A DNA stretch of 64,000 nt, from positions 6,710 to 70,709 of the forward strand of contig DAIQBH010000002.1 in NCBI GenBank assembly GCA_036781285.1. Direction: 5' to 3'. The notes under the pieces were generated by a model. It had not been told where the DNA came from. It was given only the letters and a program-made list of their open reading frames with translations, and made no database searches. Shown here piece by piece: positions 1 through 64,000 of this stretch. This DNA is from Thermodesulfobacteriota bacterium (GTDB lineage: Bacteria; Desulfobacterota; Binatia; UTPRO1). The number at the start of each line of letters is the position of its first letter. The first letter of the stretch is position 1. The position numbers were made by a program, and so were the translations under genes.

Positions 1-77
1 GTGTCGCGCATGCGATCGACGAGATCCCGAGGGATTCGTTCCTGCGCGAAGTCGACGACGCCGCAAATGCCGCACAT
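1..77 (-). CDS. Asparagine synthetase (glutamine-hydrolysing), N-terminal fragment; gene continues off the window. Start at 77.
   Basis: The reverse complement of 1-77 translates to MCGICGVVDFAQERIPRDLVDRMRD. MCGI with the Cys2 nucleophile is the hallmark N-terminus of class-II (Ntn) glutamine amidotransferases such as AsnB. It lies immediately upstream of a glycosyltransferase on the same strand. Confidence 0.55.
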   Translation of the reverse strand, partial: MCGICGVVDFAQERIPRDLVDRMRD

Positions 78-103
78 GGGAGATCGCTCGCGCCCGTCGC
101 GCG

Positions 104-1246
104 TCAGGCCTCGGTGAGTGCCGCGAAGAGCGCGTTCCAGCGCGCGCTCACGACGGGGGCGGTGAACGAGTGAATGGTGTCGGGGATCGCATCGCGCATC
201 CGTCGGAGGGCCGCCGGGTCCCGAAGCACGTCGACGAGCGCGGCCGTCAGCGCCGGCACGTCCTCGGGCGGGAGCAATCGTCCGTTCACGCCGTCGCGCA
301 CGAGCTCGCTCACGCCGTGCGGACAGTCGAAGGCGATCACGGGAAGGCCGCAGGCCAACGCTTCCAGCACGACGTTCGGCATGCCCTCGTAGCGCGACGA
401 CAGCACGAAAACGTCGGCGTGCGCGAAATAACGCTCGGGCTGCTCCTGGAAGCCGACGAGATCGACGACGCCGGCGAGACCGAGCCCGGCCGCCTGCTCG
501 CGGAGCGCGGCTTCGAGCTCCCCGACCCCGACGATCGTGAGCCGCGCCGGCACGCCGGCCGCGCGCACGGCGGCGATCGCCTGCAAGAGCAGATCGAAGC
601 CCTTCTGTTGCGTCAGCCGTCCCATGGCGAGCACGTGCGGTCCCGGTCCCGTGAACGGCGACGACGCCGTCCGTGCCGCGGTCGCGAGCCGCTCCGCGTC
701 GACGGGATTGTGGAAGCACTCGACCTGCCCGGGCCGCAGCGCGATCTCGGCCGTCAGACGGCGCGCGACCGCTTCCGTCTGCGTGATGATGCGATCGGCC
801 CGACGCACGAGCCGCAGATAGCACCCGTAGAGCAGATCCCGATAGCGGTTGTGCTCCATGTAGCGCTCGCCGATGACCTCGCGGATGACGACCTTGCACG
901 GCGGCAGGAACGGCTTCGCCAGGAGCAACAGGAAGTTGATGTAGCCCTGCGTGGCGACGAGGACCGCGGGCCGGACCTTCCAGATCACCCGGATCAGCCG
1001 CGGCATGGCGTTCCGCGCCCGCTTGGCCTCGAGCACGTGCATCACGACGTCGTCCGGGACCTCGGAACGGAACCAAAACCCGTAGAACGTGTAGAAGACC
1101 ACGAGATGCGGCTCGAAACGGCTGCGATCGAGGTGCCGCAGGAGCGTGATCACGACCCGCGCCGCGCCACCGCCGAGGGTCGGCAATACGAACAACACGG
1201 GACGTCGGGCTCGGGATTTGGTCACGATGTCGCAGCGCCGACGCAA
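104..1246 (-). CDS. Glycosyltransferase, family 4 (GT-B fold). Start uncertain: ORF begins with TTG at 1246; GTG at 1225 or 1198 (VLFVLPTLGGG) is more likely.
   Basis: 380-aa ORF with the GT4 C-terminal signature (EGMPNVVLEALACGLPVIAFD, lysine-rich QQKGFDLLL) and a glycine-rich N-terminal loop. Confidence 0.85.
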   Translation of the reverse strand: MRRRCDIVTKSRARRPVLFVLPTLGGGAARVVITLLRHLDRSRFEPHLVVFYTFYGFWFRSEVPDDVVMHVLEAKRARNAMPRLIRVIWKVRPAVLVATQGYINFLLLLAKPFLPPCKVVIREVIGERYMEHNRYRDLLYGCYLRLVRRADRIITQTEAVARRLTAEIALRPGQVECFHNPVDAERLATAARTASSPFTGPGPHVLAMGRLTQQKGFDLLLQAIAAVRAAGVPARLTIVGVGELEAALREQAAGLGLAGVVDLVGFQEQPERYFAHADVFVLSSRYEGMPNVVLEALACGLPVIAFDCPHGVSELVRDGVNGRLLPPEDVPALTAALVDVLRDPAALRRMRDAIPDTIHSFTAPVVSARWNALFAALTEA

Positions 1247-1355
1247 GATCGGAACGGCCCTTCGGAATATCGGCGGTCGGGCGGGGACGCAAGATCAAAA
1301 GCCCCGTCCGCCAGGCCGAAACCGCGTTGACAATGCGGGAGGTGGCGCGGACCAT

Positions 1356-2660
1356 GTGGGGATCGTGCTCGTGCGCTCCGAGCCCCACGCCATCGCGACC
1401 GCCACACCGAGCTCCACTCCGGATGCCGAGGCACGCGCGCGCCGCGTGCTCGGCCTGCTCGCCGCAAGTCTCTACCCGACCGATGGCTCGCATCGCGCGC
1501 TGACGTTCGTCACGGACTTCGACGACGACGCGATCGCGCGCGTGCGCCGTGAGGCCTTGGCGCTCCGCGTTCGCCATGGCGCACCTGTGACCGTCGAGCT
1601 CAGGTACGTCGCCGATGCACGGGCCGCCACCATGGTCGCAACGCTCGCCGACCTCGCGGCGCACGAGGTGCGTATCGTCACCTCGCCGATCGGCGGCGTC
1701 GCGAGCGTCACGGCCATCCCTACGGCGATCGCCACGCTGCGCGGCGAGGTCGGATCCGTCCCCGTCAGCGCGCCGGCGATCGATCGCCAGGCGCTACCGG
1801 AACGGGCAGCCATCGAGAGCACCGTCGAAGCGCTGCGCGTCTCGTCACGTGCGAGGCCGCTCCCGGAACCCGACCGTCCGCGCGTCGGGCTGTCGGAGGA
1901 TCTGGACCCGTTCGGTCTCGATCGCGTGTTTCGGGGGTACACGATCCCCGTCTTCCGATTCATGTTCGAGCAGTACTGGCGCACCCGCGTGACCGGCATG
2001 GAGAACGTCCCCGCAACGGGCGCTGGGCTGGTCGTCGCGAATCATTCGGGCGCGGTGCCGGCTGACGCGTTCATGCTCGCGGCCGCCCTCGAGCTCCGTC
2101 ATCCCGCGCGCCGTTGTCTCCGAGTCCTCTACGACAAATTCGTCGACGCCCTGCCCTTCGTCGGCGACGTCTATCGCCGCCTCGGCGGCGTCACGGCCTC
2201 GCTGCCGAACGCGGAGCGTTTGCTGCAGCGCGGCGAGCTGGTCGGCCTGTTTCCCGAGGGGATCGCCGGCGTGGAGAAGCGCTGCACCGAGCGCTATCGC
2301 CTCCGTCCGTTCAAGACGGGCACCGCACGACTCAGCGTCCGCACCGGCAGCCCGGTGATCCCGGTCGCGATCGTCGGAGCCGAAGAGGCCTACCCGGTCG
2401 TGGCGCGCCTCTATCGGCTCGGTCGAATGGTCGGTGTGCCGTGGATCCCATTGACGCCGACCTTTCCGCTCTGCGGCGTCGCGGGCGCCCTGCCCCTGCC
2501 GACCAAATGGTCGATGCACTTCGGCACGCCGATCCTGCCTCCGCCCGCCGACGGGCGCTCCGAGGACACCCGGGTCGCGGAGCTGACGGGCCGCATTCGC
2601 GCGGCGATCGAAAGCAGCCTCGGCGATCTGCTCGCAAAACGCGACGGAATCTTCCTATAA
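1356..2660 (+). CDS. Acyltransferase with a C-terminal PlsC/LPLAT domain (1-acyl-sn-glycerol-3-phosphate acyltransferase-like) and an N-terminal domain of unknown function. Start placed at the first GTG (1356) beyond the overlap with the convergent GT gene; the ORF as listed begins at 1146.
   Basis: LPLAT block I NHSGAVPAD and block III FPEGIAGVEKR are present. Confidence 0.65.
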   Translation: MGIVLVRSEPHAIATATPSSTPDAEARARRVLGLLAASLYPTDGSHRALTFVTDFDDDAIARVRREALALRVRHGAPVTVELRYVADARAATMVATLADLAAHEVRIVTSPIGGVASVTAIPTAIATLRGEVGSVPVSAPAIDRQALPERAAIESTVEALRVSSRARPLPEPDRPRVGLSEDLDPFGLDRVFRGYTIPVFRFMFEQYWRTRVTGMENVPATGAGLVVANHSGAVPADAFMLAAALELRHPARRCLRVLYDKFVDALPFVGDVYRRLGGVTASLPNAERLLQRGELVGLFPEGIAGVEKRCTERYRLRPFKTGTARLSVRTGSPVIPVAIVGAEEAYPVVARLYRLGRMVGVPWIPLTPTFPLCGVAGALPLPTKWSMHFGTPILPPPADGRSEDTRVAELTGRIRAAIESSLGDLLAKRDGIFL

Positions 2661-2749
2661 GGGCCGGCCGGCGCTCGACGCGCGCCGGTGCGCACCACAC
2701 GCGGTCGTCGACGTTTCGACGGCCAAGCAGCCCGAGAGGGAGACCAGCA

Positions 2750-3259
2750 ATGCGGAGTCATCTGGCGTTGGTCGTCGTGGTCGCGCTGACCGGAGCGGCC
2801 TGCACACGTACCGTACAGTCGGCCAAGAGCGATCCTTGCCCGGCCCCCCAGGCGGCGCGGTCCGTCTCTGGAAGCGGCATCGGCATCATCGGCATGTCGC
2901 TCGACCGCCATCCCGACGGGTCGGGAACGCCGGAGCTCTTCGTCGACCGGGTCGCGCCCGAAGGTCCGGCGGCGAGCGCCGGGGTCCGATCCGGCGACCG
3001 GATCTACAGCATCGAAGGAACGTCGACCGCCGGCATGTCGGTCGCCGAAGCCGCGCGCCGGCTGCGTGGACCTACCGGAGCGTCGATCGCGCTCGCCGTC
3101 GGCGAGAACGGCCGCGTGCGCGACGTCACGATCACGCGGGTCGCTCCGAGCGACCTCTGGAACCGCGCCGGGACGGCGCGCCCGGGCGGCGGCGAGCGCG
3201 TGCACGCGAGCGACGTGGCGCCGGCCGCCGCCGTCGCGGTGCCGCCGTGCCGCCAGTGA
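2750..3259 (+). CDS. PDZ-domain lipoprotein
   Basis: ATG at 2750 follows a GAGGGAG RBS. Signal peptide with lipobox (VALTGAAC). PDZ-like GIGIIGMSLDR...GDRIYSIEG motif. The long upstream ORF 2114-3259 in the same frame is an artefactual extension overlapping the acyltransferase. Confidence 0.7.
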   Translation: MRSHLALVVVVALTGAACTRTVQSAKSDPCPAPQAARSVSGSGIGIIGMSLDRHPDGSGTPELFVDRVAPEGPAASAGVRSGDRIYSIEGTSTAGMSVAEAARRLRGPTGASIALAVGENGRVRDVTITRVAPSDLWNRAGTARPGGGERVHASDVAPAAAVAVPPCRQ

Positions 3260-3263
3260 TGCG

Positions 3264-3752
3264 TCAGGCTTTGCAGAGCACGCCGGCCGTCACGAAATAG
3301 CTGCCGGTTTCGTTGACGATGCCGCCGAAGACGTCGGCGGTGCCCGCGGGCTCGACGTGGGCGACGGCGACGGCTCCGGCCGACACTTGGGTGCTGCCGT
3401 CGGCACGGCGGAAGACGTACCCCGCGGGATAGTGGGCGCTCGTGTCGAGCAGCTCGCCGGGCGCGAGGGCGGTCACGGGACGCTCGACGCGGCCGGCGGC
3501 GTAGAACACGTGGCCCGCGTCGACGACGATCGCTTGCCCGTTGTCGAAGACGACGCGCAGCACCGGGACGGCGGATGCCGTCATGGCGATCTTGGTGAAC
3601 AGCCGAAATCCGATGCGTTCGTTCGGCAGCCGCGTCATCACGGTGATCGACTTGCCGACGAGCCCGCCGATCGCGACCGGCCCGTCGACCGTCTCGATCA
3701 AGCTCTCGCCGGTGAGACATCCCCGCTCACACCCTCGCTGGTCTGCGCCCAC
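3264..3752 (-). CDS. Orphan Hint/BIL-like (Hedgehog/intein) domain protein
   Basis: CLTGESLIETVDG matches intein/Hint block A (nucleophilic Cys, conserved T and I). VVDAGHVF matches block B (TxxH-like). GTG start at 3752 is preceded by AAGGAG at the right spacing. There is no terminal HN splice motif. Confidence 0.55.
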   Translation of the reverse strand: MGADQRGCERGCLTGESLIETVDGPVAIGGLVGKSITVMTRLPNERIGFRLFTKIAMTASAVPVLRVVFDNGQAIVVDAGHVFYAAGRVERPVTALAPGELLDTSAHYPAGYVFRRADGSTQVSAGAVAVAHVEPAGTADVFGGIVNETGSYFVTAGVLCKA

Positions 3753-3884
3753 GTCGGCTCCTTCCTGGTGGCGCGCATCCGGCGCCGGCGGCTTCCATAC
3801 ACGGCGCCGCCGCATGCGCCAACGCGCCGTACCTCCCCCGTTGACAGTCCACACCCCCTCTGCGAGGAACGCGCCGCCTCCACC

Positions 3885-4301
3885 ATGCCTCGGCATTTCG
3901 CCTACCGTGCGCTCGCCGCCGTGACCGCGTTCTTCTTCTTCCTGTTCGGCTTCGTGTTCATCTGCGGCTTCATCGATCGCGCCCTGTTCCAGGTCTTCGC
4001 GCGGCCGCTCTTCGACACCGACCCCTGGGGGTATTACATGCTGGGCGTGGCGGGATCCGTCCTCGTCATGTGGGCCGTGGCACTCGCGTCGGTGGTGCGC
4101 ACACCGGCCGCGAATCCCGGCGTCGCGACCGCGACCACGGTCGGCCTCGTCCTGGGCTCGATCCTCCGACTTCTCGCGTGGTACTCGGGCGAGTATCGCC
4201 TCGCCGCGGATCAGCTCCGGCTCGAGTCGGCGGTCTTCCTGGTCCTCGCCCTCGGCTTCGTCTGGCTGCGCCCGCCGCGCGCGGAATCGCCGACCGCATG
4301 A
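3885..4301 (+). CDS. Small integral membrane protein (about 4 TM helices), function unknown
   Basis: ATG at 3885. Hydrophobic segments AAVTAFFFFLFGFVFICGFI, MLGVAGSVLVMWAVALASVV, TTVGLVLGSILRLLAWY, AVFLVLALGFVWL. Its stop overlaps the next start (ATGA). Confidence 0.5.
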   Translation: MPRHFAYRALAAVTAFFFFLFGFVFICGFIDRALFQVFARPLFDTDPWGYYMLGVAGSVLVMWAVALASVVRTPAANPGVATATTVGLVLGSILRLLAWYSGEYRLAADQLRLESAVFLVLALGFVWLRPPRAESPTA

Positions 4302-4924
4302 GCGACACGCGGCCGTCGCAGCAACCGATCGTCGTCGGACGCATCGGAGTCACGTTGCTCTGCGTCTACCTGTTCGCCGTGACGTTGCGGATCGGCGGCT
4401 GCTACGCGCCCGAGCCGGCGCGGCACGACAAGCTTCCGAGCAGCGGGCCGGCCGTCGGACAGCCGTTCCCGGAGTTCGTCCTGCGCGACGTGAGCGGCGT
4501 CGAGATCGCCTCCCGTGACCTCCGCGGCGCGCGCGCAGTGCTCGCGATCGTGCCGAGCCTGGATTGGTCGCCGCCGACGAAGGCACGGGTGCTCGATCTC
4601 GCCGAAGCGGTCGCAAAGCGCCGCGACCTGCGCGTCGCCGTCGTCCTGCCGGCCGCGCAAGCGTCACCACGGAGCCTGGCCTTCGTTCGGGACCGCGAGT
4701 TGCCGCTCTACGTGCTCGTCGACGACGCCGGACTGATCGAGCGCCTCGGCCTCACGGCACCTGCACCGGACGGCACGCCCGCGGCACACCCCGCGACGTT
4801 CCTCCTCGACGCCGAGGGCCGCGTCCTCGTACGCGACACGCGCCGCGACGCCCGCACCTGGCCCGTGCCGACGCTCGTGCTCGACGCTCCCGCGGCGCGC
4901 GACACGGGCGCCACGGCGCCCTGA
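4298..4924 (+). CDS. Thioredoxin-fold (AhpC/TSA/redoxin-like) protein; no canonical CxxC or peroxidatic Cys is evident
   Basis: Redoxin-like layout (PFPEFVLRDVSGVEI...LRGARAVLAIVPS...). N-terminal TM/signal segment. Translationally coupled to the upstream membrane protein and 37 nt upstream of eutB. Confidence 0.5.
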   Translation: MSDTRPSQQPIVVGRIGVTLLCVYLFAVTLRIGGCYAPEPARHDKLPSSGPAVGQPFPEFVLRDVSGVEIASRDLRGARAVLAIVPSLDWSPPTKARVLDLAEAVAKRRDLRVAVVLPAAQASPRSLAFVRDRELPLYVLVDDAGLIERLGLTAPAPDGTPAAHPATFLLDAEGRVLVRDTRRDARTWPVPTLVLDAPAARDTGATAP

Positions 4925-4961
4925 CCTCGACTCGCCGGTCGGGCTTCGCTACACCGCCGGC

Positions 4962-6353
4962 ATGCACCTCTCGACCCGCGTCCACGGACGCAGCCATCGC
5001 TTCGGATCGGTGCGCGAGGTGCTCGCGCGCGCGAACGAGCCGAAGGCGGGCGACGAGCGCGCCGGGATCGGCGCCCGCTCGCACCTCGAACGTGCCGCCG
5101 CCAAGCTCGTGCTCTCCGAGCTCACCCTCGCCGATCTTCGCGCCCACCCCGTAGCGCCGCTCGACGAGGACGAGGTGAGCCGCGTGATCGACGCCGGCGT
5201 CGACGAGAGCGTCTATCGCGAGATCCAGGGCTGGAGCGTCGCCGAGCTTCGCGACTGGCTTCTCGCCGACGACACGACGCTGGAGGCGATGCGGCGCGTG
5301 AGCCGCGGCCTCACCGCGGAAATGGCGGCAGCCGTGGTCAAGCTCTCGTCGAATCTCGACCTCGTGTACGGCGCGCGCCGCCTACCGGTGACGACGCGCG
5401 CGCGCACGACCGTCGGCCTCCCCGGCCGCCTCAGCACCCGACTACAACCCAACCATCCGAGCGACGACCCTCGGGGGATCACCGCGTCGATCTACGAGGG
5501 TCTCGCCTACGGCGCGGGCGACGCGCTGATCGGCATCAACCCCGTCATCGACGAGGTCGACAACGTGACCGCGCTCTTGCGTCTCACCGCCGACGTCATC
5601 GAGCGGTGGCGGATCCCGACGCAGAATTGCGTCCTCGCCCACGTGACGACCCAGATGCGCGCACTCGAGCAAGGCGCGCCGATGGACATCCTCTTCCAGA
5701 GCCTCGCCGGCACCGAGACCGCCGTGCGAAGCTTCGGCACGTCGGTCGCGATGCTCGACGAGGCGAGCGCCATGATCCGCGAGCGGTCCACGCTGCGCAC
5801 GCGCGGCACCGTCGGCCCACCTCCGACGCAGCTCATGTACTTCGAGACGGGTCAGGGATCCGAGCTCTCCGCCGGCGCGCACGGCGACGCCGACCAGGTG
5901 ACGCTCGAGGCGCGCTGCTACGGGCTCGCCCGGCGCTACGACCCGTTCCTCGTCAACACGGTCGTCGGTTTCATCGGGCCAGAGTATCTCGCCGACGGCC
6001 GCCAGATCGTGCGCGCCGGACTGGAAGACCACTTCATGGGAAAGCTGCTCGGCGTCCCGCTCGGCGCTGACGCCTGCTACACGAACCACGCCGACGCCGA
6101 CCAGAACGACTGCGACACGCTCGCCACGCTGCTCACGACCGCCGGGTGCAACTACTTCATGGGCGTGCCGGCCGGCGACGACGTCATGCTGAGCTATCAG
6201 TGCACGAGCTACCACGACGGCGCGACGCTGCGGCAGCTGCTCGGCCTCAGGCCGGCACCGGAGTTCGAGGCCTGGCTCGTCGACCAGGGACTCATGCACG
6301 ACGGAAAGCTCACGAGCCGGGCCGGCGATCCCGGCTTTTTCGTGCGCCCATGA
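4962..6353 (+). CDS. eutB: Ethanolamine ammonia-lyase large subunit
   Basis: Full-length collinear match to EutB (VLAHVTTQ, YFETGQGSELSAGA, GLEDHFMGKL, CYTNHADADQND, NYFMGVPAGDDVMLSYQ). Confidence 0.93.
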   Translation: MHLSTRVHGRSHRFGSVREVLARANEPKAGDERAGIGARSHLERAAAKLVLSELTLADLRAHPVAPLDEDEVSRVIDAGVDESVYREIQGWSVAELRDWLLADDTTLEAMRRVSRGLTAEMAAAVVKLSSNLDLVYGARRLPVTTRARTTVGLPGRLSTRLQPNHPSDDPRGITASIYEGLAYGAGDALIGINPVIDEVDNVTALLRLTADVIERWRIPTQNCVLAHVTTQMRALEQGAPMDILFQSLAGTETAVRSFGTSVAMLDEASAMIRERSTLRTRGTVGPPPTQLMYFETGQGSELSAGAHGDADQVTLEARCYGLARRYDPFLVNTVVGFIGPEYLADGRQIVRAGLEDHFMGKLLGVPLGADACYTNHADADQNDCDTLATLLTTAGCNYFMGVPAGDDVMLSYQCTSYHDGATLRQLLGLRPAPEFEAWLVDQGLMHDGKLTSRAGDPGFFVRP

Positions 6354-7099
6354 AGACCGCGACGCCACCCCCGCCACCGGCGCTCGCCGCGCTCCTCGCC
6401 ACGACGCCCGCACGGCTCGCGATCGGCCGGACGGGCCCGCGCCCCACGGCCGCGACGTACCTCCGCTTCCTCGCCGACCATGCACGAGCACGCGATGCCG
6501 TCTTCACCGAAGTACCCGCCGCGGTCGTGAAGAAGCTCGGCCTGGTCGAGATCGCAACGGCGGCGCCGTCGCGCGCCGCCTACCTGCGAGAGCCCCGCCT
6601 GGGGCGCGCGCTCGCGCCGAGCGCGCGGACCCGGCTCGCGCGCTGCCGGAAGCGTCCCGAGGTCCAGCTTCTGCTCGTCGACGGACTCTCGTCGACGGCG
6701 GTGATCGCGCATGGCGGCGCGCTCCTCAGGAAGCTGACGACGCTCCTCCGTGCGCGCGGGCGTCGACTCGGCACGCCGCTCTTCGTTCGCAACGGCCGCG
6801 TGCGCGTACAGGACGAGATCGGCCACGTGCTCCGCCCCGAGGTCTGTTGCGCGATCGTCGGAGAGCGTCCCGGGCTCGCGACCGCGAGCAGCCTCTCCGC
6901 GTACGTCATCCATCGACCGACACGCGCATCCACGGAGCCGGATCGAACGCTGATCTCCAACATCCACGACGGTGGCCTCTCCGTCGTCGCAGCGGCGCGG
7001 CAGATCGCGGATCTCATCGACGAGTGTCTCGCGCGCGGTGCGAGCGGTGCGGCACTCGCCGACGCGCGCGCGGCCGCAGCGACCCCGCAGCCCCGATAG
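6350..7099 (+). CDS. eutC: Ethanolamine ammonia-lyase small subunit
   Basis: ATG at 6350 overlaps the eutB stop (ATGA). EutC-like core (LLLVDGLSSTAV, CAIVGERPGL, SNIHDGGLS). Confidence 0.88.
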   Translation: MKTATPPPPPALAALLATTPARLAIGRTGPRPTAATYLRFLADHARARDAVFTEVPAAVVKKLGLVEIATAAPSRAAYLREPRLGRALAPSARTRLARCRKRPEVQLLLVDGLSSTAVIAHGGALLRKLTTLLRARGRRLGTPLFVRNGRVRVQDEIGHVLRPEVCCAIVGERPGLATASSLSAYVIHRPTRASTEPDRTLISNIHDGGLSVVAAARQIADLIDECLARGASGAALADARAAAATPQPR

Positions 7100-7140
7100 T
7101 CTCCGCCAGCGTCTCGGCCGTGAGCCCGACGCTGCCCGAT

Positions 7141-7169
7141 GCGGCATTCGCGTCGTGCACGAATGCCGC
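7141..7169 (+). terminator. Stem-loop 40 nt downstream of eutC (10-bp perfect stem gcggcattcg/cgaatgccgc, 9-nt loop); candidate terminator without a U tract
   Basis: Perfect inverted repeat read directly from the sequence. Position after the eutBC stop. Confidence 0.3.
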
Positions 7170-7252
7170 GACGCGATCCGCAACCTACGCCTTCCGCCGC
7201 CGACGCGGCGTTTCACCTTGACTCTACAAATCAATGCTCGTAGCCCACGTTC

Positions 7253-8428
7253 GTGCAGCGCGCCCTCCTCGGCCTAGTCGTCTGTCCCCGGTGTCGCGAG
7301 CGGTTCGACCTCGATGTCTTCTGCGAGGAGCGCGTGGGCTCGGGACGCGAACCGGAGATCGTCGAAGGCGCGCTCCGCTGCACGGCGTGCGTCGCGGCGT
7401 TCCCGATCATCGAGGGCATCCCGCGCCTCCTCGGTCCGGCATTGCTCGCGCGCATGCGCCGGCGGCATGCACGGTTCTTCACCGCGCACCCCGAATTCCT
7501 CGCCGCGGACCATGCGGACGACGACCCCCTCGCCGACACGCTCGAGAGCTTCACGCGCCAACGACTCGATCTCGGCCTTCCCGGCCCGGAGCTCGCCGCG
7601 CAATGGCGCGTCAATCTCCAACGCAATCTCGGTGACGCCATCCAACTCGAAGAGCTGCGCGGCCGCCGCATCCTCGATGTCGGCTGCGGTTTCGGACGCC
7701 ATCTCCGAATCGCGAGCGACCACGGCGCGGAGGTCGTCGGCATCGACCTTTCGGGCGGCGTCGAGGTCGCCTATCGCAACCTCGCCGGTCGGCCGAACTG
7801 TCACGTGGTCCAGGGCAACGTCTACGAGCGTCCGCTGCGAGACGAGGTCTTCGATGTCGTGTGGTCCTTCGGCGTGCTGCACCACATGCCCGACCCGGCC
7901 GCGGGCTTTCGCGCGCTCGTCGAGTTCGCGCGGCCGAAGGGCGGCCTCGTCGCGATCTGGGTGTACGGCTATCGCGGCATGAGCTTCACCTACCGGCTCT
8001 CGCACATGCGCGCGCTGCACGCGTTCACCCGCGAGCTCTCCGGCACCGCGCGTCTCCGCGCGTCGCAGGCGGTCGCCGCCGGCCTGTCCGCGTTCTACTG
8101 GGAGCCGCTGCGAGCCCTCCGCGCCATCGGGCTCGGCACGATCGTCGATCGTCTGCCGCTCACTGACTACGTCGCGCACGACTTCTCGGCACGCGTAGCC
8201 GGCGTGCACGACCGCCTCTCGACGCCGATCACCCACTTCCACGATCACGACGAGCTGACCGAGTGGCTCCGCGCGGCGCGTCTCGTCGACATCCACGTCG
8301 AGGACACGAACCGGCGCGGGTGGCGCGCGTGGGGCCGCCGCACTCCGCGCCTCGAAGCCCCCACGCGCACGCATCCACTGGCCAACGGCTTCTCCACGCG
8401 CGGCGACGATCGGCCGGTCGTCCACTGA
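7253..8428 (+). CDS. Class I SAM-dependent methyltransferase with an N-terminal Trm112-like zinc ribbon
   Basis: CPRC...CTAC zinc-ribbon pairs at the N-terminus. Rossmann motif I ILDVGCGFGRH. Confidence 0.75.
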   Translation: MQRALLGLVVCPRCRERFDLDVFCEERVGSGREPEIVEGALRCTACVAAFPIIEGIPRLLGPALLARMRRRHARFFTAHPEFLAADHADDDPLADTLESFTRQRLDLGLPGPELAAQWRVNLQRNLGDAIQLEELRGRRILDVGCGFGRHLRIASDHGAEVVGIDLSGGVEVAYRNLAGRPNCHVVQGNVYERPLRDEVFDVVWSFGVLHHMPDPAAGFRALVEFARPKGGLVAIWVYGYRGMSFTYRLSHMRALHAFTRELSGTARLRASQAVAAGLSAFYWEPLRALRAIGLGTIVDRLPLTDYVAHDFSARVAGVHDRLSTPITHFHDHDELTEWLRAARLVDIHVEDTNRRGWRAWGRRTPRLEAPTRTHPLANGFSTRGDDRPVVH

Positions 8429-8487
8429 TCCCCGACGAGCGTCGGTAGCTCTCCCGCGGCGCCTCGGTATATGACCGTCGCGACCTC

Positions 8488-9510
8488 GTGGTGCGCACGC
8501 TCGCTTACGGTCTCGTCGTCGTCACGCTCGCGCTCGTCGCCCTCGCGGTCTGGGTCGCGCGCGCGCAATACCCGCGCCTTCGGGTCGAGAACCTGGCCTT
8601 TCGTTTCCTCGTTCCGCTCGGACAGCGGCTCCTGGGCGTTCACCGCCCCGTCGCCGCCGGCAGCACCCCCGTGTTCGTCTGGGAGGACCCGAAGACGCTC
8701 GAGACGCTCCGCCACACCCATGACCTCGACCGCGTCGTCGCGGCCGGCACGAACGACTTCGAGCGCTGGGTGCTGCTCATGCACTGGGCGCGCGACCGCT
8801 TCCCACACCTGCCGAACCCGAACGCCCCGGACGCCGACGCGTTCGACGGCGTCGCCCTCCTCGCGCGACACCGCGAGGGCGGCTACCTCTGCGGGACCAT
8901 CGCACCGCTGCTCGTGCAAGCCGTGACCGCCCTCGGCGGCCACGCCCGTCGTGTCGAGCTGCGCCACACGCCCGGCGACAGTCACGTCGTCACCGAGGTG
9001 TGGTCGGAGCATCACCGCAAATGGATCGTGCTCGATCCGGACTACGACATCTTCTTCACCGTAGACGGCGTGCCGCAACACGCGCTCGAGCTGCATGCTC
9101 TGTGGGCGGCGAACGCCGTCGACACGGTCCGCATTCACTGGCGCGAGAGCCCGCACAACATCTATCGCCCCGACCTCGAGGGTGGACGGCGTGACTTCCT
9201 CCGCATGATCTACGAGACGCGCGACTGGCCGCGCTGGGACCGCGAACGCAATCAGCACAAGGGCGAGCGTTTCGCGGTGCGCCTTCTGCACTACTACTCG
9301 CACGTGTCGTTTCCGCTGCGGAACGACTGGCGGTCGCGACCGTTGCCCTGGTGGCATCCCGAGGGCAACCACGTCCAGGGATCGCTCGTGATCACGCGCC
9401 CGACGATGCCGGCGTGGGAGGACTTCGTCGTGACGACCGCGGACCCGACGGCGCTCTACGCGCCCCCGCCGGGCGCCGCTCAGGCGCTCAGCCGCTCCAG
9501 CTTCTCGTAG
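8488..9510 (+). CDS. Transglutaminase-like cysteine-protease superfamily protein with an N-terminal TM helix
   Basis: Cys-His-Asp arrangement YLCGTIAPLL ... DSHVVTEVW ... WIVLDPDYD, as in the transglutaminase-like core. GTG start. The 375-aa ORF 8245-9372 on the opposite strand is an antisense shadow. Confidence 0.7.
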   Translation: MVRTLAYGLVVVTLALVALAVWVARAQYPRLRVENLAFRFLVPLGQRLLGVHRPVAAGSTPVFVWEDPKTLETLRHTHDLDRVVAAGTNDFERWVLLMHWARDRFPHLPNPNAPDADAFDGVALLARHREGGYLCGTIAPLLVQAVTALGGHARRVELRHTPGDSHVVTEVWSEHHRKWIVLDPDYDIFFTVDGVPQHALELHALWAANAVDTVRIHWRESPHNIYRPDLEGGRRDFLRMIYETRDWPRWDRERNQHKGERFAVRLLHYYSHVSFPLRNDWRSRPLPWWHPEGNHVQGSLVITRPTMPAWEDFVVTTADPTALYAPPPGAAQALSRSSFS

Positions 9511-11438
9511 AGGCTTTCGACCTCGCGCTTCAGGCGGGCGTAGGTCGAAAACGCCGCCTGCGGATTCGAGTGCGTCTGATAGAAGTCCGGGTCGTTCATG
9601 ACCTGCGAAAGCTCGGAGAGCTCGGCCTCCTTCGCGGCGATCGAGCTCTCGACGCTGGCGGCTTCTTTCGCCCGTTTCTCGGCGGCCCGCGCCTGCCGCT
9701 TCTCGGCGTCACGCGCGGCGCGATCGGCCTCCCGAGCGGCCTTCGGATCGACCGCCGGTGGGGCCGTGGCCGCCGCAGTGGCCGCGGGCGTGAGGGTCCG
9801 TGACCTCACCGGCGGCGCAACGACACCGGAGATGCCCGCCTTCTTCGCCAGGTACTCCTCGTAGTTCCCGAGGTAGCGAATCGCCTCCCCATGCCCCACT
9901 TCGAGAATCTCGCCGGGCAAGCGGTCGAGGATGTAGCGGTCGTGGGCGACCAGCACGACGGTGCCCTCGTAGGCGAGGAGCGCTTCCAGCAGCACCTCTT
10001 TCGCCGTCAGGTCGAGGTGGTTCGTCGGCTCGTCGAGCAGGAGACAGTTCGCGGGCTCGATCAGGAGCTTCGCGAGGGCGAGGCGATTGCGCTCGCCGCC
10101 GGAAAGCACGCGCACCGGCTTCTCGACGGCGTCACCGCTGAAGAGAAACGCACCGAGCAGATCGCGCACGCGCGGCACCATCTCGACGGGCGTCACGGCC
10201 ATCATCTCGTCGAGCACCGTCTTGCTCGGATCGAGCACGGCCGACTGGTCTTGCGCGAAGTACGCGAGGCGGACGTTGTGTCCGGCCGTGCGCTTGCCCT
10301 CGGTCAACGGCTCGACGCCCGCCAGCAGCTTCAGGAGTGTCGACTTCCCCGCCCCGTTCGGCCCGACGAGCGCGACCTTCGTACCGCGCTCGATCGCCAC
10401 GTCGACGCCGCCGTACACGGAGAGGTCCCCGTACTTCTTCACCGCGCCCTCGACGCTCACCACGATCCGGCCGCTGCGCGGCGGCTCCGGGAGCCGGATC
10501 GTGACCCGCCGCTCGTGCCCCTCGGGCGGCGACAGGCGCTCGAGCTTCTCGAGCTGCTTGATCCGGCTCTGCACCTGGGCGGCCTTGGTCGCCTGGTAAC
10601 GGAACCGGCGGATGAACGCCTCGACGCGTTCGATCTCCTCCTGCTGCTCGACGTACGCCGCCGCCTCGAGCGCGCGCCGCTCCTCGCGCTGCTCGAGATA
10701 GCGCGTGTAGTTGCACGTGTAGTCCGTCAGCCGCCCGCGTGACACCTCGGTGATGCGCTGCACGCAGACGTCGAGGAAGTAGCGGTCGTGCGCGACCAGG
10801 ATGACGAGCGACTCGCACGCCGCGAGGAACTCCTCGAGCCACGTGCGCGCCTCGAGATCGAGATGGTTCGTCGGCTCGTCGAGGAGCAGCACGCGCGGGC
10901 GGCGGAGGAGGATCTTCGCGAGGGCGATCCGCATCTGCCAGCCGCCGCTGAACGTGCCGACGTCGCGGGTGAAGTCGCCGGTCCGGAAGCCGAGGCCGTT
11001 CAGCACGCGCTCCGTCTCGGCCTCGAGGTCGTAGCGCGCCGTGGCGTCGAAGCGATCGCGCACGTCGTGATACGAGGCCATCAGCGCGTCGTGCTCGGGC
11101 CCGGTCGTCGGGGCGTGCGCGAGCGCGTCCTCGAGACGGCGGCATTCGGCTTCGAGCACGTGCTGATCCACGAAGGCGTCCATCGCCTCTTCGAGCACCG
11201 TCCGGCCCGAAACCCCCACCACCTCCTGCGGCAGATACCCGACCGTGGTTCCCTTCGGGAGCACGATCTCGCCGCCGTCGGGCTCCATTTGCCCCGCGAT
11301 CATGCGCAGGAGCGTCGACTTGCCGGCGCCGTTCATGCCCGTCAGGCCGATGCAGGTTCGCTCCGGTGCGAACCAGTTCACCCCGTCGAGGATGCGCTGG
11401 CCGCGGAACGTCTTGGTGAGATTCGCGATCGTGAGCAC
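9480..11438 (-). CDS. ABC-F family ATPase (two ABC domains, C-terminal coiled-coil), Uup/EttA-like
   Basis: Two Walker A motifs (GMNGAGKST, GPNGAGKST), two LSGG signature/Walker B sets, an inter-domain linker and a Lys/Glu/Ala-rich C-terminal tail. GTG start. Confidence 0.92.
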   Translation of the reverse strand: MLTIANLTKTFRGQRILDGVNWFAPERTCIGLTGMNGAGKSTLLRMIAGQMEPDGGEIVLPKGTTVGYLPQEVVGVSGRTVLEEAMDAFVDQHVLEAECRRLEDALAHAPTTGPEHDALMASYHDVRDRFDATARYDLEAETERVLNGLGFRTGDFTRDVGTFSGGWQMRIALAKILLRRPRVLLLDEPTNHLDLEARTWLEEFLAACESLVILVAHDRYFLDVCVQRITEVSRGRLTDYTCNYTRYLEQREERRALEAAAYVEQQEEIERVEAFIRRFRYQATKAAQVQSRIKQLEKLERLSPPEGHERRVTIRLPEPPRSGRIVVSVEGAVKKYGDLSVYGGVDVAIERGTKVALVGPNGAGKSTLLKLLAGVEPLTEGKRTAGHNVRLAYFAQDQSAVLDPSKTVLDEMMAVTPVEMVPRVRDLLGAFLFSGDAVEKPVRVLSGGERNRLALAKLLIEPANCLLLDEPTNHLDLTAKEVLLEALLAYEGTVVLVAHDRYILDRLPGEILEVGHGEAIRYLGNYEEYLAKKAGISGVVAPPVRSRTLTPAATAAATAPPAVDPKAAREADRAARDAEKRQARAAEKRAKEAASVESSIAAKEAELSELSQVMNDPDFYQTHSNPQAAFSTYARLKREVESLYEKLERLSA

Positions 11439-11497
11439 GAACCCCCGGTTTTACCGGCTGCCGCCCGCGCCTGCCAGCGACGGCGCACGGTGGCGGG

Positions 11498-11947
11498 TCA
11501 GGCCGGCGGGCGGACCTTCACGATCACCGTCTTGCCGCTTCGCACGCGCTCGGGATTCGGTTTGAAGAGCCCGAGCCAGGCGATCCAGTACTTCTTCGCG
11601 TAGACGGGCGCCATTTTCGCGGCGAGCTCCGGGTCGGTGAGGATCTCCGCCTGCCCGACGAAGTGCGGACCGTCCGCGGCCCCGACCCAGACGTACAGCG
11701 GACCGCCCTTCTTGAGACGCTTCGCCTTGTAGCTCGTCGGGAGGGTCGCGAAGTAGATCGCGTCGCCGTCGTACATGAACCACACCGGCACGACCTTGCT
11801 GAGCGATCCGTCCGCGCGCTTGGTCGCCGTGTAGATCTCCTTCGAGGACTCCAGCGCCCTCGTGACCTCTGGGCTGAAACCGGCGTGGACGACGGCCGCC
11901 ACGAGCACGCTGCCGAGTACGAGCATGAGCATGAGCATCCGGCGCAT
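11498..11947 (-). CDS. Secreted pyridoxamine-5-phosphate-oxidase-like (split-barrel, FMN/F420-binding family) protein
   Basis: ATG at 11947 follows GGAGG. Signal peptide MRRMLMLMLVLGSVLVAAVVHA. PNPOx-like core (VVPVWFMYDGDAIYFATL...). Confidence 0.6.
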   Translation of the reverse strand: MRRMLMLMLVLGSVLVAAVVHAGFSPEVTRALESSKEIYTATKRADGSLSKVVPVWFMYDGDAIYFATLPTSYKAKRLKKGGPLYVWVGAADGPHFVGQAEILTDPELAAKMAPVYAKKYWIAWLGLFKPNPERVRSGKTVIVKVRPPA

Positions 11948-12098
11948 ACCTCCCTCCTCGATCGCCGGCGTCCTCGAGCGACGCCGTGCGTGCGCTCGCG
12001 TACCATCGTCCCCACGCCATTGCCACGCGGTCGCCGACGTTCCCGAGGCCGCCTTGACCACCGCGCAGCGCGGCAGGCAATAACAGGTCTCGGATGGT

Positions 12099-14438
12099 GT
12101 GGGGGTGAAGGCGCTCGAGCGCTACGTCGACTGGGTCATTCGCCACCGCCTCCCCGTCGTCGCGATGATGCTTCTCGTCACCGGCTTCTGGGCGTTCCAG
12201 TTGCCGGCGCTCCGCGTCGAGATCGACCCCGACGCGAATCTCCCGCAGGACCACCCGTACATCCGCGCGTTGAAGACGCTGGAGCAGACCTTCGGGGAGA
12301 AGAACCTCGTCGTCATCGGGCTCTTTCCGAAAAGCGGCTCGATCTACACGCCGGCGTTCCTGGCGAAGATCCAACGCCTCACGAATCGGATCGGCGACGT
12401 CCCGGGGCTGATCCGCTCCACGTACCTGAGCCCCTCCGCACCGCTCGCGAAGGCGATCGAGGGCGACGGCGAGACGCTCGTGGTCCGCCCGGCGCTCGAA
12501 GGCGCGGCCACGACGCCCGCGCAGCTCGCCGAGGTGCGCCGTCGGCTGCGCGTGAACCCGTTCTACGTAGGGACCGTCGTCGCAGACGACGACTCGGCGG
12601 CCGCAATCATCGCCAACTTCAAGCTCGGCCCCGAGATGCCCGGCTATCCCGCGGTACAGGATCGGCTGACCCGGATCGTCGCGGAGGAGAACGACGGCAC
12701 CTTCGACGCCTACTTCGGCGGCACGATCGCACTGAATGCCGGTCTCGCGCGGATCACCGAGCGGACCGTCGTGCTCTTTCCGATCGCGCTCTTCATCATC
12801 GCCGTCCTGCACTTCGAGGCCTTTCGGACCGTGCAGGGCATGGTGCTGCCGGTCGTGACGGCGATCCTGGCGGTGGTCTGGAGCCTCGGGCTGATGGGCT
12901 TCCTGCGTGTCCCGCTCGACCCCTTCAACACGACGACCCCCATCCTGATCCTGGCCGTCGCGGCCGGCCATGCGGTGCAGATCCTGAAGCGCTACTACGA
13001 GGAGTACGAGCGGCACCGCGACGCTCACGTCGCGATCCGCGTCGCGGTCGCGCGCTTCGGACCGGTCATGTTGACCGCCGGCACGATCGCCGCCCTCTCC
13101 TTCTTCTCGCTCACGGCGTTCCGCACGGCGGTGATCCGCAACTTCGGCTTGCTCGCGGGCTTCGGCATCATCGCGACGCTCGTGATCGAGCTCACCCTGA
13201 TCCCGGCCGTGCGAGCGATCCTGCCGGCGCCACAGAAGGACGAGATCGAACGCGAGGCGCGGAGCGGCCGCGCGCTCTCGCGCCTGCTCGCCCGCCTCAC
13301 CGAAGTAGTCGCGTTCCGTCCCAGAGCCGTCATCGGCGTTGCCGCCGGCGCCGTCGCGATCGCGGGTGTGGGCGCTTCCCGCATTCACGTCGACACCACC
13401 TTCAAGCGACAGTTTCCGCGCCATCATCCCGTGCGCGTCGCGGACGACGTCATCAGCCGCACGTTCAGCGGCACGAACACGCTGGTCTTCCTCGTCGAGG
13501 GGCCACGTGACGGCGCCCTTCACGATCCCGCCGCGCTCCGTGCGATCGCCGACCTCCAACGGTTCGTCGAGGCCGATGCCGACGTCGGCAAGACGCTCTC
13601 GATCGTCGACTACGTGAGCGAGATGCACCACGCCCTGACGGGAAGCCCACGCGGCGCCGTCGACGTGCCACCGACGGAGGAGCTCGTCAGCCAGTATCTC
13701 TTCCTCTACGCGATGTCCGGCGGGCCGGAAGACTTGAACAGCCACATCGACCTGGCGCACCGTCGCGCCGCAGTCCGCGTCTTTCTGCGCAACGACTCCA
13801 CCGCCTATGGCGAGGAGCTCCTCACTCGGGTCCGCGCCCACGTCGCGGCGCACTTCCCGCCCGACTACGTCGTCGAGTACTCGGGGACGGTCGCGTCGAG
13901 CGCGGCGCTCACGGACGCGATGGTACACGGCAAGGTGCTGAACATGATGCAGATCGCGGCCATCATCGTGGTCGTCTCCGGCCTCGTGCTCCGGTCGCTC
14001 GTGGGAGGTCTTCTCGTCGCGGTACCGCTCGTCGTCGCGGTGCTCGTCAACTTCGGGGTCATGGGATTCGCGGGCATTCCGCTCGACGTCATCACGTCGC
14101 CGATCGCCGCGATGGCGGTGGGGATCGGCTCGGATTACGCCGTCTATTTCCTGTTCCGACTCCGCGAAGAGCTCGGCACGAGTCGGACGCCCGCCTTGGC
14201 GCTCGCGAGCACGATGCAGTCGTCCGGCAAGGCGATCGTCTACGTGTCGTCCGCGATCGCCGGGGGCTACCTCGTGCTCTGCATCTCCGGCTTCGTGTTC
14301 CACATCGAGCTCGGCGCTCTCGTCGCGCTCGCCATGGTCGTGTCGAGCCTCGCGGCGATCTCGCTCCTGCCGGCGCTGGCGCTGATCCTGCGGCCCGCGT
14401 TCCTCTTCGGCGCACGCACCGGCAACACCGGCGCCTGA
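12099..14438 (+). CDS. MMPL/RND-superfamily exporter (HpnN-like, 12 TM, two periplasmic loops)
   Basis: Two homologous halves, each with a large periplasmic loop followed by a TM bundle (VVWSLGLMGFLRVPLD...; VLVNFGVMGFAGIPLDVITS...). Typical RND/MMPL topology. Confidence 0.85.
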   Translation: MGVKALERYVDWVIRHRLPVVAMMLLVTGFWAFQLPALRVEIDPDANLPQDHPYIRALKTLEQTFGEKNLVVIGLFPKSGSIYTPAFLAKIQRLTNRIGDVPGLIRSTYLSPSAPLAKAIEGDGETLVVRPALEGAATTPAQLAEVRRRLRVNPFYVGTVVADDDSAAAIIANFKLGPEMPGYPAVQDRLTRIVAEENDGTFDAYFGGTIALNAGLARITERTVVLFPIALFIIAVLHFEAFRTVQGMVLPVVTAILAVVWSLGLMGFLRVPLDPFNTTTPILILAVAAGHAVQILKRYYEEYERHRDAHVAIRVAVARFGPVMLTAGTIAALSFFSLTAFRTAVIRNFGLLAGFGIIATLVIELTLIPAVRAILPAPQKDEIEREARSGRALSRLLARLTEVVAFRPRAVIGVAAGAVAIAGVGASRIHVDTTFKRQFPRHHPVRVADDVISRTFSGTNTLVFLVEGPRDGALHDPAALRAIADLQRFVEADADVGKTLSIVDYVSEMHHALTGSPRGAVDVPPTEELVSQYLFLYAMSGGPEDLNSHIDLAHRRAAVRVFLRNDSTAYGEELLTRVRAHVAAHFPPDYVVEYSGTVASSAALTDAMVHGKVLNMMQIAAIIVVVSGLVLRSLVGGLLVAVPLVVAVLVNFGVMGFAGIPLDVITSPIAAMAVGIGSDYAVYFLFRLREELGTSRTPALALASTMQSSGKAIVYVSSAIAGGYLVLCISGFVFHIELGALVALAMVVSSLAAISLLPALALILRPAFLFGARTGNTGA

Positions 14439-14444
14439 CGGCGA

Positions 14445-15524
14445 TCAGGCGAGCGGCAGGCCGACGCGGAACGACGCCCCGCCGGGCTCGTCCAACAACG
14501 CGAGCTCGATGTTCTGGAGATCGGCGATCCGTGACGCGACGAAGAGACCCATGCCGAGACCGTGGACCGCGGTCGTGAAGAACGGCTCGAAAATCTTGTC
14601 GCGATGCATGGCCGGCACGCCCGGTCCGCAGTCGCGCACGCCGACGACGAGCCGGCCGGAGTCCGTGTCGACGCGCGCGTCGACGTCGATCGTGGCACCG
14701 TCCGGCGAGAAGCGCGCGGCGTTCTGGAGCAAGGTTTGGAAGAGACATGCGGCCGCCTCGCGATGGACCCTGATCCGCGGCACGTCCGCCGGCAGGGCAC
14801 GCCGGCACGAGAGCCCCTTCGCCTGCAACTCCTCGCGCACGCCTTCCTCGGCAAGATCGAGCACGTCGGCGAAGGCGTGCACCTCGCGGCCCTCGGGCGG
14901 GACGGTCGTCGCGCGGATGATGTCGAGTACGAGCCCGCGGATCCGGTCGGTTTCCGCGATCGCCATCGCCAAGTACCGCTCGCGGAACTCCGGATCCTGG
15001 TACTGGGCGGGCAGCAGCTGTAGGAACGTCCGGATCGTCGCGAGCGGATTGTTGATGTGGTGCGCCAATCCGGACGCGAGGTAGCCGAGCGTGGCGGCGC
15101 GCTCGGCCCGCCGTAACCGCTCCTCCAGCACCTGGCGCTCCTCGGCGAGCTGGTAGCGCTGGAGGACCTCGCGGATCGCGTAGGGCAGCATCGCGAGGTA
15201 GCCCTCTTCCTTCACGATGAAATCGTCGGCGCCGAGCTTCATGGCCTCGACCGCGACCTTCGCCGAGGATGCCGTCGTGACGAAGAGCGTCGGCAGCGCC
15301 GGAGTACGGGCGCGGATCTCCTTCAAGAGATCGAGACCGTCCCCGTCCGGGAGCCAATAGTCGAGGACACAGAGGTCGTAGCTGTTGGCGCCGAGTCGCT
15401 TCCGCGCCTCGGCCACCGTCGGCACGACCTCGAGCGTCCATCCGTCGAGGACGCTGCCGATCTCGTCGCCGATCAACGCGGCGTGCGAGCCGTTGTCCTC
15501 GATGACCAGTGCCGCCTTGCCCAT
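14445..15524 (-). CDS. Hybrid response-regulator/histidine-kinase (REC-HisKA-HATPase_c), soluble
   Basis: Receiver domain with the phospho-acceptor in DLCVLDYWLPDGDG. H-box GLAHHINNPL. G-box GLGMGLFV. ATG follows GGGAGG. Confidence 0.88.
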   Translation of the reverse strand: MGKAALVIEDNGSHAALIGDEIGSVLDGWTLEVVPTVAEARKRLGANSYDLCVLDYWLPDGDGLDLLKEIRARTPALPTLFVTTASSAKVAVEAMKLGADDFIVKEEGYLAMLPYAIREVLQRYQLAEERQVLEERLRRAERAATLGYLASGLAHHINNPLATIRTFLQLLPAQYQDPEFRERYLAMAIAETDRIRGLVLDIIRATTVPPEGREVHAFADVLDLAEEGVREELQAKGLSCRRALPADVPRIRVHREAAACLFQTLLQNAARFSPDGATIDVDARVDTDSGRLVVGVRDCGPGVPAMHRDKIFEPFFTTAVHGLGMGLFVASRIADLQNIELALLDEPGGASFRVGLPLA

Positions 15525-15599
15525 CCGCCTCCCGACGCGCTCCCCTTCGCGCGTGAACGCTACACCAGCGAACGGCGACGCCTCAAGGTCGATCGCCGC

Positions 15600-16730
15600 C
15601 TACGACGCCGCAGCGACGGGAGCCGTCGGCTCCGCCGCATCGGCACCCGGTTGCTTGAATCCGATCCGGAACACCGCGCCGCCCTGCGGCGGCGTCGGCA
15701 TGAGACGCAGCTCGATGTCCTGCAAGTCGGCGATCCGCGACGCGACGAACAGCCCCATGCCGAGCCCGTCGACCGCCGTCGTGAAGAACGGCTCGAAGAT
15801 CTTCTCGCGATGATCGGGCGGAATGCCGGGGCCGTGGTCGCGGATCTCGGTCACCACCCGCCCCGACGCGCCGTCGAGCCGCACGTCGATCTCGATCGCA
15901 CCCCCGTCCGGCGAGAACCGCACCGCGTTCTGGAGCAACGTCAGCAGGAGACACGTGGCCGCCTCTCCGTGGACGCGCACCGCCGGCAGTCCCGGCGCGA
16001 TCGTCTTCTTGCAGACGATGCCGCGTTTCTGGAGCTCCCCGGCGAGGCTTTCCTCGGCGTGCGCCACGAGCTCCTCGATGTTCTGCACCTCGTGGCCCTG
16101 CTGGGGCACCGTCGCCGCGCGCATGATGTCCTTCACGAGATCGCGGATCCGCTCGCTTTCGGCGAGCGCCATCTCCAGGTACTTCGTCCGGAACTCCGGG
16201 TCATCGATGTTCGTCGGCAGCAGCTGGAGGAACGTTCGGATCGTCGCGAGCGGGTTGTTGATGTGGTGCGCGAGGCCGGAAGCCAGGTAGCCGAGGGTGG
16301 CGGCGCGCTCGGCGCGCTGCAACCGTTCCTCGAGCAGCTGACGTTCGGAGGCGAGCTGGCGACGCTTCAGCACCTCCTGGACGAGGTACGGCAGCACCGC
16401 GAGGTAGCCCTCCTCCTTCACGAGGTAGTCGTCGGCGCCGATCTTCATGGCATCGACGGCGAGCTTCGCCGACGACGCCGTCGTCACGAAGATGGTCGGC
16501 GTCTCGATGCCCTGATGGCGCACCTCGCGCAGCAGCTCGATCCCGTCGCCGTCCGGGAGGCGGAAATCGAACACGAAAAGATCGTACGCACGCGCGCTCA
16601 ACTTTGTCCGCGCCTCCGCGAGCGTCGTCACCTGATCGAGGGTCCAGCCCTCGAGCGCCACCTCCAGCTCGTCCGCGATCATCTCGGCGTGCGAGCTGTT
16701 GTCCTCCACCAGCAAAGCCGCTCGGCTCAT
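15600..16730 (-). CDS. Hybrid response-regulator/histidine-kinase, paralogue of the downstream gene
   Basis: Same architecture. Long identical stretches with the neighbour (RAERAATLGYLASGLAHHINNPLATIRTFLQLLP; KIFEPFFTTAV.GLGMGLFVASRIADLQ). Start ATG overlaps the upstream kinase stop (ATGA). Confidence 0.88.
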   Translation of the reverse strand: MSRAALLVEDNSSHAEMIADELEVALEGWTLDQVTTLAEARTKLSARAYDLFVFDFRLPDGDGIELLREVRHQGIETPTIFVTTASSAKLAVDAMKIGADDYLVKEEGYLAVLPYLVQEVLKRRQLASERQLLEERLQRAERAATLGYLASGLAHHINNPLATIRTFLQLLPTNIDDPEFRTKYLEMALAESERIRDLVKDIMRAATVPQQGHEVQNIEELVAHAEESLAGELQKRGIVCKKTIAPGLPAVRVHGEAATCLLLTLLQNAVRFSPDGGAIEIDVRLDGASGRVVTEIRDHGPGIPPDHREKIFEPFFTTAVDGLGMGLFVASRIADLQDIELRLMPTPPQGGAVFRIGFKQPGADAAEPTAPVAAAS

Positions 16731-18169
16731 GCGCTGTCCCTCACTTCCTCGTCCATGTGTCGCGCCTCGCGCGGAAAGCTCAACCGAAACGTCGCACCCT
16801 CGCCCAGGTTCGACTCGACCCAGATCCGTCCTCCGTAGCGCTGCACGATCCGTTTCACCACCGCGAGGCCGATGCCGTGCCCCTGCTGCACCACGCCCGC
16901 CACCGTCTGGTTGGGCGCGCGATGATAGAGCTGAAAGATCCGCCCCATCTGGCTCGGCTCGATGCCGACACCGTTGTCGCGCACGAAGTACTCGATGCTG
17001 TCGTGATCGACGAACCCCCCGACCTCGATGACCGGATTGGGCTTGTCGCCGACGTACTTGCAGGCGTTGCTCACGAGGTTCTCGAACACGTGGTAGATCT
17101 TCTGCTCCTCGGCCAGCATCGGCGGCAAGTCACCGACGCGCACGTCGATGCCCTTGCTCTCGACGGCGGCGTGGGCCCGCCCGACGGCCTCGGACACGAC
17201 CCCGGCCACGTTCACGAGCTCGCGGCGCTCCGCCACCTCGGACTGGGTGACCACCTCGAGGAGATTCCGCAGCATGGTCGCCATCAAGCGGCAGTCGCGC
17301 TGGAGGCGCTCGACGTAGCGCTGACCACGCGGCGAGAAGCTCGCCCCGTCGAGCTCCACGAGCTTGCGGGTGGTTTCGGTGCTCGCGACCGCCACGTTCT
17401 GCAGGTCGTGCGTGACGATGTGGACCAGCTCCTCGAGCTCCGCCGTCCGTTCCTGGAGCTCGAGCGTCCGGGCCTCGAGCTCGCGCGTCCGTTCGCGGAC
17501 GCGTTGCTCGAGCAGGCGATTCTGTTCCTCGACGATGCCCTTCGTCGTAGCGAGCTCCTCGTTCGTGCGACGGAGCAACTCGGACAGCGTGCCTGCCAGG
17601 TACGCGAAGACGAAGAAGGTCACGCCGGAGATCCCGACGATGAAGATCCGCAGGGTCGGCGCGTAGTGGTGGTGCCAGATCCCCGCGCGCTGCGGCAGCC
17701 AGCCCTGGACCTCGGCGAGACCGAGGAGGCCGTACAGGATCGTCGCGCCCGTCGCCAAGCGGAACGACGCCCGCTGCGACACGAAGATCGCGGCGGTGAG
17801 AATGATGGTCATGTACGTGAACTGGATGAGCGGGACGTCGATGCCGCCGAGGAAGTAGATGCAGGCCGTGATGGCGAGCAGATCGACGGCCCAATGCAGG
17901 TAGAAGTACGAGAGCGAGAATCCCGTGCGTCGTCCGAGGAACCAGTAGGGCACGTTCACGAGCGACATGGCGCCCAGGATCACCACGACCGGCGTGACCT
18001 GCGGCCAGTCGAGGCCGACGCCGAAATACGCGGCGGCCGCGAAGAACGACGCGAAGACGGACGTGCCGACCGCCCTCGTCAACAACCCTTCGATGTAGCG
18101 GCGACGAAGATTGATGTTCGCCGCGGACCCGTCCGAACCCATCAAGCGACCCGCACCCCCGCGCGTCAA
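16727..18169 (-). CDS. Membrane-bound sensor histidine kinase (about 6 TM, coiled-coil, HisKA-HATPase_c)
   Basis: N-terminal hydrophobic helices, H-box VHIVTHDLQN, N/G boxes (ENLVSNACKY, DNGVGI, GHGIGLAVV). Confidence 0.88.
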   Translation of the reverse strand: MTRGGAGRLMGSDGSAANINLRRRYIEGLLTRAVGTSVFASFFAAAAYFGVGLDWPQVTPVVVILGAMSLVNVPYWFLGRRTGFSLSYFYLHWAVDLLAITACIYFLGGIDVPLIQFTYMTIILTAAIFVSQRASFRLATGATILYGLLGLAEVQGWLPQRAGIWHHHYAPTLRIFIVGISGVTFFVFAYLAGTLSELLRRTNEELATTKGIVEEQNRLLEQRVRERTRELEARTLELQERTAELEELVHIVTHDLQNVAVASTETTRKLVELDGASFSPRGQRYVERLQRDCRLMATMLRNLLEVVTQSEVAERRELVNVAGVVSEAVGRAHAAVESKGIDVRVGDLPPMLAEEQKIYHVFENLVSNACKYVGDKPNPVIEVGGFVDHDSIEYFVRDNGVGIEPSQMGRIFQLYHRAPNQTVAGVVQQGHGIGLAVVKRIVQRYGGRIWVESNLGEGATFRLSFPREARHMDEEVRDSA

Positions 18170-18256
18170 CGTACACGCAAGGCAGAGCCGCGCTCAACGC
18201 ACATTCGTGAGCGCGTGCGAGTCGCGAGCGCCGCATGTGACACTTGTCACGCGCGA

Positions 18257-19012
18257 TCACAAAGCGTGCGGCACGACGTCCGCGAGAACGTCCAACGTCT
18301 CCTTCAATCGGGCAGCGGTCGCGCGGCGATCCGCGCCCCGTACGGCGGGGATGGGCTCGCCCATCGCGGCGACGATGCGACAGCGCGGCGCCGGCACGCG
18401 CACCCTCGATTGCGGGGCCAGCGAGAACGACGGCGCCACCTGCACGGCGATCGGCAGGATCGTCGCGCGCAGGGACGCGGCGAGCCCGATCACGCCGGTA
18501 CCGACCTGGCGATACGGTCCACCGCCGTCGACGGGGAACGCGCACGAGCCGCCCTCGCGGATCACTTCGTACACCGCGCGCACGCGATCCGGATCGTCGA
18601 GGCGCGGCAGCAGCGCGAAGCGGCCGCCGAGATCCTCGATGATGGCGCCGCTCACGCGCCCCGTCAGCGTGTCGTCCACGAGACAGCGCAGCGTCCGCAT
18701 CAGCGCGAGAAACCCGGGATGCACGAGCGCGAGCGCCGCCACGCCGAGCGCGTCCGCAATGTAATAACTCAGGAGCAGCGGCTGGACGCGCCGACCGTAG
18801 GCGGCGAGGCGCGCGTCGACGTCACGGGTGTCGAGAAACGCGCCGCCCGCGTCCATCCACGTCCATCGGCTGGATCGTGCGACCACCCGCAGGTACCCGA
18901 GCATCCCCCGCGCGAGCACCCGCTCGCGCCGCGAGATCGAGGGCGCCACCCACGTCGGTCCCGCGGTGCGGGCATGCGGCGATCCGAGCGGTCGAGCGCG
19001 TTGGGCCTGCAC
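18257..19012 (-). CDS. DUF374-like / lysophospholipid-acyltransferase-superfamily protein (tentative)
   Basis: REGGSCAFPVDGGGPY followed by GTGVIGLAASLRATILPIAV resembles the RGG...DGPRGP...G.G...LA....PI.PV layout I recall for DUF374 proteins that sit next to dedicated ACP/KAS genes. Assignment from memory only. Confidence 0.35.
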   Translation of the reverse strand: MQAQRARPLGSPHARTAGPTWVAPSISRRERVLARGMLGYLRVVARSSRWTWMDAGGAFLDTRDVDARLAAYGRRVQPLLLSYYIADALGVAALALVHPGFLALMRTLRCLVDDTLTGRVSGAIIEDLGGRFALLPRLDDPDRVRAVYEVIREGGSCAFPVDGGGPYRQVGTGVIGLAASLRATILPIAVQVAPSFSLAPQSRVRVPAPRCRIVAAMGEPIPAVRGADRRATAARLKETLDVLADVVPHAL

Positions 19013-19022
19013 GACGGCTCGC

Positions 19023-19292
19023 TCAGGAAGCCCGCAGCAGCGCGACGTGCTCCCGTACGAGCATCTCGACGTCCGCGACCGTCGCGACCTTGGCGAGCTC
19101 CGCCACGTCGATCGCCCCGATCCCGAAGGTCTCCTCCGCCGCGAAGAGGATGTTCAGCGCGGCGACCGAGTCCATGCCGAGGTCCTGGCGTAGGTTCGCG
19201 TCCGGCACGACCTTGTCCGCATCGAGCTGCAACTCGACCGCGATGATGTCGCGTATCCTGGCTTGCAGGTTGTCCACCGATGGCTCCTTCAC
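19023..19292 (-). CDS. Acyl carrier protein (dedicated or specialised ACP)
   Basis: 89 aa. Phosphopantetheine-attachment motif DLGMDSV. GTG start overlaps the KAS stop (GTGA). Confidence 0.85.
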   Translation of the reverse strand: MKEPSVDNLQARIRDIIAVELQLDADKVVPDANLRQDLGMDSVAALNILFAAEETFGIGAIDVAELAKVATVADVEMLVREHVALLRAS

Positions 19293-20581
19293 TGTCGCGG
19301 CGCGCGTACGACGAGCGCCGCATTGCGCGATCCGAACCCGAACGACGTGGAGAGCACCGCGCGGAGCGGCGCCCGTCGAGCGCCCTCCGTCACGTAGTCG
19401 AGATCGCACTCCGGATCCGGCGCGCGCAGGTTGATGGTGGGGGGGACGACGCCCTCGTGAATCGCCAACGCGGCGATGATGAGCTCGACCGCGGCCGAGG
19501 CGCCGATCATGTGCCCGAGCATCGACTTCGACGAGCTCACCGGGATGCGTGACGCGTGCTCGCCGAGCGCATGCTTCAGGATGACCGTCTCGATCGAGTC
19601 GTTCTTGGCGGTGCTGGTGCCGTGGGCATTCACGTAGTCGATCTCGTCGGGCCGGAGCCCGGCATGCCGGAGCGCCTGCTGCACGGCGCGGACGCCCTGC
19701 GACCCGTCGACGGACGGTTGCAGGTGGTGATGCGCGTCCGACGTCGCTCCGAAGCCGGCGAGCTCCGCGTAGATACGCGCGCCGCGCTCGCGTGCCACGT
19801 CCTCGGCCTCGAGCAGGAGGACCCCGGCGCCCTCCGACAGGACGAACCCGCACCGATCGCGTGAGAACGGACGCGAGGACTGCTCGGGTGGATCGTTCAG
19901 TCGCGAGACGACCTGGAGCCGGTCGAATGCATGGAATAGCAGCGGAAAGATCGGGGCGTCGCTGCCGCCGACGAGCGCGGCATCCAACACACCCGACGCG
20001 ATCTGCCCCATCGCGAGACCCGCGGCGTCGGCACCCGCGGTGCACGCCGTCGAGATCGAGAACGCGGGACCGCGAAGGCCGAGGGCGATCGCGACCTCCG
20101 ACGGCAGGCTGCCTGGATACTGGAGCGGACACATCGGGTGGACCCGCTCGATGCCGCGCTCGTCGAACGTGAGCCCATCCGAAACGTTCCGGCTGATCGC
20201 GCCAACGGCGCTGCCGATGCACACGCCGACGCGATCCGGATCGAACGCGCCCGCACCGCGCGCGTCCTCCCACGCCATGCGCGCCGCCGCGAAGCCGAAG
20301 TGCAGATAGCGCGAGAACGCCTGGATCTCGCGCCGGGCGAGGAAATCTTCCGCGACGAAGTCACGGATCTCGCCCGCGACGCGGCTATGACAGCCGCTCG
20401 CATCGAAGGAAGCGATCTCTTTCGTACCCGACCGACCCGCGGCGACCGCGCTCCATGTTTCGGGGACGCCGATACCGCAGGGTGTGACGCAACCAAGGCC
20501 GGTGATGACTACTCGCCGCAAGCGCGAACGTCTTTCTCCGAGGGGTGTGTCAAAGTAGCGCAGCCGCAAACGCACAAGCAA
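19289..20581 (-). CDS. Beta-ketoacyl-ACP synthase II-like (FabF family). Start uncertain: TTG at 20581 or an internal start near RRVVITGLG.
   Basis: Cys-His-His triad context (STACTAG, DAHHHLQPS, NAHGTSTAKND, LGHMIGASAAVE). Confidence 0.88.
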   Translation of the reverse strand: MLVRLRLRYFDTPLGERRSRLRRVVITGLGCVTPCGIGVPETWSAVAAGRSGTKEIASFDASGCHSRVAGEIRDFVAEDFLARREIQAFSRYLHFGFAAARMAWEDARGAGAFDPDRVGVCIGSAVGAISRNVSDGLTFDERGIERVHPMCPLQYPGSLPSEVAIALGLRGPAFSISTACTAGADAAGLAMGQIASGVLDAALVGGSDAPIFPLLFHAFDRLQVVSRLNDPPEQSSRPFSRDRCGFVLSEGAGVLLLEAEDVARERGARIYAELAGFGATSDAHHHLQPSVDGSQGVRAVQQALRHAGLRPDEIDYVNAHGTSTAKNDSIETVILKHALGEHASRIPVSSSKSMLGHMIGASAAVELIIAALAIHEGVVPPTINLRAPDPECDLDYVTEGARRAPLRAVLSTSFGFGSRNAALVVRAPRQ

Positions 20582-20710
20582 GGCGCGCAGCGTTCATTCT
20601 GCGCCTCCGCACCGCGCACCGCACGGCGAGCGCTCTCCATGGCGCTATCTGTAGTGGTCGCACCCGCACGCACCCACCAGCGCGCCACCTCGCCGAACGG
20701 CGTCGCGACG

Positions 20711-21226
20711 TCAGGTGCGACCGATGCGGCGAAGGTGTGCGGGCGCGAGGAAGAATTCGAGCGCCCCCGCCGAGCGTGGCGGCAAGCTCGCGACGACGAT
20801 GCCGGCGAGTCCCGCCTTCCGGAATCCCATGTGCAGGAGACCCGGCGTCCCGACGAGCAACGTCGACGCGAGCGCGGCGAGATCCGGCTCGTGACCGACG
20901 AGCACCAGACCGGTCGGGCGTCCGACGTGCGCGAGCGCCGCAATCACCGCGTCGGGACCCGCACCCGGCGTGAGCGCCGGCATGATCTCGATTTCGCGCT
21001 TCGACTCGAACCCCTCGGCGACGATCTCGGCGGTCTCGACGGCGCGCCGGAGCGGGCTCGACATCACGAGGTCGACGGGGAGCTCGAGCGCGCGCATGCC
21101 GGCGACGACCTCGCGCAGCTTGCGCTTCCCCTCGCCGGTCAGGCGGCGATCCTCGTCACGCCCGCTCGCGCTCGCGTCCTCGGCGATGGCGTGACGGAGC
21201 AGCATCACCAGATGCGGACCGGCCAT
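20711..21226 (-). CDS. Histidine phosphatase superfamily protein, SixA-like phosphohistidine phosphatase
   Basis: ATG at 21226. RHG-type motif LLRHAIAED at the N-terminus and HEPDL near the C-terminus. About 170 aa, as for SixA. Confidence 0.65.
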   Translation of the reverse strand: MAGPHLVMLLRHAIAEDASASGRDEDRRLTGEGKRKLREVVAGMRALELPVDLVMSSPLRRAVETAEIVAEGFESKREIEIMPALTPGAGPDAVIAALAHVGRPTGLVLVGHEPDLAALASTLLVGTPGLLHMGFRKAGLAGIVVASLPPRSAGALEFFLAPAHLRRIGRT

Positions 21227-21323
21227 GCGTCGGCTGTCGCAGATCGCGCCGGGTCGCGCAACAGGGTCGCGTTGACTCGGCTCAGCGACGCGGCCCAAGG
21301 TCGCAACGGACACCCGCATCACG

Positions 21324-22421
21324 ATGACCGACGATCGCGACCAACGCACGCCGGAGGAGCTCGCGTACCTGCGAGCCGTACTCGCCGCGAGCACCGTAGC
21401 GGCCGAGGTGCTCATGGCGATGGAGGACGTCGCGGAACGGCTGGCGCCCGAACGATCGGCGTTGCTCGCGACGGAGGTCGCGACGCGGTTCGACGGGCCG
21501 CTGGCCATGCACGGCGCGGCGCTCGCCGCCGCACCCGCCCCGACCGCGCTCTCGAGCTTCGATCGCCTCTTCGCGGCCGGTTTTCAGCACACGCGTGAAT
21601 GCGCCGCCCTCTTCGGTGGATTTCCGAACGCCCCGGCAGCGGAGCGCATCCCGCGCATCCTGACCGCGCTCCATCATCACGCGCAGGCGCAGGAGCACTT
21701 CTACGTCGTCCGCTCGCTCCTGCCGGCGTTCCGCGACTACTGGTCGCCGGACCGCCCATCCGACACCGTCCATCCCGCGGCGCCGCCGCACTCGGCGCTC
21801 GTGCGGGTCTCCGCCGGTGGCCACCACGGCGGCTTCGTGGTGTACGTCCCGGAGGAGTACGACGGCTCCCGCCCCTGGCCCCTGATCGTCGCCTTGCACG
21901 GCGGCTCGGGAAACGGCCGCGACTTCCTCTGGACGTGGGTGCGGGACGCGAAGCGCGCCGGCTACCTCCTCGTCGCGCCGACCGCGGTCGGCGCGACCTG
22001 GGGTGCGGTCGACGAAATCGGGCTCCTCGAGATCGTCGCGTGGCTCCGCACGCGTCATCGCGTCGACGGCGACCGCATCCTTCTCACGGGACTGTCCGAC
22101 GGCGGCACGTTCACGCTCGTCTACGGCCTCGCGCATCCCGAAATCTTCCGCGCGCTCGCCCCGTGCTGCGGCGTCTTCCATCCGGTGAGCTTCGCCAACG
22201 GCAACCTCGACCGCGCGCGCGACATGCCGATCTATCTGGTGCACGGCGCGCAGGACTTCCTCTTCCCGGTCGGCCTCGCCCATGTCACCCGTGACACCCT
22301 CACCGCCGCGGGAGCACGCCTCGCCTACCGCGAGCTGCCCGAGCTGTCGCACACCTATCCACGGAGCGAGAACCCGGCGATCCTCGACTGGTTCGCGGAG
22401 GTGGCGACGCCGCGCGCCTGA
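21324..22421 (+). CDS. Alpha/beta-hydrolase esterase (phospholipase/carboxylesterase or PHB-depolymerase-like)
   Basis: Nucleophile elbow GLSDGG. HGGSGNG oxyanion region. Conserved His near the C-terminus. Confidence 0.7.
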   Translation: MTDDRDQRTPEELAYLRAVLAASTVAAEVLMAMEDVAERLAPERSALLATEVATRFDGPLAMHGAALAAAPAPTALSSFDRLFAAGFQHTRECAALFGGFPNAPAAERIPRILTALHHHAQAQEHFYVVRSLLPAFRDYWSPDRPSDTVHPAAPPHSALVRVSAGGHHGGFVVYVPEEYDGSRPWPLIVALHGGSGNGRDFLWTWVRDAKRAGYLLVAPTAVGATWGAVDEIGLLEIVAWLRTRHRVDGDRILLTGLSDGGTFTLVYGLAHPEIFRALAPCCGVFHPVSFANGNLDRARDMPIYLVHGAQDFLFPVGLAHVTRDTLTAAGARLAYRELPELSHTYPRSENPAILDWFAEVATPRA

Positions 22422-22521
22422 GCCCACAGGCAGCGGAGCGCGGCCCCGGGCTGGCGGCGCCGTGGCGGAGGCGGGGCCGATCCGCTAGGGTCCTCCGCCA
22501 ACACATTTCAGGAGGACTCCC

Positions 22522-23292
22522 ATGAAGCTCGACAGTGTAGTGGCGATGGTGACCGGTGGTGCGTCCGGTCTCGGCGAAGCGACGGTGCGCACCCTCGTCG
22601 CCGGCGGCGGCCGCGCCGCGATCCTCGATCGTCCGAACTCGCCCGGCGAGAAGCTCGCGGCCGAGCTCGGCGCCAAATCCGCGATCTTCGTCCCGGCGGA
22701 CGTGACGTCGGAGGACGAGGTGAAGGCCGCGGTCGACAAGACGGTCGCGACGTTCGGCAAGGTGAACGTCTGCGTGAACTGCGCCGGCGTCGGCATCGCG
22801 GTACGGACGATCAGCAAGCAGGGCCCGCACTCCCTCGACATGTTCCACATGGTGCTCAAGGTGAACCTGCTCGGCACCTTCAACGCGATCCGCCTCGCCG
22901 CCGCCGCCATGGCGACGAACGAGCCGAACGAGGAGAAGGAGCGCGGCGTCATCATCAATACGGCATCGGTCGCCGCGTTCGACGGACAGATCGGTCAGGC
23001 CGCCTACTCGGCGTCCAAGGGAGGCGTCGTCGGCATGACGCTGCCGATCGCGCGCGACCTCGCCTCGATGGGCATCCGCGTCTGCACGATCGCTCCCGGA
23101 ACGTTCGATACGCCGATGTTGGCGCTCCTGCCCAAGGAGAACCGCGACGCCCTCGGCGCCGCCATCCCGTTCCCGTCGCGGCTCGGTCGCCCCGAGGAGT
23201 TCGCAGCACTCGCGAAGCACATCGTCGAGAACTCCATGCTCAACGGTGAGACGATCCGCCTCGACGGCGCGATCCGCATGCCGCCGAAGTAA
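22522..23292 (+). CDS. Short-chain dehydrogenase/reductase, 3-hydroxyacyl-CoA dehydrogenase type-2-like
   Basis: TGGASGLG cofactor motif, NCAG, catalytic YSASK. Good RBS (CAGGAGG). Confidence 0.9.
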
Positions 23293-23316
23293 CCCATCGC
23301 ACCGAGAGCGAGCGAG

Positions 23317-23430
23317 GACCGCGGATTCACTCCGCGGTCCTCGGGCCATCGGAGCATTCGGGCGGGAAAGCGCCCGAAGCGCACGGGGCCGAAATCCATC
23401 CGACCGCGGATTCACTCCGCGGTCCTCGGG
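23317..23430. repeat. REP-like structured element filling a convergent intergenic region: two identical 29-nt copies (23317-23345 and 23402-23430), each an 8-bp-stem hairpin, flanking a third 8-bp-stem hairpin (23357-23378)
   Basis: gaccgcggattcactccgcggtcctcggg occurs twice exactly. Each contains the inverted repeat gaccgcgg/ccgcggtc. The middle ttcgggcg-ggaaag-cgcccgaa hairpin lies between the stops of two convergent genes. Confidence 0.55.
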
Positions 23431-23435
23431 ACGAT

Positions 23436-24014
23436 CTAGTCGACGTCGATCGTCTGGAGGAGGCTCGCCAGGTCCTCGGCGTGCTCCTCCTCGACGGCGA
23501 GGATGCCCTCGAGCATGCGGCGCGTGGTCGGATCCTTGTCGCCGACGTACGCGATCATCTCGCCGTACGAGTCGATCGCGACCCGTTCGGCCACGAGGTC
23601 CTCGCGGATCATCTCGATCAGGCTCTGACCCTCGACGTACTCCGAGTGGCTGCGCGTCAGCATGCCCTCGGGATTCAAATTCGGCTCGCCCCCGAGCTGG
23701 ACGATCCGGACCGCGAGCTCGTCGGCGTGCCCCTGCTCTTCGTTGGCGTGCTGGAGGAACTCCTGCGCGACCGACTGCGCGTGGATGCCGTTCGCCATGA
23801 AGTAGTGCCGCTTGTACCGGAGCACGCACACGATCTCGGTCGCGAGCGCCTCGTTCAGGAGCTTCACGACGACCTCGGGATCGGCCCGGTACCCTTCCGT
23901 GACCGCGCCGCGCTCGATGTGCTGGCGCGCGCGCCGGCGCAGCTCCTTCACGTCAGTGAGGAACGGCTTCTGCTTCTCGGCCTTGTTCGACTTGCTGCCC
24001 TTGTTCTTCTTCAC
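23436..24014 (-). CDS. Ferritin-like (bacterioferritin/Dps-related) protein with a Lys-rich N-terminal tail
   Basis: Ferritin-like helices with ExxH-type ligand motifs (EEQGHADELAVRIVQLGGEPN, EEEHAEDL). N-terminal tail KKNKGSKSNKAEKQK. GTG start. Confidence 0.7.
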   Translation of the reverse strand: MKKNKGSKSNKAEKQKPFLTDVKELRRRARQHIERGAVTEGYRADPEVVVKLLNEALATEIVCVLRYKRHYFMANGIHAQSVAQEFLQHANEEQGHADELAVRIVQLGGEPNLNPEGMLTRSHSEYVEGQSLIEMIREDLVAERVAIDSYGEMIAYVGDKDPTTRRMLEGILAVEEEHAEDLASLLQTIDVD

Positions 24015-24047
24015 GATGCGCTGGCTCCTCTTTCTGGGGGGACTCGC

Positions 24048-24557
24048 CTAGGGTCGTTGTTGGTCGGCGAAGCGGCCGGCGTACGTCGCCTGCCCTTCGG
24101 TGCGTTGGAGAACGATCTGGAGGAGGCGGGTGCCGGCGCGGATCGCGAGCGGCCGTCCGGCGACGTTCGACATCTCGAGCACCTGACGATTGTCCACGCC
24201 CGGCTGCACGAACCCCGACGTGACGTGGATCATCAAGCCGAGCCGCGCATAGCGGCTCCGGCCCTCGAGCCAACCGCCGATGTCGGGCGGTAGCTTGATG
24301 CGCTCGCGAGTGATCCCGTGGATCGTCTCGCCCGGCTGGAGCACGTACGGCTCGACCAGCGGCCGCACCTCCGTCACGGAGCGGTAGTCGGTCGCCTCGT
24401 CGATGTCGATGACCGGAGGCCCGCCCTGCATGACCCGGATCTCGTCACCGAGATGGAGGTCGATCGAAGCGGGGCCGATCTGATCGGGATCGAGAGGGTC
24501 GATGACGAGCCGTCCACTGGCGATTTCGCGCACGATCACGTCGTGGGTCAGGATCAA
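24048..24557 (-). CDS. dcd: dCTP deaminase. Start tentatively TTG at 24557, which gives an N-terminus collinear with Dcd and sits 7 nt after GGAG.
   Basis: LILTHDVIVREIASGRLVIDP...SIDLHLG matches the Dcd N-terminus and dUTPase-like core. Confidence 0.8.
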   Translation of the reverse strand: MILTHDVIVREIASGRLVIDPLDPDQIGPASIDLHLGDEIRVMQGGPPVIDIDEATDYRSVTEVRPLVEPYVLQPGETIHGITRERIKLPPDIGGWLEGRSRYARLGLMIHVTSGFVQPGVDNRQVLEMSNVAGRPLAIRAGTRLLQIVLQRTEGQATYAGRFADQQRP

Positions 24558-24689
24558 TTGGGAGTCTCCTCGGCGCGCAATGTAGCGGTGCGTCCTGAGG
24601 CAGGCGAGCCACGTCGTGCCGGGCGGCGACGGCCCCATTCGGGAGGCGAATGCCGCGCATCACGCAAAGCGCCACAAACCTAATGAAAC

Positions 24690-24716
24690 TTGACAGATTG
24701 TAGGATCCTCTATACG
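24690..24716 (+). promoter_or_regulatory. Candidate sigma-70-type promoter for lrp (TTGACA-15-TATACG) inside a locally AT-rich island
   Basis: Near-consensus -35 hexamer about 55 nt upstream of the lrp ATG. AT-rich block in an otherwise about 70% GC genome. The -10 element is weak. Confidence 0.3.
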
Positions 24717-24745
24717 TCCGTTCGGCCGACAGGGGGCCATACCTC

Positions 24746-25288
24746 ATGAAATTAGGCGAAGAGCACGCAGACCTCGATGACATCGATCGTCAGATTCTTG
24801 CGCTCATGCAGGAGAATTGCCGGCTTCCGCTCGCCAAGATCGGCGAGAAGGTCGGCCTCTCGGCCCCGTCGGTGATGGAGCGCGTCAAGAAGCTCGAGGA
24901 CGGCGGCATCATCACCGCCTACCGTGCGGTCGTGAACGCGCGATTGCTCGGCAAGGACATCACGGCGTTCATCGGGGTGTCGACGGGACATCCGCATGCG
25001 ATCGACAGCTTCGAGCGCGAGGTCGAGATGCTCGCCGACGTGCTCGAGTGTCATCACGTTACGGGAATGCACACGATGATTTTGAAGGCGAAGACGCGCA
25101 ACACGTCGTCGTTGGAGGAGCTGATCAGCCGAATCCGGTCGATCGAAGGGGTGGTGCGGACGGAGACGATGGTGGTGCTGTCGACCCACACCGAGCGTAT
25201 TCAAGTGCCGGTGGTGGAACCGGCCCCGGCGCCGAAGCGGAGCCGCCGGACCGCGGACAAGGCCCTGCACCTGAAGGGCGTGCACTAG
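24746..25288 (+). CDS. lrp: Lrp/AsnC-family transcriptional regulator
   Basis: N-terminal HTH (DIDRQILALMQENCRLPLAKIGEKVGLSAPSVMERVKKL) and a RAM domain. Located immediately upstream of gltBD, which Lrp controls in enterics. Confidence 0.88.
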   Translation: MKLGEEHADLDDIDRQILALMQENCRLPLAKIGEKVGLSAPSVMERVKKLEDGGIITAYRAVVNARLLGKDITAFIGVSTGHPHAIDSFEREVEMLADVLECHHVTGMHTMILKAKTRNTSSLEELISRIRSIEGVVRTETMVVLSTHTERIQVPVVEPAPAPKRSRRTADKALHLKGVH

Positions 25289-25300
25289 GAGGAGCCACCC

Positions 25301-29836
<4,536 letters not shown>

Positions 29837-29840
29837 ACAC

Positions 29841-31292
29841 ATGGGAAAGATCACCGGATTTCTGGAAATCCCTCGCGAGCTGCCGGCCCGGCGGCCGGTT
29901 TCCGAGCGGCTGAAGGATTGGCAGGAGCTCGAGGGCAAGCTGCCCGAGGACAAGCTTCAGCAACAGGGGGCGCGCTGCATGGATTGCGGCATTCCATTGT
30001 GTCACAAGGGCTGCCCGCTGGGGAACATCATACCCGATTGGAACGACCTCGTGTATCGCGGCCGCTGGAAGGACGCGATCGACCGCCTGCACTCGACGAA
30101 CAACTTCCCCGAGTTCACGGGTCGCGTCTGTCCGGCGCCGTGCGAGGAAGCCTGCGTGCTCCGGATCAACGACGACCCGGTCACGATCAAGCAGATCGAG
30201 AAACAGATCATCGACCACGCCTTCAAGGAGGGGTGGATCGTGCCCGTGCCGCCGAGTCAACGCACGGGCAAGAAGGTCGCCGTCGTGGGATCGGGCCCGG
30301 CGGGCCTCGCGGCCGCCGCGCAGCTGAATCGGGCCGGCCACTCGGTCGAGGTCTTCGAGCGCGCCGATCGGATCGGCGGGCTTCTGATGTACGGCATTCC
30401 CGACTTCAAGCTCGAGAAGCACCTCGTCGAGCGCCGCGTGCAGCAAATGCGTGACGAGGGCGTCGTGTTTCACGTCGAGGCCAACGTCGGCGGGAACATC
30501 GCCGTGGCCGACCTCAAGTCGAAGTTCGACGCGATCGTCCTCTGCGGCGGCGCGACAGCCGCCCGCGACCTGCCGATTCCCGGCCGCGATCTCAAGGGGA
30601 TTCATCTCGCGATGGATTTCCTGCCGCAGCAGAACAAGAAGGTCGCCGGCGACGACGTCCCGAACCAGATCCTCGCGACCGGCAAGAACGTCGTGATCCT
30701 CGGCGGCGGCGACACGGGATCCGATTGCCTCGGCACCTCGAATCGGCAGGGCGCGAAGAGCGTCTACCAGTTCGAGCTACTCCCCAAGCCGCCTGAGGAC
30801 CGCACAGAAGACATCGCGCCCTGGCCGTACTGGCCCATGATCCTCCGCAGCTCGAGCTCGCACGAGGAAGGCGTCGTCCGTGACTGGAGCATCAACACGA
30901 AGAAGTTCAGCGGCGACGCCAACGGCAACGTGACGAAGCTCCACGGCGTGCGACTCGAGTGGAAGAAGGGCGAGAATGGCCGTCCGCTGATGGTCGAGGT
31001 ACCCGGCAGCGAGTTCGAGCTCGATGCCGACCTCGTGCTGCTCGCCATGGGATTCGTCGGGCCGGAGAAACCGGGAATGATCGAGCAGCTCGGGGTGGCG
31101 CTCGACGAGCGTGGGAACGTGTCCGTGGGCGCGGACTACCAGTCGAGCGTGCCCGGTGTCTTCGCGTGCGGCGACATGCGGCGTGGGCAGTCGCTCGTCG
31201 TATGGGCGATCTGGGAAGGCCGCGAGGCCGCGCGCGGGGTCGACACCTATCTCATGGGCGAGACGAGCCTGCCCGCGAGTCCCGAGCTCTAG
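29841..31292 (+). CDS. gltD: Glutamate synthase small subunit
   Basis: ATG at 29841. Cys clusters for Fe-S. FAD/NAD(P)-binding [10 protein letters not shown] and [11 protein letters not shown] motifs. Confidence 0.95.
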
Positions 31293-31332
31293 CAGCTGCC
31301 GACGGTTGCAGGCGGCCGCCGACCCGGCGAGG

Positions 31333-32400
31333 ATGCGCCCCGTGCGGCTCGTCCTCGTCGCGTTGCTGGCCTGCCTCGCGATCCCATCGTCGCCGTACGC
31401 CGCGCCGCTGCGCTGCGGCGCGGTCGTCGACGAAGACGCCGTCCTCGACCGCGATCTCCGCTGCGACGGGGTCGCGGTCGTGCTCCGCAACCCGCGGAGC
31501 GTGCTCCATCTGAACGGCCACACGATCGAGTCTACCCGCTCGTGCGCCGACGGCGCCGCGCCGAGCGGCATCGTCGTCGAGCGCACCGCGGAGGGGGCGC
31601 AGATCCTCGGTCCCGGTCTCGTACGCGGCTTCGTGACCGGCATCGCGCTCGGAGACGCGGTGCGAGTGCAGGTACGGGAGGTCCGGGTGGCCGACAGCTG
31701 CGCCGTCGGCATCCTGGTCGTCGGGAGCGACGGCGTTCGCATGCGCGACGTGCTCCTGCATCGCAATGGCACCGCCGCGGACGACGGCGCCGCCATCCGG
31801 GTCGAGGAGAGCAGCCGGATCTTCCTGGAGGGCAGCGACGTGTTCGCGAACCACTCCGGCGCCAAGAGCGCGGCCATCGACCTCCGTGACTGCGACAACT
31901 GCCGGATGATCGCGAACCGGATCGTCGCCAACGCCGGCGCCGGCCTGCGGCTCGATCAAGAGTCGCGCGGCACCGTGGTCGAGCGCAACGTCGTCCTCGA
32001 TTCACGGGGGCGCGACGTCGTCGACACCAGCAACGACGGGACCTATGTGCTCAATCTGTTCGAGCGGGGTGACGGCATCCGACCACCAGCGCTCGCGCCC
32101 GCGACCGGCCCGCCCGCTCCGGCGCTTCCCGCCCCGGCCGGATGCGGCGTGATGCACGTCATGATTCCAGCGCGCGCCACCGAAACCGTGCAGTGCCCGC
32201 CCACGAGCGGCGCTCGCGCCGTTCGCAACGGCGTGGTCGCCTATCGCCTGCGGAATCCCCTGACCTTCCTGCCGTTCCACGTGAACTGCGAGGGGCTCGA
32301 GATGCGAGCGCCCGACGGCAACGCGGGCGGGTCGGTGCGCTGCACCAACCCGGAGCGGACATATCCCGCCCTGCTCGAAGTGACGTGCTGCCTCCAGTAG
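31333..32400 (+). CDS. Secreted right-handed parallel beta-helix protein with a Cys-rich C-terminal region ending ...CCLQ
   Basis: Signal peptide MRPVRLVLVALLACLAIPSSPYAA. Repeated short beta-helix rungs (VVLRNPRSVLHLNGHTIES..., IANRIVANAGAGLRLDQ...). Confidence 0.55.
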   Translation: MRPVRLVLVALLACLAIPSSPYAAPLRCGAVVDEDAVLDRDLRCDGVAVVLRNPRSVLHLNGHTIESTRSCADGAAPSGIVVERTAEGAQILGPGLVRGFVTGIALGDAVRVQVREVRVADSCAVGILVVGSDGVRMRDVLLHRNGTAADDGAAIRVEESSRIFLEGSDVFANHSGAKSAAIDLRDCDNCRMIANRIVANAGAGLRLDQESRGTVVERNVVLDSRGRDVVDTSNDGTYVLNLFERGDGIRPPALAPATGPPAPALPAPAGCGVMHVMIPARATETVQCPPTSGARAVRNGVVAYRLRNPLTFLPFHVNCEGLEMRAPDGNAGGSVRCTNPERTYPALLEVTCCLQ

Positions 32401-32432
32401 CGGCCGGCGCTCGACGGCCGTACCGGCGACGA

Positions 32433-32912
32433 TCAGTCCTCGGCTTCGTGCACCTGCTGCGCGAGATAGTGCGCCTCGCCGATCGTCTCGTCGAGATGGA
32501 TCTGCGTCTCGAGCCAGTCGAGATGCTCCTCCTCGCTCACCAGGATGTCCTCGACGAGCTCGCGGGTGCCGTTGTCGCCGACCTCGGTGCAGAGCGCGAT
32601 GCCCTTGTTGAGCCGCGCGACCGCGTCGACCTCGAGCTGACGATCGAGCTTCAGCTGCTCCGGCACCGTCTCACCGACGTTCACTTTGTAGAGGCGCTGT
32701 AGGTTGGGGACGCCGTCGAGATAGAGAATGCGCTCGATCAGGTCGTCCGCGTGCTTCATCTCCTCGATCGACTCCTTGCGGATGCGCGAGGCGAGGCCCA
32801 TGTAGCCCCAGTTCTTACACATCTTGGCGTGGATGAAGTACTGGTTGACCGAGGTGAGCTCGCCCGTCAGGACGTCGTTCAGGAACTCGAGCACCTTCTT
32901 GTTTCCCTTCAT
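32433..32912 (-). CDS. bfr: Bacterioferritin
   Basis: [31 protein letters not shown]... is collinear with Bfr, including the ferroxidase ligands and the haem-ligand region. Strong SD (GGAGGAGG). Confidence 0.9.
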
Positions 32913-33010
32913 GGATGCCTCCTCCGGTTGACCGCGTGAGGCACGGTAGCACGGGAGCGCAGACACACGAAGACGCGCGGCCCCAGGATCGGAAGCCGAA
33001 CCGCCGGGGT

Positions 33011-33241
33011 TCAGGCCGAAGCGGGCTCGGTGACCGTCGCGGTGACGACCGTCACCGTCACGTCCTCCACGATCGCGGCCGCGCGACAGCGTGCCAGGCA
33101 CTCACGGATCAGCGGCTTGCAGGCGCCGCAACCGGTCCCCGCTCCGCAACGTCGTCCGACTTCCTTCACGGTAGTGGCGCCCGCTTGAATCGTTGCGACG
33201 AGCTCGCGCTCGGAGACGTTGGTACAGAGGCACACGATCAT
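33011..33241 (-). CDS. bfd: Bacterioferritin-associated ferredoxin ([2Fe-2S] BFD-like)
   Basis: [11 protein letters not shown]...GTGCGACK with a C-x-C...C-x2-C pattern in a 76-aa protein, directly upstream of bfr. Confidence 0.8.
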
Positions 33242-33264
33242 GGTCGTTCGTATGTAGCGACATT

Positions 33265-33290
33265 GAGAATCATTATCAACGAGGATTCTC
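33265..33290 (-). promoter_or_regulatory. Fur-box-like palindromic operator upstream of bfd-bfr
   Basis: gagaatcATTATCaacgagGATTCTC contains the AATCATTATC half of the Fur consensus inside a 7-bp perfect inverted repeat (gagaatc/gattctc), 24-50 nt upstream of the bfd start. Confidence 0.5.
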
Positions 33291-33363
33291 TGGAATCATG
33301 ATGTCGCTGGAGATCCAGGCACTTACGCTCCGAACCCGCTGGCGGCTTCTATATAGGCGGCTT

Positions 33364-34767
33364 CTATAGATGGATGGCGCGCTTCCCGACCGCGAGCGCC
33401 GCTTCCTTGATCGCTTCGGGGAGGGTCGGGTGGGCATGGACCGAGCGCGCGATGTCCTCGGCCGAAGCACCGAACTCCATGGCGATCGCGGCCTCGGCGA
33501 TGAGATCGGAGGCGCGGGGCCCGAGGATGTGGACGCCGACGATCCGGTCGGTCTTGGCGTCGGCGAGCATCTTCACGGAACCGTTCGTTTCGCCGAGGCA
33601 GCGCGCGCGCGCATTGGCCTGGAACGGACAACTGCCGATCGCGAGGGTGATGCCCTGCTGCGCCGCCTCCTCCTCCGTGAGCCCGACGCTCGCGAGCTCA
33701 GGCCAGGTGTAGACCACGTTGGGAATCGCGGCGTAGTTCACGTGCGCCGCGTGGCCCGCCATCATCTCGACGGCCGCCGTCCCCTCTTCTTCCGCCTTAT
33801 GCGCGAGCATCGGCCCGGCAATGACGTCGCCGATCGCGAAGACCCCGGCGACGTTGGTCTCGAATCGCTCGTTCACCACCACCCGCTGGCGCTCGTCGAA
33901 CGCCACACCGATTTCCCGCGCGCCGAGCGCGTCGGTGTGCGCCCGCCGGCCGACCGACACCAGGACGACGTCAGCCTCGATCGTAGACGTCTTCCCCTTC
34001 GACTCGAGCGTGACCTTCATGCCGTCGGCCGTGCGCTCGGCCTTGGTCGCCGCCGTCTCGAGCTGGAAGGTCATGCCCTGCTTCTGGAGCACCTTCTGGA
34101 GGGCGACGCCCATGCCGCGATCCATCATCGGCACGATCCGATCGAGGAACTCCACGACCGTGACCTTCGCGCCGAGCCGGAGCCACACCGACCCGAGCTC
34201 GAGCCCGAGCGCGCCGCCGCCGATCACGAGGAGATGCTTCGGAACCTTCGGCAGCGTGAGGGCCTCGGTCGAGCTCAGGACGCGCTCACCGTCGAAGGGC
34301 AGGCTCGCGAGCGCGCTCGGCTCGCTGCCGGTGGCGATCAGGATGCGGGTCCCGGCAATCGTCTGCTCGCCGTCACCGTCGCGGACGACGATGCGGCGCG
34401 CGTCGACGAAGCGGCCAGCGCCCTTCACCCAGTCGATTTTGTTCTTCTTGAAGAGCGTGTTGAGGCCCGAGGTGCCGAGCTTCACCACCTTGTCCTTCCG
34501 GGCCATCATCGCCGGAATGTCGAGCGTCACGTCAGCGACGCCGATGCCGTGCACGCCGAGGCCGCTCTTGGCTTGATGATAGAGCTCGCTCGAGTCGAGG
34601 AGCGCCTTGCTCGGAATGCAGCCGACGTTGAGGCAGGTGCCTCCGAGCGTCGGGTACTTCTCGACGACGGCGACGCGCATGCCGAGCTGCGCGGCGCGAA
34701 TCGCCGCGACGTACCCGCCGGGGCCCGAGCCGATGACGATCAGGTCGTAGGCATCCGCCGCCATCAC
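33364..34767 (-). CDS. lpdA: Dihydrolipoyl dehydrogenase (E3)
   Basis: FAD motif GSGPGGY, redox-active disulfide [13 protein letters not shown], dimerisation domain. Start overlaps the sucB stop (ATGA). Confidence 0.95.
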
Positions 34768-36086
34768 ACCTCCAGGAGCAAGCGCGCCGGATCCTCGAGG
34801 CGCTCCTTCACGCGCACGAGAAACGTGACCGCCTGCTCGCCGTCGACGAGGCGGTGGTCGTAGGACAGCGCGAGGTACATCATCGGCCGGATGACGATCT
34901 GATCGTCGATCACGATCGGCCGCTTCTCGATCTTGTGCATGCCGAGAATGCCGCTCTGGGGCGGATTCAGGATCGGCGTCGAGAGCAGCGAGCCGTAGAC
35001 CCCGCCGTTCGAGATCGTGAACGTGCCGCCCGCGAGATCATCGATCGCGAGCTTGCCGTCGCGCGCGAGCCCGGCGAGACGGAGGATCTCGCGCTCGATC
35101 TCGGCGAACGACATCCGGTCGGCGTGCTTCACGACCGGCACGACCAGCCCGCGATCGGTTCCGACCGCGACGCCGAGGTGGACGAAATGCTTGTAGACGA
35201 CGTCATCCCCGCGGATCTCGGCGTTCACCGCCGGAACCTCCGCGAGCGCCGAGATGCAGGCCCGGGCGAAAAACGACATGAAGCCGAGGCCGACATTGTG
35301 CGCCTTCTGGAACCGTTCCTTGTGCGCGGCGCGGAGCGCCATGACCGCCGTCAGGTCGACCTCGTTGAACGTGGTCAGGATCGCGGCCGTACGCTGGGCC
35401 TGCACCAAGCGCTCCGCGATGCGCTTCCGGAGCCGGCTCATGGGGACGGCTTCTTCGCCTTCCTTCAGAGCGCCCGGTGCGAGCGGCGCGGGAGGCGGTG
35501 CCGCCGGCTGCGGCGGAGGTGGCGCCGCGGGTGCAGCGCTCGCCGGCGGGGCGACCGCGGGCGCGGGCTCCTGCGCGAGATGCGCGAGTATGTCGCCTTT
35601 CGTCAGCCGTCCGCCCTTCCCCGATGGCGCGATCGCGGCCGGATCGAGCGCGTGCTCGTCGATCAGGTGGCGAACCGCCGGGCTCAGCGGTCCGACGGAC
35701 TTCGACGCAGCCGGCCCGGCCGGGGCCGGTGACGATGCGGACGCCGCCGGCGCGGGCGCCGCGGGCGCGGGTTCGGCCGGCGCCGTTGCCGCAGCCTGCA
35801 CCGGAGGCGACGCAGGGGCAGACGACGCGGCGGGCTTCGCCGCCGCTCCCGCGCCTTCCTCGATTCGCGCCACGACCTCGCCGACGGTGACCGTGGCTCC
35901 CGCATCCTTCACGATCCGGAGCACGCCACCCTGCTCCGCCGCGATCTCCATGCTGGCTTTGTCGGTCTCGAGCTCGAGCAGGATCTCGTCGCGCTCGACC
36001 CGCTCGCCCTCCTGCTTGGCCCAGCGGACGATGTCACCTTCGGTCACCGACTCGCCGAGCGTCGGAATCCGCACCTCGAACGCCAT
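34764..36086 (-). CDS. sucB: Dihydrolipoyllysine-residue succinyltransferase (E2 of the 2-oxoglutarate dehydrogenase complex)
   Basis: Lipoyl domain (ETDKASMEI), Ala/Pro linkers, E3-binding domain, catalytic domain with DHRLVDG. Confidence 0.92.
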
Positions 36087-36114
36087 GACCGTCCTATCCT
36101 CCCGCCCGCACCGC

Positions 36115-38967
36115 TCAGCGCGCGAACGCTCGATTGATCAGATCCGCTTCCTCTTGTTGGTGGATCTTGTACGAGCCCGTAGCGGGGCTCGCCGCCGCGC
36201 GCCGCCCCACGTACGACAGCGGAAGGTGCTCCGGCAGCACGGGCCGCATCTGGTTGAAGATGAAGTGCCAGGCGCCCATGTTGGACGGCTCTTCCTGCAC
36301 CCAGAAGACCTGCTTCGCCTGCGGGTAACGCGCGAGGATCTCGGCGAGCTCCTGGCGCGGGAACGGATGCAGCTGCTCGACCCGCACGAGCGCCGTCGTG
36401 TCGATCTCGCGCTCCGCGCGCCCGGCGAGGAGCGAGTAGTACACCTTGCCGCTACAGAGGATGACGCGCGTCACCTTCTGCGGATCGATCGTGACTCCGA
36501 CGTCGACCGTCCCCGCCGGCGGTTCGTCGAGCACCGGATGAAAGGTGCCGTCGGTGAAATCCTTCAGTGGCGACACCGCCCACTTGTACCGGAGCAGCAT
36601 CTTCGGGCTCATGACGATCAGCGGCTTCCTGAACGAGCGGTGCATCTGCCGCCGGAGCGCGTGGAAATACTGCGCCGGGGTCGTGAAGTTACAGACCTGC
36701 ATGTTCATGTCGCCGCACAGTTGCAGATACCGCTCGAGGCGCGCGCTCGAATGCTCCGGTCCCTGCCCTTCGTACCCGTGCGGCAGCAGCATCACGAGCC
36801 CGCTCATGCGCTGCCACTTCGACTCCGAGCTCGAGATGAACTGATCGACGATCACCTGCGCGCCGTTGGCGAAATCGCCGAACTGCGCTTCCCAGATGAC
36901 CAGCTTGTGGGGGTCGGCGAGACTGAACCCGAACTCGAACCCGAGGCACGCGTTCTCGGAGAGCATGCTGTCGAAGATGAGAAACTTGCTCTGCCCGGGA
37001 CGGATGTTGTCGAGCGGCACGTAGCGGGCGCCGTTCTCGACGTCGTGGAAGACCGCGTGGCGGTGGCTGAACGTGCCGCGCCCGACGTCCTGCCCGCTCA
37101 TGCGGACCGTGACGCCTTCGAGCACGAGCGAGCCGATCGCGAGCGCCTCGGCGCATCCCCAATCGATGCGTTGGCCCTCGCGCACCATCACGGCACGCTG
37201 CTCCATCAGCTTCACGACCTTGGGGTTCGGACGGAACCCCTCGGGCGTCCGCTGCATGGCGGCGGAGACCTCTTCCAGCACGGCCGCGGCAACGCGCGTG
37301 TCGGCGCTCCAGTCGTCCCCTGCCCAGCCGAGCCCGCGCCAGAGGCCGCCGAAGGCGAACACAGGCTGGCGCGGCATGAAGTCGCGAGCGTACCCGTGGG
37401 CGTCGTCGAGAAGATCGCGGAACTCCTTCACCCGCTTGTCGGCGTCCGCGTCCGTGACGACGCCCTCGCTCGCGAGCCGCTGGCGATACAGCGCGAGCGG
37501 CGTCGCGTGCTCGCTGATCACCCGATACATCGTCGGCTGGGTGAAGGTCGGGTCGTCGAGCTCGTTGTGACCGTGGCGGCGGTAGCAGACGAGGTCGATG
37601 ATGACGTCCTTCTTGAACTGCTGCCGGAACGCGATCGCGAGCCGCGCCGCCTGCACCGCCGCCTCGGGATCGTCGCCGTTCACGTGGAAGACGGGCGCCT
37701 GAATGATCTTGGACACGTCGCTCGGATACGGCGTGAAGCGGTAGGAGGTCGGCGGCGTCGTGAACCCGATCTGGTTGTTCACGATGATGTGGATCGTGCC
37801 GCCGGTGCGATACGCCTCCAGCTCGGAGAGACCGAGGGTCTCGGCGACGACGCCTTGCCCCGTGAAGGCGGCATCGCCGTGCATGAGGATGGGCACCACG
37901 CGGGCCCGCTCGGTGTCGCCGAGATGATTCTGCTTGGCGCGCACCATGCCTTCGATCACCGGATTGATGGCCTCGAGGTGACTCGGGTTCGCGCTCAGGG
38001 ACAGGTGCACCTTGTGTCCGGAACGCGTCTGCCGGTCGTGCGAGTAGCCGAGGTGGTACTTCACGTCGCCGTCGCCGGTCGCCTGCTTCGTGAGGAACGT
38101 GCCCTCGAACTCGGCGAGGATCATCTCGTAGGGCTTGCGGAGGATGTTGGCGAGCACGTTCAAGCGGCCGCGATGCGGCATGCCGAGGACCATCTCCTCG
38201 ACGCCGAGCGCCCCGCCTTCCTCGACGAGCGTCGCGAGCAGCGGGATCAACGCGTCGCCGCCCTCGAGCGAGAACCGCTTCGCGGTGGGGTAGCGGATCT
38301 GGAGGAACTGCTCGAAGCCCTCCGCCACGACGAGATCGTCGAGGATGCGCCGGCGATCCTCGGGTCCGAGCTCGGGCCGATTGGACGTCGGCTCCATGCG
38401 CTCGGAAAGCCAGAGACGCTGCTCGCGATCCTGAATGTGGAAGAACTCGACGCCGAAGGTCTGGCAGTACGTCGCCTGCAACCGGGCGATGAGCTCGCCC
38501 AACGTCGCGGTCGCGCAGCCGCGAAAGTCGGCGCACTCGATGACACGCCCCATGTCGGCGTCGCTGAAGCCGAACTCCGACGGCTCGAGGAGCGGATGGC
38601 CGCCCGGCTTCGGGGCGAGCGGGTTCAAGTGCGCGACCAGGTGGCCGAGCTCGCGGTAGGCGTGGACGAGGCCGAAGACGCCGAGCACCGGCTCGGCCGC
38701 GCGGCCGGTCGAGGGATCGATCCGGAACGGCACCGCCACCGCGTGCCCGCTCGGGCGATGTCCGTTCTCGGGTCCACGCGCGTCCCGCGCGGCCTCCGGC
38801 CCGTGCCCGCCGTCCGGCCCGTGGCCGTTGCCGCCCGTCCCCATCTCGAAACCCGCGAAGAACAGCGCCCAGCCCTCGTCGACGGAGCGCGGGTCGACGC
38901 GATAGCGTCGGTACTGCTCCTCGACGTAGTCCGGATTCGCACGACTCACGTGATCGAGGTCGCTCAT
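36115..38967 (-). CDS. sucA: 2-oxoglutarate dehydrogenase E1 component
   Basis: 950 aa, collinear with SucA/OdhA (ThDP-binding region, transketolase-like C-terminal domain). Confidence 0.95.
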
Positions 38968-39086
38968 GACCGGACCCTTTTAGCGTCTCGGCCGGAAGGC
39001 CGCTACCGTGGGCGATCCACGGTTCATGCAACGAAACGTCTTCTGGTACACTCCCGCCGTGCTCACGATCGGAACGGGACCTCGCC

Positions 39087-40331
39087 ATGCCGCGTAGGAG
39101 CAGCTCCAGCGACGTCGTCGCCATGATCCTCGCCGGCGGCGAGGGAAAACGCCTCCTCCCCCTCACCCGCGACCGGGCAAAGCCGGCGGTCCCCTTCGGC
39201 GGCCGTTATCGCATCATCGACTTCGTCCTCTCCAATTTCGTGAACTCGGGCATCTTCAAGATCAGCGTGCTGACCCAGTACAAGGCCGGCTCGCTGATGC
39301 AGCATCTCGCACGCGGCTGGCAGCTCGCGCCCCAAATGGGCCACTACGTGGCGCCCGTCCCCGCGTCGATGAACGTCGGCCCGCAGTGGTTCCGCGGCAG
39401 CGCCGACGCGATCTTCCAGAATCTGGACGTCCTCGAGAACGAGAAGCCGTCCGAGGTGTGCGTCTTCGGGGCCGATCACATCTATCAGATGGACGTCTGC
39501 CAGATGCTGGACTTCCACCGCGATCAGGGCGCCGACGTAACGGTCGCCGTCATCCCGGTGCCCGCCGTCGAGATGGATCAGTTCGGGATCGTCGACACCG
39601 ATCCCAACGGCCGGATCGTCGGGTTCCGCGAGAAGCCCCCGGTCGACGGCGAGGGTGTCGGCACCCGGCTCGCGTCGATGGGTCTCTACGTCTTTCGCTG
39701 CGAAGCGCTCGTGCGCGAGGTCACGGCGGACGCCGAGCGCACGGACTCGGCTCATGACTTCGGCAAGGACATCCTGCCGCGCATGGTCGCCGGCGCGGAC
39801 AAGGTCTACGCCTACGACTTCTCGACCAATACCGTCCCCGACATGCACGACGGGCAACGCGGCTACTGGCGCGACGTCGGCTCGATCGACATGTACTGGC
39901 AGACCTCCGAGGACCTCATCTCGATCACGCCGCAACTGAATTTGTACAACCCGCGCTGGCCAATGCTCTCCGCGTTCTATCCCCACCCGCCCGCCAAGTT
40001 CGTCTTCGGGGACGAGGAAGGGCACCGGCGCGGCTTCGCGATCGACTCGATGGTGTCGGAGGGGTGCATCATCAGCGGCGGCCACGTGGAGCGCTCCATC
40101 CTGAGCCCGCGGGTGCGGGTCAACAGTTACGCGCACGTCCAGGAGTCGATTCTCTTCGACGGCGTCGACGTCGGACGCCACGCGCGCATCCGGCGCGCGA
40201 TCATCGACAAGAACGTCGTCATCCCGGCCGGGATGACGATCGGGTACGACCCGGCCGAGGACCGCCGGCGGTTCACGGTGAGCGAGGGAGGTGTGGTGGT
40301 CGTGCCGAAGGGTATGGACCTCAGCACGTGA
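39087..40331 (+). CDS. glgC: Glucose-1-phosphate adenylyltransferase
   Basis: [43 protein letters not shown] plus the C-terminal left-handed beta-helix. Confidence 0.93.
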
Positions 40332-40912
40332 CCCGCCGCCGTGCGATCGCCGCCGTGACGGCTCTGGTCGCCGCGCTGCTCGCGCAGACCGCCGGCGCGA
40401 TGACCGTGCTGCCGCTCGATCTGCCCGCCCTCACTGCCGGCGCCGGCACGATCTTCGTCGGCCGCGTCACCCGCGTCGATGCGGGCATCGACGAGCGCGG
40501 CATCGCCGCAGTCTGGACGACCTTCGCCATCGAGGCGACCCTGAAAGGCGCGACGGGTCCGACGCTCACCCTGAAGCAGCTCGGCGCACCGCTCGGCGCG
40601 AGCGGCACTTCCGGCGGCGTTCGCCCGTATCCGAACAGCCCTCGCTTCGCGCCGGGCGAGTCGGTGATGCTCTTCGTCCATGCCCCGAGCGCGCTCGGGT
40701 TCGCGAGCCCGGTCGGGCTCGGCCAGGGCGCGTTCCGCATCCGCGACCGCGACGGACGCCGCGTCGTCGCAAACGACGTCGCCAACCGCAATCTCGATGC
40801 GGTGTCGAGCGGCAGAGCCGCGGACGCCGCGCGCGGGACGGCCCCGTCCGAGCACCTGCCCCTCGACACCCTCGTCGCCCGCGTACGCGCGCTCGTGGAC
40901 GCACACCCCTGA
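40328..40912 (+). CDS. Secreted protein of unknown function (signal peptide), translationally coupled to glgC
   Basis: GTG at 40328 overlaps the glgC stop (GTGA). Signal peptide [22 protein letters not shown]. Confidence 0.45.
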
Positions 40913-40922
40913 CGGTTCCATG

Positions 40923-43100
40923 GTCCCCCCGATCACACGCTCGACGACGCGCCGGCGACCGGGCGCCGCATGCCTCTTCGCGCTGCTGCTGAGTCTCCCA
41001 CTCGCCCGGCCGGCGCTCGCCGCGGGACCGCTCTTCGTGAACGACGCGGGCACGCCGCTCGTGTGGGCCGAACGCCCCATTCCCTGGAACTCCGACCCCG
41101 GGCCGCTCGGCATCCTCGACACCGCGGCAGCGCATCAGCTGGTGGCGGACGGCTTCGACGTGTGGACCTCCGTACCGCGCGCCGCCATTGCGTTCGCCGA
41201 CGCGGGCGCGCTTCCAGAGGACGTGACCGCCGCGAACATCGGGCTCTTCGTCGGCGTCTGCGACGATGGCCTCAGCCCGATCGTGTTCGATCACGACGGC
41301 TCCATCACCGACGCCCTCTTCGGTGCGGGAGCCTCCAACTCGATCCTCGGCTTCGCCGGCCCCGAGTGCGGCAAGTTCACCCCGCCCGTCATCACGGAGG
41401 CATCGGCCGTGCTGAACGGCAAGTTCATCGACGGTGTCGCGAGCGGCGGCAACCCCGAGGTCGGCCTCGACACCTTCGCCGGCGTGATGATCCACGAGCT
41501 CGGCCACTACGTGAACCTGGATCACTCACAGATCAACCTGCTCGAAGCCTTCGACGGCACGACCGCCAACGACGACGCGATCGCGACGATGTTCCCGTTC
41601 GTCCTGAGCGGTCCGGAGACCGCGACCCTCACGCGCGACGACGAGGTGTCCCTCGCCTTGCTCTATCCGGCACCGGAATTCGCCACCGAGACGGCGGCGA
41701 TCACGGGCGAGATCCGCCGCGGGGACACCGACGCTCCGTTCGGCGGCGCGTTCGTGATCGCGCGGAACGTCGACGATCCGCGCCGCGACGCCGTCGGCTA
41801 CGTGTCGGGGGCGCGCTACGTGCAAGGTAGCTTCGATCCCGGTGCTGCGGCGCTGATCGGCGCGTATGAGCTCCGCGGGCTCACGCCCGAGGCGAGCTAC
41901 ACGATCGAGGTCGAGGCGGTGTCCCCCTTCTTCTCCGGCGGCTCCAGCGTCGGACCGATCAGTCCGCCGGTGCTGCTCCCCGGTCCGCCAGAGCTCTGGA
42001 GCGGCGATCTCGAGGCCGGCACCAGTCCGCCGGACGACCCCGCTGCGCCGGGCGAGACGATCGCGGTCGGCGCCGGCGGGATCGCGGCGAACGTCGACAT
42101 CATCCTGAACGTGACGCCCCCGCCCGCGAACGACGTTTGCGCCGCCGCGACGCCGATCACGACGTTCCCCTTCAGCACGACCATCGAAACCCGGCTCGCG
42201 ACGACCGCATCCGACGACCCGATTCCGCCCTGCATCGTCGCGCCGAGTCCGAAGAGCGCGAAGAGCGTCTGGTTCCGCATCACGGCGCCGATCTCCGGCA
42301 CCGTCACGGTCTCGACCGCGGGCAGCTCCTACGACACGGTCGTCGCCGCCTACACCGGGCGCTGCGGCCTCCTCGCCTCGGTCGGGTGCGACGACGATGG
42401 CGGCGGCGACCTCGCCTCGACACTGACCCTTCCGGTCGCCGCGGGCACGCCGTACCTCGTCGCCGTCACCGATTTCGCGTCGACCGGCGGCACGCTCGTG
42501 CTGACTGCCACGTTCGATCTCGGACCGCCGAACGCGTGCCGTGACGCGGCACCGGGGCGGTGCGTGCCCGGCACGGGCTCCACCACGACGGACTGCACGA
42601 CCGAGTGGCTCGTGCAGCCCGTCCCGCCGCTCACGAGCACGCGGCCGGGCAGCCGCAACGTTCCGAGCTATCGCGTGAGCTGCCCCGACGGCGACCCGCG
42701 CTGCGACTTCGACGGCGTCGACGGCAAGAACGGCACGTGCACGTTCCACGTCGCGGTGTGCGTCAACAACGGGGACCCGCGCGCGGCGACGCGCCGCTGC
42801 ACCCCGAGCGCGATCACCGAGTACCGCCTCCTCTCGCCCAGCACGCGCCGACCACGCGACATCATCGACACCCAGAATGGCGCCACCCTGCTCCACGCGG
42901 TCTCCGCGCTGGCACTGTCGCCTGGGCCGACGGTCGCCGACGGCCGCGTCACCTTCACACCGCCGCTCGCCACGGCGGACCGCTGCACCGCGTTCCAACG
43001 TCTCGTCGTTCCGATCGGGACGCGCACGTTCCGGACGCGCGCGCTCGTCCCCCCGCGGCGCAGCGACGCGGATCAGCTTCGGCTGCGCTGCACGAAATGA
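40923..43100 (+). CDS. Secreted metzincin-like zinc metalloprotease with C-terminal beta-sandwich (PPC-like) and Cys-rich domains
   Basis: Signal peptide. HELGHYVNLDH (HExxHxxxxxH spacing). A PPC-like segment (SVWFRITAPISGTVTVS...YDTVVAAYTG). The last about 170 aa carry 12 Cys. Confidence 0.7.
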   Translation, partial: VPPITRSTTRRRPGAACLFALLLSLPLARPALAAGPLFVNDAGTPLVWAERPIPWNSDPGPLGILDTAAAHQLVADGFDVWTSVPRAAIAFADAGALPEDVTAANIGLFVGVCDDGLSPIVFDHDGSITDALFGAGASNSILGFAGPECGKFTPPVITEASAVLNGKFIDGVASGGNPEVGLDTFAGVMIHELGHYVNLDHSQINLLEAFDGTTANDDAIATMFPFVLSGPETATLTRDDEVSLALLYPAPEFATETAAITGEIRRGDTDAPFGGAFVIARNVDDPRRDAVGYVSGARYVQGSFDPGAAALIGAYELRGLTPEASYTIEVEAVSPFFSGGSSVGPISPPVLLPGPPELWSGDLEAGTSPPDDPAAPGETIAVGAGGIAANVDIILNVTPPPANDVCAAATPITTFPFSTTIETRLATTASDDPIPPCIVAPSPKSAKSVWFRITAPISGTVTVSTAGSSYDTVVAAYTGRCGLLASVGCDDDGGGDLASTLTLPVAAGTPYLVAVTDFASTGGTLVLTATFDLGPPNACRDAAPGRCVPGTGSTTTDCTTEWLVQPVPPLTSTRPGSRNVPSYRVSCPDGDPRCDFDGVDGKNGTCTFHVAVCVNNGDPRAATRRCTPSAITEYRLLSPSTRRPRDIIDTQNGATLLHAVSALALSPGPTVADGRVTFTPPLATADRCTAFQRLVVPIGTRTFRTRALVPPRRSDADQLRLRCTK

Positions 43101-43104
43101 CGCT

Positions 43105-44169
<1,065 letters not shown>

Positions 44170-44263
44170 TGCACGACGGCCGCGGAACTCGAAGGCTCCG
44201 CGGCCGTGCGCGCGCATCGCCGTGCGCGCGAACGCGCTCGGCGCTTCAGGCGTTACGACGGCG

Positions 44264-47200
44264 CTACGGGATGCACCCCGTGCAGGCGAGGCACACTTGG
44301 AGCGGGCTACAGCCGATCGCCGGGAGCTCGCATGCCTCACCCGGCTCCAGGTTCAGGTTGCCGCAGACCGGGAAGAACGGAATGCACTGTCCGCAGAGGA
44401 GACAGAGCTCGCCGTCGCCGCACCCGATCGACGGCAGCTCGCAGACCTCGCCGGTCTCGATGTTGAGGTTGCCGCAGACCGGTCCCGGCAGCGCCGGGAC
44501 GCAGGCGTCGCACGTGCCCGGTTGGCAGATCTCGCCGTCGCCGCAGCCGCGGGCCGGGAGCTCGCAGACCTCGGTCGGCTCGATGTTGCCGTTGCCGCAG
44601 ATGAACCCGAGCTCCGGCGGGATCACGTCGGGCGGCGGGAAGCACTGCTGACAGAGGAGACACGTCTGGAGCGGCCCGCAACCGGCCGCCGGCAAGTCGC
44701 AGGCCTCGCCGGGATCGACGGTTCCGTTCCCGCACTGCGGAACCTGCACGGTGCACTGGCAGTTGGTCGCGCCGCAGAGGCCCGGACACGCGGCGTCCTG
44801 GGCGGGCGGCGTACCGCCGACCCCGCCGGGATCGCACTGCTCCCCGGCGCCGATGAAGCCGTCGCCGCAGACCGGCGGACACGTACACTCGGCCGGCGTG
44901 CCCGCGAGCGCGCAGTCGCCCGGACACGCGGCGTCGCTTGCCGGCGGCGTGTTGCCCGGGCCGCCGGGATCGCACTGCTCGCCGAACTCGAGGGCACCGT
45001 TGCCGCACGCCGTGTTGCACGTGCAGTTGGCGAGGCACGCACCGGGACAGTTGGCGTCGGCGGGGCCGTCGCATTCCTCGGCGGCGCGGTTCACGACACC
45101 GTCACCGCAGAGCGCCGCCGTCACCTCGGTCGGGAGCGTGAGCGCCCCCGGTCCGGGGAGACCGGCCGTCTGGTTGATCGCCTGGCCGCTCGTCGCCGGG
45201 ATGCAGAACGCGGCGGCGAGCGTGTTGGTATCCGTGCCCGGCGTGCCGGTCTTCACGATCGGATCCATGAAGCAGCGCTGGTTCTTCGAGACGCAGGGCC
45301 CTTCCCCCGCCGGGCAATCGCTGTCGTTCTGGCAGCCGATCTCCGGCGCGCCGCCGCAGGTCTGGCTGATCGGACCCGCGACGCACTCGCCCTCACCCGA
45401 GCCCTCGCCGACGATCTGCCGGCAGAGCGGCTTGCACGCGCCGGCCGGCGCGCCCGGACACTCGCCGTCACCGGTGCACGCCTGGCCGTCGTTGCTGCCG
45501 CCGTCGCAGGCGCGCTGACACGAGCTCGTCTGCGGCTGACCGTCGCACCAGCACTGCTGGTTGGTCGCCCCGGCACCATCGCAGGTCTGGTTCGTCGGGA
45601 ACGTGACGGTCCCGGTCGTAGCCGGCACGAACGGGATGTCGAGACCGCCGCCGGAAACGTTCAGCGACGAGCTCGGCGGACAGTCGTTCGACGTCGGCCC
45701 GAGCGGCCCGTTGCCGCCGACGCGGCACGCCGGGCTGCCGATGATCCCGGTACACGTCCCGGTGTCGCCGGGGACGCAGTCCGCGAGGTCCGGCTTGCCG
45801 CAATCGCAGATCGGACACGGCGCGCTCACCTGCGAGCCGAGGTGCACGAGCGAGCTGAGCCGGAGATTGATGGCCGCGTCGCCCGTCTGCATGTTGTACG
45901 TCCCCGTCGCGTCGGTCGCGAAGCGGTTGATGATGCACGCCGGCACGCCGCCCGCGGAGAGCGGAAGCGGCGGGCCGAAGGTCTGGATCACGCAGCTACC
46001 GGCGCCGCTGCACTCGTTGTTGTTGGTGCAGGAGCGGCTCGGGTCGGCGGAGCAGAACGACCCGACGTTGCCGAAGAAGTCGCAGAGCACGTCGCTCGAG
46101 CCGTTGCAGCCCGAGAGCTCGCCGGCGATCGTCGATCCCGTCTGCACGGCGGAGTCGTGCGCGGTACCGGTCCATCCGGTGTCGAGATCGGCACCCGGAC
46201 GCACGACGAAGGACAGATTGCCCTGGCCGGGACACGTGCAGCCCTCGGTGCACTGGCCCGGACAGAGGGCGTCGTCGGTGCCGTCGCAGAGCTCGGCCGC
46301 CTGCCGCACGTCGTCGCCGCAGATGGGCGAGCACTGACAATCACCCTGACACGTCCCGGGACATGTGCCGGTGTTCGTGCCGTCGCACTGCTCGCCGGCG
46401 TCGATCGTGCCGTCGCCGCAGAAGGGGCCGCACGTGCAGTCGCCCTGGCACGCCGCCGCCGGGCAGGCCGTCGAGCCGCCGCCGTCGCACTCCTCGCTGC
46501 CTTCGACGATGTCGTTGCCGCACACGGCGCCGCAGGTGCAGTCGCCCTGACAGGCCCCCGGACAGGTCGGCGCGTCGCTGCCGTCGCAGATCTCGCCGGC
46601 TTCCTTGATGCCGTTGCCGCACGTCCCCGCCGGACACTCGCAGGTGCCGAGGCACTGGCCCGGACACGCGGCATCGTCGCCGCCGTCGCACTGCTCGCCG
46701 GCATCTACGACGCCGTTGCCGCAGCCCGCGCACGTGCAATCGGGCTGACAGGCGCCCGGGCATGCCGCATCGGCGCTGCCGTCACATTGCTCGCCCGCGT
46801 TCAGCACGCCGTTCCCGCACTGCGCGCCGCTCCGGAAGATGCGGGTCGGCAGCTCGAGCGCACCGGGCCCCGGCAGACCGGCCACCTGGTTCACGGACTG
46901 ACTCGCCGTCGGCGGGATGCAGAAAGTCGCCGCGACGACCGCCGTCTGCGTCCCAGGCACGCCCGTCCGCGTGATCGAGTCGAGGAAGCACTGGCGAAGG
47001 TTGGCGCCGCAGACCTGGCCGCTCACGCACGCCTCGCAGTTGCCGGTGGGCGGCGGATTGCAGTCCTGGTCGTTCAGGCACCCGCGGAAGGTCTCGATGC
47101 TGCAATTGTTGTCGATCGGACCCGCCTCGCAGATCCCTTCCTGCGGGCCGTCGGCCGGGTTCGGCGTGCAGACCGTGTCGACGCAGCCGTTCGCCGCGGT

Positions 47201-49318
47201 CGGCTGTCCGGGTCGATTGCAGAAGCCGCTCGGGCACTGCGACGCCGTCGAGCACGTCGCGCCCGCGTTCGTACCACCGATGCACCGCCGACCGCCGCAG
47301 ACGATGCCCGGCGAGCAGTCGGCGTTCGTATTGCAGGGCGCCGCGGCCGCATCCGCGCACGTGTCGCAGAAGCAATTCCCGCCGTTGCCGTTGGTGCACG
47401 GACGGTTCTTGGTGAGGGTCGTCGACCCCGTGGTCGCGGGATCGAACGCGATGCTGAGCACGCCGATGCTGGTCGCCGACGACGGCAGGCAGTCCATGCT
47501 GAGCTCGCCGAAGAACGTGCTCGAGCCGCCGACGTCGCAGCTCTGGCCGTTCCGGACGCCGCCGCTACAGGTGCCGCTCTTCACGCCGTCGCGCGCCGTC
47601 GCGTCGTTGTCGCACGTTGGACACGGCTGCTGCACGGCGAGCCCGTTGAAGACGCCCGAGCTGAGATCGATCGTCACCGCGCCCTCACCGGCGTGCGGGC
47701 CGCTGTCGGCGATGTTGGCCGTGCCGCTCACGGCGCCGGTCAGGCGGTTGACGACGCAGACCGGCACGCCGCCCGACGAGATCGGGAGCGGCGGTCCGAG
47801 GAAGCACTCGCACGTCTCGGGATTGCTGCACCCGCTCGGCACCTCGGGGTCGCACGTCGCGAGCGAGCTGCCGTCGGGCGACGCGACGTTGAAGCAGGCG
47901 CAGTTCTTCGCGGGCCCGGGGAACGAGACGGGACCCGTCAACTGACATTGCCCGCAGGTCGGCGAGCTCGGGTTGGTGTCGCAGGCGTCGAGCCGCGCGA
48001 CGGCGACGAGCGCGTCGTCGACCGTGCTCGTGTCGTGGGCGACGCCGGTCCAACCGGTATCGAGCTCCGAGCCCGGGCGGGAGACGAAGCTCACGACCTC
48101 GGGAAGCGAGGCCGGGAGGGTACACGCCTCGGGACACTCGCAGAGCGGCGAGCACTGGCCCGGACACGCGGTCGCGTCGCTGCCGTCGCATTCCTCGCCG
48201 CCATCGATCGTATTGTTGCCGCAGCCGGGTGCCGGCGTCGCCGTAGCGGTCGGCGCGGCCGGCGTCGGCGTGCCGCCTTGCGGCGTCGCGGTCGCCGTTG
48301 CTCCGCCACCACCGGACGTCGCGGTCGCTGTCACCGTGGCCGTCGCGCCCGGACCGGGCGTCGGCGTAACCGTCGGCGCGGGACCCGCGCCGTTGCACTG
48401 CGCGGGATACGTCGTCGCTGCCGGCGCGGCCGCCGCCGCGGTGCAGGCGCTCTGGAACTCGGTGACGCAGGCGAGGCACTCGACCGCCGCCGCCATGTCG
48501 TCGATCGCGCCGCCACACGCGCCGCCGCCCGGCACGGTGACATCCGGACACGACGCGCCGAAGCCGACCGCCGCGGGTGCGACGTCGTTCCCGCCGCCGC
48601 AGAGCCGATCGGGACCGCCGCAGCGCTGACAGACCTTCGCGGCGAACTTGCTGCGCGCGCGCGCCACGCCCGCGAGCGCGGTCGCGTCGGGACAGCTGCC
48701 GCCGCCGCCCTTCAGCACGCGGTCGATGCACTTCCCGTGCGCCTTCGCCTCGGCGCGGACGACCTTCGCGAGGCTCTTGGCGATCTCACGCTGGCAGCCG
48801 AGCGCTTCCGCGTTCGGAGCCGGCGCACCGGTCGAGAGATCGATCGCCTGATCGATCGCCGACTGGTCGATGCATGAGACGCAATCCGCGACGTCGTCAC
48901 AATTGGCGAGCGTGCCGTTGCACGTCCCGCTCTGGATGTTCGGGCAGCTGCCACCGAAGCCGAGCGACGCGAGCGTGTCGTCGTCGCCGCCCGTGCCGCA
49001 GCTGCGATCGCCGCCGCCGCACTTCTGGTCGATGGCGCTCCGCAGCTTGGTGGAGGCCTTCGTGATCTGGGAGGCGGCCTTCGCATCGGGACACGGGCCC
49101 GCGATCTTCCCGGTGAGGATCTGATCCTCGCAGCGGGCGAGCGCCTTGATCTTCGCCTGGACGAACTTCGACGACTGACGCGCGATCTCGCGCCGACACT
49201 TGATGGTTTCGGCTTCCGCCGGCGCGGAGGCCGCAAAGACCAGACCGATTGCGCACGAGACCATCAGCGCGGTCCAGCGGTTTCGGGATCCGGAGCGGGA
49301 GCGAGCGTCGAGCGTCAT
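44264..49318 (-). CDS. Giant secreted cysteine-rich repeat protein (about 1684 aa) with Myxococcus-type Cys-rich repeats (DUF4215/TIGR02232-like) and an internally duplicated module
   Basis: Start taken as the second ATG (MTLDA...), 6 nt after AAGGAGG. Signal peptide. About 14% Cys. Three arrays of CG[ND]G-x5-GE-x-CD...CPG.C...C.C repeats. Thr/Pro-rich linker. Two paralogous about 400-aa modules. Confidence 0.8.
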   Translation of the reverse strand: MTLDARSRSGSRNRWTALMVSCAIGLVFAASAPAEAETIKCRREIARQSSKFVQAKIKALARCEDQILTGKIAGPCPDAKAASQITKASTKLRSAIDQKCGGGDRSCGTGGDDDTLASLGFGGSCPNIQSGTCNGTLANCDDVADCVSCIDQSAIDQAIDLSTGAPAPNAEALGCQREIAKSLAKVVRAEAKAHGKCIDRVLKGGGGSCPDATALAGVARARSKFAAKVCQRCGGPDRLCGGGNDVAPAAVGFGASCPDVTVPGGGACGGAIDDMAAAVECLACVTEFQSACTAAAAAPAATTYPAQCNGAGPAPTVTPTPGPGATATVTATATSGGGGATATATPQGGTPTPAAPTATATPAPGCGNNTIDGGEECDGSDATACPGQCSPLCECPEACTLPASLPEVVSFVSRPGSELDTGWTGVAHDTSTVDDALVAVARLDACDTNPSSPTCGQCQLTGPVSFPGPAKNCACFNVASPDGSSLATCDPEVPSGCSNPETCECFLGPPLPISSGGVPVCVVNRLTGAVSGTANIADSGPHAGEGAVTIDLSSGVFNGLAVQQPCPTCDNDATARDGVKSGTCSGGVRNGQSCDVGGSSTFFGELSMDCLPSSATSIGVLSIAFDPATTGSTTLTKNRPCTNGNGGNCFCDTCADAAAAPCNTNADCSPGIVCGGRRCIGGTNAGATCSTASQCPSGFCNRPGQPTAANGCVDTVCTPNPADGPQEGICEAGPIDNNCSIETFRGCLNDQDCNPPPTGNCEACVSGQVCGANLRQCFLDSITRTGVPGTQTAVVAATFCIPPTASQSVNQVAGLPGPGALELPTRIFRSGAQCGNGVLNAGEQCDGSADAACPGACQPDCTCAGCGNGVVDAGEQCDGGDDAACPGQCLGTCECPAGTCGNGIKEAGEICDGSDAPTCPGACQGDCTCGAVCGNDIVEGSEECDGGGSTACPAAACQGDCTCGPFCGDGTIDAGEQCDGTNTGTCPGTCQGDCQCSPICGDDVRQAAELCDGTDDALCPGQCTEGCTCPGQGNLSFVVRPGADLDTGWTGTAHDSAVQTGSTIAGELSGCNGSSDVLCDFFGNVGSFCSADPSRSCTNNNECSGAGSCVIQTFGPPLPLSAGGVPACIINRFATDATGTYNMQTGDAAINLRLSSLVHLGSQVSAPCPICDCGKPDLADCVPGDTGTCTGIIGSPACRVGGNGPLGPTSNDCPPSSSLNVSGGGLDIPFVPATTGTVTFPTNQTCDGAGATNQQCWCDGQPQTSSCQRACDGGSNDGQACTGDGECPGAPAGACKPLCRQIVGEGSGEGECVAGPISQTCGGAPEIGCQNDSDCPAGEGPCVSKNQRCFMDPIVKTGTPGTDTNTLAAAFCIPATSGQAINQTAGLPGPGALTLPTEVTAALCGDGVVNRAAEECDGPADANCPGACLANCTCNTACGNGALEFGEQCDPGGPGNTPPASDAACPGDCALAGTPAECTCPPVCGDGFIGAGEQCDPGGVGGTPPAQDAACPGLCGATNCQCTVQVPQCGNGTVDPGEACDLPAAGCGPLQTCLLCQQCFPPPDVIPPELGFICGNGNIEPTEVCELPARGCGDGEICQPGTCDACVPALPGPVCGNLNIETGEVCELPSIGCGDGELCLLCGQCIPFFPVCGNLNLEPGEACELPAIGCSPLQVCLACTGCIP
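44267..45109 (-). repeat. C-terminal array of seven degenerate Myxococcus-type Cys repeats (coding)
   Basis: CGDGVVNRAAEECDG, CGNGALEFGEQCDPG, CGDGFIGAGEQCDPG, CGNGTVDPGEACDLP, CGNGNIEPTEVCELP, CGNLNIETGEVCELP, CGNLNLEPGEACELP. Confidence 0.7.
46226..46822 (-). repeat. Central array of six tandem Myxococcus-type Cys repeats (coding)
   Basis: CGNGVLNAGEQCDGS, CGNGVVDAGEQCDGG, CGNGIKEAGEICDGS, CGNDIVEGSEECDGG, CGDGTIDAGEQCDGT, CGDDVRQAAELCDGT, each followed by ACPG.C.GDC.C. Confidence 0.75.
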
Positions 49319-49426
49319 GTACATCCTCCTTCAAGGGGGTGGGTCGCGCGCGAATCACTGCACGGCACTCGTTCGCGACCGCGCCGAATGTACGAGAGCG
49401 CCAAAAGTCCACCAATCACGGAATCC

Positions 49427-49442
49427 TGCGAGGGATGTGCCC
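49427..49442 (-). promoter_or_regulatory. Candidate sigma-54 (-24/-12) promoter for the giant Cys-rich gene
   Basis: The minus strand reads GGGCAC-ATCCC-TCGCA against the consensus TGGCAC-N5-TTGCA. GG and GC are correctly spaced. It lies about 105 nt upstream of the start codon, with a bEBP gene immediately downstream of the target gene. Confidence 0.35.
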
Positions 49443-49509
49443 GAAACGAGGGATGCGGCAGCCCGATTTTCGGGGAGCGCGGAGCCCGTGCGACCTGCGG
49501 AGAAGATCT

Positions 49510-51087
49510 CTAACGAGTCGCCGCTGGCCGGCGCCATAGACGGCGCGCGGCAAAGAGCACACGGCTTGCGAGCGAGCTCGGCGCCTCGGTCGGAAAGAGA
49601 CGGGGCAGCAGCAGAAAGAGCCGACGCCGGCCCGCCAAGCGAATGCGCCGTGCGAGAAGGCCCCACACGGGGTTCGCCTCGCCGCGATGGATCGCGAGGA
49701 AGTACGTGGCCGGCATGCGCACGACGAGATCCGCGTCGGCGACCGCGCCCGGCCGCACCTCGCAGCGGCCTCCGGCGATGCGCATCACCCAGTCCCCACC
49801 CCCCGCGCCCTCGAGCCGGAACTGCGTCGTGAACGCGAGCCCGGCTGCCTCGTCGGCGCGGAAGTACTGCGGCATCCATCGCATCATCGCGTCGACGTTC
49901 TGGGTACGGATGCGCCGGAGCGACACGAGTCGCGTTCCCGCCGCCGACTGCCCGGCGCGATCGACCGGCGTCCGCCATTCACCGGGAGGCACGTTCAATC
50001 GCTCGCGCGTCCCCGGCGTGTCGATCACGAACTGCGCGTCTTCGACGCCGCGCGTGTAGGTGAGCGGCTTCAACGTCTCGTCGAGGTACCGGCGGCGCAC
50101 GTCGCGCTCGCCGTGGAAGGCGGTCTCGATCTCCGCGGGACAGGTCGCGACGCAGTTGAAGCAGCGGTACTCGACCTTGAACGCTATCGCCTGCCAGAGC
50201 GCGGCGATCTCGTTGTCGGCCCAGCGCTTCCGGAACCGCTTCGGCTTCGCCTCCGCGAGATCCTGCACGAGGTCGAGGAAGCCGGGGATCGAGTCGCGGT
50301 AGGTGTGGTTGTAGCAGGCGAAGAAGTCGAAGTTGCCGTCGGGCTTGATCGCGTCGGTCGGACACGACGCGATGCAGAGGTTGCACTGGACGCACGGGTT
50401 CCAGTCGAGGCGGCCGTCGTACGCGTCGAGCTCGAGGTTGGTGACGACCGTGTCGATCAGGCAGTAGGCGCCGAACTTCCGGTGCAGGAAGTTCCGGCTC
50501 GTGCCGATCACGCCGAGGCCCGCGGCGTGCGCGACGAGCTTGTGGCTGAGCGGCCAGATCTTGTCGGCCCAGCGCTGCCCGACCTCCATCGGCCAGCCGA
50601 TCGTCGTCGTGAGCCCTTCCCCGCCGAGGCTGTTGACGTACTTCACCGTTTTCCGGCCCATCTCCCAGAGCCGCTCCTCGCAGCGGTAGAGCTCGTTGTT
50701 CGCCGACGGCAGGTAGCGCGACTGCATCGCCGCCTTGTTCTCCTCGGCGATGAGGCAGACGAGCGAGCGCGCGTGCGGATAGACGTACCGGATCTCGGCA
50801 CGCTCGTGGTCGAGCGCGGGATCGTCGATCGAGATCACGCCGACGTCGTCGCACCAGGTCGCGACCTCGGCCTTGAAGGTCGCGAGATCGACGGGCGCGC
50901 GCACGCCGCGCGGGACGATCGGGTCGTCGGCGAGCGGCCGGTAGGGCCAGCGATGCGCCGGCAGGATGGGGACGTCGTCCGGGCGTCGCGTGCGGCTCTT
51001 GCCGGGCGGCGGGAAGGGGAACGGCCAATCACTCGCGCTGCTCGGAGCCATTCCAGGCGGTTCCGGAACACTGTTCACCTTGCTCAT
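49510..51087 (-). CDS. QueG-family (epoxyqueuosine-reductase-like) 4Fe-4S protein fused to a C-terminal SCP2 sterol-carrier-like domain
   Basis: GLGVIGTSRNFLHRKFGAYCLIDTVVTNLEL is the QueG-type motif. Two ferredoxin-type clusters (CVQCNLCIASCP and CFNCVATCP). SCP2-like C-terminus (VMRIAGGRCEVRPG...YFLAIHRGEANP). SD GAGGTG. Confidence 0.65.
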   Translation of the reverse strand: MSKVNSVPEPPGMAPSSASDWPFPFPPPGKSRTRRPDDVPILPAHRWPYRPLADDPIVPRGVRAPVDLATFKAEVATWCDDVGVISIDDPALDHERAEIRYVYPHARSLVCLIAEENKAAMQSRYLPSANNELYRCEERLWEMGRKTVKYVNSLGGEGLTTTIGWPMEVGQRWADKIWPLSHKLVAHAAGLGVIGTSRNFLHRKFGAYCLIDTVVTNLELDAYDGRLDWNPCVQCNLCIASCPTDAIKPDGNFDFFACYNHTYRDSIPGFLDLVQDLAEAKPKRFRKRWADNEIAALWQAIAFKVEYRCFNCVATCPAEIETAFHGERDVRRRYLDETLKPLTYTRGVEDAQFVIDTPGTRERLNVPPGEWRTPVDRAGQSAAGTRLVSLRRIRTQNVDAMMRWMPQYFRADEAAGLAFTTQFRLEGAGGGDWVMRIAGGRCEVRPGAVADADLVVRMPATYFLAIHRGEANPVWGLLARRIRLAGRRRLFLLLPRLFPTEAPSSLASRVLFAARRLWRRPAATR

Positions 51088-51091
51088 GGTT

Positions 51092-51721
51092 TCACCTCGC
51101 CGGCGTCAGCCAGGCCCGAATCGCGTCGAAGACACCCTCCAGCACCGCAACCTGCTCCTCGTACGTCGACTGCACGAGCAGTCCCGACACCGCGAGCGCC
51201 GTGACGCCGTGCACCTGGGTCCAGAGCGCGGTCGTCACCGTCATCGGGTCGAGATCGCGCCGGATCTCGCCCGCCCCCATGCCGCTCGTGACCGCGTCGC
51301 GCAGCATCATGAGCGTGAAGAGCTCGTGCTGCACGACCTCGCGGCGCGGCGCGTCCGCGCCGGACCCGAGAAACATGAGCGCGTAATATTGCCGGTTTTC
51401 CATGCCGAACCGGTGGTAGGCCCGGCCCATCTCGCGCAAGCGCTCCAACGCCGGCAAGGTCGTGTCGACGGCGCGGAGGTAGTCGGCGAGCTTCGCGTGG
51501 CCTTCCATGCGGAGCGCGTGGAGGACGTCGTCGATGCCGCGATAGTGGAGATAGAGCGCGGTCGGGCTCACGCCGACGGCGCTCGCGATCCTCCGCGCGG
51601 AAACGCCGTCCGATCCGTGCGTGAAGTAGAGCCGGCGCGCGGCGTCGAGGATGCGCCGCGCGAGGCGAGGAGCGTTCGGCGAGCGGGGAGGCGCCGTCTT
51701 TCGGCGTCGGGCAGTTAACAT
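51092..51721 (-). CDS. TetR-family transcriptional regulator
   Basis: N-terminal HTH (ARRILDAARRLYFTHGSDGVSARRIASAVGVSPTALYLHY) and a helical C-terminal ligand domain. Its stop is 4 nt from the next start. Confidence 0.85.
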   Translation of the reverse strand: MLTARRRKTAPPRSPNAPRLARRILDAARRLYFTHGSDGVSARRIASAVGVSPTALYLHYRGIDDVLHALRMEGHAKLADYLRAVDTTLPALERLREMGRAYHRFGMENRQYYALMFLGSGADAPRREVVQHELFTLMMLRDAVTSGMGAGEIRRDLDPMTVTTALWTQVHGVTALAVSGLLVQSTYEEQVAVLEGVFDAIRAWLTPAR

Positions 51722-51937
51722 CGTTAACCGCTATTGGCGATCCGCGCTCGCCAGTCAACCAGCCGCGACTTCGACGCCGGCGGCGGGCGCGACCGGCAGG
51801 GTTGCCGCCGCGTCGGGCGGCAACGCCCGACGGCCATCGCGCCCGCTACGCCACGGCGCAAATCGTCTGTCGCCACGAAGATTTATCGTTGACTACGCCG
51901 GCTTCCCGGCTCATAGCCGGACGAGGAGGATCACGTC

Positions 51938-52828
51938 ATGAAGCGTCTCACCAAGCTCCTACTCCTCGCCGTCGCCGCGTGCGTCCTCGCCGCGGCTCCC
52001 GCGGCCTTCGCCGGCGCGCGCCCCTGCGTGCGCGAAGCCAAGCAGGACGCCAAGGACTGCACCGCCGCCTGCAAGGAAACCCTCCAGGCCGCCAAGGACA
52101 CGTGCCTCAACCGCGATCACGCCTGCGTCGAGGTCTGCCGGGCGAACCGCTCGCAATGCCGCCTCGACAGCGGCATCGACGCCGCGATCGACGCCTGCAA
52201 CGACATCCTCGACGCGGCTCGCGCGCAATGCCGCGCCGACCACCCGCCCGACACGGCCGCGCGCGACGCGTGCATCGACGCCGCGCAGGTCGACGCCTTC
52301 GAGTGCCGCGACGCCGCCCGCGAGCTCGCCCGCCCGCTGCTGAAACAGTGCCGCAAGGAGTTCCGCGCCTGCGCCAAGGCGTGCCCGCCGCCGGGTCCGG
52401 CGGCGCCGACGCTCGATCCGAAGGGCTGCATGCGCGACGCCAACGCCGCCGCCAAGGTCTGCACCGCGACCTGCAAGGAGGAGTTCCAGGTCGCGAAGGA
52501 CGACTGCCGCAATCGCGACCACGAGTGCATGGAGCAGTGTCGCGCCGACCGCGCGGCGTGCCGCGAGCCGGTGCGGGCGATCCTGAACGCCGACCTCGCC
52601 GACTGCGCCACCGATCGCGCGACCGGCGTCGGCGAGTGCGACACGCAATTCCCCGCGCCACGCGACGAGACGGCCGCCATCGCCTTCGATCAATGCGTCG
52701 ACGGCGTCCAGGTCGAAGCGTTCGTCTGCCGCGACGACGCGCACGAGAACGCGCGTCCCGGCTTCCTCGTCTGCAAGCAGAACTTCCGGAGCTGCGTGGA
52801 CACCAACTGTCCGGCGCAGCCTCAGTAG
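51938..52828 (+). CDS. Secreted cysteine-rich protein built from a duplicated about 130-aa, 12-Cys, helical module
   Basis: Signal peptide MKRLTKLLLLAVAACVLAAAPAAFA. Repeat 1 CVREAKQDAKDCTAACKETLQAAKDTCLNRDHACVEVCRANRSQCR aligns with repeat 2 CMRDANAAAKVCTATCKEEFQVAKDDCRNRDHECMEQCRADRAACR. 24 Cys in total. GAGGAGG RBS. Confidence 0.7.
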   Translation: MKRLTKLLLLAVAACVLAAAPAAFAGARPCVREAKQDAKDCTAACKETLQAAKDTCLNRDHACVEVCRANRSQCRLDSGIDAAIDACNDILDAARAQCRADHPPDTAARDACIDAAQVDAFECRDAARELARPLLKQCRKEFRACAKACPPPGPAAPTLDPKGCMRDANAAAKVCTATCKEEFQVAKDDCRNRDHECMEQCRADRAACREPVRAILNADLADCATDRATGVGECDTQFPAPRDETAAIAFDQCVDGVQVEAFVCRDDAHENARPGFLVCKQNFRSCVDTNCPAQPQ

Positions 52829-52909
52829 GAGGTTCCGAAGACTTCCAGCTCCGTCGTGGGAGGCGTGGGCGTCCGGGGGCAGCGGCCCCGGACGCCCACG
52901 TGGTCTTCG

Positions 52910-53593
52910 TCAGTCCGCCGGCGGCTCGGCGGGCTGGATGCACTCGGGGCCGTCGTTCTTCGGCGTGTTCACGAGCCGCGACACCGGGTACGCCTCCATC
53001 TCGTCCTCCGCATACGGGCGCAGGATGGTCGCGAGCGCGCGCGCGTCAGCGTCGGCCGCGAGCCAGCCCTCGCGCGCGGTCGGCGGTACGATGACGGGCA
53101 TGCGGTCGTGGATCGGCGCGACGAGCCCGTTCGCCCGACACGTCACGATCGCGCACGACACGAGCGGGTCACCTTCCTTCGGCTTCCAGCGGTCCCACAC
53201 GCCCGCGAACACGAACGGCCGCCGCGAGCGCAGGCGGAAGTACATCGGGAAGCGCTCGGTGCCGATCCGACGCCATTCGTAGAAGCCGTCCGCGACGACG
53301 AGACAGCGCCGGCGCTGGAACGGCTCGCGAAACGTCCGGTTCGTCGCGAGCGTCTCGGCGCGGGCATTGATCGCGCGGGGCCCGGACTTCGCGTCCTCGG
53401 CGAACCAGGGGACGAGTCCCCATTTCATCCAGCCCGCCCTCGGCGCGTCGTCCTTGCCGCGCGCGACGACGAGCACGCTCTCGCTCGGGCACACGTTGAA
53501 GCGCGGCCCCTCGGCGAGCATGGGATCGACGTCGACGCCGAGCTCCTCGGCGATCGCCCGCGGCGGGCTCGAGCGCGTGAAGCGACCGCACAT
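52910..53593 (-). CDS. SOS-response-associated peptidase (SRAP, YedK/HMCES family), abasic-site DNA-protein crosslinking protein
   Basis: ATG at 53593 gives MCGRF... with the Cys2 nucleophile and the conserved WNARAET-like (INARAETL) and HDRMPVI motifs. The upstream part of the long ORF is an antisense shadow of the divergent gene. Confidence 0.85.
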   Translation of the reverse strand: MCGRFTRSSPPRAIAEELGVDVDPMLAEGPRFNVCPSESVLVVARGKDDAPRAGWMKWGLVPWFAEDAKSGPRAINARAETLATNRTFREPFQRRRCLVVADGFYEWRRIGTERFPMYFRLRSRRPFVFAGVWDRWKPKEGDPLVSCAIVTCRANGLVAPIHDRMPVIVPPTAREGWLAADADARALATILRPYAEDEMEAYPVSRLVNTPKNDGPECIQPAEPPAD

Positions 53594-53647
53594 GCGAACA
53601 CGTCTACCGCGTCCGACCGTTGCTTGACACTGCGCGAGCATCCGACG

Positions 53648-54823
53648 CAGGGTCGACGCATGCTCGCGAGCACGACCGAGATCCTGACGACGCACGCCGG
53701 CAGCCTGCCGCGCCCCCCCGCCCTCCTCGATCTGCTGGTGCGGGTCAGCAAGCGCGAACCGGTCGACGAGGCGGAGCTCGCCGCCACCGTCGAGACGGCG
53801 ACGCGCGAGGTCGTCGCCAAGCAGGTCGCGGTGGGCATCCACGTCGGCAACGACGGCGAACAGCCGCGCGAGAGCTTCGTCTCCTACGTGCAGCACCGCA
53901 TGAGCGGCTTCGGTGGGCAGAGCCAGCGGCCGATCATGCGCGACATCACGCACTATCCGAGTTTCCTGAACCTGAAGCGCCCCGACTTCGCAAAGCACAT
54001 GGTGAGCCTGATGAACGCGCCGAAGGCGATCGGGCCCGTAACCTACACCGAGCGGCGCTGGGTCGAGGAGGAGTGCGCGCTGATGGAGCGCGCCCACGCC
54101 GACCAACCGGCGCAGTTCCGCGAATGCTTCATGACCGCGGCGTCGCCCGGGATCGTCGCGTCGGCGATGCTGAACGAGCACTACCCGTCCTACGACGAGT
54201 ACGTGACGGCCGTCGGGGACGCGCTCGCACACGAGTACCAAACGATCGTCGCCAACGGATACGTGCTGCAAATCGACGCGCCCGACCTCGCAATGGAGCG
54301 GCACACCTCGTTCGCCGACAAGCCCCTCGCCGAGTTCTTGCGCTTCATCGACACCAACGTGACGGCGCTGAACCGCGCCCTCCGCGACATTCCCGAGGAG
54401 CGCGTCCGCCTGCACGTCTGCTGGGGGAACTACGAGGGTCCGCACGACGACGACGTGCCGCTCGCGGAGATCCTGCCGCGTCTCTACGCCGCCAACGTCG
54501 GCGCGCTCGTCGTCTCGATGGCGAACCCGCGGCACGCGCACGAGCACCGCTGCTTCGAGGAATACCCCCTCCCCGCCGAGATGCTGCTCGTCGCGGGCGT
54601 CGTCGATCCGACGACCAACTACGTCGAGCATCCCGAGGTCGTCGCCGACCGCATCGAGCTCGCCGCGAAGGCCGTCGGCGATCCGCGGCGCGTGCTCGCA
54701 ACGCCCGATTGCGGCTTCGCGACCGCGGCCGGGCTCGGCGAGGTCGCCGAGGAGGTCGTGTGGCTGAAACTCCGCGCGCTCGTCGAGGGCGCCCGGATCG
54801 CGACCCATCGCCTCTTTCGCTGA
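53648..54823 (+). CDS. Cobalamin-independent methionine synthase (MetE C-terminal domain)-like / UROD-fold methyltransferase family protein
   Basis: About 390 aa with the MetE-C-like layout (THAGSLPRP..., IGPVTY, HVCWGNYEG, zinc-ligand-like H/C/E positions). Confidence 0.7.
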   Translation, partial: QGRRMLASTTEILTTHAGSLPRPPALLDLLVRVSKREPVDEAELAATVETATREVVAKQVAVGIHVGNDGEQPRESFVSYVQHRMSGFGGQSQRPIMRDITHYPSFLNLKRPDFAKHMVSLMNAPKAIGPVTYTERRWVEEECALMERAHADQPAQFRECFMTAASPGIVASAMLNEHYPSYDEYVTAVGDALAHEYQTIVANGYVLQIDAPDLAMERHTSFADKPLAEFLRFIDTNVTALNRALRDIPEERVRLHVCWGNYEGPHDDDVPLAEILPRLYAANVGALVVSMANPRHAHEHRCFEEYPLPAEMLLVAGVVDPTTNYVEHPEVVADRIELAAKAVGDPRRVLATPDCGFATAAGLGEVAEEVVWLKLRALVEGARIATHRLFR

Positions 54824-54836
54824 GAAAGGATTCGTC

Positions 54837-55010
54837 ATGACGTACGCCGGAGACCGGCTGATCCACGACGCCGACTACCCGCACGTCGAGGGCGGCCGGA
54901 ATCCCCTCAAGCGCTTCGACGACTGGCTCGCGGATACGCCGGCCGACGCGCGGGAACGCTTCTACGCTTCGAACTTCGTCGACCTGATGGGCGCGGCGTT
55001 GCCTCGCTGA
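54837..55010 (+). CDS. 57-aa ORF resembling the C-terminal end of amidohydrolase-2 family enzymes; possible gene remnant or small protein
   Basis: ATG with a GAGAAAGGA SD-like stretch. MTYAGDRLIHDADYPHVEGGRNPLKRFDDWLADTPADARERFYASNFVDLMGAALPR. Not in the supplied ORF list. Confidence 0.25.
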   Translation: MTYAGDRLIHDADYPHVEGGRNPLKRFDDWLADTPADARERFYASNFVDLMGAALPR

Positions 55011-55262
55011 CGGGGGCTGCCGCGTCGAGCGATGCGACGGCCGCTCCGCGGGCGAGTGGCAACCTCCTCCTACGGTCGCGCGGTTCCTGGGTCCGGCGCC
55101 TACTACCCGCCGCAGCCATCATGCTTTGCGCACACGCGAGCTGAGCGCTCCCCGAAGGAGCTCGCCACTCGCCCTCGACCGGCGCGGTCGCATGGCGGCC
55201 GTGAGCAACACGAGCTCAAGACTTCGCGGACCCCGCTTGAAGTAGGCTACGCGGCGGTCGCT

Positions 55263-55392
55263 CCGCGGGGGTGGTGAGTCGTCGAGGCGCGAGGACAGCT
55301 CCCGGTCGACCGCAAGACATGGCGGCTCTGACGGGCTCTACGGGCTGGGGACCAGCGATCCGAGCGACGAGGCGAGCTCACCACCCCCGCGG
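55263..55392. repeat. 16-bp perfect inverted repeat (ccgcgggggtggtgag / ctcaccacccccgcgg) flanking a 98-nt core inside a 490-bp intergenic region
   Basis: Exact reverse-complement arms at 55263-55278 and 55377-55392. No ORF is explained by this region. Confidence 0.45.
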
Positions 55393-55498
55393 AACCGCAG
55401 CCCGGACTCGTCTCTTTCGATTGCAAGAGCCGCGGCCCGTATTGCCACGTGTCGCGGCGCACGCGACACTCCTGGGCGTGCGGCGCGGAGAGACGTTC

Positions 55499-56218
55499 GT
55501 GAGGTGGCGGCTGCGCTGCGGAGTCGCGGCCGTGTGGGTCGTGCTCGGCAGCATCGCATTTCCGCAGGCCGCCAGCGCCGCCGATCCGCATCCGCACGCC
55601 ACCGCCGCCCCGTGGGCCGCGACGCCCGGGAGTCAGCACGACTTCGCGAACGTCGAACAGTGGAGGCGGGTCTTCGACGACCCGGCGCGCGACGCGTGGC
55701 AGAAGCCCGCCGAGCTCGTCGCGGCGCTCCGCTTGCGTCCGGGGGCGTGGGTCGCCGATCTCGGCGCGGGCACCGGCTACTTCAGCCGGCACCTCGATGC
55801 CGCCGTCGGGCCGGACGGGGTCGTCTTCGCGGTCGACACCGAGCCGAACCTGGTCGCCCACCTGCGTGCGCGCGCCGAGCAAGAGCGGACACGGACGATC
55901 GTCCCCGTGCTCGCCTCGATGCACGATCCGCGATTGCCGCCCGGCGCACTCGATCTCGTGCTGATCGTCGACACGTACCATCATCTCGACGCGCGCCGCG
56001 CCTACCTCGATCGGCTCGCCCGGACGCTCAAGCCCGCCGGCCGGGTCGCGATCGTCGACTGGCAGAAGCACGACCTCCCCGTCGGCCCGCCGGCGTCGCA
56101 CAAGCTCGCGCGCGAGCAGGTCGTCGACGAGATGCGCTCGGCGGGGTTCGCGCTGGTCGACGAGCCGGCGATTCTTCCGCACCAGTACTTCCTGGTGTTC
56201 GCGCGGACCGCGGGATGA
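55499..56218 (+). CDS. Class I SAM-dependent methyltransferase with an N-terminal signal peptide
   Basis: GTG start. Signal peptide VRWRLRCGVAAVWVVLGSIAFPQAASA. Motif I VADLGAGTGYF, post-I acidic FAVDTE, motif II LVLIVDTYHH. Confidence 0.6.
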   Translation: MRWRLRCGVAAVWVVLGSIAFPQAASAADPHPHATAAPWAATPGSQHDFANVEQWRRVFDDPARDAWQKPAELVAALRLRPGAWVADLGAGTGYFSRHLDAAVGPDGVVFAVDTEPNLVAHLRARAEQERTRTIVPVLASMHDPRLPPGALDLVLIVDTYHHLDARRAYLDRLARTLKPAGRVAIVDWQKHDLPVGPPASHKLAREQVVDEMRSAGFALVDEPAILPHQYFLVFARTAG

Positions 56219-57375
56219 GCCACGCGCTGGTCTTCCTCCTCCTGCTGGCCCTCGCTGCCTGCAAGCCCGCGTCGGCGAGCCCGCGCGCCGTACCGGTCCC
56301 GAACGCCGTCGCGGCGAGCGTCACGTTGACGCAGGTCGCGACGGGCCTTTCGAAGCCCGTCACGCTAACGTTCGCACCCGGCGATCCGCGCGAGCGCCTC
56401 TTCGTCGTCGCGCATACCGGGCCGATCCGCGTGTTGCGCGACGGCAGGATCGATCCCGCGAGCCCGCCGTTCCTCGACCTTTCGAAGCGCGTGTCGAGCC
56501 AGTCCGAGCAAGGGCTTCTCGGCCTCGCCTTCCACCCGCGCTACCCCGAGAACCGGCGCTTCTTCGTGAACCTCACCGATCGCGACGGCGACACTCGCGT
56601 CCTCGAATTCCGCGCCTCTCCGACCGATCCCGAGCGCGCCGACCCGGCCAGCGAGCGCGAGCTGCTCTTCGTGGACCAGCCCTACTCCAACCACAACGGC
56701 GGCCACCTCGCGTTCGGCCCGGACGGCCTCCTGTACGTCGGGCTCGGCGATGGCGGCTCGGCGGGCGACCCCAAAGGCAACGGCCAGCACCCGACCGCGC
56801 TCCTCGGAAAGATGCTGACGCTCGACGTCGACGCCGCGGAGACCCCGGCGCCGCGCATCGTGGCCCTCGGACTCCGCAACCCGTGGCGCTACGCGTTCGA
56901 CCGCAAGACCGCGGACCTCTGGATCGCCGACGTCGGCCAGGATGCGTTCGAGGAGATCGACGTCATGACGCCCGCGATGCGGGCCACGGCGGTGCCGACC
57001 AACTTCGGCTGGAATCCGACCGAAGGCCTGCACTGCTATCCCAGCAACGCGGACTGCGACCTCGGGCGCTACGTCATGCCCGTCATCGAGTACGACCACG
57101 ACGACGGCTGCTCGGTCACCGGCGGCTTCGTCTATCGCGGCCGCGCCCTCCCCGTGCTCGACGGCGTCTACTTCTACGCCGATTACTGCACCGCGATGAT
57201 CCGGAGCGTGCGCTGGGACGGGAAGACGGTCAGCGACATCTGGGATTGGCGTGCGGCGCTCGATCCGAAAGAACGGCTCGCGGACCTGTCGTCGTTCGGA
57301 GAGGACGCCGCCGGCGAGCTCTACCTGCTCTCGCTCGACGGCACGATCCATCGCTTCGACCCGGCCGCACGCTGA
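56215..57375 (+). CDS. Glucose/sorbosone-dehydrogenase-family (soluble quinoprotein-type beta-propeller) lipoprotein
   Basis: ATG overlaps the preceding stop (ATGA). Lipobox LLALAAC. GSDH signature YSNHNGGHLAFGPDGLLYVGLGDGG. Confidence 0.78.
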   Translation: MSHALVFLLLLALAACKPASASPRAVPVPNAVAASVTLTQVATGLSKPVTLTFAPGDPRERLFVVAHTGPIRVLRDGRIDPASPPFLDLSKRVSSQSEQGLLGLAFHPRYPENRRFFVNLTDRDGDTRVLEFRASPTDPERADPASERELLFVDQPYSNHNGGHLAFGPDGLLYVGLGDGGSAGDPKGNGQHPTALLGKMLTLDVDAAETPAPRIVALGLRNPWRYAFDRKTADLWIADVGQDAFEEIDVMTPAMRATAVPTNFGWNPTEGLHCYPSNADCDLGRYVMPVIEYDHDDGCSVTGGFVYRGRALPVLDGVYFYADYCTAMIRSVRWDGKTVSDIWDWRAALDPKERLADLSSFGEDAAGELYLLSLDGTIHRFDPAAR

Positions 57376-57401
57376 CCGGCGCCGCTCGGGCCCGCGGACG
57401 A

Positions 57402-58376
57402 CTACGGGACGAGGACGACTTTGCCTTTCACCCGCCGCGCCGCGAGGTCACCGAGCGCCTCGGCGACGCGCGTGAACGGATACGTCGCCGAGATCCGCGG
57501 CTTCAGCTTCCCCGCCGCGTACCACTCCATGAGCTCCTGGATGTTGGCCGCGTGGCGCGCGGGCTCGCGCATCGTGAACGAGCCCCAGAAGACGCCGACG
57601 ATCTGCGCGCCCTTCAACAGCACGAGGTTCAGCGGGATCTTCGGGATCGGCCCCGCCGCGAAACCGATCACGAGGAAGCGCCCTTCCCACGCGATCGAGC
57701 GGAACGCCTGCTCGGAAAAGTCGCCGCCGACGGGATCGTAGATCACGTCGGCGCCGTTGCCGCCGGTGAGCGCCTTGATGCGCTCTTTCAGGTCTTCCTG
57801 CGAGTAGTCGATGCCCTCGTCGGCGCCGTGCTCGCGGCAGACCGCGAGCTTCTCCGCCGATGACGCCGCGGCGATCACCTTGGCGCCCATCGCCTTCCCG
57901 AGCTCGACCGCCGCGAGGCCGACACCGCCCGCGGCGCCGAGCACGAGCAGCGTCTCGCCGGGCTTCAACGCCGCGCGATCCTTCAGCGCGTAGTGTGACG
58001 TCCCGTACGTGAAGAGAAACGCGGCTGCGGCGTCGAACGGCATGCTCGCCGGGATCGGGACGCAGACGCGCGCGTCGATCGCGATCTCCTCCGCGAAGCC
58101 GCCGAAGCCGGGCGCGCCGAGCACGCGATCGCCGGGCTTCAGCGTCGTCACCTGCGCGCCGACCGCCTTCACGACGCCCGACACCTCGCCGCCCGGCGAG
58201 AACGGGAGTGGGGGTTTGAACTGATATTTGTTCTCGATGATCAGCAGATCGGGGAAGTTCACCCCGCACGCCTTCACGTCCAGCAGGACCTGATGGTCGG
58301 TGATCGCCGGTGTCGGCAGCTCCTCGACGACGAGCTTCTCGGGTGGTCCGAACTCCTTGCAAACGACAGCGCGCAT
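57402..58376 (-). CDS. NADPH:quinone oxidoreductase / zinc-independent medium-chain dehydrogenase-reductase
   Basis: MRAVVCKEFGPPEKL..., Rossmann motif GAAGGVGLAAVELGKAMGAKV, PGFGGFAE. Confidence 0.85.
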   Translation of the reverse strand: MRAVVCKEFGPPEKLVVEELPTPAITDHQVLLDVKACGVNFPDLLIIENKYQFKPPLPFSPGGEVSGVVKAVGAQVTTLKPGDRVLGAPGFGGFAEEIAIDARVCVPIPASMPFDAAAAFLFTYGTSHYALKDRAALKPGETLLVLGAAGGVGLAAVELGKAMGAKVIAAASSAEKLAVCREHGADEGIDYSQEDLKERIKALTGGNGADVIYDPVGGDFSEQAFRSIAWEGRFLVIGFAAGPIPKIPLNLVLLKGAQIVGVFWGSFTMREPARHAANIQELMEWYAAGKLKPRISATYPFTRVAEALGDLAARRVKGKVVLVP

Positions 58377-58511
58377 GCGTCCTCCTCGCGGCGCCGCTCG
58401 TTACACCGGCGGTCCAAGCGACGCAAATCAGCGTGAATCGCGCTGTTCACGCCGCCGACGGGTCCGCCGAACGCCGTCGTGCTCACGGCCGCCGCCGATT
58501 GGATGGACCGC

Positions 58512-59534
58512 TTACAGCCCGAGCATGCGATCCTGGGCCTCGGGATCGGCGTCCTCGAACTCGAGGATGCCGAGACGGTCGAAGGCTTGGCGGACGCGGG
58601 GGCTGAGCAGACCGAGGCGTTTCAGATTGGGCACGATCCGCATGAAGAGCGAGCGCCGGAAGTCCATGAAGGGCGCCGACTCGAGGACGACCTGGCGGAC
58701 CTCGTCACGGCTCCAGCCCATCGCGTCGGCGATCTGGTCGCCGATGAGACGATTCTTCGAGAGCTCGCACGCGTAGATGATGAAATCCTCGCGATCCTTG
58801 AGCTCGTTCGCCGGCATCTCCTTGTAATAGTCGGAGAGCGAGAGGACGCCGAAGGCGACGTGGCGCGACTCGTCGCGCATCACGTAGTGGATCAGCTCTT
58901 TCAGGAGCGGCTCGGACGTCAGGTGGTAGAGGTTGCCGAAGGCCGCCATCGCGAGGCCTTCGATCACGATCTGCATGCCGAGGTACTTGAAGTCCCAGCG
59001 GCCGTCCTTGATCGTCGCGTCGAGGAGCTCTTTCAAATTCTCGTTGATCGGCCACTGCCACTCGAGCTTCTCGTTGATGTAGCGGCTGAAGACCTCGACG
59101 TGGCGGGCCTCGTCCATCGTCTGGGTGCCGGCATAGTACTTGGCGTCGACCCACGGCACGGCGCCGACGAGCTGCGACGCGACGATGAGCGCGCCCTGCT
59201 CCCCGTGCAGGAACTGCGAGAGCTGGAGCGCCACCTGCGCGTGGCGGAGCCGATCTTTCTCCTTCGCGTTCAGCCGATCGTACGGTCCGTACCCGTGCAG
59301 CGGGTTCACCATGTCGGGGAGGATGCCGCGCTCGGGATCGACGTCGGTCGACCAGGCGAGCTGCTTGGTCCCGTTCCATTGGTCGCGCTTCGCCTTCTCG
59401 TAGAGGTCGCGAAGCCCGTCCTTCACGCTCCCGTAGTTCCAGGCGTAGCTGGTGTCGAACGAGGTGAGGATCGTGTCGAGCTCTTGGTCGAGCCCATCGA
59501 GTTGGTTGATCACGGGCGTGCTGGCGATCGACAT
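58512..59534 (-). CDS. Ferritin-like di-iron carboxylate protein (AurF/R2-like oxygenase family), putative oxygenase
   Basis: ATG after AAGGAG. Two ExxH motifs (DEARHVEVF, DESRHVAFG) with additional conserved Glu, in an about 340-aa helical protein. Confidence 0.6.
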   Translation of the reverse strand: MSIASTPVINQLDGLDQELDTILTSFDTSYAWNYGSVKDGLRDLYEKAKRDQWNGTKQLAWSTDVDPERGILPDMVNPLHGYGPYDRLNAKEKDRLRHAQVALQLSQFLHGEQGALIVASQLVGAVPWVDAKYYAGTQTMDEARHVEVFSRYINEKLEWQWPINENLKELLDATIKDGRWDFKYLGMQIVIEGLAMAAFGNLYHLTSEPLLKELIHYVMRDESRHVAFGVLSLSDYYKEMPANELKDREDFIIYACELSKNRLIGDQIADAMGWSRDEVRQVVLESAPFMDFRRSLFMRIVPNLKRLGLLSPRVRQAFDRLGILEFEDADPEAQDRMLGL

Positions 59535-59626
59535 CGTGGAGGCTCCTTGTCGGCTCAAACGTGCCGAGGAAAACGGCCTCGCGAGGACTACGCCAAGCGC
59601 CCGGCCAAAGGAAGCACGCGGCCCGG

Positions 59627-59995
59627 TCAGCGCCGGGTCGGAATCACGTGGCGGACCCCGCCCCGGGGATCGGGATGGTCGCCCCGATAGCGGGGAATCA
59701 GGTGCCAATGCGTGTGCGGGATCTTCTGCCCCGCCGACTCCCCGTCGTTGACGCCGATGTTGTAGCCGTCCGGGCGGTGCGCCTTGGCGATCTGATCGCG
59801 CTCGCTTCGGAGCAGCGCGTGGCAGGCCGCGATTTCGTCGGCCGTCAGGTCGAAGAAGCTCGCGCTGTGGCGCTTGGGAATGATCAGGGTGTGGCCGGTC
59901 GCCGCAGGCTCGACGTCGCGGACCGCGACCGCCAGCGCGTTCTCGGCGAGCACACGATCCCCGAGGTCGCAAAAGGGACACGCACGATCATCCAT
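59627..59995 (-). CDS. HIT-family (histidine triad) nucleotide hydrolase
   Basis: ATG after GAGGAG. HTHWHLIP histidine triad. CPFC zinc-ribbon-like N-terminus. Confidence 0.85.
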   Translation of the reverse strand: MDDRACPFCDLGDRVLAENALAVAVRDVEPAATGHTLIIPKRHSASFFDLTADEIAACHALLRSERDQIAKAHRPDGYNIGVNDGESAGQKIPHTHWHLIPRYRGDHPDPRGGVRHVIPTRR

Positions 59996-60128
59996 GGAAG
60001 GCTCCTCGAAAGGGCTTGGGGGACGACGAGTAGTGGGCAGGCCTCCCAAGCTAGGTGAGAGCGGCCGCGCGATCAATCCTGGCGCCCGTCTCGACGACCT
60101 GCCAGGAGTGTGCGAGACGCATCCGCCG

Positions 60129-61178
60129 ATGAGGGGCTCGATCGATCCAGGCTTCACCGTGTCGCTCGTGGCGCTGACGCTCCTGGGCGTGGCCGGGTGC
60201 GAAAAGGGATCGCCGGCGGCGCCCGAGAGGACGCCGCACCCGACCCCGCCCCCGATCTCGGAGTCCTGGACGCGTCTCGAGCCCGGCGTCGGCGCCATTC
60301 GGGCGATCGTCGTCGACCCGCGCCGCAGCGACACCATCTACGTCGGCACGACCGACGGCGTGCGCAAGTCGACCGACCATGGCAAGACGTGGAAGCCGAC
60401 CGGCAAGCTCGAGCCGCGCGACGCGCGCGTGCTGGCACTCGACCGCCGGTCGCCGGACACGCTGTACGTCGGGACGGTGAACGGCCACCTCGCCAAGACG
60501 ACCGACGGCGGCGCCACTTGGACGAGGCTCACGGTCCCGATCGTGAAGCCGGTGCCCGTGCGCGCCTTGGCGCTCGACCCCCACGACGCCGACACCGCGT
60601 ACGCAGCGATCCCCTATACCGGCGTCGTCAAGACGACCGACGGCGGCGCCACATGGACCGGGGTCTCCAAGGGTCTCACCGACCTCGACGTGCGCGCGCT
60701 GGCGCTCGACCCCGCGACTCCCGGCGTCGTGTACGCCGGCACGAACGGCAAAGGCCTCTTCAAGAGCACCGACGGCGGCGCGCACTGGAACGAAAGCAAT
60801 GGCGGCCTCGCGAACCTCGTCATCCGCGACATCGCGATCGACCCGTCGACACCCGCGACCCTCTACATCGCGACGTACGGCGTCGGCGTCTACAAGAGTA
60901 CCGACGCCGGCGCGACCTGGAAGCCCGCCGCCACCGGCCTCGCCAGTCAGATCGTCGCGGCGCTGGCCCTCGATCCGAAGCGCCCGACCATCCTCTACGC
61001 CGGCGGTGCCAGCGGCTCCCTCGCGAAGACGACCGACGGCGGCGCGAAATGGACCCAGGTCCGCGCGAAGACCAAGCGCCAGGTATGGACGATGGCGATC
61101 GACCCGAACGCGACCGACACGGTCTACTTCGGCACGGGCGGCGACGGGGTTTTCCGGAGCACGACCGGCGCGAATTAG
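60129..61178 (+). CDS. BNR/Asp-box repeat beta-propeller lipoprotein (Ycf48-like or sialidase-like fold)
   Basis: Lipobox LLGVAGC. At least seven TDGGxTW / STDxGxTW BNR motifs at about 45-aa intervals. Confidence 0.7.
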   Translation: MRGSIDPGFTVSLVALTLLGVAGCEKGSPAAPERTPHPTPPPISESWTRLEPGVGAIRAIVVDPRRSDTIYVGTTDGVRKSTDHGKTWKPTGKLEPRDARVLALDRRSPDTLYVGTVNGHLAKTTDGGATWTRLTVPIVKPVPVRALALDPHDADTAYAAIPYTGVVKTTDGGATWTGVSKGLTDLDVRALALDPATPGVVYAGTNGKGLFKSTDGGAHWNESNGGLANLVIRDIAIDPSTPATLYIATYGVGVYKSTDAGATWKPAATGLASQIVAALALDPKRPTILYAGGASGSLAKTTDGGAKWTQVRAKTKRQVWTMAIDPNATDTVYFGTGGDGVFRSTTGAN

Positions 61179-61240
61179 ACAAGGCAAGGGATCTCTCCCT
61201 CGCGCCGGTCGACTCGCTTCACCGGACCGGTTCGACCGCA

Positions 61241-62476
61241 TCATCGCACCGGCACCGGCGCCAGCGCCTCACCCGCGGCGCGGAGCGACTTGGATCCCAC
61301 CAGCACCGCGAGCGCCACGAGCGTGCCACACGCGACGACGACGAAGACCGACGGGTAGCCGCCCCACTCCGCCAGGGGCCCGAGCAACGTCGAGCCGGCG
61401 GCGAGGCCGAGGGCGAAGGCACCGGTGAAGATCGCGATCATCCGGCCGCGCTCGTGCGGGCGGACGGCGGTCACCGCGAGCGCATTGACGGCCGGATAGA
61501 AGAGCCCGTGCGCCAGGCCGAAGAGCGCGCCCAGTGGCTCGAGCGTCATCGGCCCCGCCGTCGCGAGCGCGAACACCACGCCGGCGTAGAGAACCAGCGA
61601 GCCGCGCGCGACGCGATACGAGCCGACCCGCGCCGGGATGCCTCCGAACACGCAGCGCACGACGATCGCCGCGACCGCGTACGCGACGAAGAAGCCGCTG
61701 ACGTGCGTGCGGCCGAGGTCGAGCGCGTACGCCGGCTCGAACGTGAACACGGCGCCGAACGTGGCCCCGTTGAGCGCCACGACGAGGCCATAGTGCCGCG
61801 CGATCGGCTGCGCGAGAAGCGCCCACATGCCCCCCGACGCGGCCGGGTTCGGGCGCCACGCGTGCTCCCGCACCTGCGCCGCGAGCACGGTCGCCGCCGT
61901 CGCCGCGCATGCTGCGAGCGCGAACACCACCTGCCACCCGACGGCCTCCGCGAGCGGCTCGGCGACCGCCGGCGCCACCGCGTTCATGACGAGCATGCTG
62001 GCTCCGGAGAGTCCAAGCGCCTGGTTCAAGCGCTCACGCGGCACGACGTCGGCGACGAGCGTACCGACCGCCGTCACGACGAGCGCATACGACAAGCCCT
62101 GGAGCACGCGGAGCCCGTCGAGCAGCCAGCCGAGCTCGCGCACGGCGAGGAAACCCGCGGCGGCGACCGTCATCAGGATCGCGCCCGCGATCATCGCGTA
62201 GCGGCGCGGGAAGCGGTCGACGACCCAACCCGCGAACGGCGTCGCGAGCACCGTCGCGCACGAGAACACGCCGACGGTGAATCCGATCTCCGCCGGCCCG
62301 GCCGCGAGCTCCTGCGCCAGGAACTTCGGCAGGAGATAGAACGTCGAGAACGCGAACCCCCAGACGCTCGCCGCCCCGAGCACGCGGCCGAGATCGGCCG
62401 TGAGCCACGGCGCGGACCCGACCTCCGGGGTGGTCCGGCGATCGACTACGAGTCTCAGTGCTGGTTCTGCGCGCAT
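61241..62476 (-). CDS. MFS transporter
   Basis: ATG at 62476 after AGGAGA. 12 predicted TM helices. MFS signature-like GWVVDRFPRRYAM between TM2 and TM3. Confidence 0.85.
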   Translation of the reverse strand: MRAEPALRLVVDRRTTPEVGSAPWLTADLGRVLGAASVWGFAFSTFYLLPKFLAQELAAGPAEIGFTVGVFSCATVLATPFAGWVVDRFPRRYAMIAGAILMTVAAAGFLAVRELGWLLDGLRVLQGLSYALVVTAVGTLVADVVPRERLNQALGLSGASMLVMNAVAPAVAEPLAEAVGWQVVFALAACAATAATVLAAQVREHAWRPNPAASGGMWALLAQPIARHYGLVVALNGATFGAVFTFEPAYALDLGRTHVSGFFVAYAVAAIVVRCVFGGIPARVGSYRVARGSLVLYAGVVFALATAGPMTLEPLGALFGLAHGLFYPAVNALAVTAVRPHERGRMIAIFTGAFALGLAAGSTLLGPLAEWGGYPSVFVVVACGTLVALAVLVGSKSLRAAGEALAPVPVR

Positions 62477-62525
62477 CGTCGTCTCCTGATGCCCCGCCGG
62501 AGCGGCCGGGAGAGTCGTGCGCCAG

Positions 62526-62563
62526 AAACGCAAAACCCCTCCGGCCGATCGCGGCGGGAGGGG
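62526..62563 (-). terminator. Intrinsic terminator (GC-rich hairpin plus U tract on the minus strand) about 50 nt upstream of the MFS start codon and about 210 nt downstream of the ATL gene
   Basis: The minus strand reads CCCCTCCCGCCGCGATCGGCCGGAGGGG then TTTTGCGTTTCT. Confidence 0.45.
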
Positions 62564-62775
62564 CTGGGAATCGGTTCGTCGTGTTGCCTACTGCGAAGCG
62601 ATTCTCCCTACCGACGCGCGTGGGGCCACGGGATGGAGGCGGACGACCGCCTGCCAATCCGCTAGGCCGGCTCGCCACGATTTGAACGAGGCGCGCGTGC
62701 TGGTCGAGTTTCGCATCGAGGCGTCACCTTGCACGACGCTCCACGATGTCGCAAGCACGAAATGCATCGCGACGA

Positions 62776-63210
62776 TCAGAGCTCGCGCCGGAGGCCGGTG
62801 ACCCACTCGCGCTTCGGACCCTTCCAGCGCGTGGTCGAGAGATCGAGATGGCCGCGGCGATCGAAGCGCACGCCCTCCGCCTCCAGCATCTCCTGCTGGA
62901 TGCCAGCCGCGAAGCCGTCGCGGTGCGTGCACCGACCCGCCGCTCCGATCACCCGCTGCCATGGGACGCTCTCGATCGCGTCGTCGCGGAGCGCGCCGAG
63001 CGCCATGCCGACGGCGCGCGCGCCGCGCGGTTGCCCGAGGATCGCCGCGATCTGGCCGTAGGTCGCGACCTTCCCGCGCGGGATGCGGCGGACGACGCGG
63101 TAGACGAGCCGGTAGAACGGCGGCACGGCGCGCTTCGCCCGCGACGGCGGGTTCTTCTGTGCGCGCTCGCGTCGTTCGAGGAGCTCGCCGGGCCAGCGTC
63201 GTCCCGTCAC
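62776..63210 (-). CDS. Alkyltransferase-like (ATL) protein: MGMT DNA-binding domain with Trp in place of the active-site Cys
   Basis: MGMT-type HTH region (KVATYGQIAAILGQPRGARAVGMAL) and VPWQRV where O6-alkylguanine transferases have PCHRV. Confidence 0.65.
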   Translation of the reverse strand: MTGRRWPGELLERRERAQKNPPSRAKRAVPPFYRLVYRVVRRIPRGKVATYGQIAAILGQPRGARAVGMALGALRDDAIESVPWQRVIGAAGRCTHRDGFAAGIQQEMLEAEGVRFDRRGHLDLSTTRWKGPKREWVTGLRREL

Positions 63211-63262
63211 GCGCGGCGACGTAGCACCGGCGCAGGCGCCACGCGAGCCGCTGAGCGACGCG

Positions 63263-64000
63263 TCAGTCGGCCTTGTCGACGAACGACTTCGCGGACGCGC
63301 GCGCGGGCGGCGAATACGTCGACTCCCAGCACGCGCCGTCGCTCGATTGCAGCTGCACGACGAGGGGCGCGCTCAACGTCAGGAGGCTCGGCATCGCGAG
63401 CAGCGGACCGCGGCCCCGGAGCGCGATCCGGGCCGTCGCGCTCGTCCCTTCGCGGAGGTCGAGGCTCTGGATCGCGCCCGCCGCCTGATTCGGGTTGCGA
63501 TACGAGAACCCGCGCTTCGGCGACTTCCAGCACGCGCGGTTGGTCTTCGGGTTACAGATGCCGCCCGCGGGAACCGTGACGCCGAGGACGAGGCTCGCCG
63601 CGCTGTCGTACAGACAAACGCGATAGGCCGTCGTCGCGAGGGGATCGCCGAAGTCGGCCTTGGCGATCGCCGGGCCGCGGCTCCAGCGCCACGTGAGGGT
63701 GTCGTTCTTGTCGGGCACGCGGTCCTTCAAGGTGAGGCTGCCGGCGTTCGGACGGAGGGCGCGATGGCAGCCGACGAGGGGCTGGCTCCCGCACTGGACG
63801 GCCGGCAGCGGCGTCGCGGTGACGGTCGCGGACGGGACCGCGGTCGGCGTCTGCGTCGGAGTCGCTGTGGCCGTCGGCGCGCCGGTTTCGATCGCCGTCA
63901 CGGTGGGCGTCGGGGTTGCGGTCCCTGTTGCGGTCGTCGACGCCGTCGGCGTCGGAGTTCCGGTCGGCGTCCGCGTCGCGGTGAGGGTCGCACCGGGCAG
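63263..64000 (-). CDS. Secreted protein with a Thr/Pro/Ala-rich linker, 5' end beyond the window (partial); function unknown
   Basis: The ORF continues without a stop to the window edge (TPTPT low-complexity). The C-terminal domain has 6 Cys and conserved Trp. Confidence 0.4.
   Translation of the reverse strand: MPGATLTATRTPTGTPTPTASTTATGTATPTPTVTAIETGAPTATATPTQTPTAVPSATVTATPLPAVQCGSQPLVGCHRALRPNAGSLTLKDRVPDKNDTLTWRWSRGPAIAKADFGDPLATTAYRVCLYDSAASLVLGVTVPAGGICNPKTNRACWKSPKRGFSYRNPNQAAGAIQSLDLREGTSATARIALRGRGPLLAMPSLLTLSAPLVVQLQSSDGACWESTYSPPARASAKSFVDKAD

Follow-up and report, generated by a model that had tools for sequence, protein, structure and literature searches.

A stand-alone, extein-less mini-intein-like Hint gene, apparently domesticated in Candidatus Binatia

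The minus-strand open reading frame at positions 3264-3752 of the window (the whole 64,000-nucleotide stretch of DNA that was analysed) encodes a 162-residue protein which can be regarded, with high confidence, as an exapted or domesticated mini-intein consisting of a complete Hint domain. With the same high confidence, it descends from the intein lineage inserted at the thiyl-radical cysteine site of ribonucleotide reductases, RNR (TNP/C...SN/CGE, where the slashes mark the splice junctions), and its gene has been passed on vertically, always at the same syntenic position, across the whole of Candidatus Binatia. The gene is intact and under selection in one bacterial class, so that what was once a selfish element has seemingly been taken over for a new task. 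The whole explanation that we prefer, in which the function lies in the Hint body and is accompanied by a thiol switch and by a residual N-terminal reaction, is given a probability of roughly 0.6.

Inteins are generally taken as selfish elements and, to our knowledge, clear recruitments for a host function are few, namely Hedgehog in animals, HO in yeast and the conditional splicing switches found within host proteins. The present locus holds a bacterial mini-intein that has gone from its host protein, has none of the parts required for splicing and is kept as an independent gene class-wide. No description of extein-less, endonuclease-less Hint genes was found in full-text literature searches. 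If confirmed, the family would be a natural experiment on the abilities of a bare Hint fold beyond splicing, with thiol switching, metal binding and peptide activation as candidate activities, and would also offer a compact scaffold (151-162 aa, no endonuclease) possibly useful for protein engineering, the practical importance being modest until a function is found.

The gene, its start and its intein blocks

The gene and the elements recognised within it, all on the minus strand, are listed here with the evidence in brackets.

3264..3752, minus strand: complete gene, stop codon included, for the 162-aa extein-less Hint (mini-intein-like) protein (open reading frame, homologues, GC, dN/dS)
3758..3765, minus strand: ribosome-binding site GGAAGGAG, 5 nt upstream of the GTG at 3750-3752 (sequence reading)
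3720..3752, minus strand: leader MGADQRGCERG, residues 1-11, with Cys8 at 3729-3731 and the invariant Gly11 at 3720-3722 (alignments A1 and A5)
3681..3719, minus strand: intein block A CLTGESLIETVDG, residues 12-24, with the codon of Cys12, intein residue 1, at 3717-3719 (hhalign)
3504..3527, minus strand: intein block B VVDAGHVF, residues 76-83, with Asp78 at 3519-3521 and His81 at 3510-3512 (hhalign)
3375..3458, minus strand: family-specific segment, residues 99-126, a predicted beta-hairpin (conservation table, alignment, model)
3291..3335, minus strand: block F equivalent DVFGGIVNETGSYFV, residues 140-154 (alignment to the RNR mini-intein P0154, ...DVYCGTVDETGRFYL...)
3267..3290, minus strand: block G equivalent TAGVLCKA, residues 155-162, with Cys160 at 3273-3275 (alignment to P0154)

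Reading and translation of the frame place the GTG at 3752-3750 and the TGA at 3266-3264. The initial annotation had proposed this GTG, supported by a ribosome-binding site, as the start, with about 11 residues before the nucleophilic Cys, and both the sequence and the orthologues bear it out. A GGAGG-type site and a start codon are found in all the orthologous loci, the GTG or ATG being located 8-12 codons before the Cys codon, and in the orthologue L007 an in-frame stop lies just before it, which corroborates the short start. The leader holds the family motif R-R-C-x-x-G, with R6, R7, C8 and G11 conserved (C8 in 50/53 and G11 in 53/53 aligned sequences), and its codons vary synonymously between loci, which indicates selection at the amino-acid level. 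The possibility that this motif is a relic of the RNR N-extein was considered and rejected, the RNR junction TNP/C bearing no similarity to it.

Blocks A and B, which had been recognised from the letters alone, were found again on reading the sequence (Cys12, Asp78 to His81), the blocks and features being defined as in PMC4031507. In the hhalign comparison Cys12 is aligned with Cys1 of the RNR mini-inteins, so that the class 1 block A nucleophile is present; it is kept in 50/53 sequences (~90% of close homologues) and is replaced or deleted in several orthologues. The D-A-G-H of block B is aligned with the T-P-N/D-H of RNR inteins, Asp78 (kept in 50/53) standing in place of the usual Thr B:7 and His81 (49/53) being the His B:10. 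Further downstream, the positions equivalent to F:4 and F:13 are occupied by Gly143 and Gly150. At the C-terminus, ...AAGVLVSN/CGEQ of P0154 is matched by ...TAGVLCKA followed directly by the stop codon, with Lys161 at the penultimate position (G:6) and Ala162 in place of the terminal Asn (G:7). Cys160, with only two residues after it, is conserved in 49/53 close members and in 94/96 members of a second, sister subfamily.

Between blocks B and F, residues 99-126 occupy the place of the endonuclease or linker of large inteins and follow the pattern G-E-x-L-D-T-S-x-H-Y/F-P-x-G-Y-x-F-R-R-x-D-G-x-x-x-S-x-G, in which, across both of the stand-alone subfamilies compared, L102 and S124 do not vary and P109 and Y112 hardly vary. 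The AlphaFold model places strands at 113-115 and 121-123, and no counterpart of the segment was seen in the alignment with RNR inteins. Conserved in two stand-alone subfamilies and absent from RNR inteins, the segment may form a new functional surface. Large inteins have a DNA-recognition region, but a corresponding role in DNA binding was rejected here, since the protein has a pI of about 5.9 and no basic surface signal.

The composition of the gene (GC 69.5%, GC3 88%) matches that of the neighbouring genes, and neither a signal peptide nor a transmembrane segment was predicted in the protein. A scan of positions 3100-4000 for promoter and terminator consensus sequences gave no match, a result which is uninformative at 69% GC.

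As had been noted, the open reading frame lacks an HN-Cys/Ser/Thr splice junction at its C-terminus, and neither a terminal Asn nor a downstream Cys, Ser or Thr is found. The domain is not embedded in frame in a host protein with N- and C-exteins: 11 residues stand upstream, 0-1 in some orthologues, and the flanking genes are unrelated and lie on other strands or in other frames. Nor are there marks of intein mobility, as all the 162 residues are accounted for by the Hint domain, no endonuclease domain is present and the position is fixed by synteny. Protein splicing and C-terminal cleavage are thus impossible, because the C-extein, the terminal Asn and the +1 nucleophile are all missing, in agreement with the earlier view that this is not a splicing intein. 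The formation of an N-terminal thioester is chemically possible, because Gly11-Cys12 and His81 are kept.

Fold, intein ancestry and inheritance

The AlphaFold2 model of the protein, computed with a 149-sequence alignment as input, reaches a pLDDT of 93.2 and a pTM of 0.86, while the single sequence gives a pLDDT of 33 only, so that the alignment of 149 sequences is needed. The model contains the N half as well as the C half of the Hint fold and shows the horseshoe of paired beta-strands with adjacent termini, and the best 50 Foldseek matches in the PDB are all Hint domains of inteins, BIL or Hedgehog proteins. Used singly, the 162-aa sequence has no Pfam match at E<10 and, against NCBIfam, reaches E 0.02-0.04 with two intein-containing models only; in the PDB no match was obtained by phmmer with the single sequence or by profile search. 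Conversely, the family profile matches RNR and PolA intein regions with E values of 1e-18 to 1e-8 (hmmsearch, 1.84 billion proteins), the matched region in the intein-bearing RNRs being the intein itself, and the hhalign comparison of the family with RNR mini-inteins gives a probability of 99.8% (E 4.5e-29), which puts the motifs well outside what chance would produce. The intein kinship is therefore exposed only by profile search of a very large library and by profile-profile comparison. A simple neighbour-joining tree groups the stand-alone proteins in a single clade next to the RNR inteins, with a bootstrap of only 0.56. Of the original description as a stand-alone Hint/BIL-like domain, for which a Hint profile search and a comparison with Hint folds had been suggested, the Hint assignment is upheld by the fold, hhalign and hmmsearch, and the likeness to BIL domains is not, the nearest relatives being RNR inteins.

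The family comprises 127 homologues of about 160 aa, nearly all of 150-175 aa. Among 14 orthologous coding sequences no indel or frameshift occurs from C8 to the stop, and dN/dS values between orthologues are 0.13-0.45. A genome scan, performed with alignment A1 since the broad alignment A3 was too diverse, identified at least 20 Binatia loci in which the gene has a fixed synteny. Some orthologues at the same genomic position are leaderless and begin at Hint residue 1 with Met-Ser or Met-Met (L029, L031); the starts of the leaderless, Cys1-less syntenic proteins P0111 and P0112 are unambiguous, being ATGA-coupled, and the dN/dS between them, 0.19, is the same as between leader-bearing orthologues. 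In the second subfamily, which is located in unrelated genomic contexts, all the 96 members have Gly or Ala as intein residue 1, and in all of them Gln stands where the block-B His would be; a Cys is found at -1 and C160-K-A is still kept. Further, more divergent stand-alone Hint subfamilies exist and suggest that the mini-intein has also diversified into several subfamilies. When the two subfamilies were matched by sample accession, every assembly was different. The taxon-named stand-alone members are all Binatia, except for two third-party-annotated (TPA) MAG labels (generic Deltaproteobacteria/Polyangiaceae MAG labels aside). No relatives of the gene were found in viral contigs, and neither PADLOC nor PHROGs returned a match to a defence or phage family.

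Two neighbouring features, both on the plus strand, flank the gene in the window.

2750..3259, plus strand: PDZ-domain protein, probable lipoprotein, convergent (Pfam PDZ_6 and PDZ, E 1e-12)
3885..4924, plus strand: divergent pair, a 138-aa membrane protein at 3885-4301 and an AhpC/TSA-fold protein at 4298-4924 (Pfam)

The convergent and divergent arrangement of these genes had been described correctly; the stop codons of the PDZ and Hint genes are 4 nt apart. The membrane-protein/redoxin pair, the PDZ gene and an acyltransferase gene are syntenic across Binatia. The pair is present in every Binatia locus and the PDZ gene is often absent, as in L001, L003, L010, L011 and L017; an extra gene lies between the divergent pair and the Hint gene in L010-L016, L029 and L031, and in one clade a zinc-ADH gene is inserted beside it. 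Because the immediate neighbours vary, no functional partner emerges from the genomic context, and none was found when one was sought in the gene neighbourhoods; the divergent pair is probably syntenic context and not a functional partner, and the PDZ gene counts as context only.

The cysteines and the competing explanations

The selected function would reside in the folded Hint body, probably including the aromatic hairpin 99-126, whereas the region of the former splice junctions appears to have been rebuilt into a cysteine cluster. At least about 90% of the members retain each of C8, C12 and C160, and losses of these residues are associated, with odds ratios of 11 (p 0.005) for C12 and C160 and 98 (p 7e-5) for C8 and C12, the kinship of the sequences being ignored in both tests. 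By alignment, Cys160 lies two residues upstream of the intein terminal Asn, neither at +1 nor at a position like that of Hedgehog C143. The N-terminal cysteines (C8 and C12, or the -1 Cys in the sister subfamily) together with the new Cys160 constitute a candidate thiol switch, and the most likely arrangement is that they act jointly through a disulfide or a metal. Redox- and zinc-responsive inteins are reported in PMC6195587 and PMC7360933. Since each of the three can be replaced in some lineages, the cysteines do not account for the function in full. With help from His81, the N-S acyl shift at Gly11-Cys12 may persist as a residual or accessory reaction and would not be the reason for which the gene is retained; that it still takes place and trims the 11-residue leader is plausible, at somewhat less than even chances.

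The initial annotation had instead seen in this reaction the purpose of the module. On this account the protein is a single-turnover N-terminal autoprocessing module, in which Cys12 attacks the carbonyl of Gly11 to form a thioester serving leader release, cyclisation or transfer, possibly through hydrolysis or thiolysis, a Cys8 thiolactone or a Hedgehog/BUBL-like transfer to another nucleophile. Gly(-1), Cys1 and the block-B His have been retained in about 90% of the close family despite deep divergence, which is better explained by an active N-S acyl shift than by a purely structural one and leaves the idea viable for this particular protein. The leader motif (R6, R7, C8, G11) arose after the split from RNR exteins, where -1 is Pro; moreover, Hedgehog (PMC12054796) and BUBL BIL2 (PMC8616854) are known instances of Hint domains whose N-terminal cargo is passed to an external nucleophile. 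However, the leaderless syntenic orthologues, in which position 1 is Ser or Met, experience purifying selection of equal strength (dN/dS 0.19, as given above), and the sister subfamily is equally conserved although it has lost Cys1 and the block-B His; as judged from these comparisons, thioester formation at Gly11-Cys12 is not the conserved function. The replacement of Thr B:7 by Asp, the Gly at the F:4 equivalent, the lack of a signal peptide and the fact that no neighbouring gene points to a peptide exporter, receptor or target (Pfam, NCBIfam, locus comparison) also speak against autoprocessing as the purpose, which we consider unlikely. A more specific version, a single-use peptide-thioester generator which would turn the leader (x)RRCxxG into a four-residue thiolactone on Cys8, or hand it over via Cys160 to an outside nucleophile, is very unlikely. 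The thiolactone would resemble an AgrD-type autoinducer, made without AgrB, and the Cys160 hand-over would be akin to that of Hedgehog and BUBL; the leaderless orthologues would then be lineages that have lost this function and have kept a second one. If true, such a generator would be an enzyme-free route of bacterial peptide tagging or signalling.

Two further explanations were weighed. The protein might be a decaying, functionless remnant, either a dead intein from a disrupted intein-containing gene or one half of a gene that was fractured or split, as may be suggested by the loss of the catalysis-assisting residues, Cys1 and His B:10 excepted, and by the lack of a known family annotation in Pfam and NCBIfam. 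This is exceedingly improbable in view of more than 120 full-length homologues of constant length, 14 intact orthologous coding sequences with dN/dS well below 1, and a conserved ribosome-binding site and start; both Hint halves are in place, neither an endonuclease nor viral copies were found, and the flanks are PDZ, acyltransferase and membrane/redoxin genes and not RNR fragments. The fragment of a larger disrupted frame, which had been named as a finding that would overturn the first interpretation, was accordingly not encountered. That the gene encodes instead a BIL/pretoxin-HINT domain of a secreted polymorphic-toxin or surface-protein system, with the cargo encoded separately, is scarcely credible: Pfam Hint_2 is touched by 11/149 family members (E<=1), but by sequence the family is related to RNR inteins, the protein carries neither a signal peptide nor a transmembrane segment, its gene has no toxin, immunity or secretion genes around it, PADLOC is empty, and the locus is strictly syntenic and not variable. 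For comparison, Pfam Intein_splicing is touched by 80/149 members at the same threshold, and PT-HINT is not among the 25 listed of the 34 Pfam families matched by the 149 members.

Relation to known Hint systems

BIL and PT-HINT domains are embedded in larger, variable and often secreted proteins and process a real cargo. Compared with these, including the Tetrahymena BUBL BIL2, the protein described here is cytoplasmic, cargo-less, encoded at a fixed locus and nearer to true inteins; it stands alone, and the motifs of the BIL/pretoxin-HINT family are largely absent from it.

The Hint module of Hedgehog/Hog (HhC) has in common with the Binatia protein the Gly(-1)-Cys1 junction and, in both, the terminal Asn and the splicing step are missing. 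Hedgehog offers a precedent for cysteines acting together: late in its Hint module stands a second catalytic Cys, which pairs with Cys1 in a disulfide and takes part in a branched thioester (PMC12054796); the late Cys160 recalls it but, on an alignment made through the RNR inteins, would fall two residues upstream of the C143 equivalent. The large N-terminal signalling cargo and the C-terminal sterol-recognition region of Hedgehog are both absent, as nothing follows the Hint module, and the sequence relatedness is far lower than that to inteins.

The closest system is represented by the class 1 mini-inteins at the RNR thiyl site (NrdJ/NrdA type; the P0154 mini-intein and the solved NrdJ-1 intein, 8UBS), which can be aligned with the protein end to end at 23-28% identity and share with it Cys1-x-T-G-D/E, LVGKxxPVLT, the block-B His, DV(F/Y)xGxVxET and AGVL. 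Unlike them, the Binatia protein has no host, with an 11-residue leader where the N-extein would be and a stop codon where the C-extein would begin; Ala stands for the terminal Asn and Asp for Thr B:7, while a Cys two residues from the end and the conserved 99-126 hairpin are new. Its gene is not mobile and is inherited vertically, in synteny, within one bacterial class.

The yeast HO endonuclease and the WHO elements are likewise intein-derived independent genes and not in-frame insertions, and HO is reported to have been recruited for a host function (PMC7282806; bioRxiv 10.1101/2020.01.20.913210). HO and WHO keep the LAGLIDADG endonuclease, to which HO adds a zinc finger, and act on DNA, whereas the protein described here is a bare splicing domain, bacterial, without a nuclease and with a pI of about 5.9. 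It is an independent gene under purifying selection as they are, and the likeness consists in domestication only.

The gene and its Hint fold

The Hint gene is read as a single open reading frame:

3264-3752, - strand, Hint ORF of 162 codons

Its GTG start codon (3752-3750) stands 5 nt downstream of GGAAGGAG, and the protein begins with MGADQRGCERG-CLTGESLIETVDG..., carries VVDAGHVF at residues 76-83 and ends in ...ETGSYFVTAGVLCKA, followed by the stop codon, so that the initial annotation was right about the GTG start, the upstream site, the short leader and both intein-type blocks without a C-terminal splice junction. A longer version starting from an ATG at 3896 was rejected, as it overlaps the start of the divergent gene (3885) and is without support in orthologues. 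A GGAGG-type site with a GTG or ATG 8-12 codons ahead of the Cys codon is present in 16/16 distinct orthologous upstream regions, and in one orthologous locus (L007) an in-frame stop lies just upstream of the start. The R-R-C-x-x-G of the leader (residues 1-11) is kept among orthologues despite synonymous codon changes, and the leader is therefore translated. The base composition of the gene (GC 69.5%, GC3 88%) is the same as that of the adjacent genes and the 64-kb window. With a pI of 5.9 the protein is acidic to neutral, and neither a signal peptide nor a transmembrane segment was found in it.

Searched alone, the window protein gives nothing in Pfam at E<10 and no match in the PDB, and its sole NCBIfam matches (E 0.02-0.04) are the intein parts of a DnaB and an RtcB model. 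A search of 5.8 billion proteins retrieved 127 homologues, nearly all of 150-175 aa and annotated as "hypothetical", and the alignment of 30 of them contains three conserved segments, RRCxxGC(L)xGxSLIETVDGP, VDxGHVF and AGTADVFGGxVNETGxYFxTAGVLCKA. The profile of this alignment has 525 matches at E<=1e-3 among 1.84 billion representative proteins, including about 20 additional stand-alone proteins of 150-175 aa; the long matches (E 1e-18 to 1e-8) are intein-bearing ribonucleotide reductases (RNRs) and one family-A DNA polymerase, with Ribonuc_red_lgC, Intein_splicing and Hint as Pfam content. The matched part is the intein within the RNR motif TNP|C...(S/A)N|CGE, directly ahead of the thiyl-radical cysteine. 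Profile-profile comparison with nine RNR mini-inteins (probability 99.8%, E 4.5e-29) pairs Cys12 with the intein Cys1 and D78-x-x-H81 with T-x-x-H. The AlphaFold2 model, built on a 149-sequence alignment (pLDDT 93.2, pTM 0.86), is a Hint fold, and the best 50 Foldseek matches in the PDB are without exception inteins, BIL domains or Hint domains of Hedgehog proteins. The Hint relationship proposed in the initial annotation is thus obtained by both sequence profiles and structure: the protein belongs to the Hint superfamily and descends from the intein lineage.

Splicing residues, leader and selection

The closest mini-intein, carried by the RNR P0154, ends in ...DVYCGTVDETGRFYLAAGVLVSN|CGEQ and the window protein in ...DVFGGIVNETGSYFVTAGVLCKA-stop; in this alignment the chain therefore terminates exactly at the last residue of the intein. 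The table follows the block naming of Mills, Johnson and Perler (PMC4031507).

Table. Intein block positions, the usual residue and the residue in the window protein
A:1; Cys; Cys12, kept
B:7; Thr; Asp78
B:10; His; His81, kept
F:4; Asp, Cys or Trp; Gly143
F:13; His; Gly150
G:6; His; Lys161
G:7; Asn; Ala162
+1; Cys, Ser or Thr; absent, stop codon

Because of the lost catalytic positions, splicing steps 2-4 and C-terminal cleavage are impossible and the protein cannot splice: Ala162 stands for the terminal Asn and a stop codon for the +1 nucleophile. This agrees with the initial annotation, in which it was not taken for a splicing intein. From its residues, step 1 alone is still chemically conceivable, as an N-S acyl shift at the Gly11-Cys12 junction. 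Three features of the stand-alone family are without RNR-intein counterpart: a leader motif that includes Cys8 and an invariant Gly11, a cysteine (Cys160) placed two residues before the C-terminus, and a conserved aromatic segment at 99-126 (...LDTSxH(Y/F)PxGYxFRRxDGxxxxSxG), predicted to include a hairpin and located where the endonuclease is found in large inteins.

The full set C8/G11/C12/D78/H81/C160 is found in 85/121 sequences of the window's orthologous group. Retention of Gly(-1), Cys1 and His81 in ~90% of the window's subfamily suggests that residual leader trimming by N-S acyl shift may occur in the window protein, at somewhat less than even odds. N-terminal autoprocessing, as put forward in the initial annotation, keeps a conceivable first step, but leader and Cys1 are lost in two syntenic orthologues, P0111 (L029 3001-3459; M-S-A-S-A-E-S-L) and P0112 (L031 3001-3456; M-M-T-G-E-S-L, also C160S), whose starts are unambiguous because in both of them the initial ATG overlaps the preceding gene's stop codon. 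The dN/dS between these two is 0.19, compared with 0.20 between two leader-bearing orthologues, and therefore the protein body is selected regardless of the N-terminal junction; some orthologues can do without the leader and Cys1. The selected function would reside in the folded Hint body, with the hairpin segment as a candidate functional surface.

The view of the gene as a fragment of a disrupted larger ORF and that of a decaying intein are both ruled out by 14 orthologous coding sequences with zero indels from Cys8 to stop and dN/dS of 0.13-0.45 against the window gene. The gene is under purifying selection, and its initial description as stand-alone holds.

Locus and neighbouring genes

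Scanning one genome per species (185,579 species) yields 18 loci, all in MAGs labelled Candidatus Binatia, Deltaproteobacteria or "Polyangiaceae UTPRO1", and no relatives were found in the viral contigs searched. In all loci the order is EutB - redoxin-like - membrane protein <-> Hint -> <- (PDZ) - acyltransferase - glycosyltransferase, where the PDZ gene is often missing. As initially described, in the window the PDZ gene is convergent with the Hint gene and a small (138-aa) membrane protein is divergent from it, followed by:

4298-4924, + strand, AhpC/TSA-fold (redoxin) protein
4962-7099, + strand, ethanolamine ammonia-lyase genes EutB and EutC
7253-8428, + strand, methyltransferase
8488-9510, + strand, second downstream ORF

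The PDZ and Hint stop codons are 4 nt apart (3257-3266), thus leaving no space for an intergenic terminator, and a consensus scan of 3100-4000 found neither terminator nor promoter. In one Binatia clade (L010-L016, L029 1976-3459, L031 1988-4142) the Hint gene is preceded by an inserted gene for a zinc-dependent alcohol dehydrogenase/quinone oxidoreductase, and the ATGA stop-start overlap between the two implies translational coupling; an NnrU-family gene lies downstream of the Hint gene in at least L031 and L033. Since the immediate neighbours vary, the synteny is read as vertical inheritance, not as an operon.

The redoxin ATG overlaps the stop of the membrane protein gene (ATGA, 4298-4301), and EutB/EutC directly follow this pair in every Binatia locus examined. 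The redoxin has an N-terminal transmembrane helix and is without cysteine at the canonical active-site position, and its motif PSLDWSPPTKA, in which substitutions are limited to S/T or P/A, is kept in every gene-bearing Binatia locus, so that it is probably neither a peroxidase nor a thiol-disulfide oxidoreductase. In locus L001, Pfam gives a weak N-terminal Trm112p match (PF03966) for the methyltransferase orthologue and a weak transglutaminase-core match for the orthologue of the 8488-9510 gene. In the window as a whole (1-64000) there are neither tRNA genes nor Rfam families at the gathering threshold, but many long antisense ORFs (e.g., 3066-4301, +, 411 aa), which are expected artefacts of 69% GC.

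Stand-alone relatives and known Hint systems

A second subfamily of stand-alone Hint proteins (P0124-like, 35-45% identical) has 247 matches at E <= 0.001, of which the best 120 are listed (P0124 and P0270-P0388; loci L023-L028). Among the matches listed, five members are taxon-named, two as Candidatus Binatia and one as Deltaproteobacteria, the remaining two being third-party-annotated MAGs labelled Margulisiibacteriota and Acidoferrales. The genomic contexts of this subfamily are mutually unrelated. Binatia-labelled members also occur in the P0123-like and P0136-like clusters, two further divergent groups. A NJ tree joins all stand-alone proteins in a single clade beside the RNR inteins (bootstrap 0.56), with the window's subfamily at 0.975, which is in line, though weakly, with one domestication and later duplication.

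The second subfamily, conserved to the same degree as that of the window, has Gly/Ala at intein position 1 and Cys at -1 (hhalign), the block-B His replaced by Gln in 96/96 and Ala or Gly at B:7; with such position-1 and block-B residues, the canonical acyl shift is therefore impossible. The C160-K-A ending is retained in 94/96 members, and an additional conserved Cys is seen at position 151. Common to both subfamilies are one Cys in the N-terminal segment and Cys160 in the last strand, two elements that adjoin in the Hint fold. Losses are associated for C12/C160 (odds ratio 11, p 0.005) and C8/C12 (odds ratio 98, p 7e-5), in a test that ignores phylogeny. A thiol switch, by disulfide or metal, is the probable role of the rebuilt junction cysteines. 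There are precedents: C143, located towards the end of the Hedgehog Hint module, takes part in a disulfide with Cys1 and also in a branched thioester (PMC12054796); two papers on mycobacterial DnaB inteins (PMC6195587, PMC7360933) report an intein that senses oxidative stress and splicing that is reversibly inhibited by zinc; and the BIL2 domain of BUBL is zinc-activated and passes its N-terminal cargo to lysines (PMC8616854).

Full-text searches on free-standing, orphan, extein-less or domesticated inteins gave no account of such bacterial genes; they would be of interest to intein and Hint specialists, their importance being limited pending a function. By the features that define an intein the window protein is not one, since exteins, terminal Asn and mobility are absent. 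Nor is it a BIL or PT-HINT domain, as the label "BIL-like" had suggested, since no cargo protein surrounds it and its sequence is closer to inteins. Unlike Hedgehog-type domains it has neither cargo nor sterol-recognition region, and the sole likeness to yeast HO is that of a free-standing domesticated intein derivative.

Follow-up and report, generated by a model that had tools for sequence, protein, structure and literature searches.

A cysteine-rich helical protein family of uncultured Binatota with a predicted ladder of disulfides

The CHCH or twin CX9C proteins (e.g., Cox17 and Cox19) and the twin CX3C small Tims of the mitochondrial intermembrane space are helical hairpins stapled by disulfide pairs that link C1 to C4 and C2 to C3, and they undergo oxidative folding after translocation in the unfolded state (PMC3759932, PMC7925007). 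Plants secrete alpha-hairpinins, helix-loop-helix peptides held by two disulfides that are formed from a CX3C...CX3C pattern (PMC7191063, PMC11591084). In bacteria, Csp1 and Csp3 (DUF326/Csp) are helical bundles with 13-19 cysteines, CxxxC motifs and a cysteine-lined face; Csp1 is periplasmic and binds 13 Cu(I) in its cysteine-lined four-helix bundle (PMC7558416).

Here we describe a gene from a 64,000-nucleotide stretch of DNA (the window) that encodes a cysteine-rich helical protein made of two related modules. To our knowledge, few bacterial proteins have as much as one disulfide for every ten residues or so, and even fewer of these are all-helical. The explanation that we consider best is structural. 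We put the probability at about 0.6 that the product is a Sec-exported, oxidatively folded, disulfide-laddered helical rod.

The gene, its export signal and its relatives

The gene lies at 51938..52828 (plus strand, stop codon included), as delimited from the list of open reading frames and their translations. It starts with ATG, encodes 296 aa and is preceded, 7 nt 5' of the ATG, by the Shine-Dalgarno sequence AGGAGGA (51924..51930, plus strand). This sequence is invariant across six aligned upstream regions. The same alignment revealed a -35-like element, TTGACTAC (51889..51896, plus strand), that is invariant among close relatives, and a weak -10 candidate, CATAGC (51912..51917, plus strand), follows it after a 17-nt spacer. 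A consensus promoter scanner called no promoter upstream of the gene, and TTGACTAC together with CATAGC is a putative promoter of the gene's own. The invariance of TTGACTAC and AGGAGGA in the six relatives suggests that the gene is transcribed alone. Control by sigma-54, through an activator that is adjacent in two relatives (L001 and L002), was considered and rejected: no -24/-12 element was seen on reading the upstream region by eye, and no such adjacency exists in the window.

Residues 1-25 (51938..52012, plus strand) form a Sec-type signal peptide, as identified from the family alignment. The N-terminus of the window protein is MKRLTKLLLLAVAACVLAAAPAAFA followed by G, with a basic n-region (MKRLTK), a hydrophobic core and an AxA site that places cleavage after residue 25, between AFA and G. 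The n-region (K/R), the h-region and the AxA cleavage site are kept throughout the family alignment, in which no N-terminus has a twin-arginine motif. Start codon, ribosome-binding site and conserved cleavage site all uphold the initial annotation of a 296-aa reading frame with a signal peptide. Within the signal peptide, residues 13-15 (AAC, 51974..51982) place C15 in a lipobox-like V-A-A-C context. This VAAC was found only in the window protein and in P0004, the remaining members of the family alignment having no cysteine there. The lipoprotein reading of C15 was rejected because this cysteine is absent from the rest of the family; cleavage by signal peptidase I at the AxA site is more likely than lipoprotein processing at C15.

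Among the 5.8 billion proteins searched were 219 matches, nearly all 280-300 aa in length, all labelled 'hypothetical' and none with a Pfam domain. When 1.84 billion cluster representatives were searched exhaustively with a profile, 280 were recovered at E <= 1e-3; many of these have ~155-165 aa and comprise a signal peptide and one module. Pfam gave no match for the query (E <= 1) or for any of 36 members (E <= 10), and scans of NCBIfam, PADLOC and PHROGs with the query, the 36 members and a single-module member returned nothing. Nothing credible was found among PDB sequence profiles with either alignment, and a literature search for Binatota and 'cysteine-rich' found no paper. The module had not been recognised as a known family at the outset, and these scans agree.

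In the 36-sequence alignment, which extends down to 41% identity, 28 of the 28 mature cysteines are invariant or nearly so, in line with the earlier expectation that their positions would be conserved in homologues. Also invariant or nearly invariant are E47, Q50, D54, H61, R68, R71, D110, D114, Q117, R124, R128 and F142, together with their module 2 counterparts. With one genome scanned per species, 25 loci were found, all of them from metagenome-assembled genomes (MAGs). These are labelled Candidatus Binatia, 'delta proteobacterium' or, in a few cases, with myxobacterial names, and one is a Limnocylindria MAG. Binatia are placed in the candidate phylum Binatota. MAG MFD02809.bin.2.268 has a pair of paralogues of the two-module protein (L013 and L021), each on its own contig, as does MAG MFD00962.bin.2.109 (L029 and L030). 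Judged from the sequences collected, the family is real, conserved, secreted and outside every described family, and it is confined mainly to the uncultured phylum Binatota.

Two helical modules and the predicted pairing of their cysteines

Two homologous halves had been proposed for the protein, and their local alignment bears this out, with a score of 258 against 47.6 +/- 8.8 for shuffled sequences and 49% identity over 120 aligned positions. Module 1 comprises residues 28-151 (52019..52390, plus strand), as delimited by AF2 secondary structure and cysteine conservation, and module 2 comprises residues 161-293 (52418..52816, plus strand), as delimited by AF2 secondary structure and the alignment of the halves. 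Between them is a Pro-rich linker, PPGPAAPTL (residues 152-160; 52391..52417, plus strand), which AF2 models as non-helical with a lower pLDDT (84). Single-module relatives terminate at the equivalent CPP motif.

The cysteine motif quoted in the initial annotation is present in the sequence, but the count of 12 cysteines per half was too low: 14 are conserved in each. These are residues 30, 41, 45, 56, 63, 67, 74, 87, 98, 112, 123, 138, 145 and 149 in module 1, and 164, 175, 179, 190, 197, 201, 208, 223, 234, 253, 264, 279, 286 and 291 in module 2. The total for the protein is 29, of which 28 are in the mature chain and one is C15 of the signal peptide. There are three CxxxC motifs per module, and the cysteines of each helix fall on a single face (spacing i+4, i+7, i+11). 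The composition (Ala 20.5%, Asp 10.4%, Cys 9.8%, Arg 9.1%) fits the earlier description of the protein as rich in Ala, Arg and Asp.

With the family alignment, AF2 models the window protein as all-helical (pLDDT 92.9, pTM 0.72), in agreement with the helical character first noticed. The predicted helices of module 1 are helix 1 (29-56), helix 2/3 (61-101, with a kink at 79 where AF2 splits it into 61-78 and 80-101) and helix 4 (107-147). Those of module 2 are helix 1' (161-190), helix 2/3' (195-237) and helix 4' (244-290). The model of P0166, a single-module relative, has helices at 29-57, 62-104 and 110-150 (pLDDT 89.1). It also has a beta-bridge that joins the loop between helices 1 and 2 to the C-terminal tail, which is what a 63-149 disulfide requires. 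On these two models, each module would consist of a shorter helix 1 and a hairpin of two ~41-residue helices.

Several observations bear on the state of the cysteines. Among 155 full-length two-module proteins, the number of mature cysteines is 28 in 120, 26 in 24 and 30 in 2, and it is odd in 9. In complete single-module proteins the number is mostly 16, 14 or 18. Across the 155 full-length proteins, joint loss of C45 and C175 was counted 20 times, and loss of just one of them not once (Fisher p = 1.4e-25); C41 and C179 were lost together five times, with C41 lost alone in three cases and C179 in one (p = 4.7e-7), and C201 and C286 together twice, with C201 never lost alone and C286 lost alone once (p = 2.5e-4); these p values ignore phylogeny, and the losses may represent few independent evolutionary events. 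The residues that replace C45 and C175 vary (S/A, N/E, A/D, A/V, V/E and others). In single-module forms there is an extra, co-occurring pair of cysteines at positions equivalent to 83 and 127 (36 and 38 of 45 rows, respectively). Also in single-module proteins, 87 and 123 are lost together in P0185, and 41 and 45 are lost together in P0202 and P0218. Losses of a single cysteine occur in a few members at 98, 112, 149, 234 and 291. The even counts and the pairwise losses favour disulfides over free thiols.

The spacing of the cysteines provides the register. In module 2, intervals of 4, 7, 15 and 11 up helix 2/3 are mirrored by 5, 7, 15 and 11 down helix 4, and helix 1 has a palindromic spacing of 11, 4, 11. 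The residue numbers of partner cysteines add up to constant sums: 220 between helix 1 and helix 1', 212/210 in module 1 and 487/488 in module 2. Because the spacing is mirrored on partner helices, each cysteine has one partner at a constant sum. The predicted rungs between helix 1 and helix 1' are thus 30-190, 41-179, 45-175 and 56-164 (sum 220). Those of the module 1 hairpin would be 63-149, 67-145 and 74-138 (sum 212) and, beyond the kink at 79, 87-123 and 98-112 (sum 210). The module 2 hairpin would have 201-286, 208-279, 223-264 and 234-253 (sum 487) and 197-291 (sum 488). All covarying cysteine pairs fall on this register, and mutual information across the family is highest for G230-V257 (sum 487) and C45-C175. 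Direct covariation supports 5-6 of the 14 rung types (the supported pairs are 201-286, 87-123, 83-127, 45-175 and 41-179), and the remaining cysteine pairs never vary; the full map of 14 disulfides is a prediction from helix register and covariation. An initial scheme of intramodule twin CX10C pairs (45-74, 41-138 and 30-149) was dropped because the joint losses of C45/C175 and C41/C179 require bonds across modules, and because helix 1 is parallel to helix 4.

A chain exported by the Sec pathway arrives unfolded in the oxidising periplasm. We propose that the protein is exported in this way and cleaved by signal peptidase I to give a soluble product. Oxidative folding, either in the periplasm or beyond the cell, would then turn it into a rigid bundle of helices. 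A module would combine the 28-residue helix 1 with a hairpin of about 60 angstrom formed by the two 41-residue helices. All 28 mature cysteines would form rungs across antiparallel helices, five stapling each hairpin and four tying helix 1 to helix 1', and the resulting three ladders would lock the two three-helix modules into one unit. The palindromic helix 1 motif suits a two-fold-symmetric antiparallel homodimer (30-56', 41-45'), from which we infer that the ~160-aa single-module relatives are probably disulfide-linked homodimers with four intermolecular disulfides. The window protein would then be the gene-fused, single-chain counterpart of such a homodimer. The short linker fits the fused form, since the end of helix 4 (C149, predicted to be bonded to C63) would adjoin C56, the partner of C164.

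The product would be a very stable, highly charged rod. The conserved residues E47, Q50, D54, R68, R71, D110, D114, Q117, R124 and R128, with their module 2 equivalents, may form internal salt-bridge networks or a binding surface. Neither genomic context nor fold matches indicate a specific partner or function; by default, the protein most likely serves in the cell envelope as a stable element with a binding or structural role. Should the ladder map prove correct, the family would offer a natural case of a helical bundle locked by 14 disulfides and would show clearly how a covalent homodimer can evolve into a fused single chain. Such a protein would help in understanding how oxidative folding proceeds in the periplasm, and hyperstable scaffolds could be modelled on it. 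The family also represents a conserved and, by prediction, probably well-expressed envelope protein of uncultured Binatota that currently has no annotation. Its importance is limited because the data point to no enzymatic or systems-level function.

Genomic setting and the giant cysteine-rich neighbour

Downstream of the gene are a gene for an SOS-response-associated peptidase (SRAP; 52910..53593, minus strand) and a MetE-like gene (Meth_synt_2, a faint match; 53660..54823, plus strand). Both are common to the close relatives (L001, L002 and L007-L009), with the order kept in L001 and L002. We judged this to be synteny by descent and not functional linkage. No neighbours are shared between the window and the distant loci (two-module L004-L006 and single-module L034-L036), or among these distant loci. 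All-against-all clustering of open reading frames from 31 fetched loci and the window identified no consistently adjacent gene. A Bac_luciferase (luciferase-like monooxygenase) gene occurs within 10 kb in nine loci (L004, L012, L014, L016, L019, L023, L024, L027 and L029), at a variable distance, mostly 3-5 kb upstream and on the opposite strand. It probably belongs to a large paralogous family in Binatia and is not a partner gene.

Upstream, the window encodes a giant cysteine-rich protein of 1686 aa (44264..49324, minus strand), whose start codon is 2.6 kb from the gene, as first annotated. Between the two lie genes for a 525-aa protein with 4Fe-4S and SCP2 domains (49510..51087, minus strand) and for a TetR-family regulator (51092..51721, minus strand), neither of which lies between them in L001. 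A GTTAAC-ATC-GTTAAC repeat (51714..51728) overlaps the start codon of the regulator gene and may be the TetR operator. The giant protein consists of a signal peptide, two N-terminal helical cysteine modules (spacing C-x21-C and C-x23-C), a Thr/Pro/Ala-rich linker, two large cysteine-rich domains and many CGNG..GE.CD repeats. The two copies of the large domain each begin ...RPG.(E/D)LDTGWTG.AHD..., and the repeats have a weak Pfam match to DUF4215 (E = 0.026). Orthologues of the giant protein were identified in L001 (81% identity) and L017 (59% identity).

A member of the 296-aa family, P0107, has a 27-aa cysteine-rich insertion, CVGGTNDGANCSDISECPGATKC (cited as residues 230-252), in the hairpin loop of module 2. 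Similar copies of this mini-motif occur in the giant protein at residues ~680-701 and ~1272-1291 (CIGGTNAGATCSTASQCPSGFC and CDGGSNDGQACTGDGECPGA). It may be a small mobile cysteine-rich module that is common to secreted proteins of Binatia.

Alternative functions and comparison with described proteins

The initial annotation had suggested that the 296-aa protein and the giant protein may belong to one disulfide-stabilised extracellular family; on this reading they would also work together. Both products are secreted and cysteine-rich, the genes are 2.6 kb apart in the window and adjacent and divergent in L001, and the inserted mini-motif of P0107, CVGGTNDGANCSDISECPG, occurs twice in the giant protein. 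Comparison of the proteins themselves gives a different picture. An hhalign comparison of the family with the N-terminal modules of the giant protein gave a probability of 0.3%, BLASTP of the two proteins found nothing significant (best E = 0.098 over 20 residues), and both the cysteine spacing and the type of repeat differ, the giant protein being DUF4215-like and the 296-aa protein having no Pfam match to DUF4215. Nor is the neighbourhood conserved: among the loci fetched (36, of which 28 are distinct after removal of duplicates and 25 come from the genome scan; L001 is on the same contig as L010), a homologue of the giant gene is within 10 kb only in L001 and L017, whereas the gene in the closest relatives (L002 and L007-L009) has none next to it. 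Distant and single-module relatives occur in unrelated contexts. Kinship with the giant protein is thus largely refuted, and we give it almost no weight.

A function that would leave the cysteines reduced is that of a periplasmic soft-metal store resembling Csp1, whose thiols, along the helix interfaces, would take up a large number of Cu(I) or other thiophilic ions in the service of copper-dependent monooxygenases or detoxification. Methylotrophy and alkane oxidation are predicted for Binatota (PMC8262859), and such copper and methylotrophy biology would suit this role. The 14 cysteines per ~125-residue helical module match the density of Csp1, the CxxxC motifs and the alignment of the cysteines along one face of each helix are as expected for it, and joint loss of two cysteines could alternatively reflect the loss of one shared metal site. 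However, none of the 36 members matches a Csp/DUF326 profile, or any other in Pfam, even at E <= 10. The models predict three-helix modules in which each cysteine face points at a single partner helix, without a common four-helix core. The signal is Sec-type, as opposed to the Tat type of Csp1, cysteine numbers are mostly even (9/155 odd) with discrete pairs, and no copper genes were found near the loci examined. The otherwise invariant histidine (H61/H195) was rejected as a metal ligand because single-module relatives often have Pro at the equivalent site; for the same reason it looks like a helix cap. We regard a metal store as unlikely. We would also bet against a bolder proposal, in which the ladders act as a reversible switch whose reduced cysteine faces bind Cu(I) or soft metals, making the family a Sec-exported, three-helix Csp analogue specific to the uncultured methylotrophic and alkane-oxidising Binatota. 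In a less far-reaching version, the family would define a new architecture, that of covalently laddered helical homodimers and the single chains fused from them, and would rank with the most disulfide-dense proteins known from bacteria. Still less probable is a redox-active protein whose disulfides are not purely structural and serve as a reversible thiol-disulfide buffer or as a reservoir of electrons or oxidising equivalents in the periplasm. The CxxxC motifs, the periplasmic location and a disulfide density that is unusually high, at about one for every 10 residues, would allow this. Against it, neither a CxxC nor a thioredoxin-like motif or fold is present, the rungs would be buried among tightly packed Ala-rich helices with poor access expected, and neighbours of Dsb or Ccm type are absent. 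We know of no precedent for a redox-active helical ladder protein of this kind.

The disulfide-laddered rod that we prefer can be compared with four groups of proteins. The likeness to twin CXnC proteins is in the antiparallel helices with equally spaced cysteines (mirrored spacing and constant sums in the window protein), and the window protein nests CX3C (63/67, 145/149), CX6C (67/74, 138/145) and CX10C (87/98, 112/123) in one hairpin. Unlike them, the family has no Pfam match to CHCH or Tim10/DDP. Mia40 substrates are eukaryotic, whereas the hosts here are bacterial MAGs and the proteins are Sec-exported. Known twin CXnC proteins have 60-100 aa and two rungs; the window protein has 270 aa and 14 predicted disulfides, with 5-6 rungs predicted per 60-angstrom hairpin in the family and a second ladder that would join two modules or two chains. 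Alpha-hairpinins resemble the end of each hairpin of the window protein, where 63/67 and 145/149 form a CX3C...CX3C. These plant peptides have ~30-50 residues and four cysteines and are not homologous to the family, in which nothing points to antimicrobial or trypsin-inhibitor activity.

Csp proteins are four-helix bundles that form homotetramers and have free thiolates around a common core, with a Tat signal peptide in Csp1 and none in Csp3. In contrast, the family described here has Sec-type signals, predicted three-helix modules, even cysteine numbers and pairwise covariation, and has neither a profile nor a fold match to Csp. De novo designed hyperstable helical hairpins and bundles (PDB 5j0l, 4uos) resemble the models in geometry only (5-15% identity); they have no disulfide ladders and are evolutionarily unrelated to the family. 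The stapling of antiparallel helices by equally spaced cysteines is thus already known, and the larger number of rungs, together with a ladder between modules or chains, is an extension of it.
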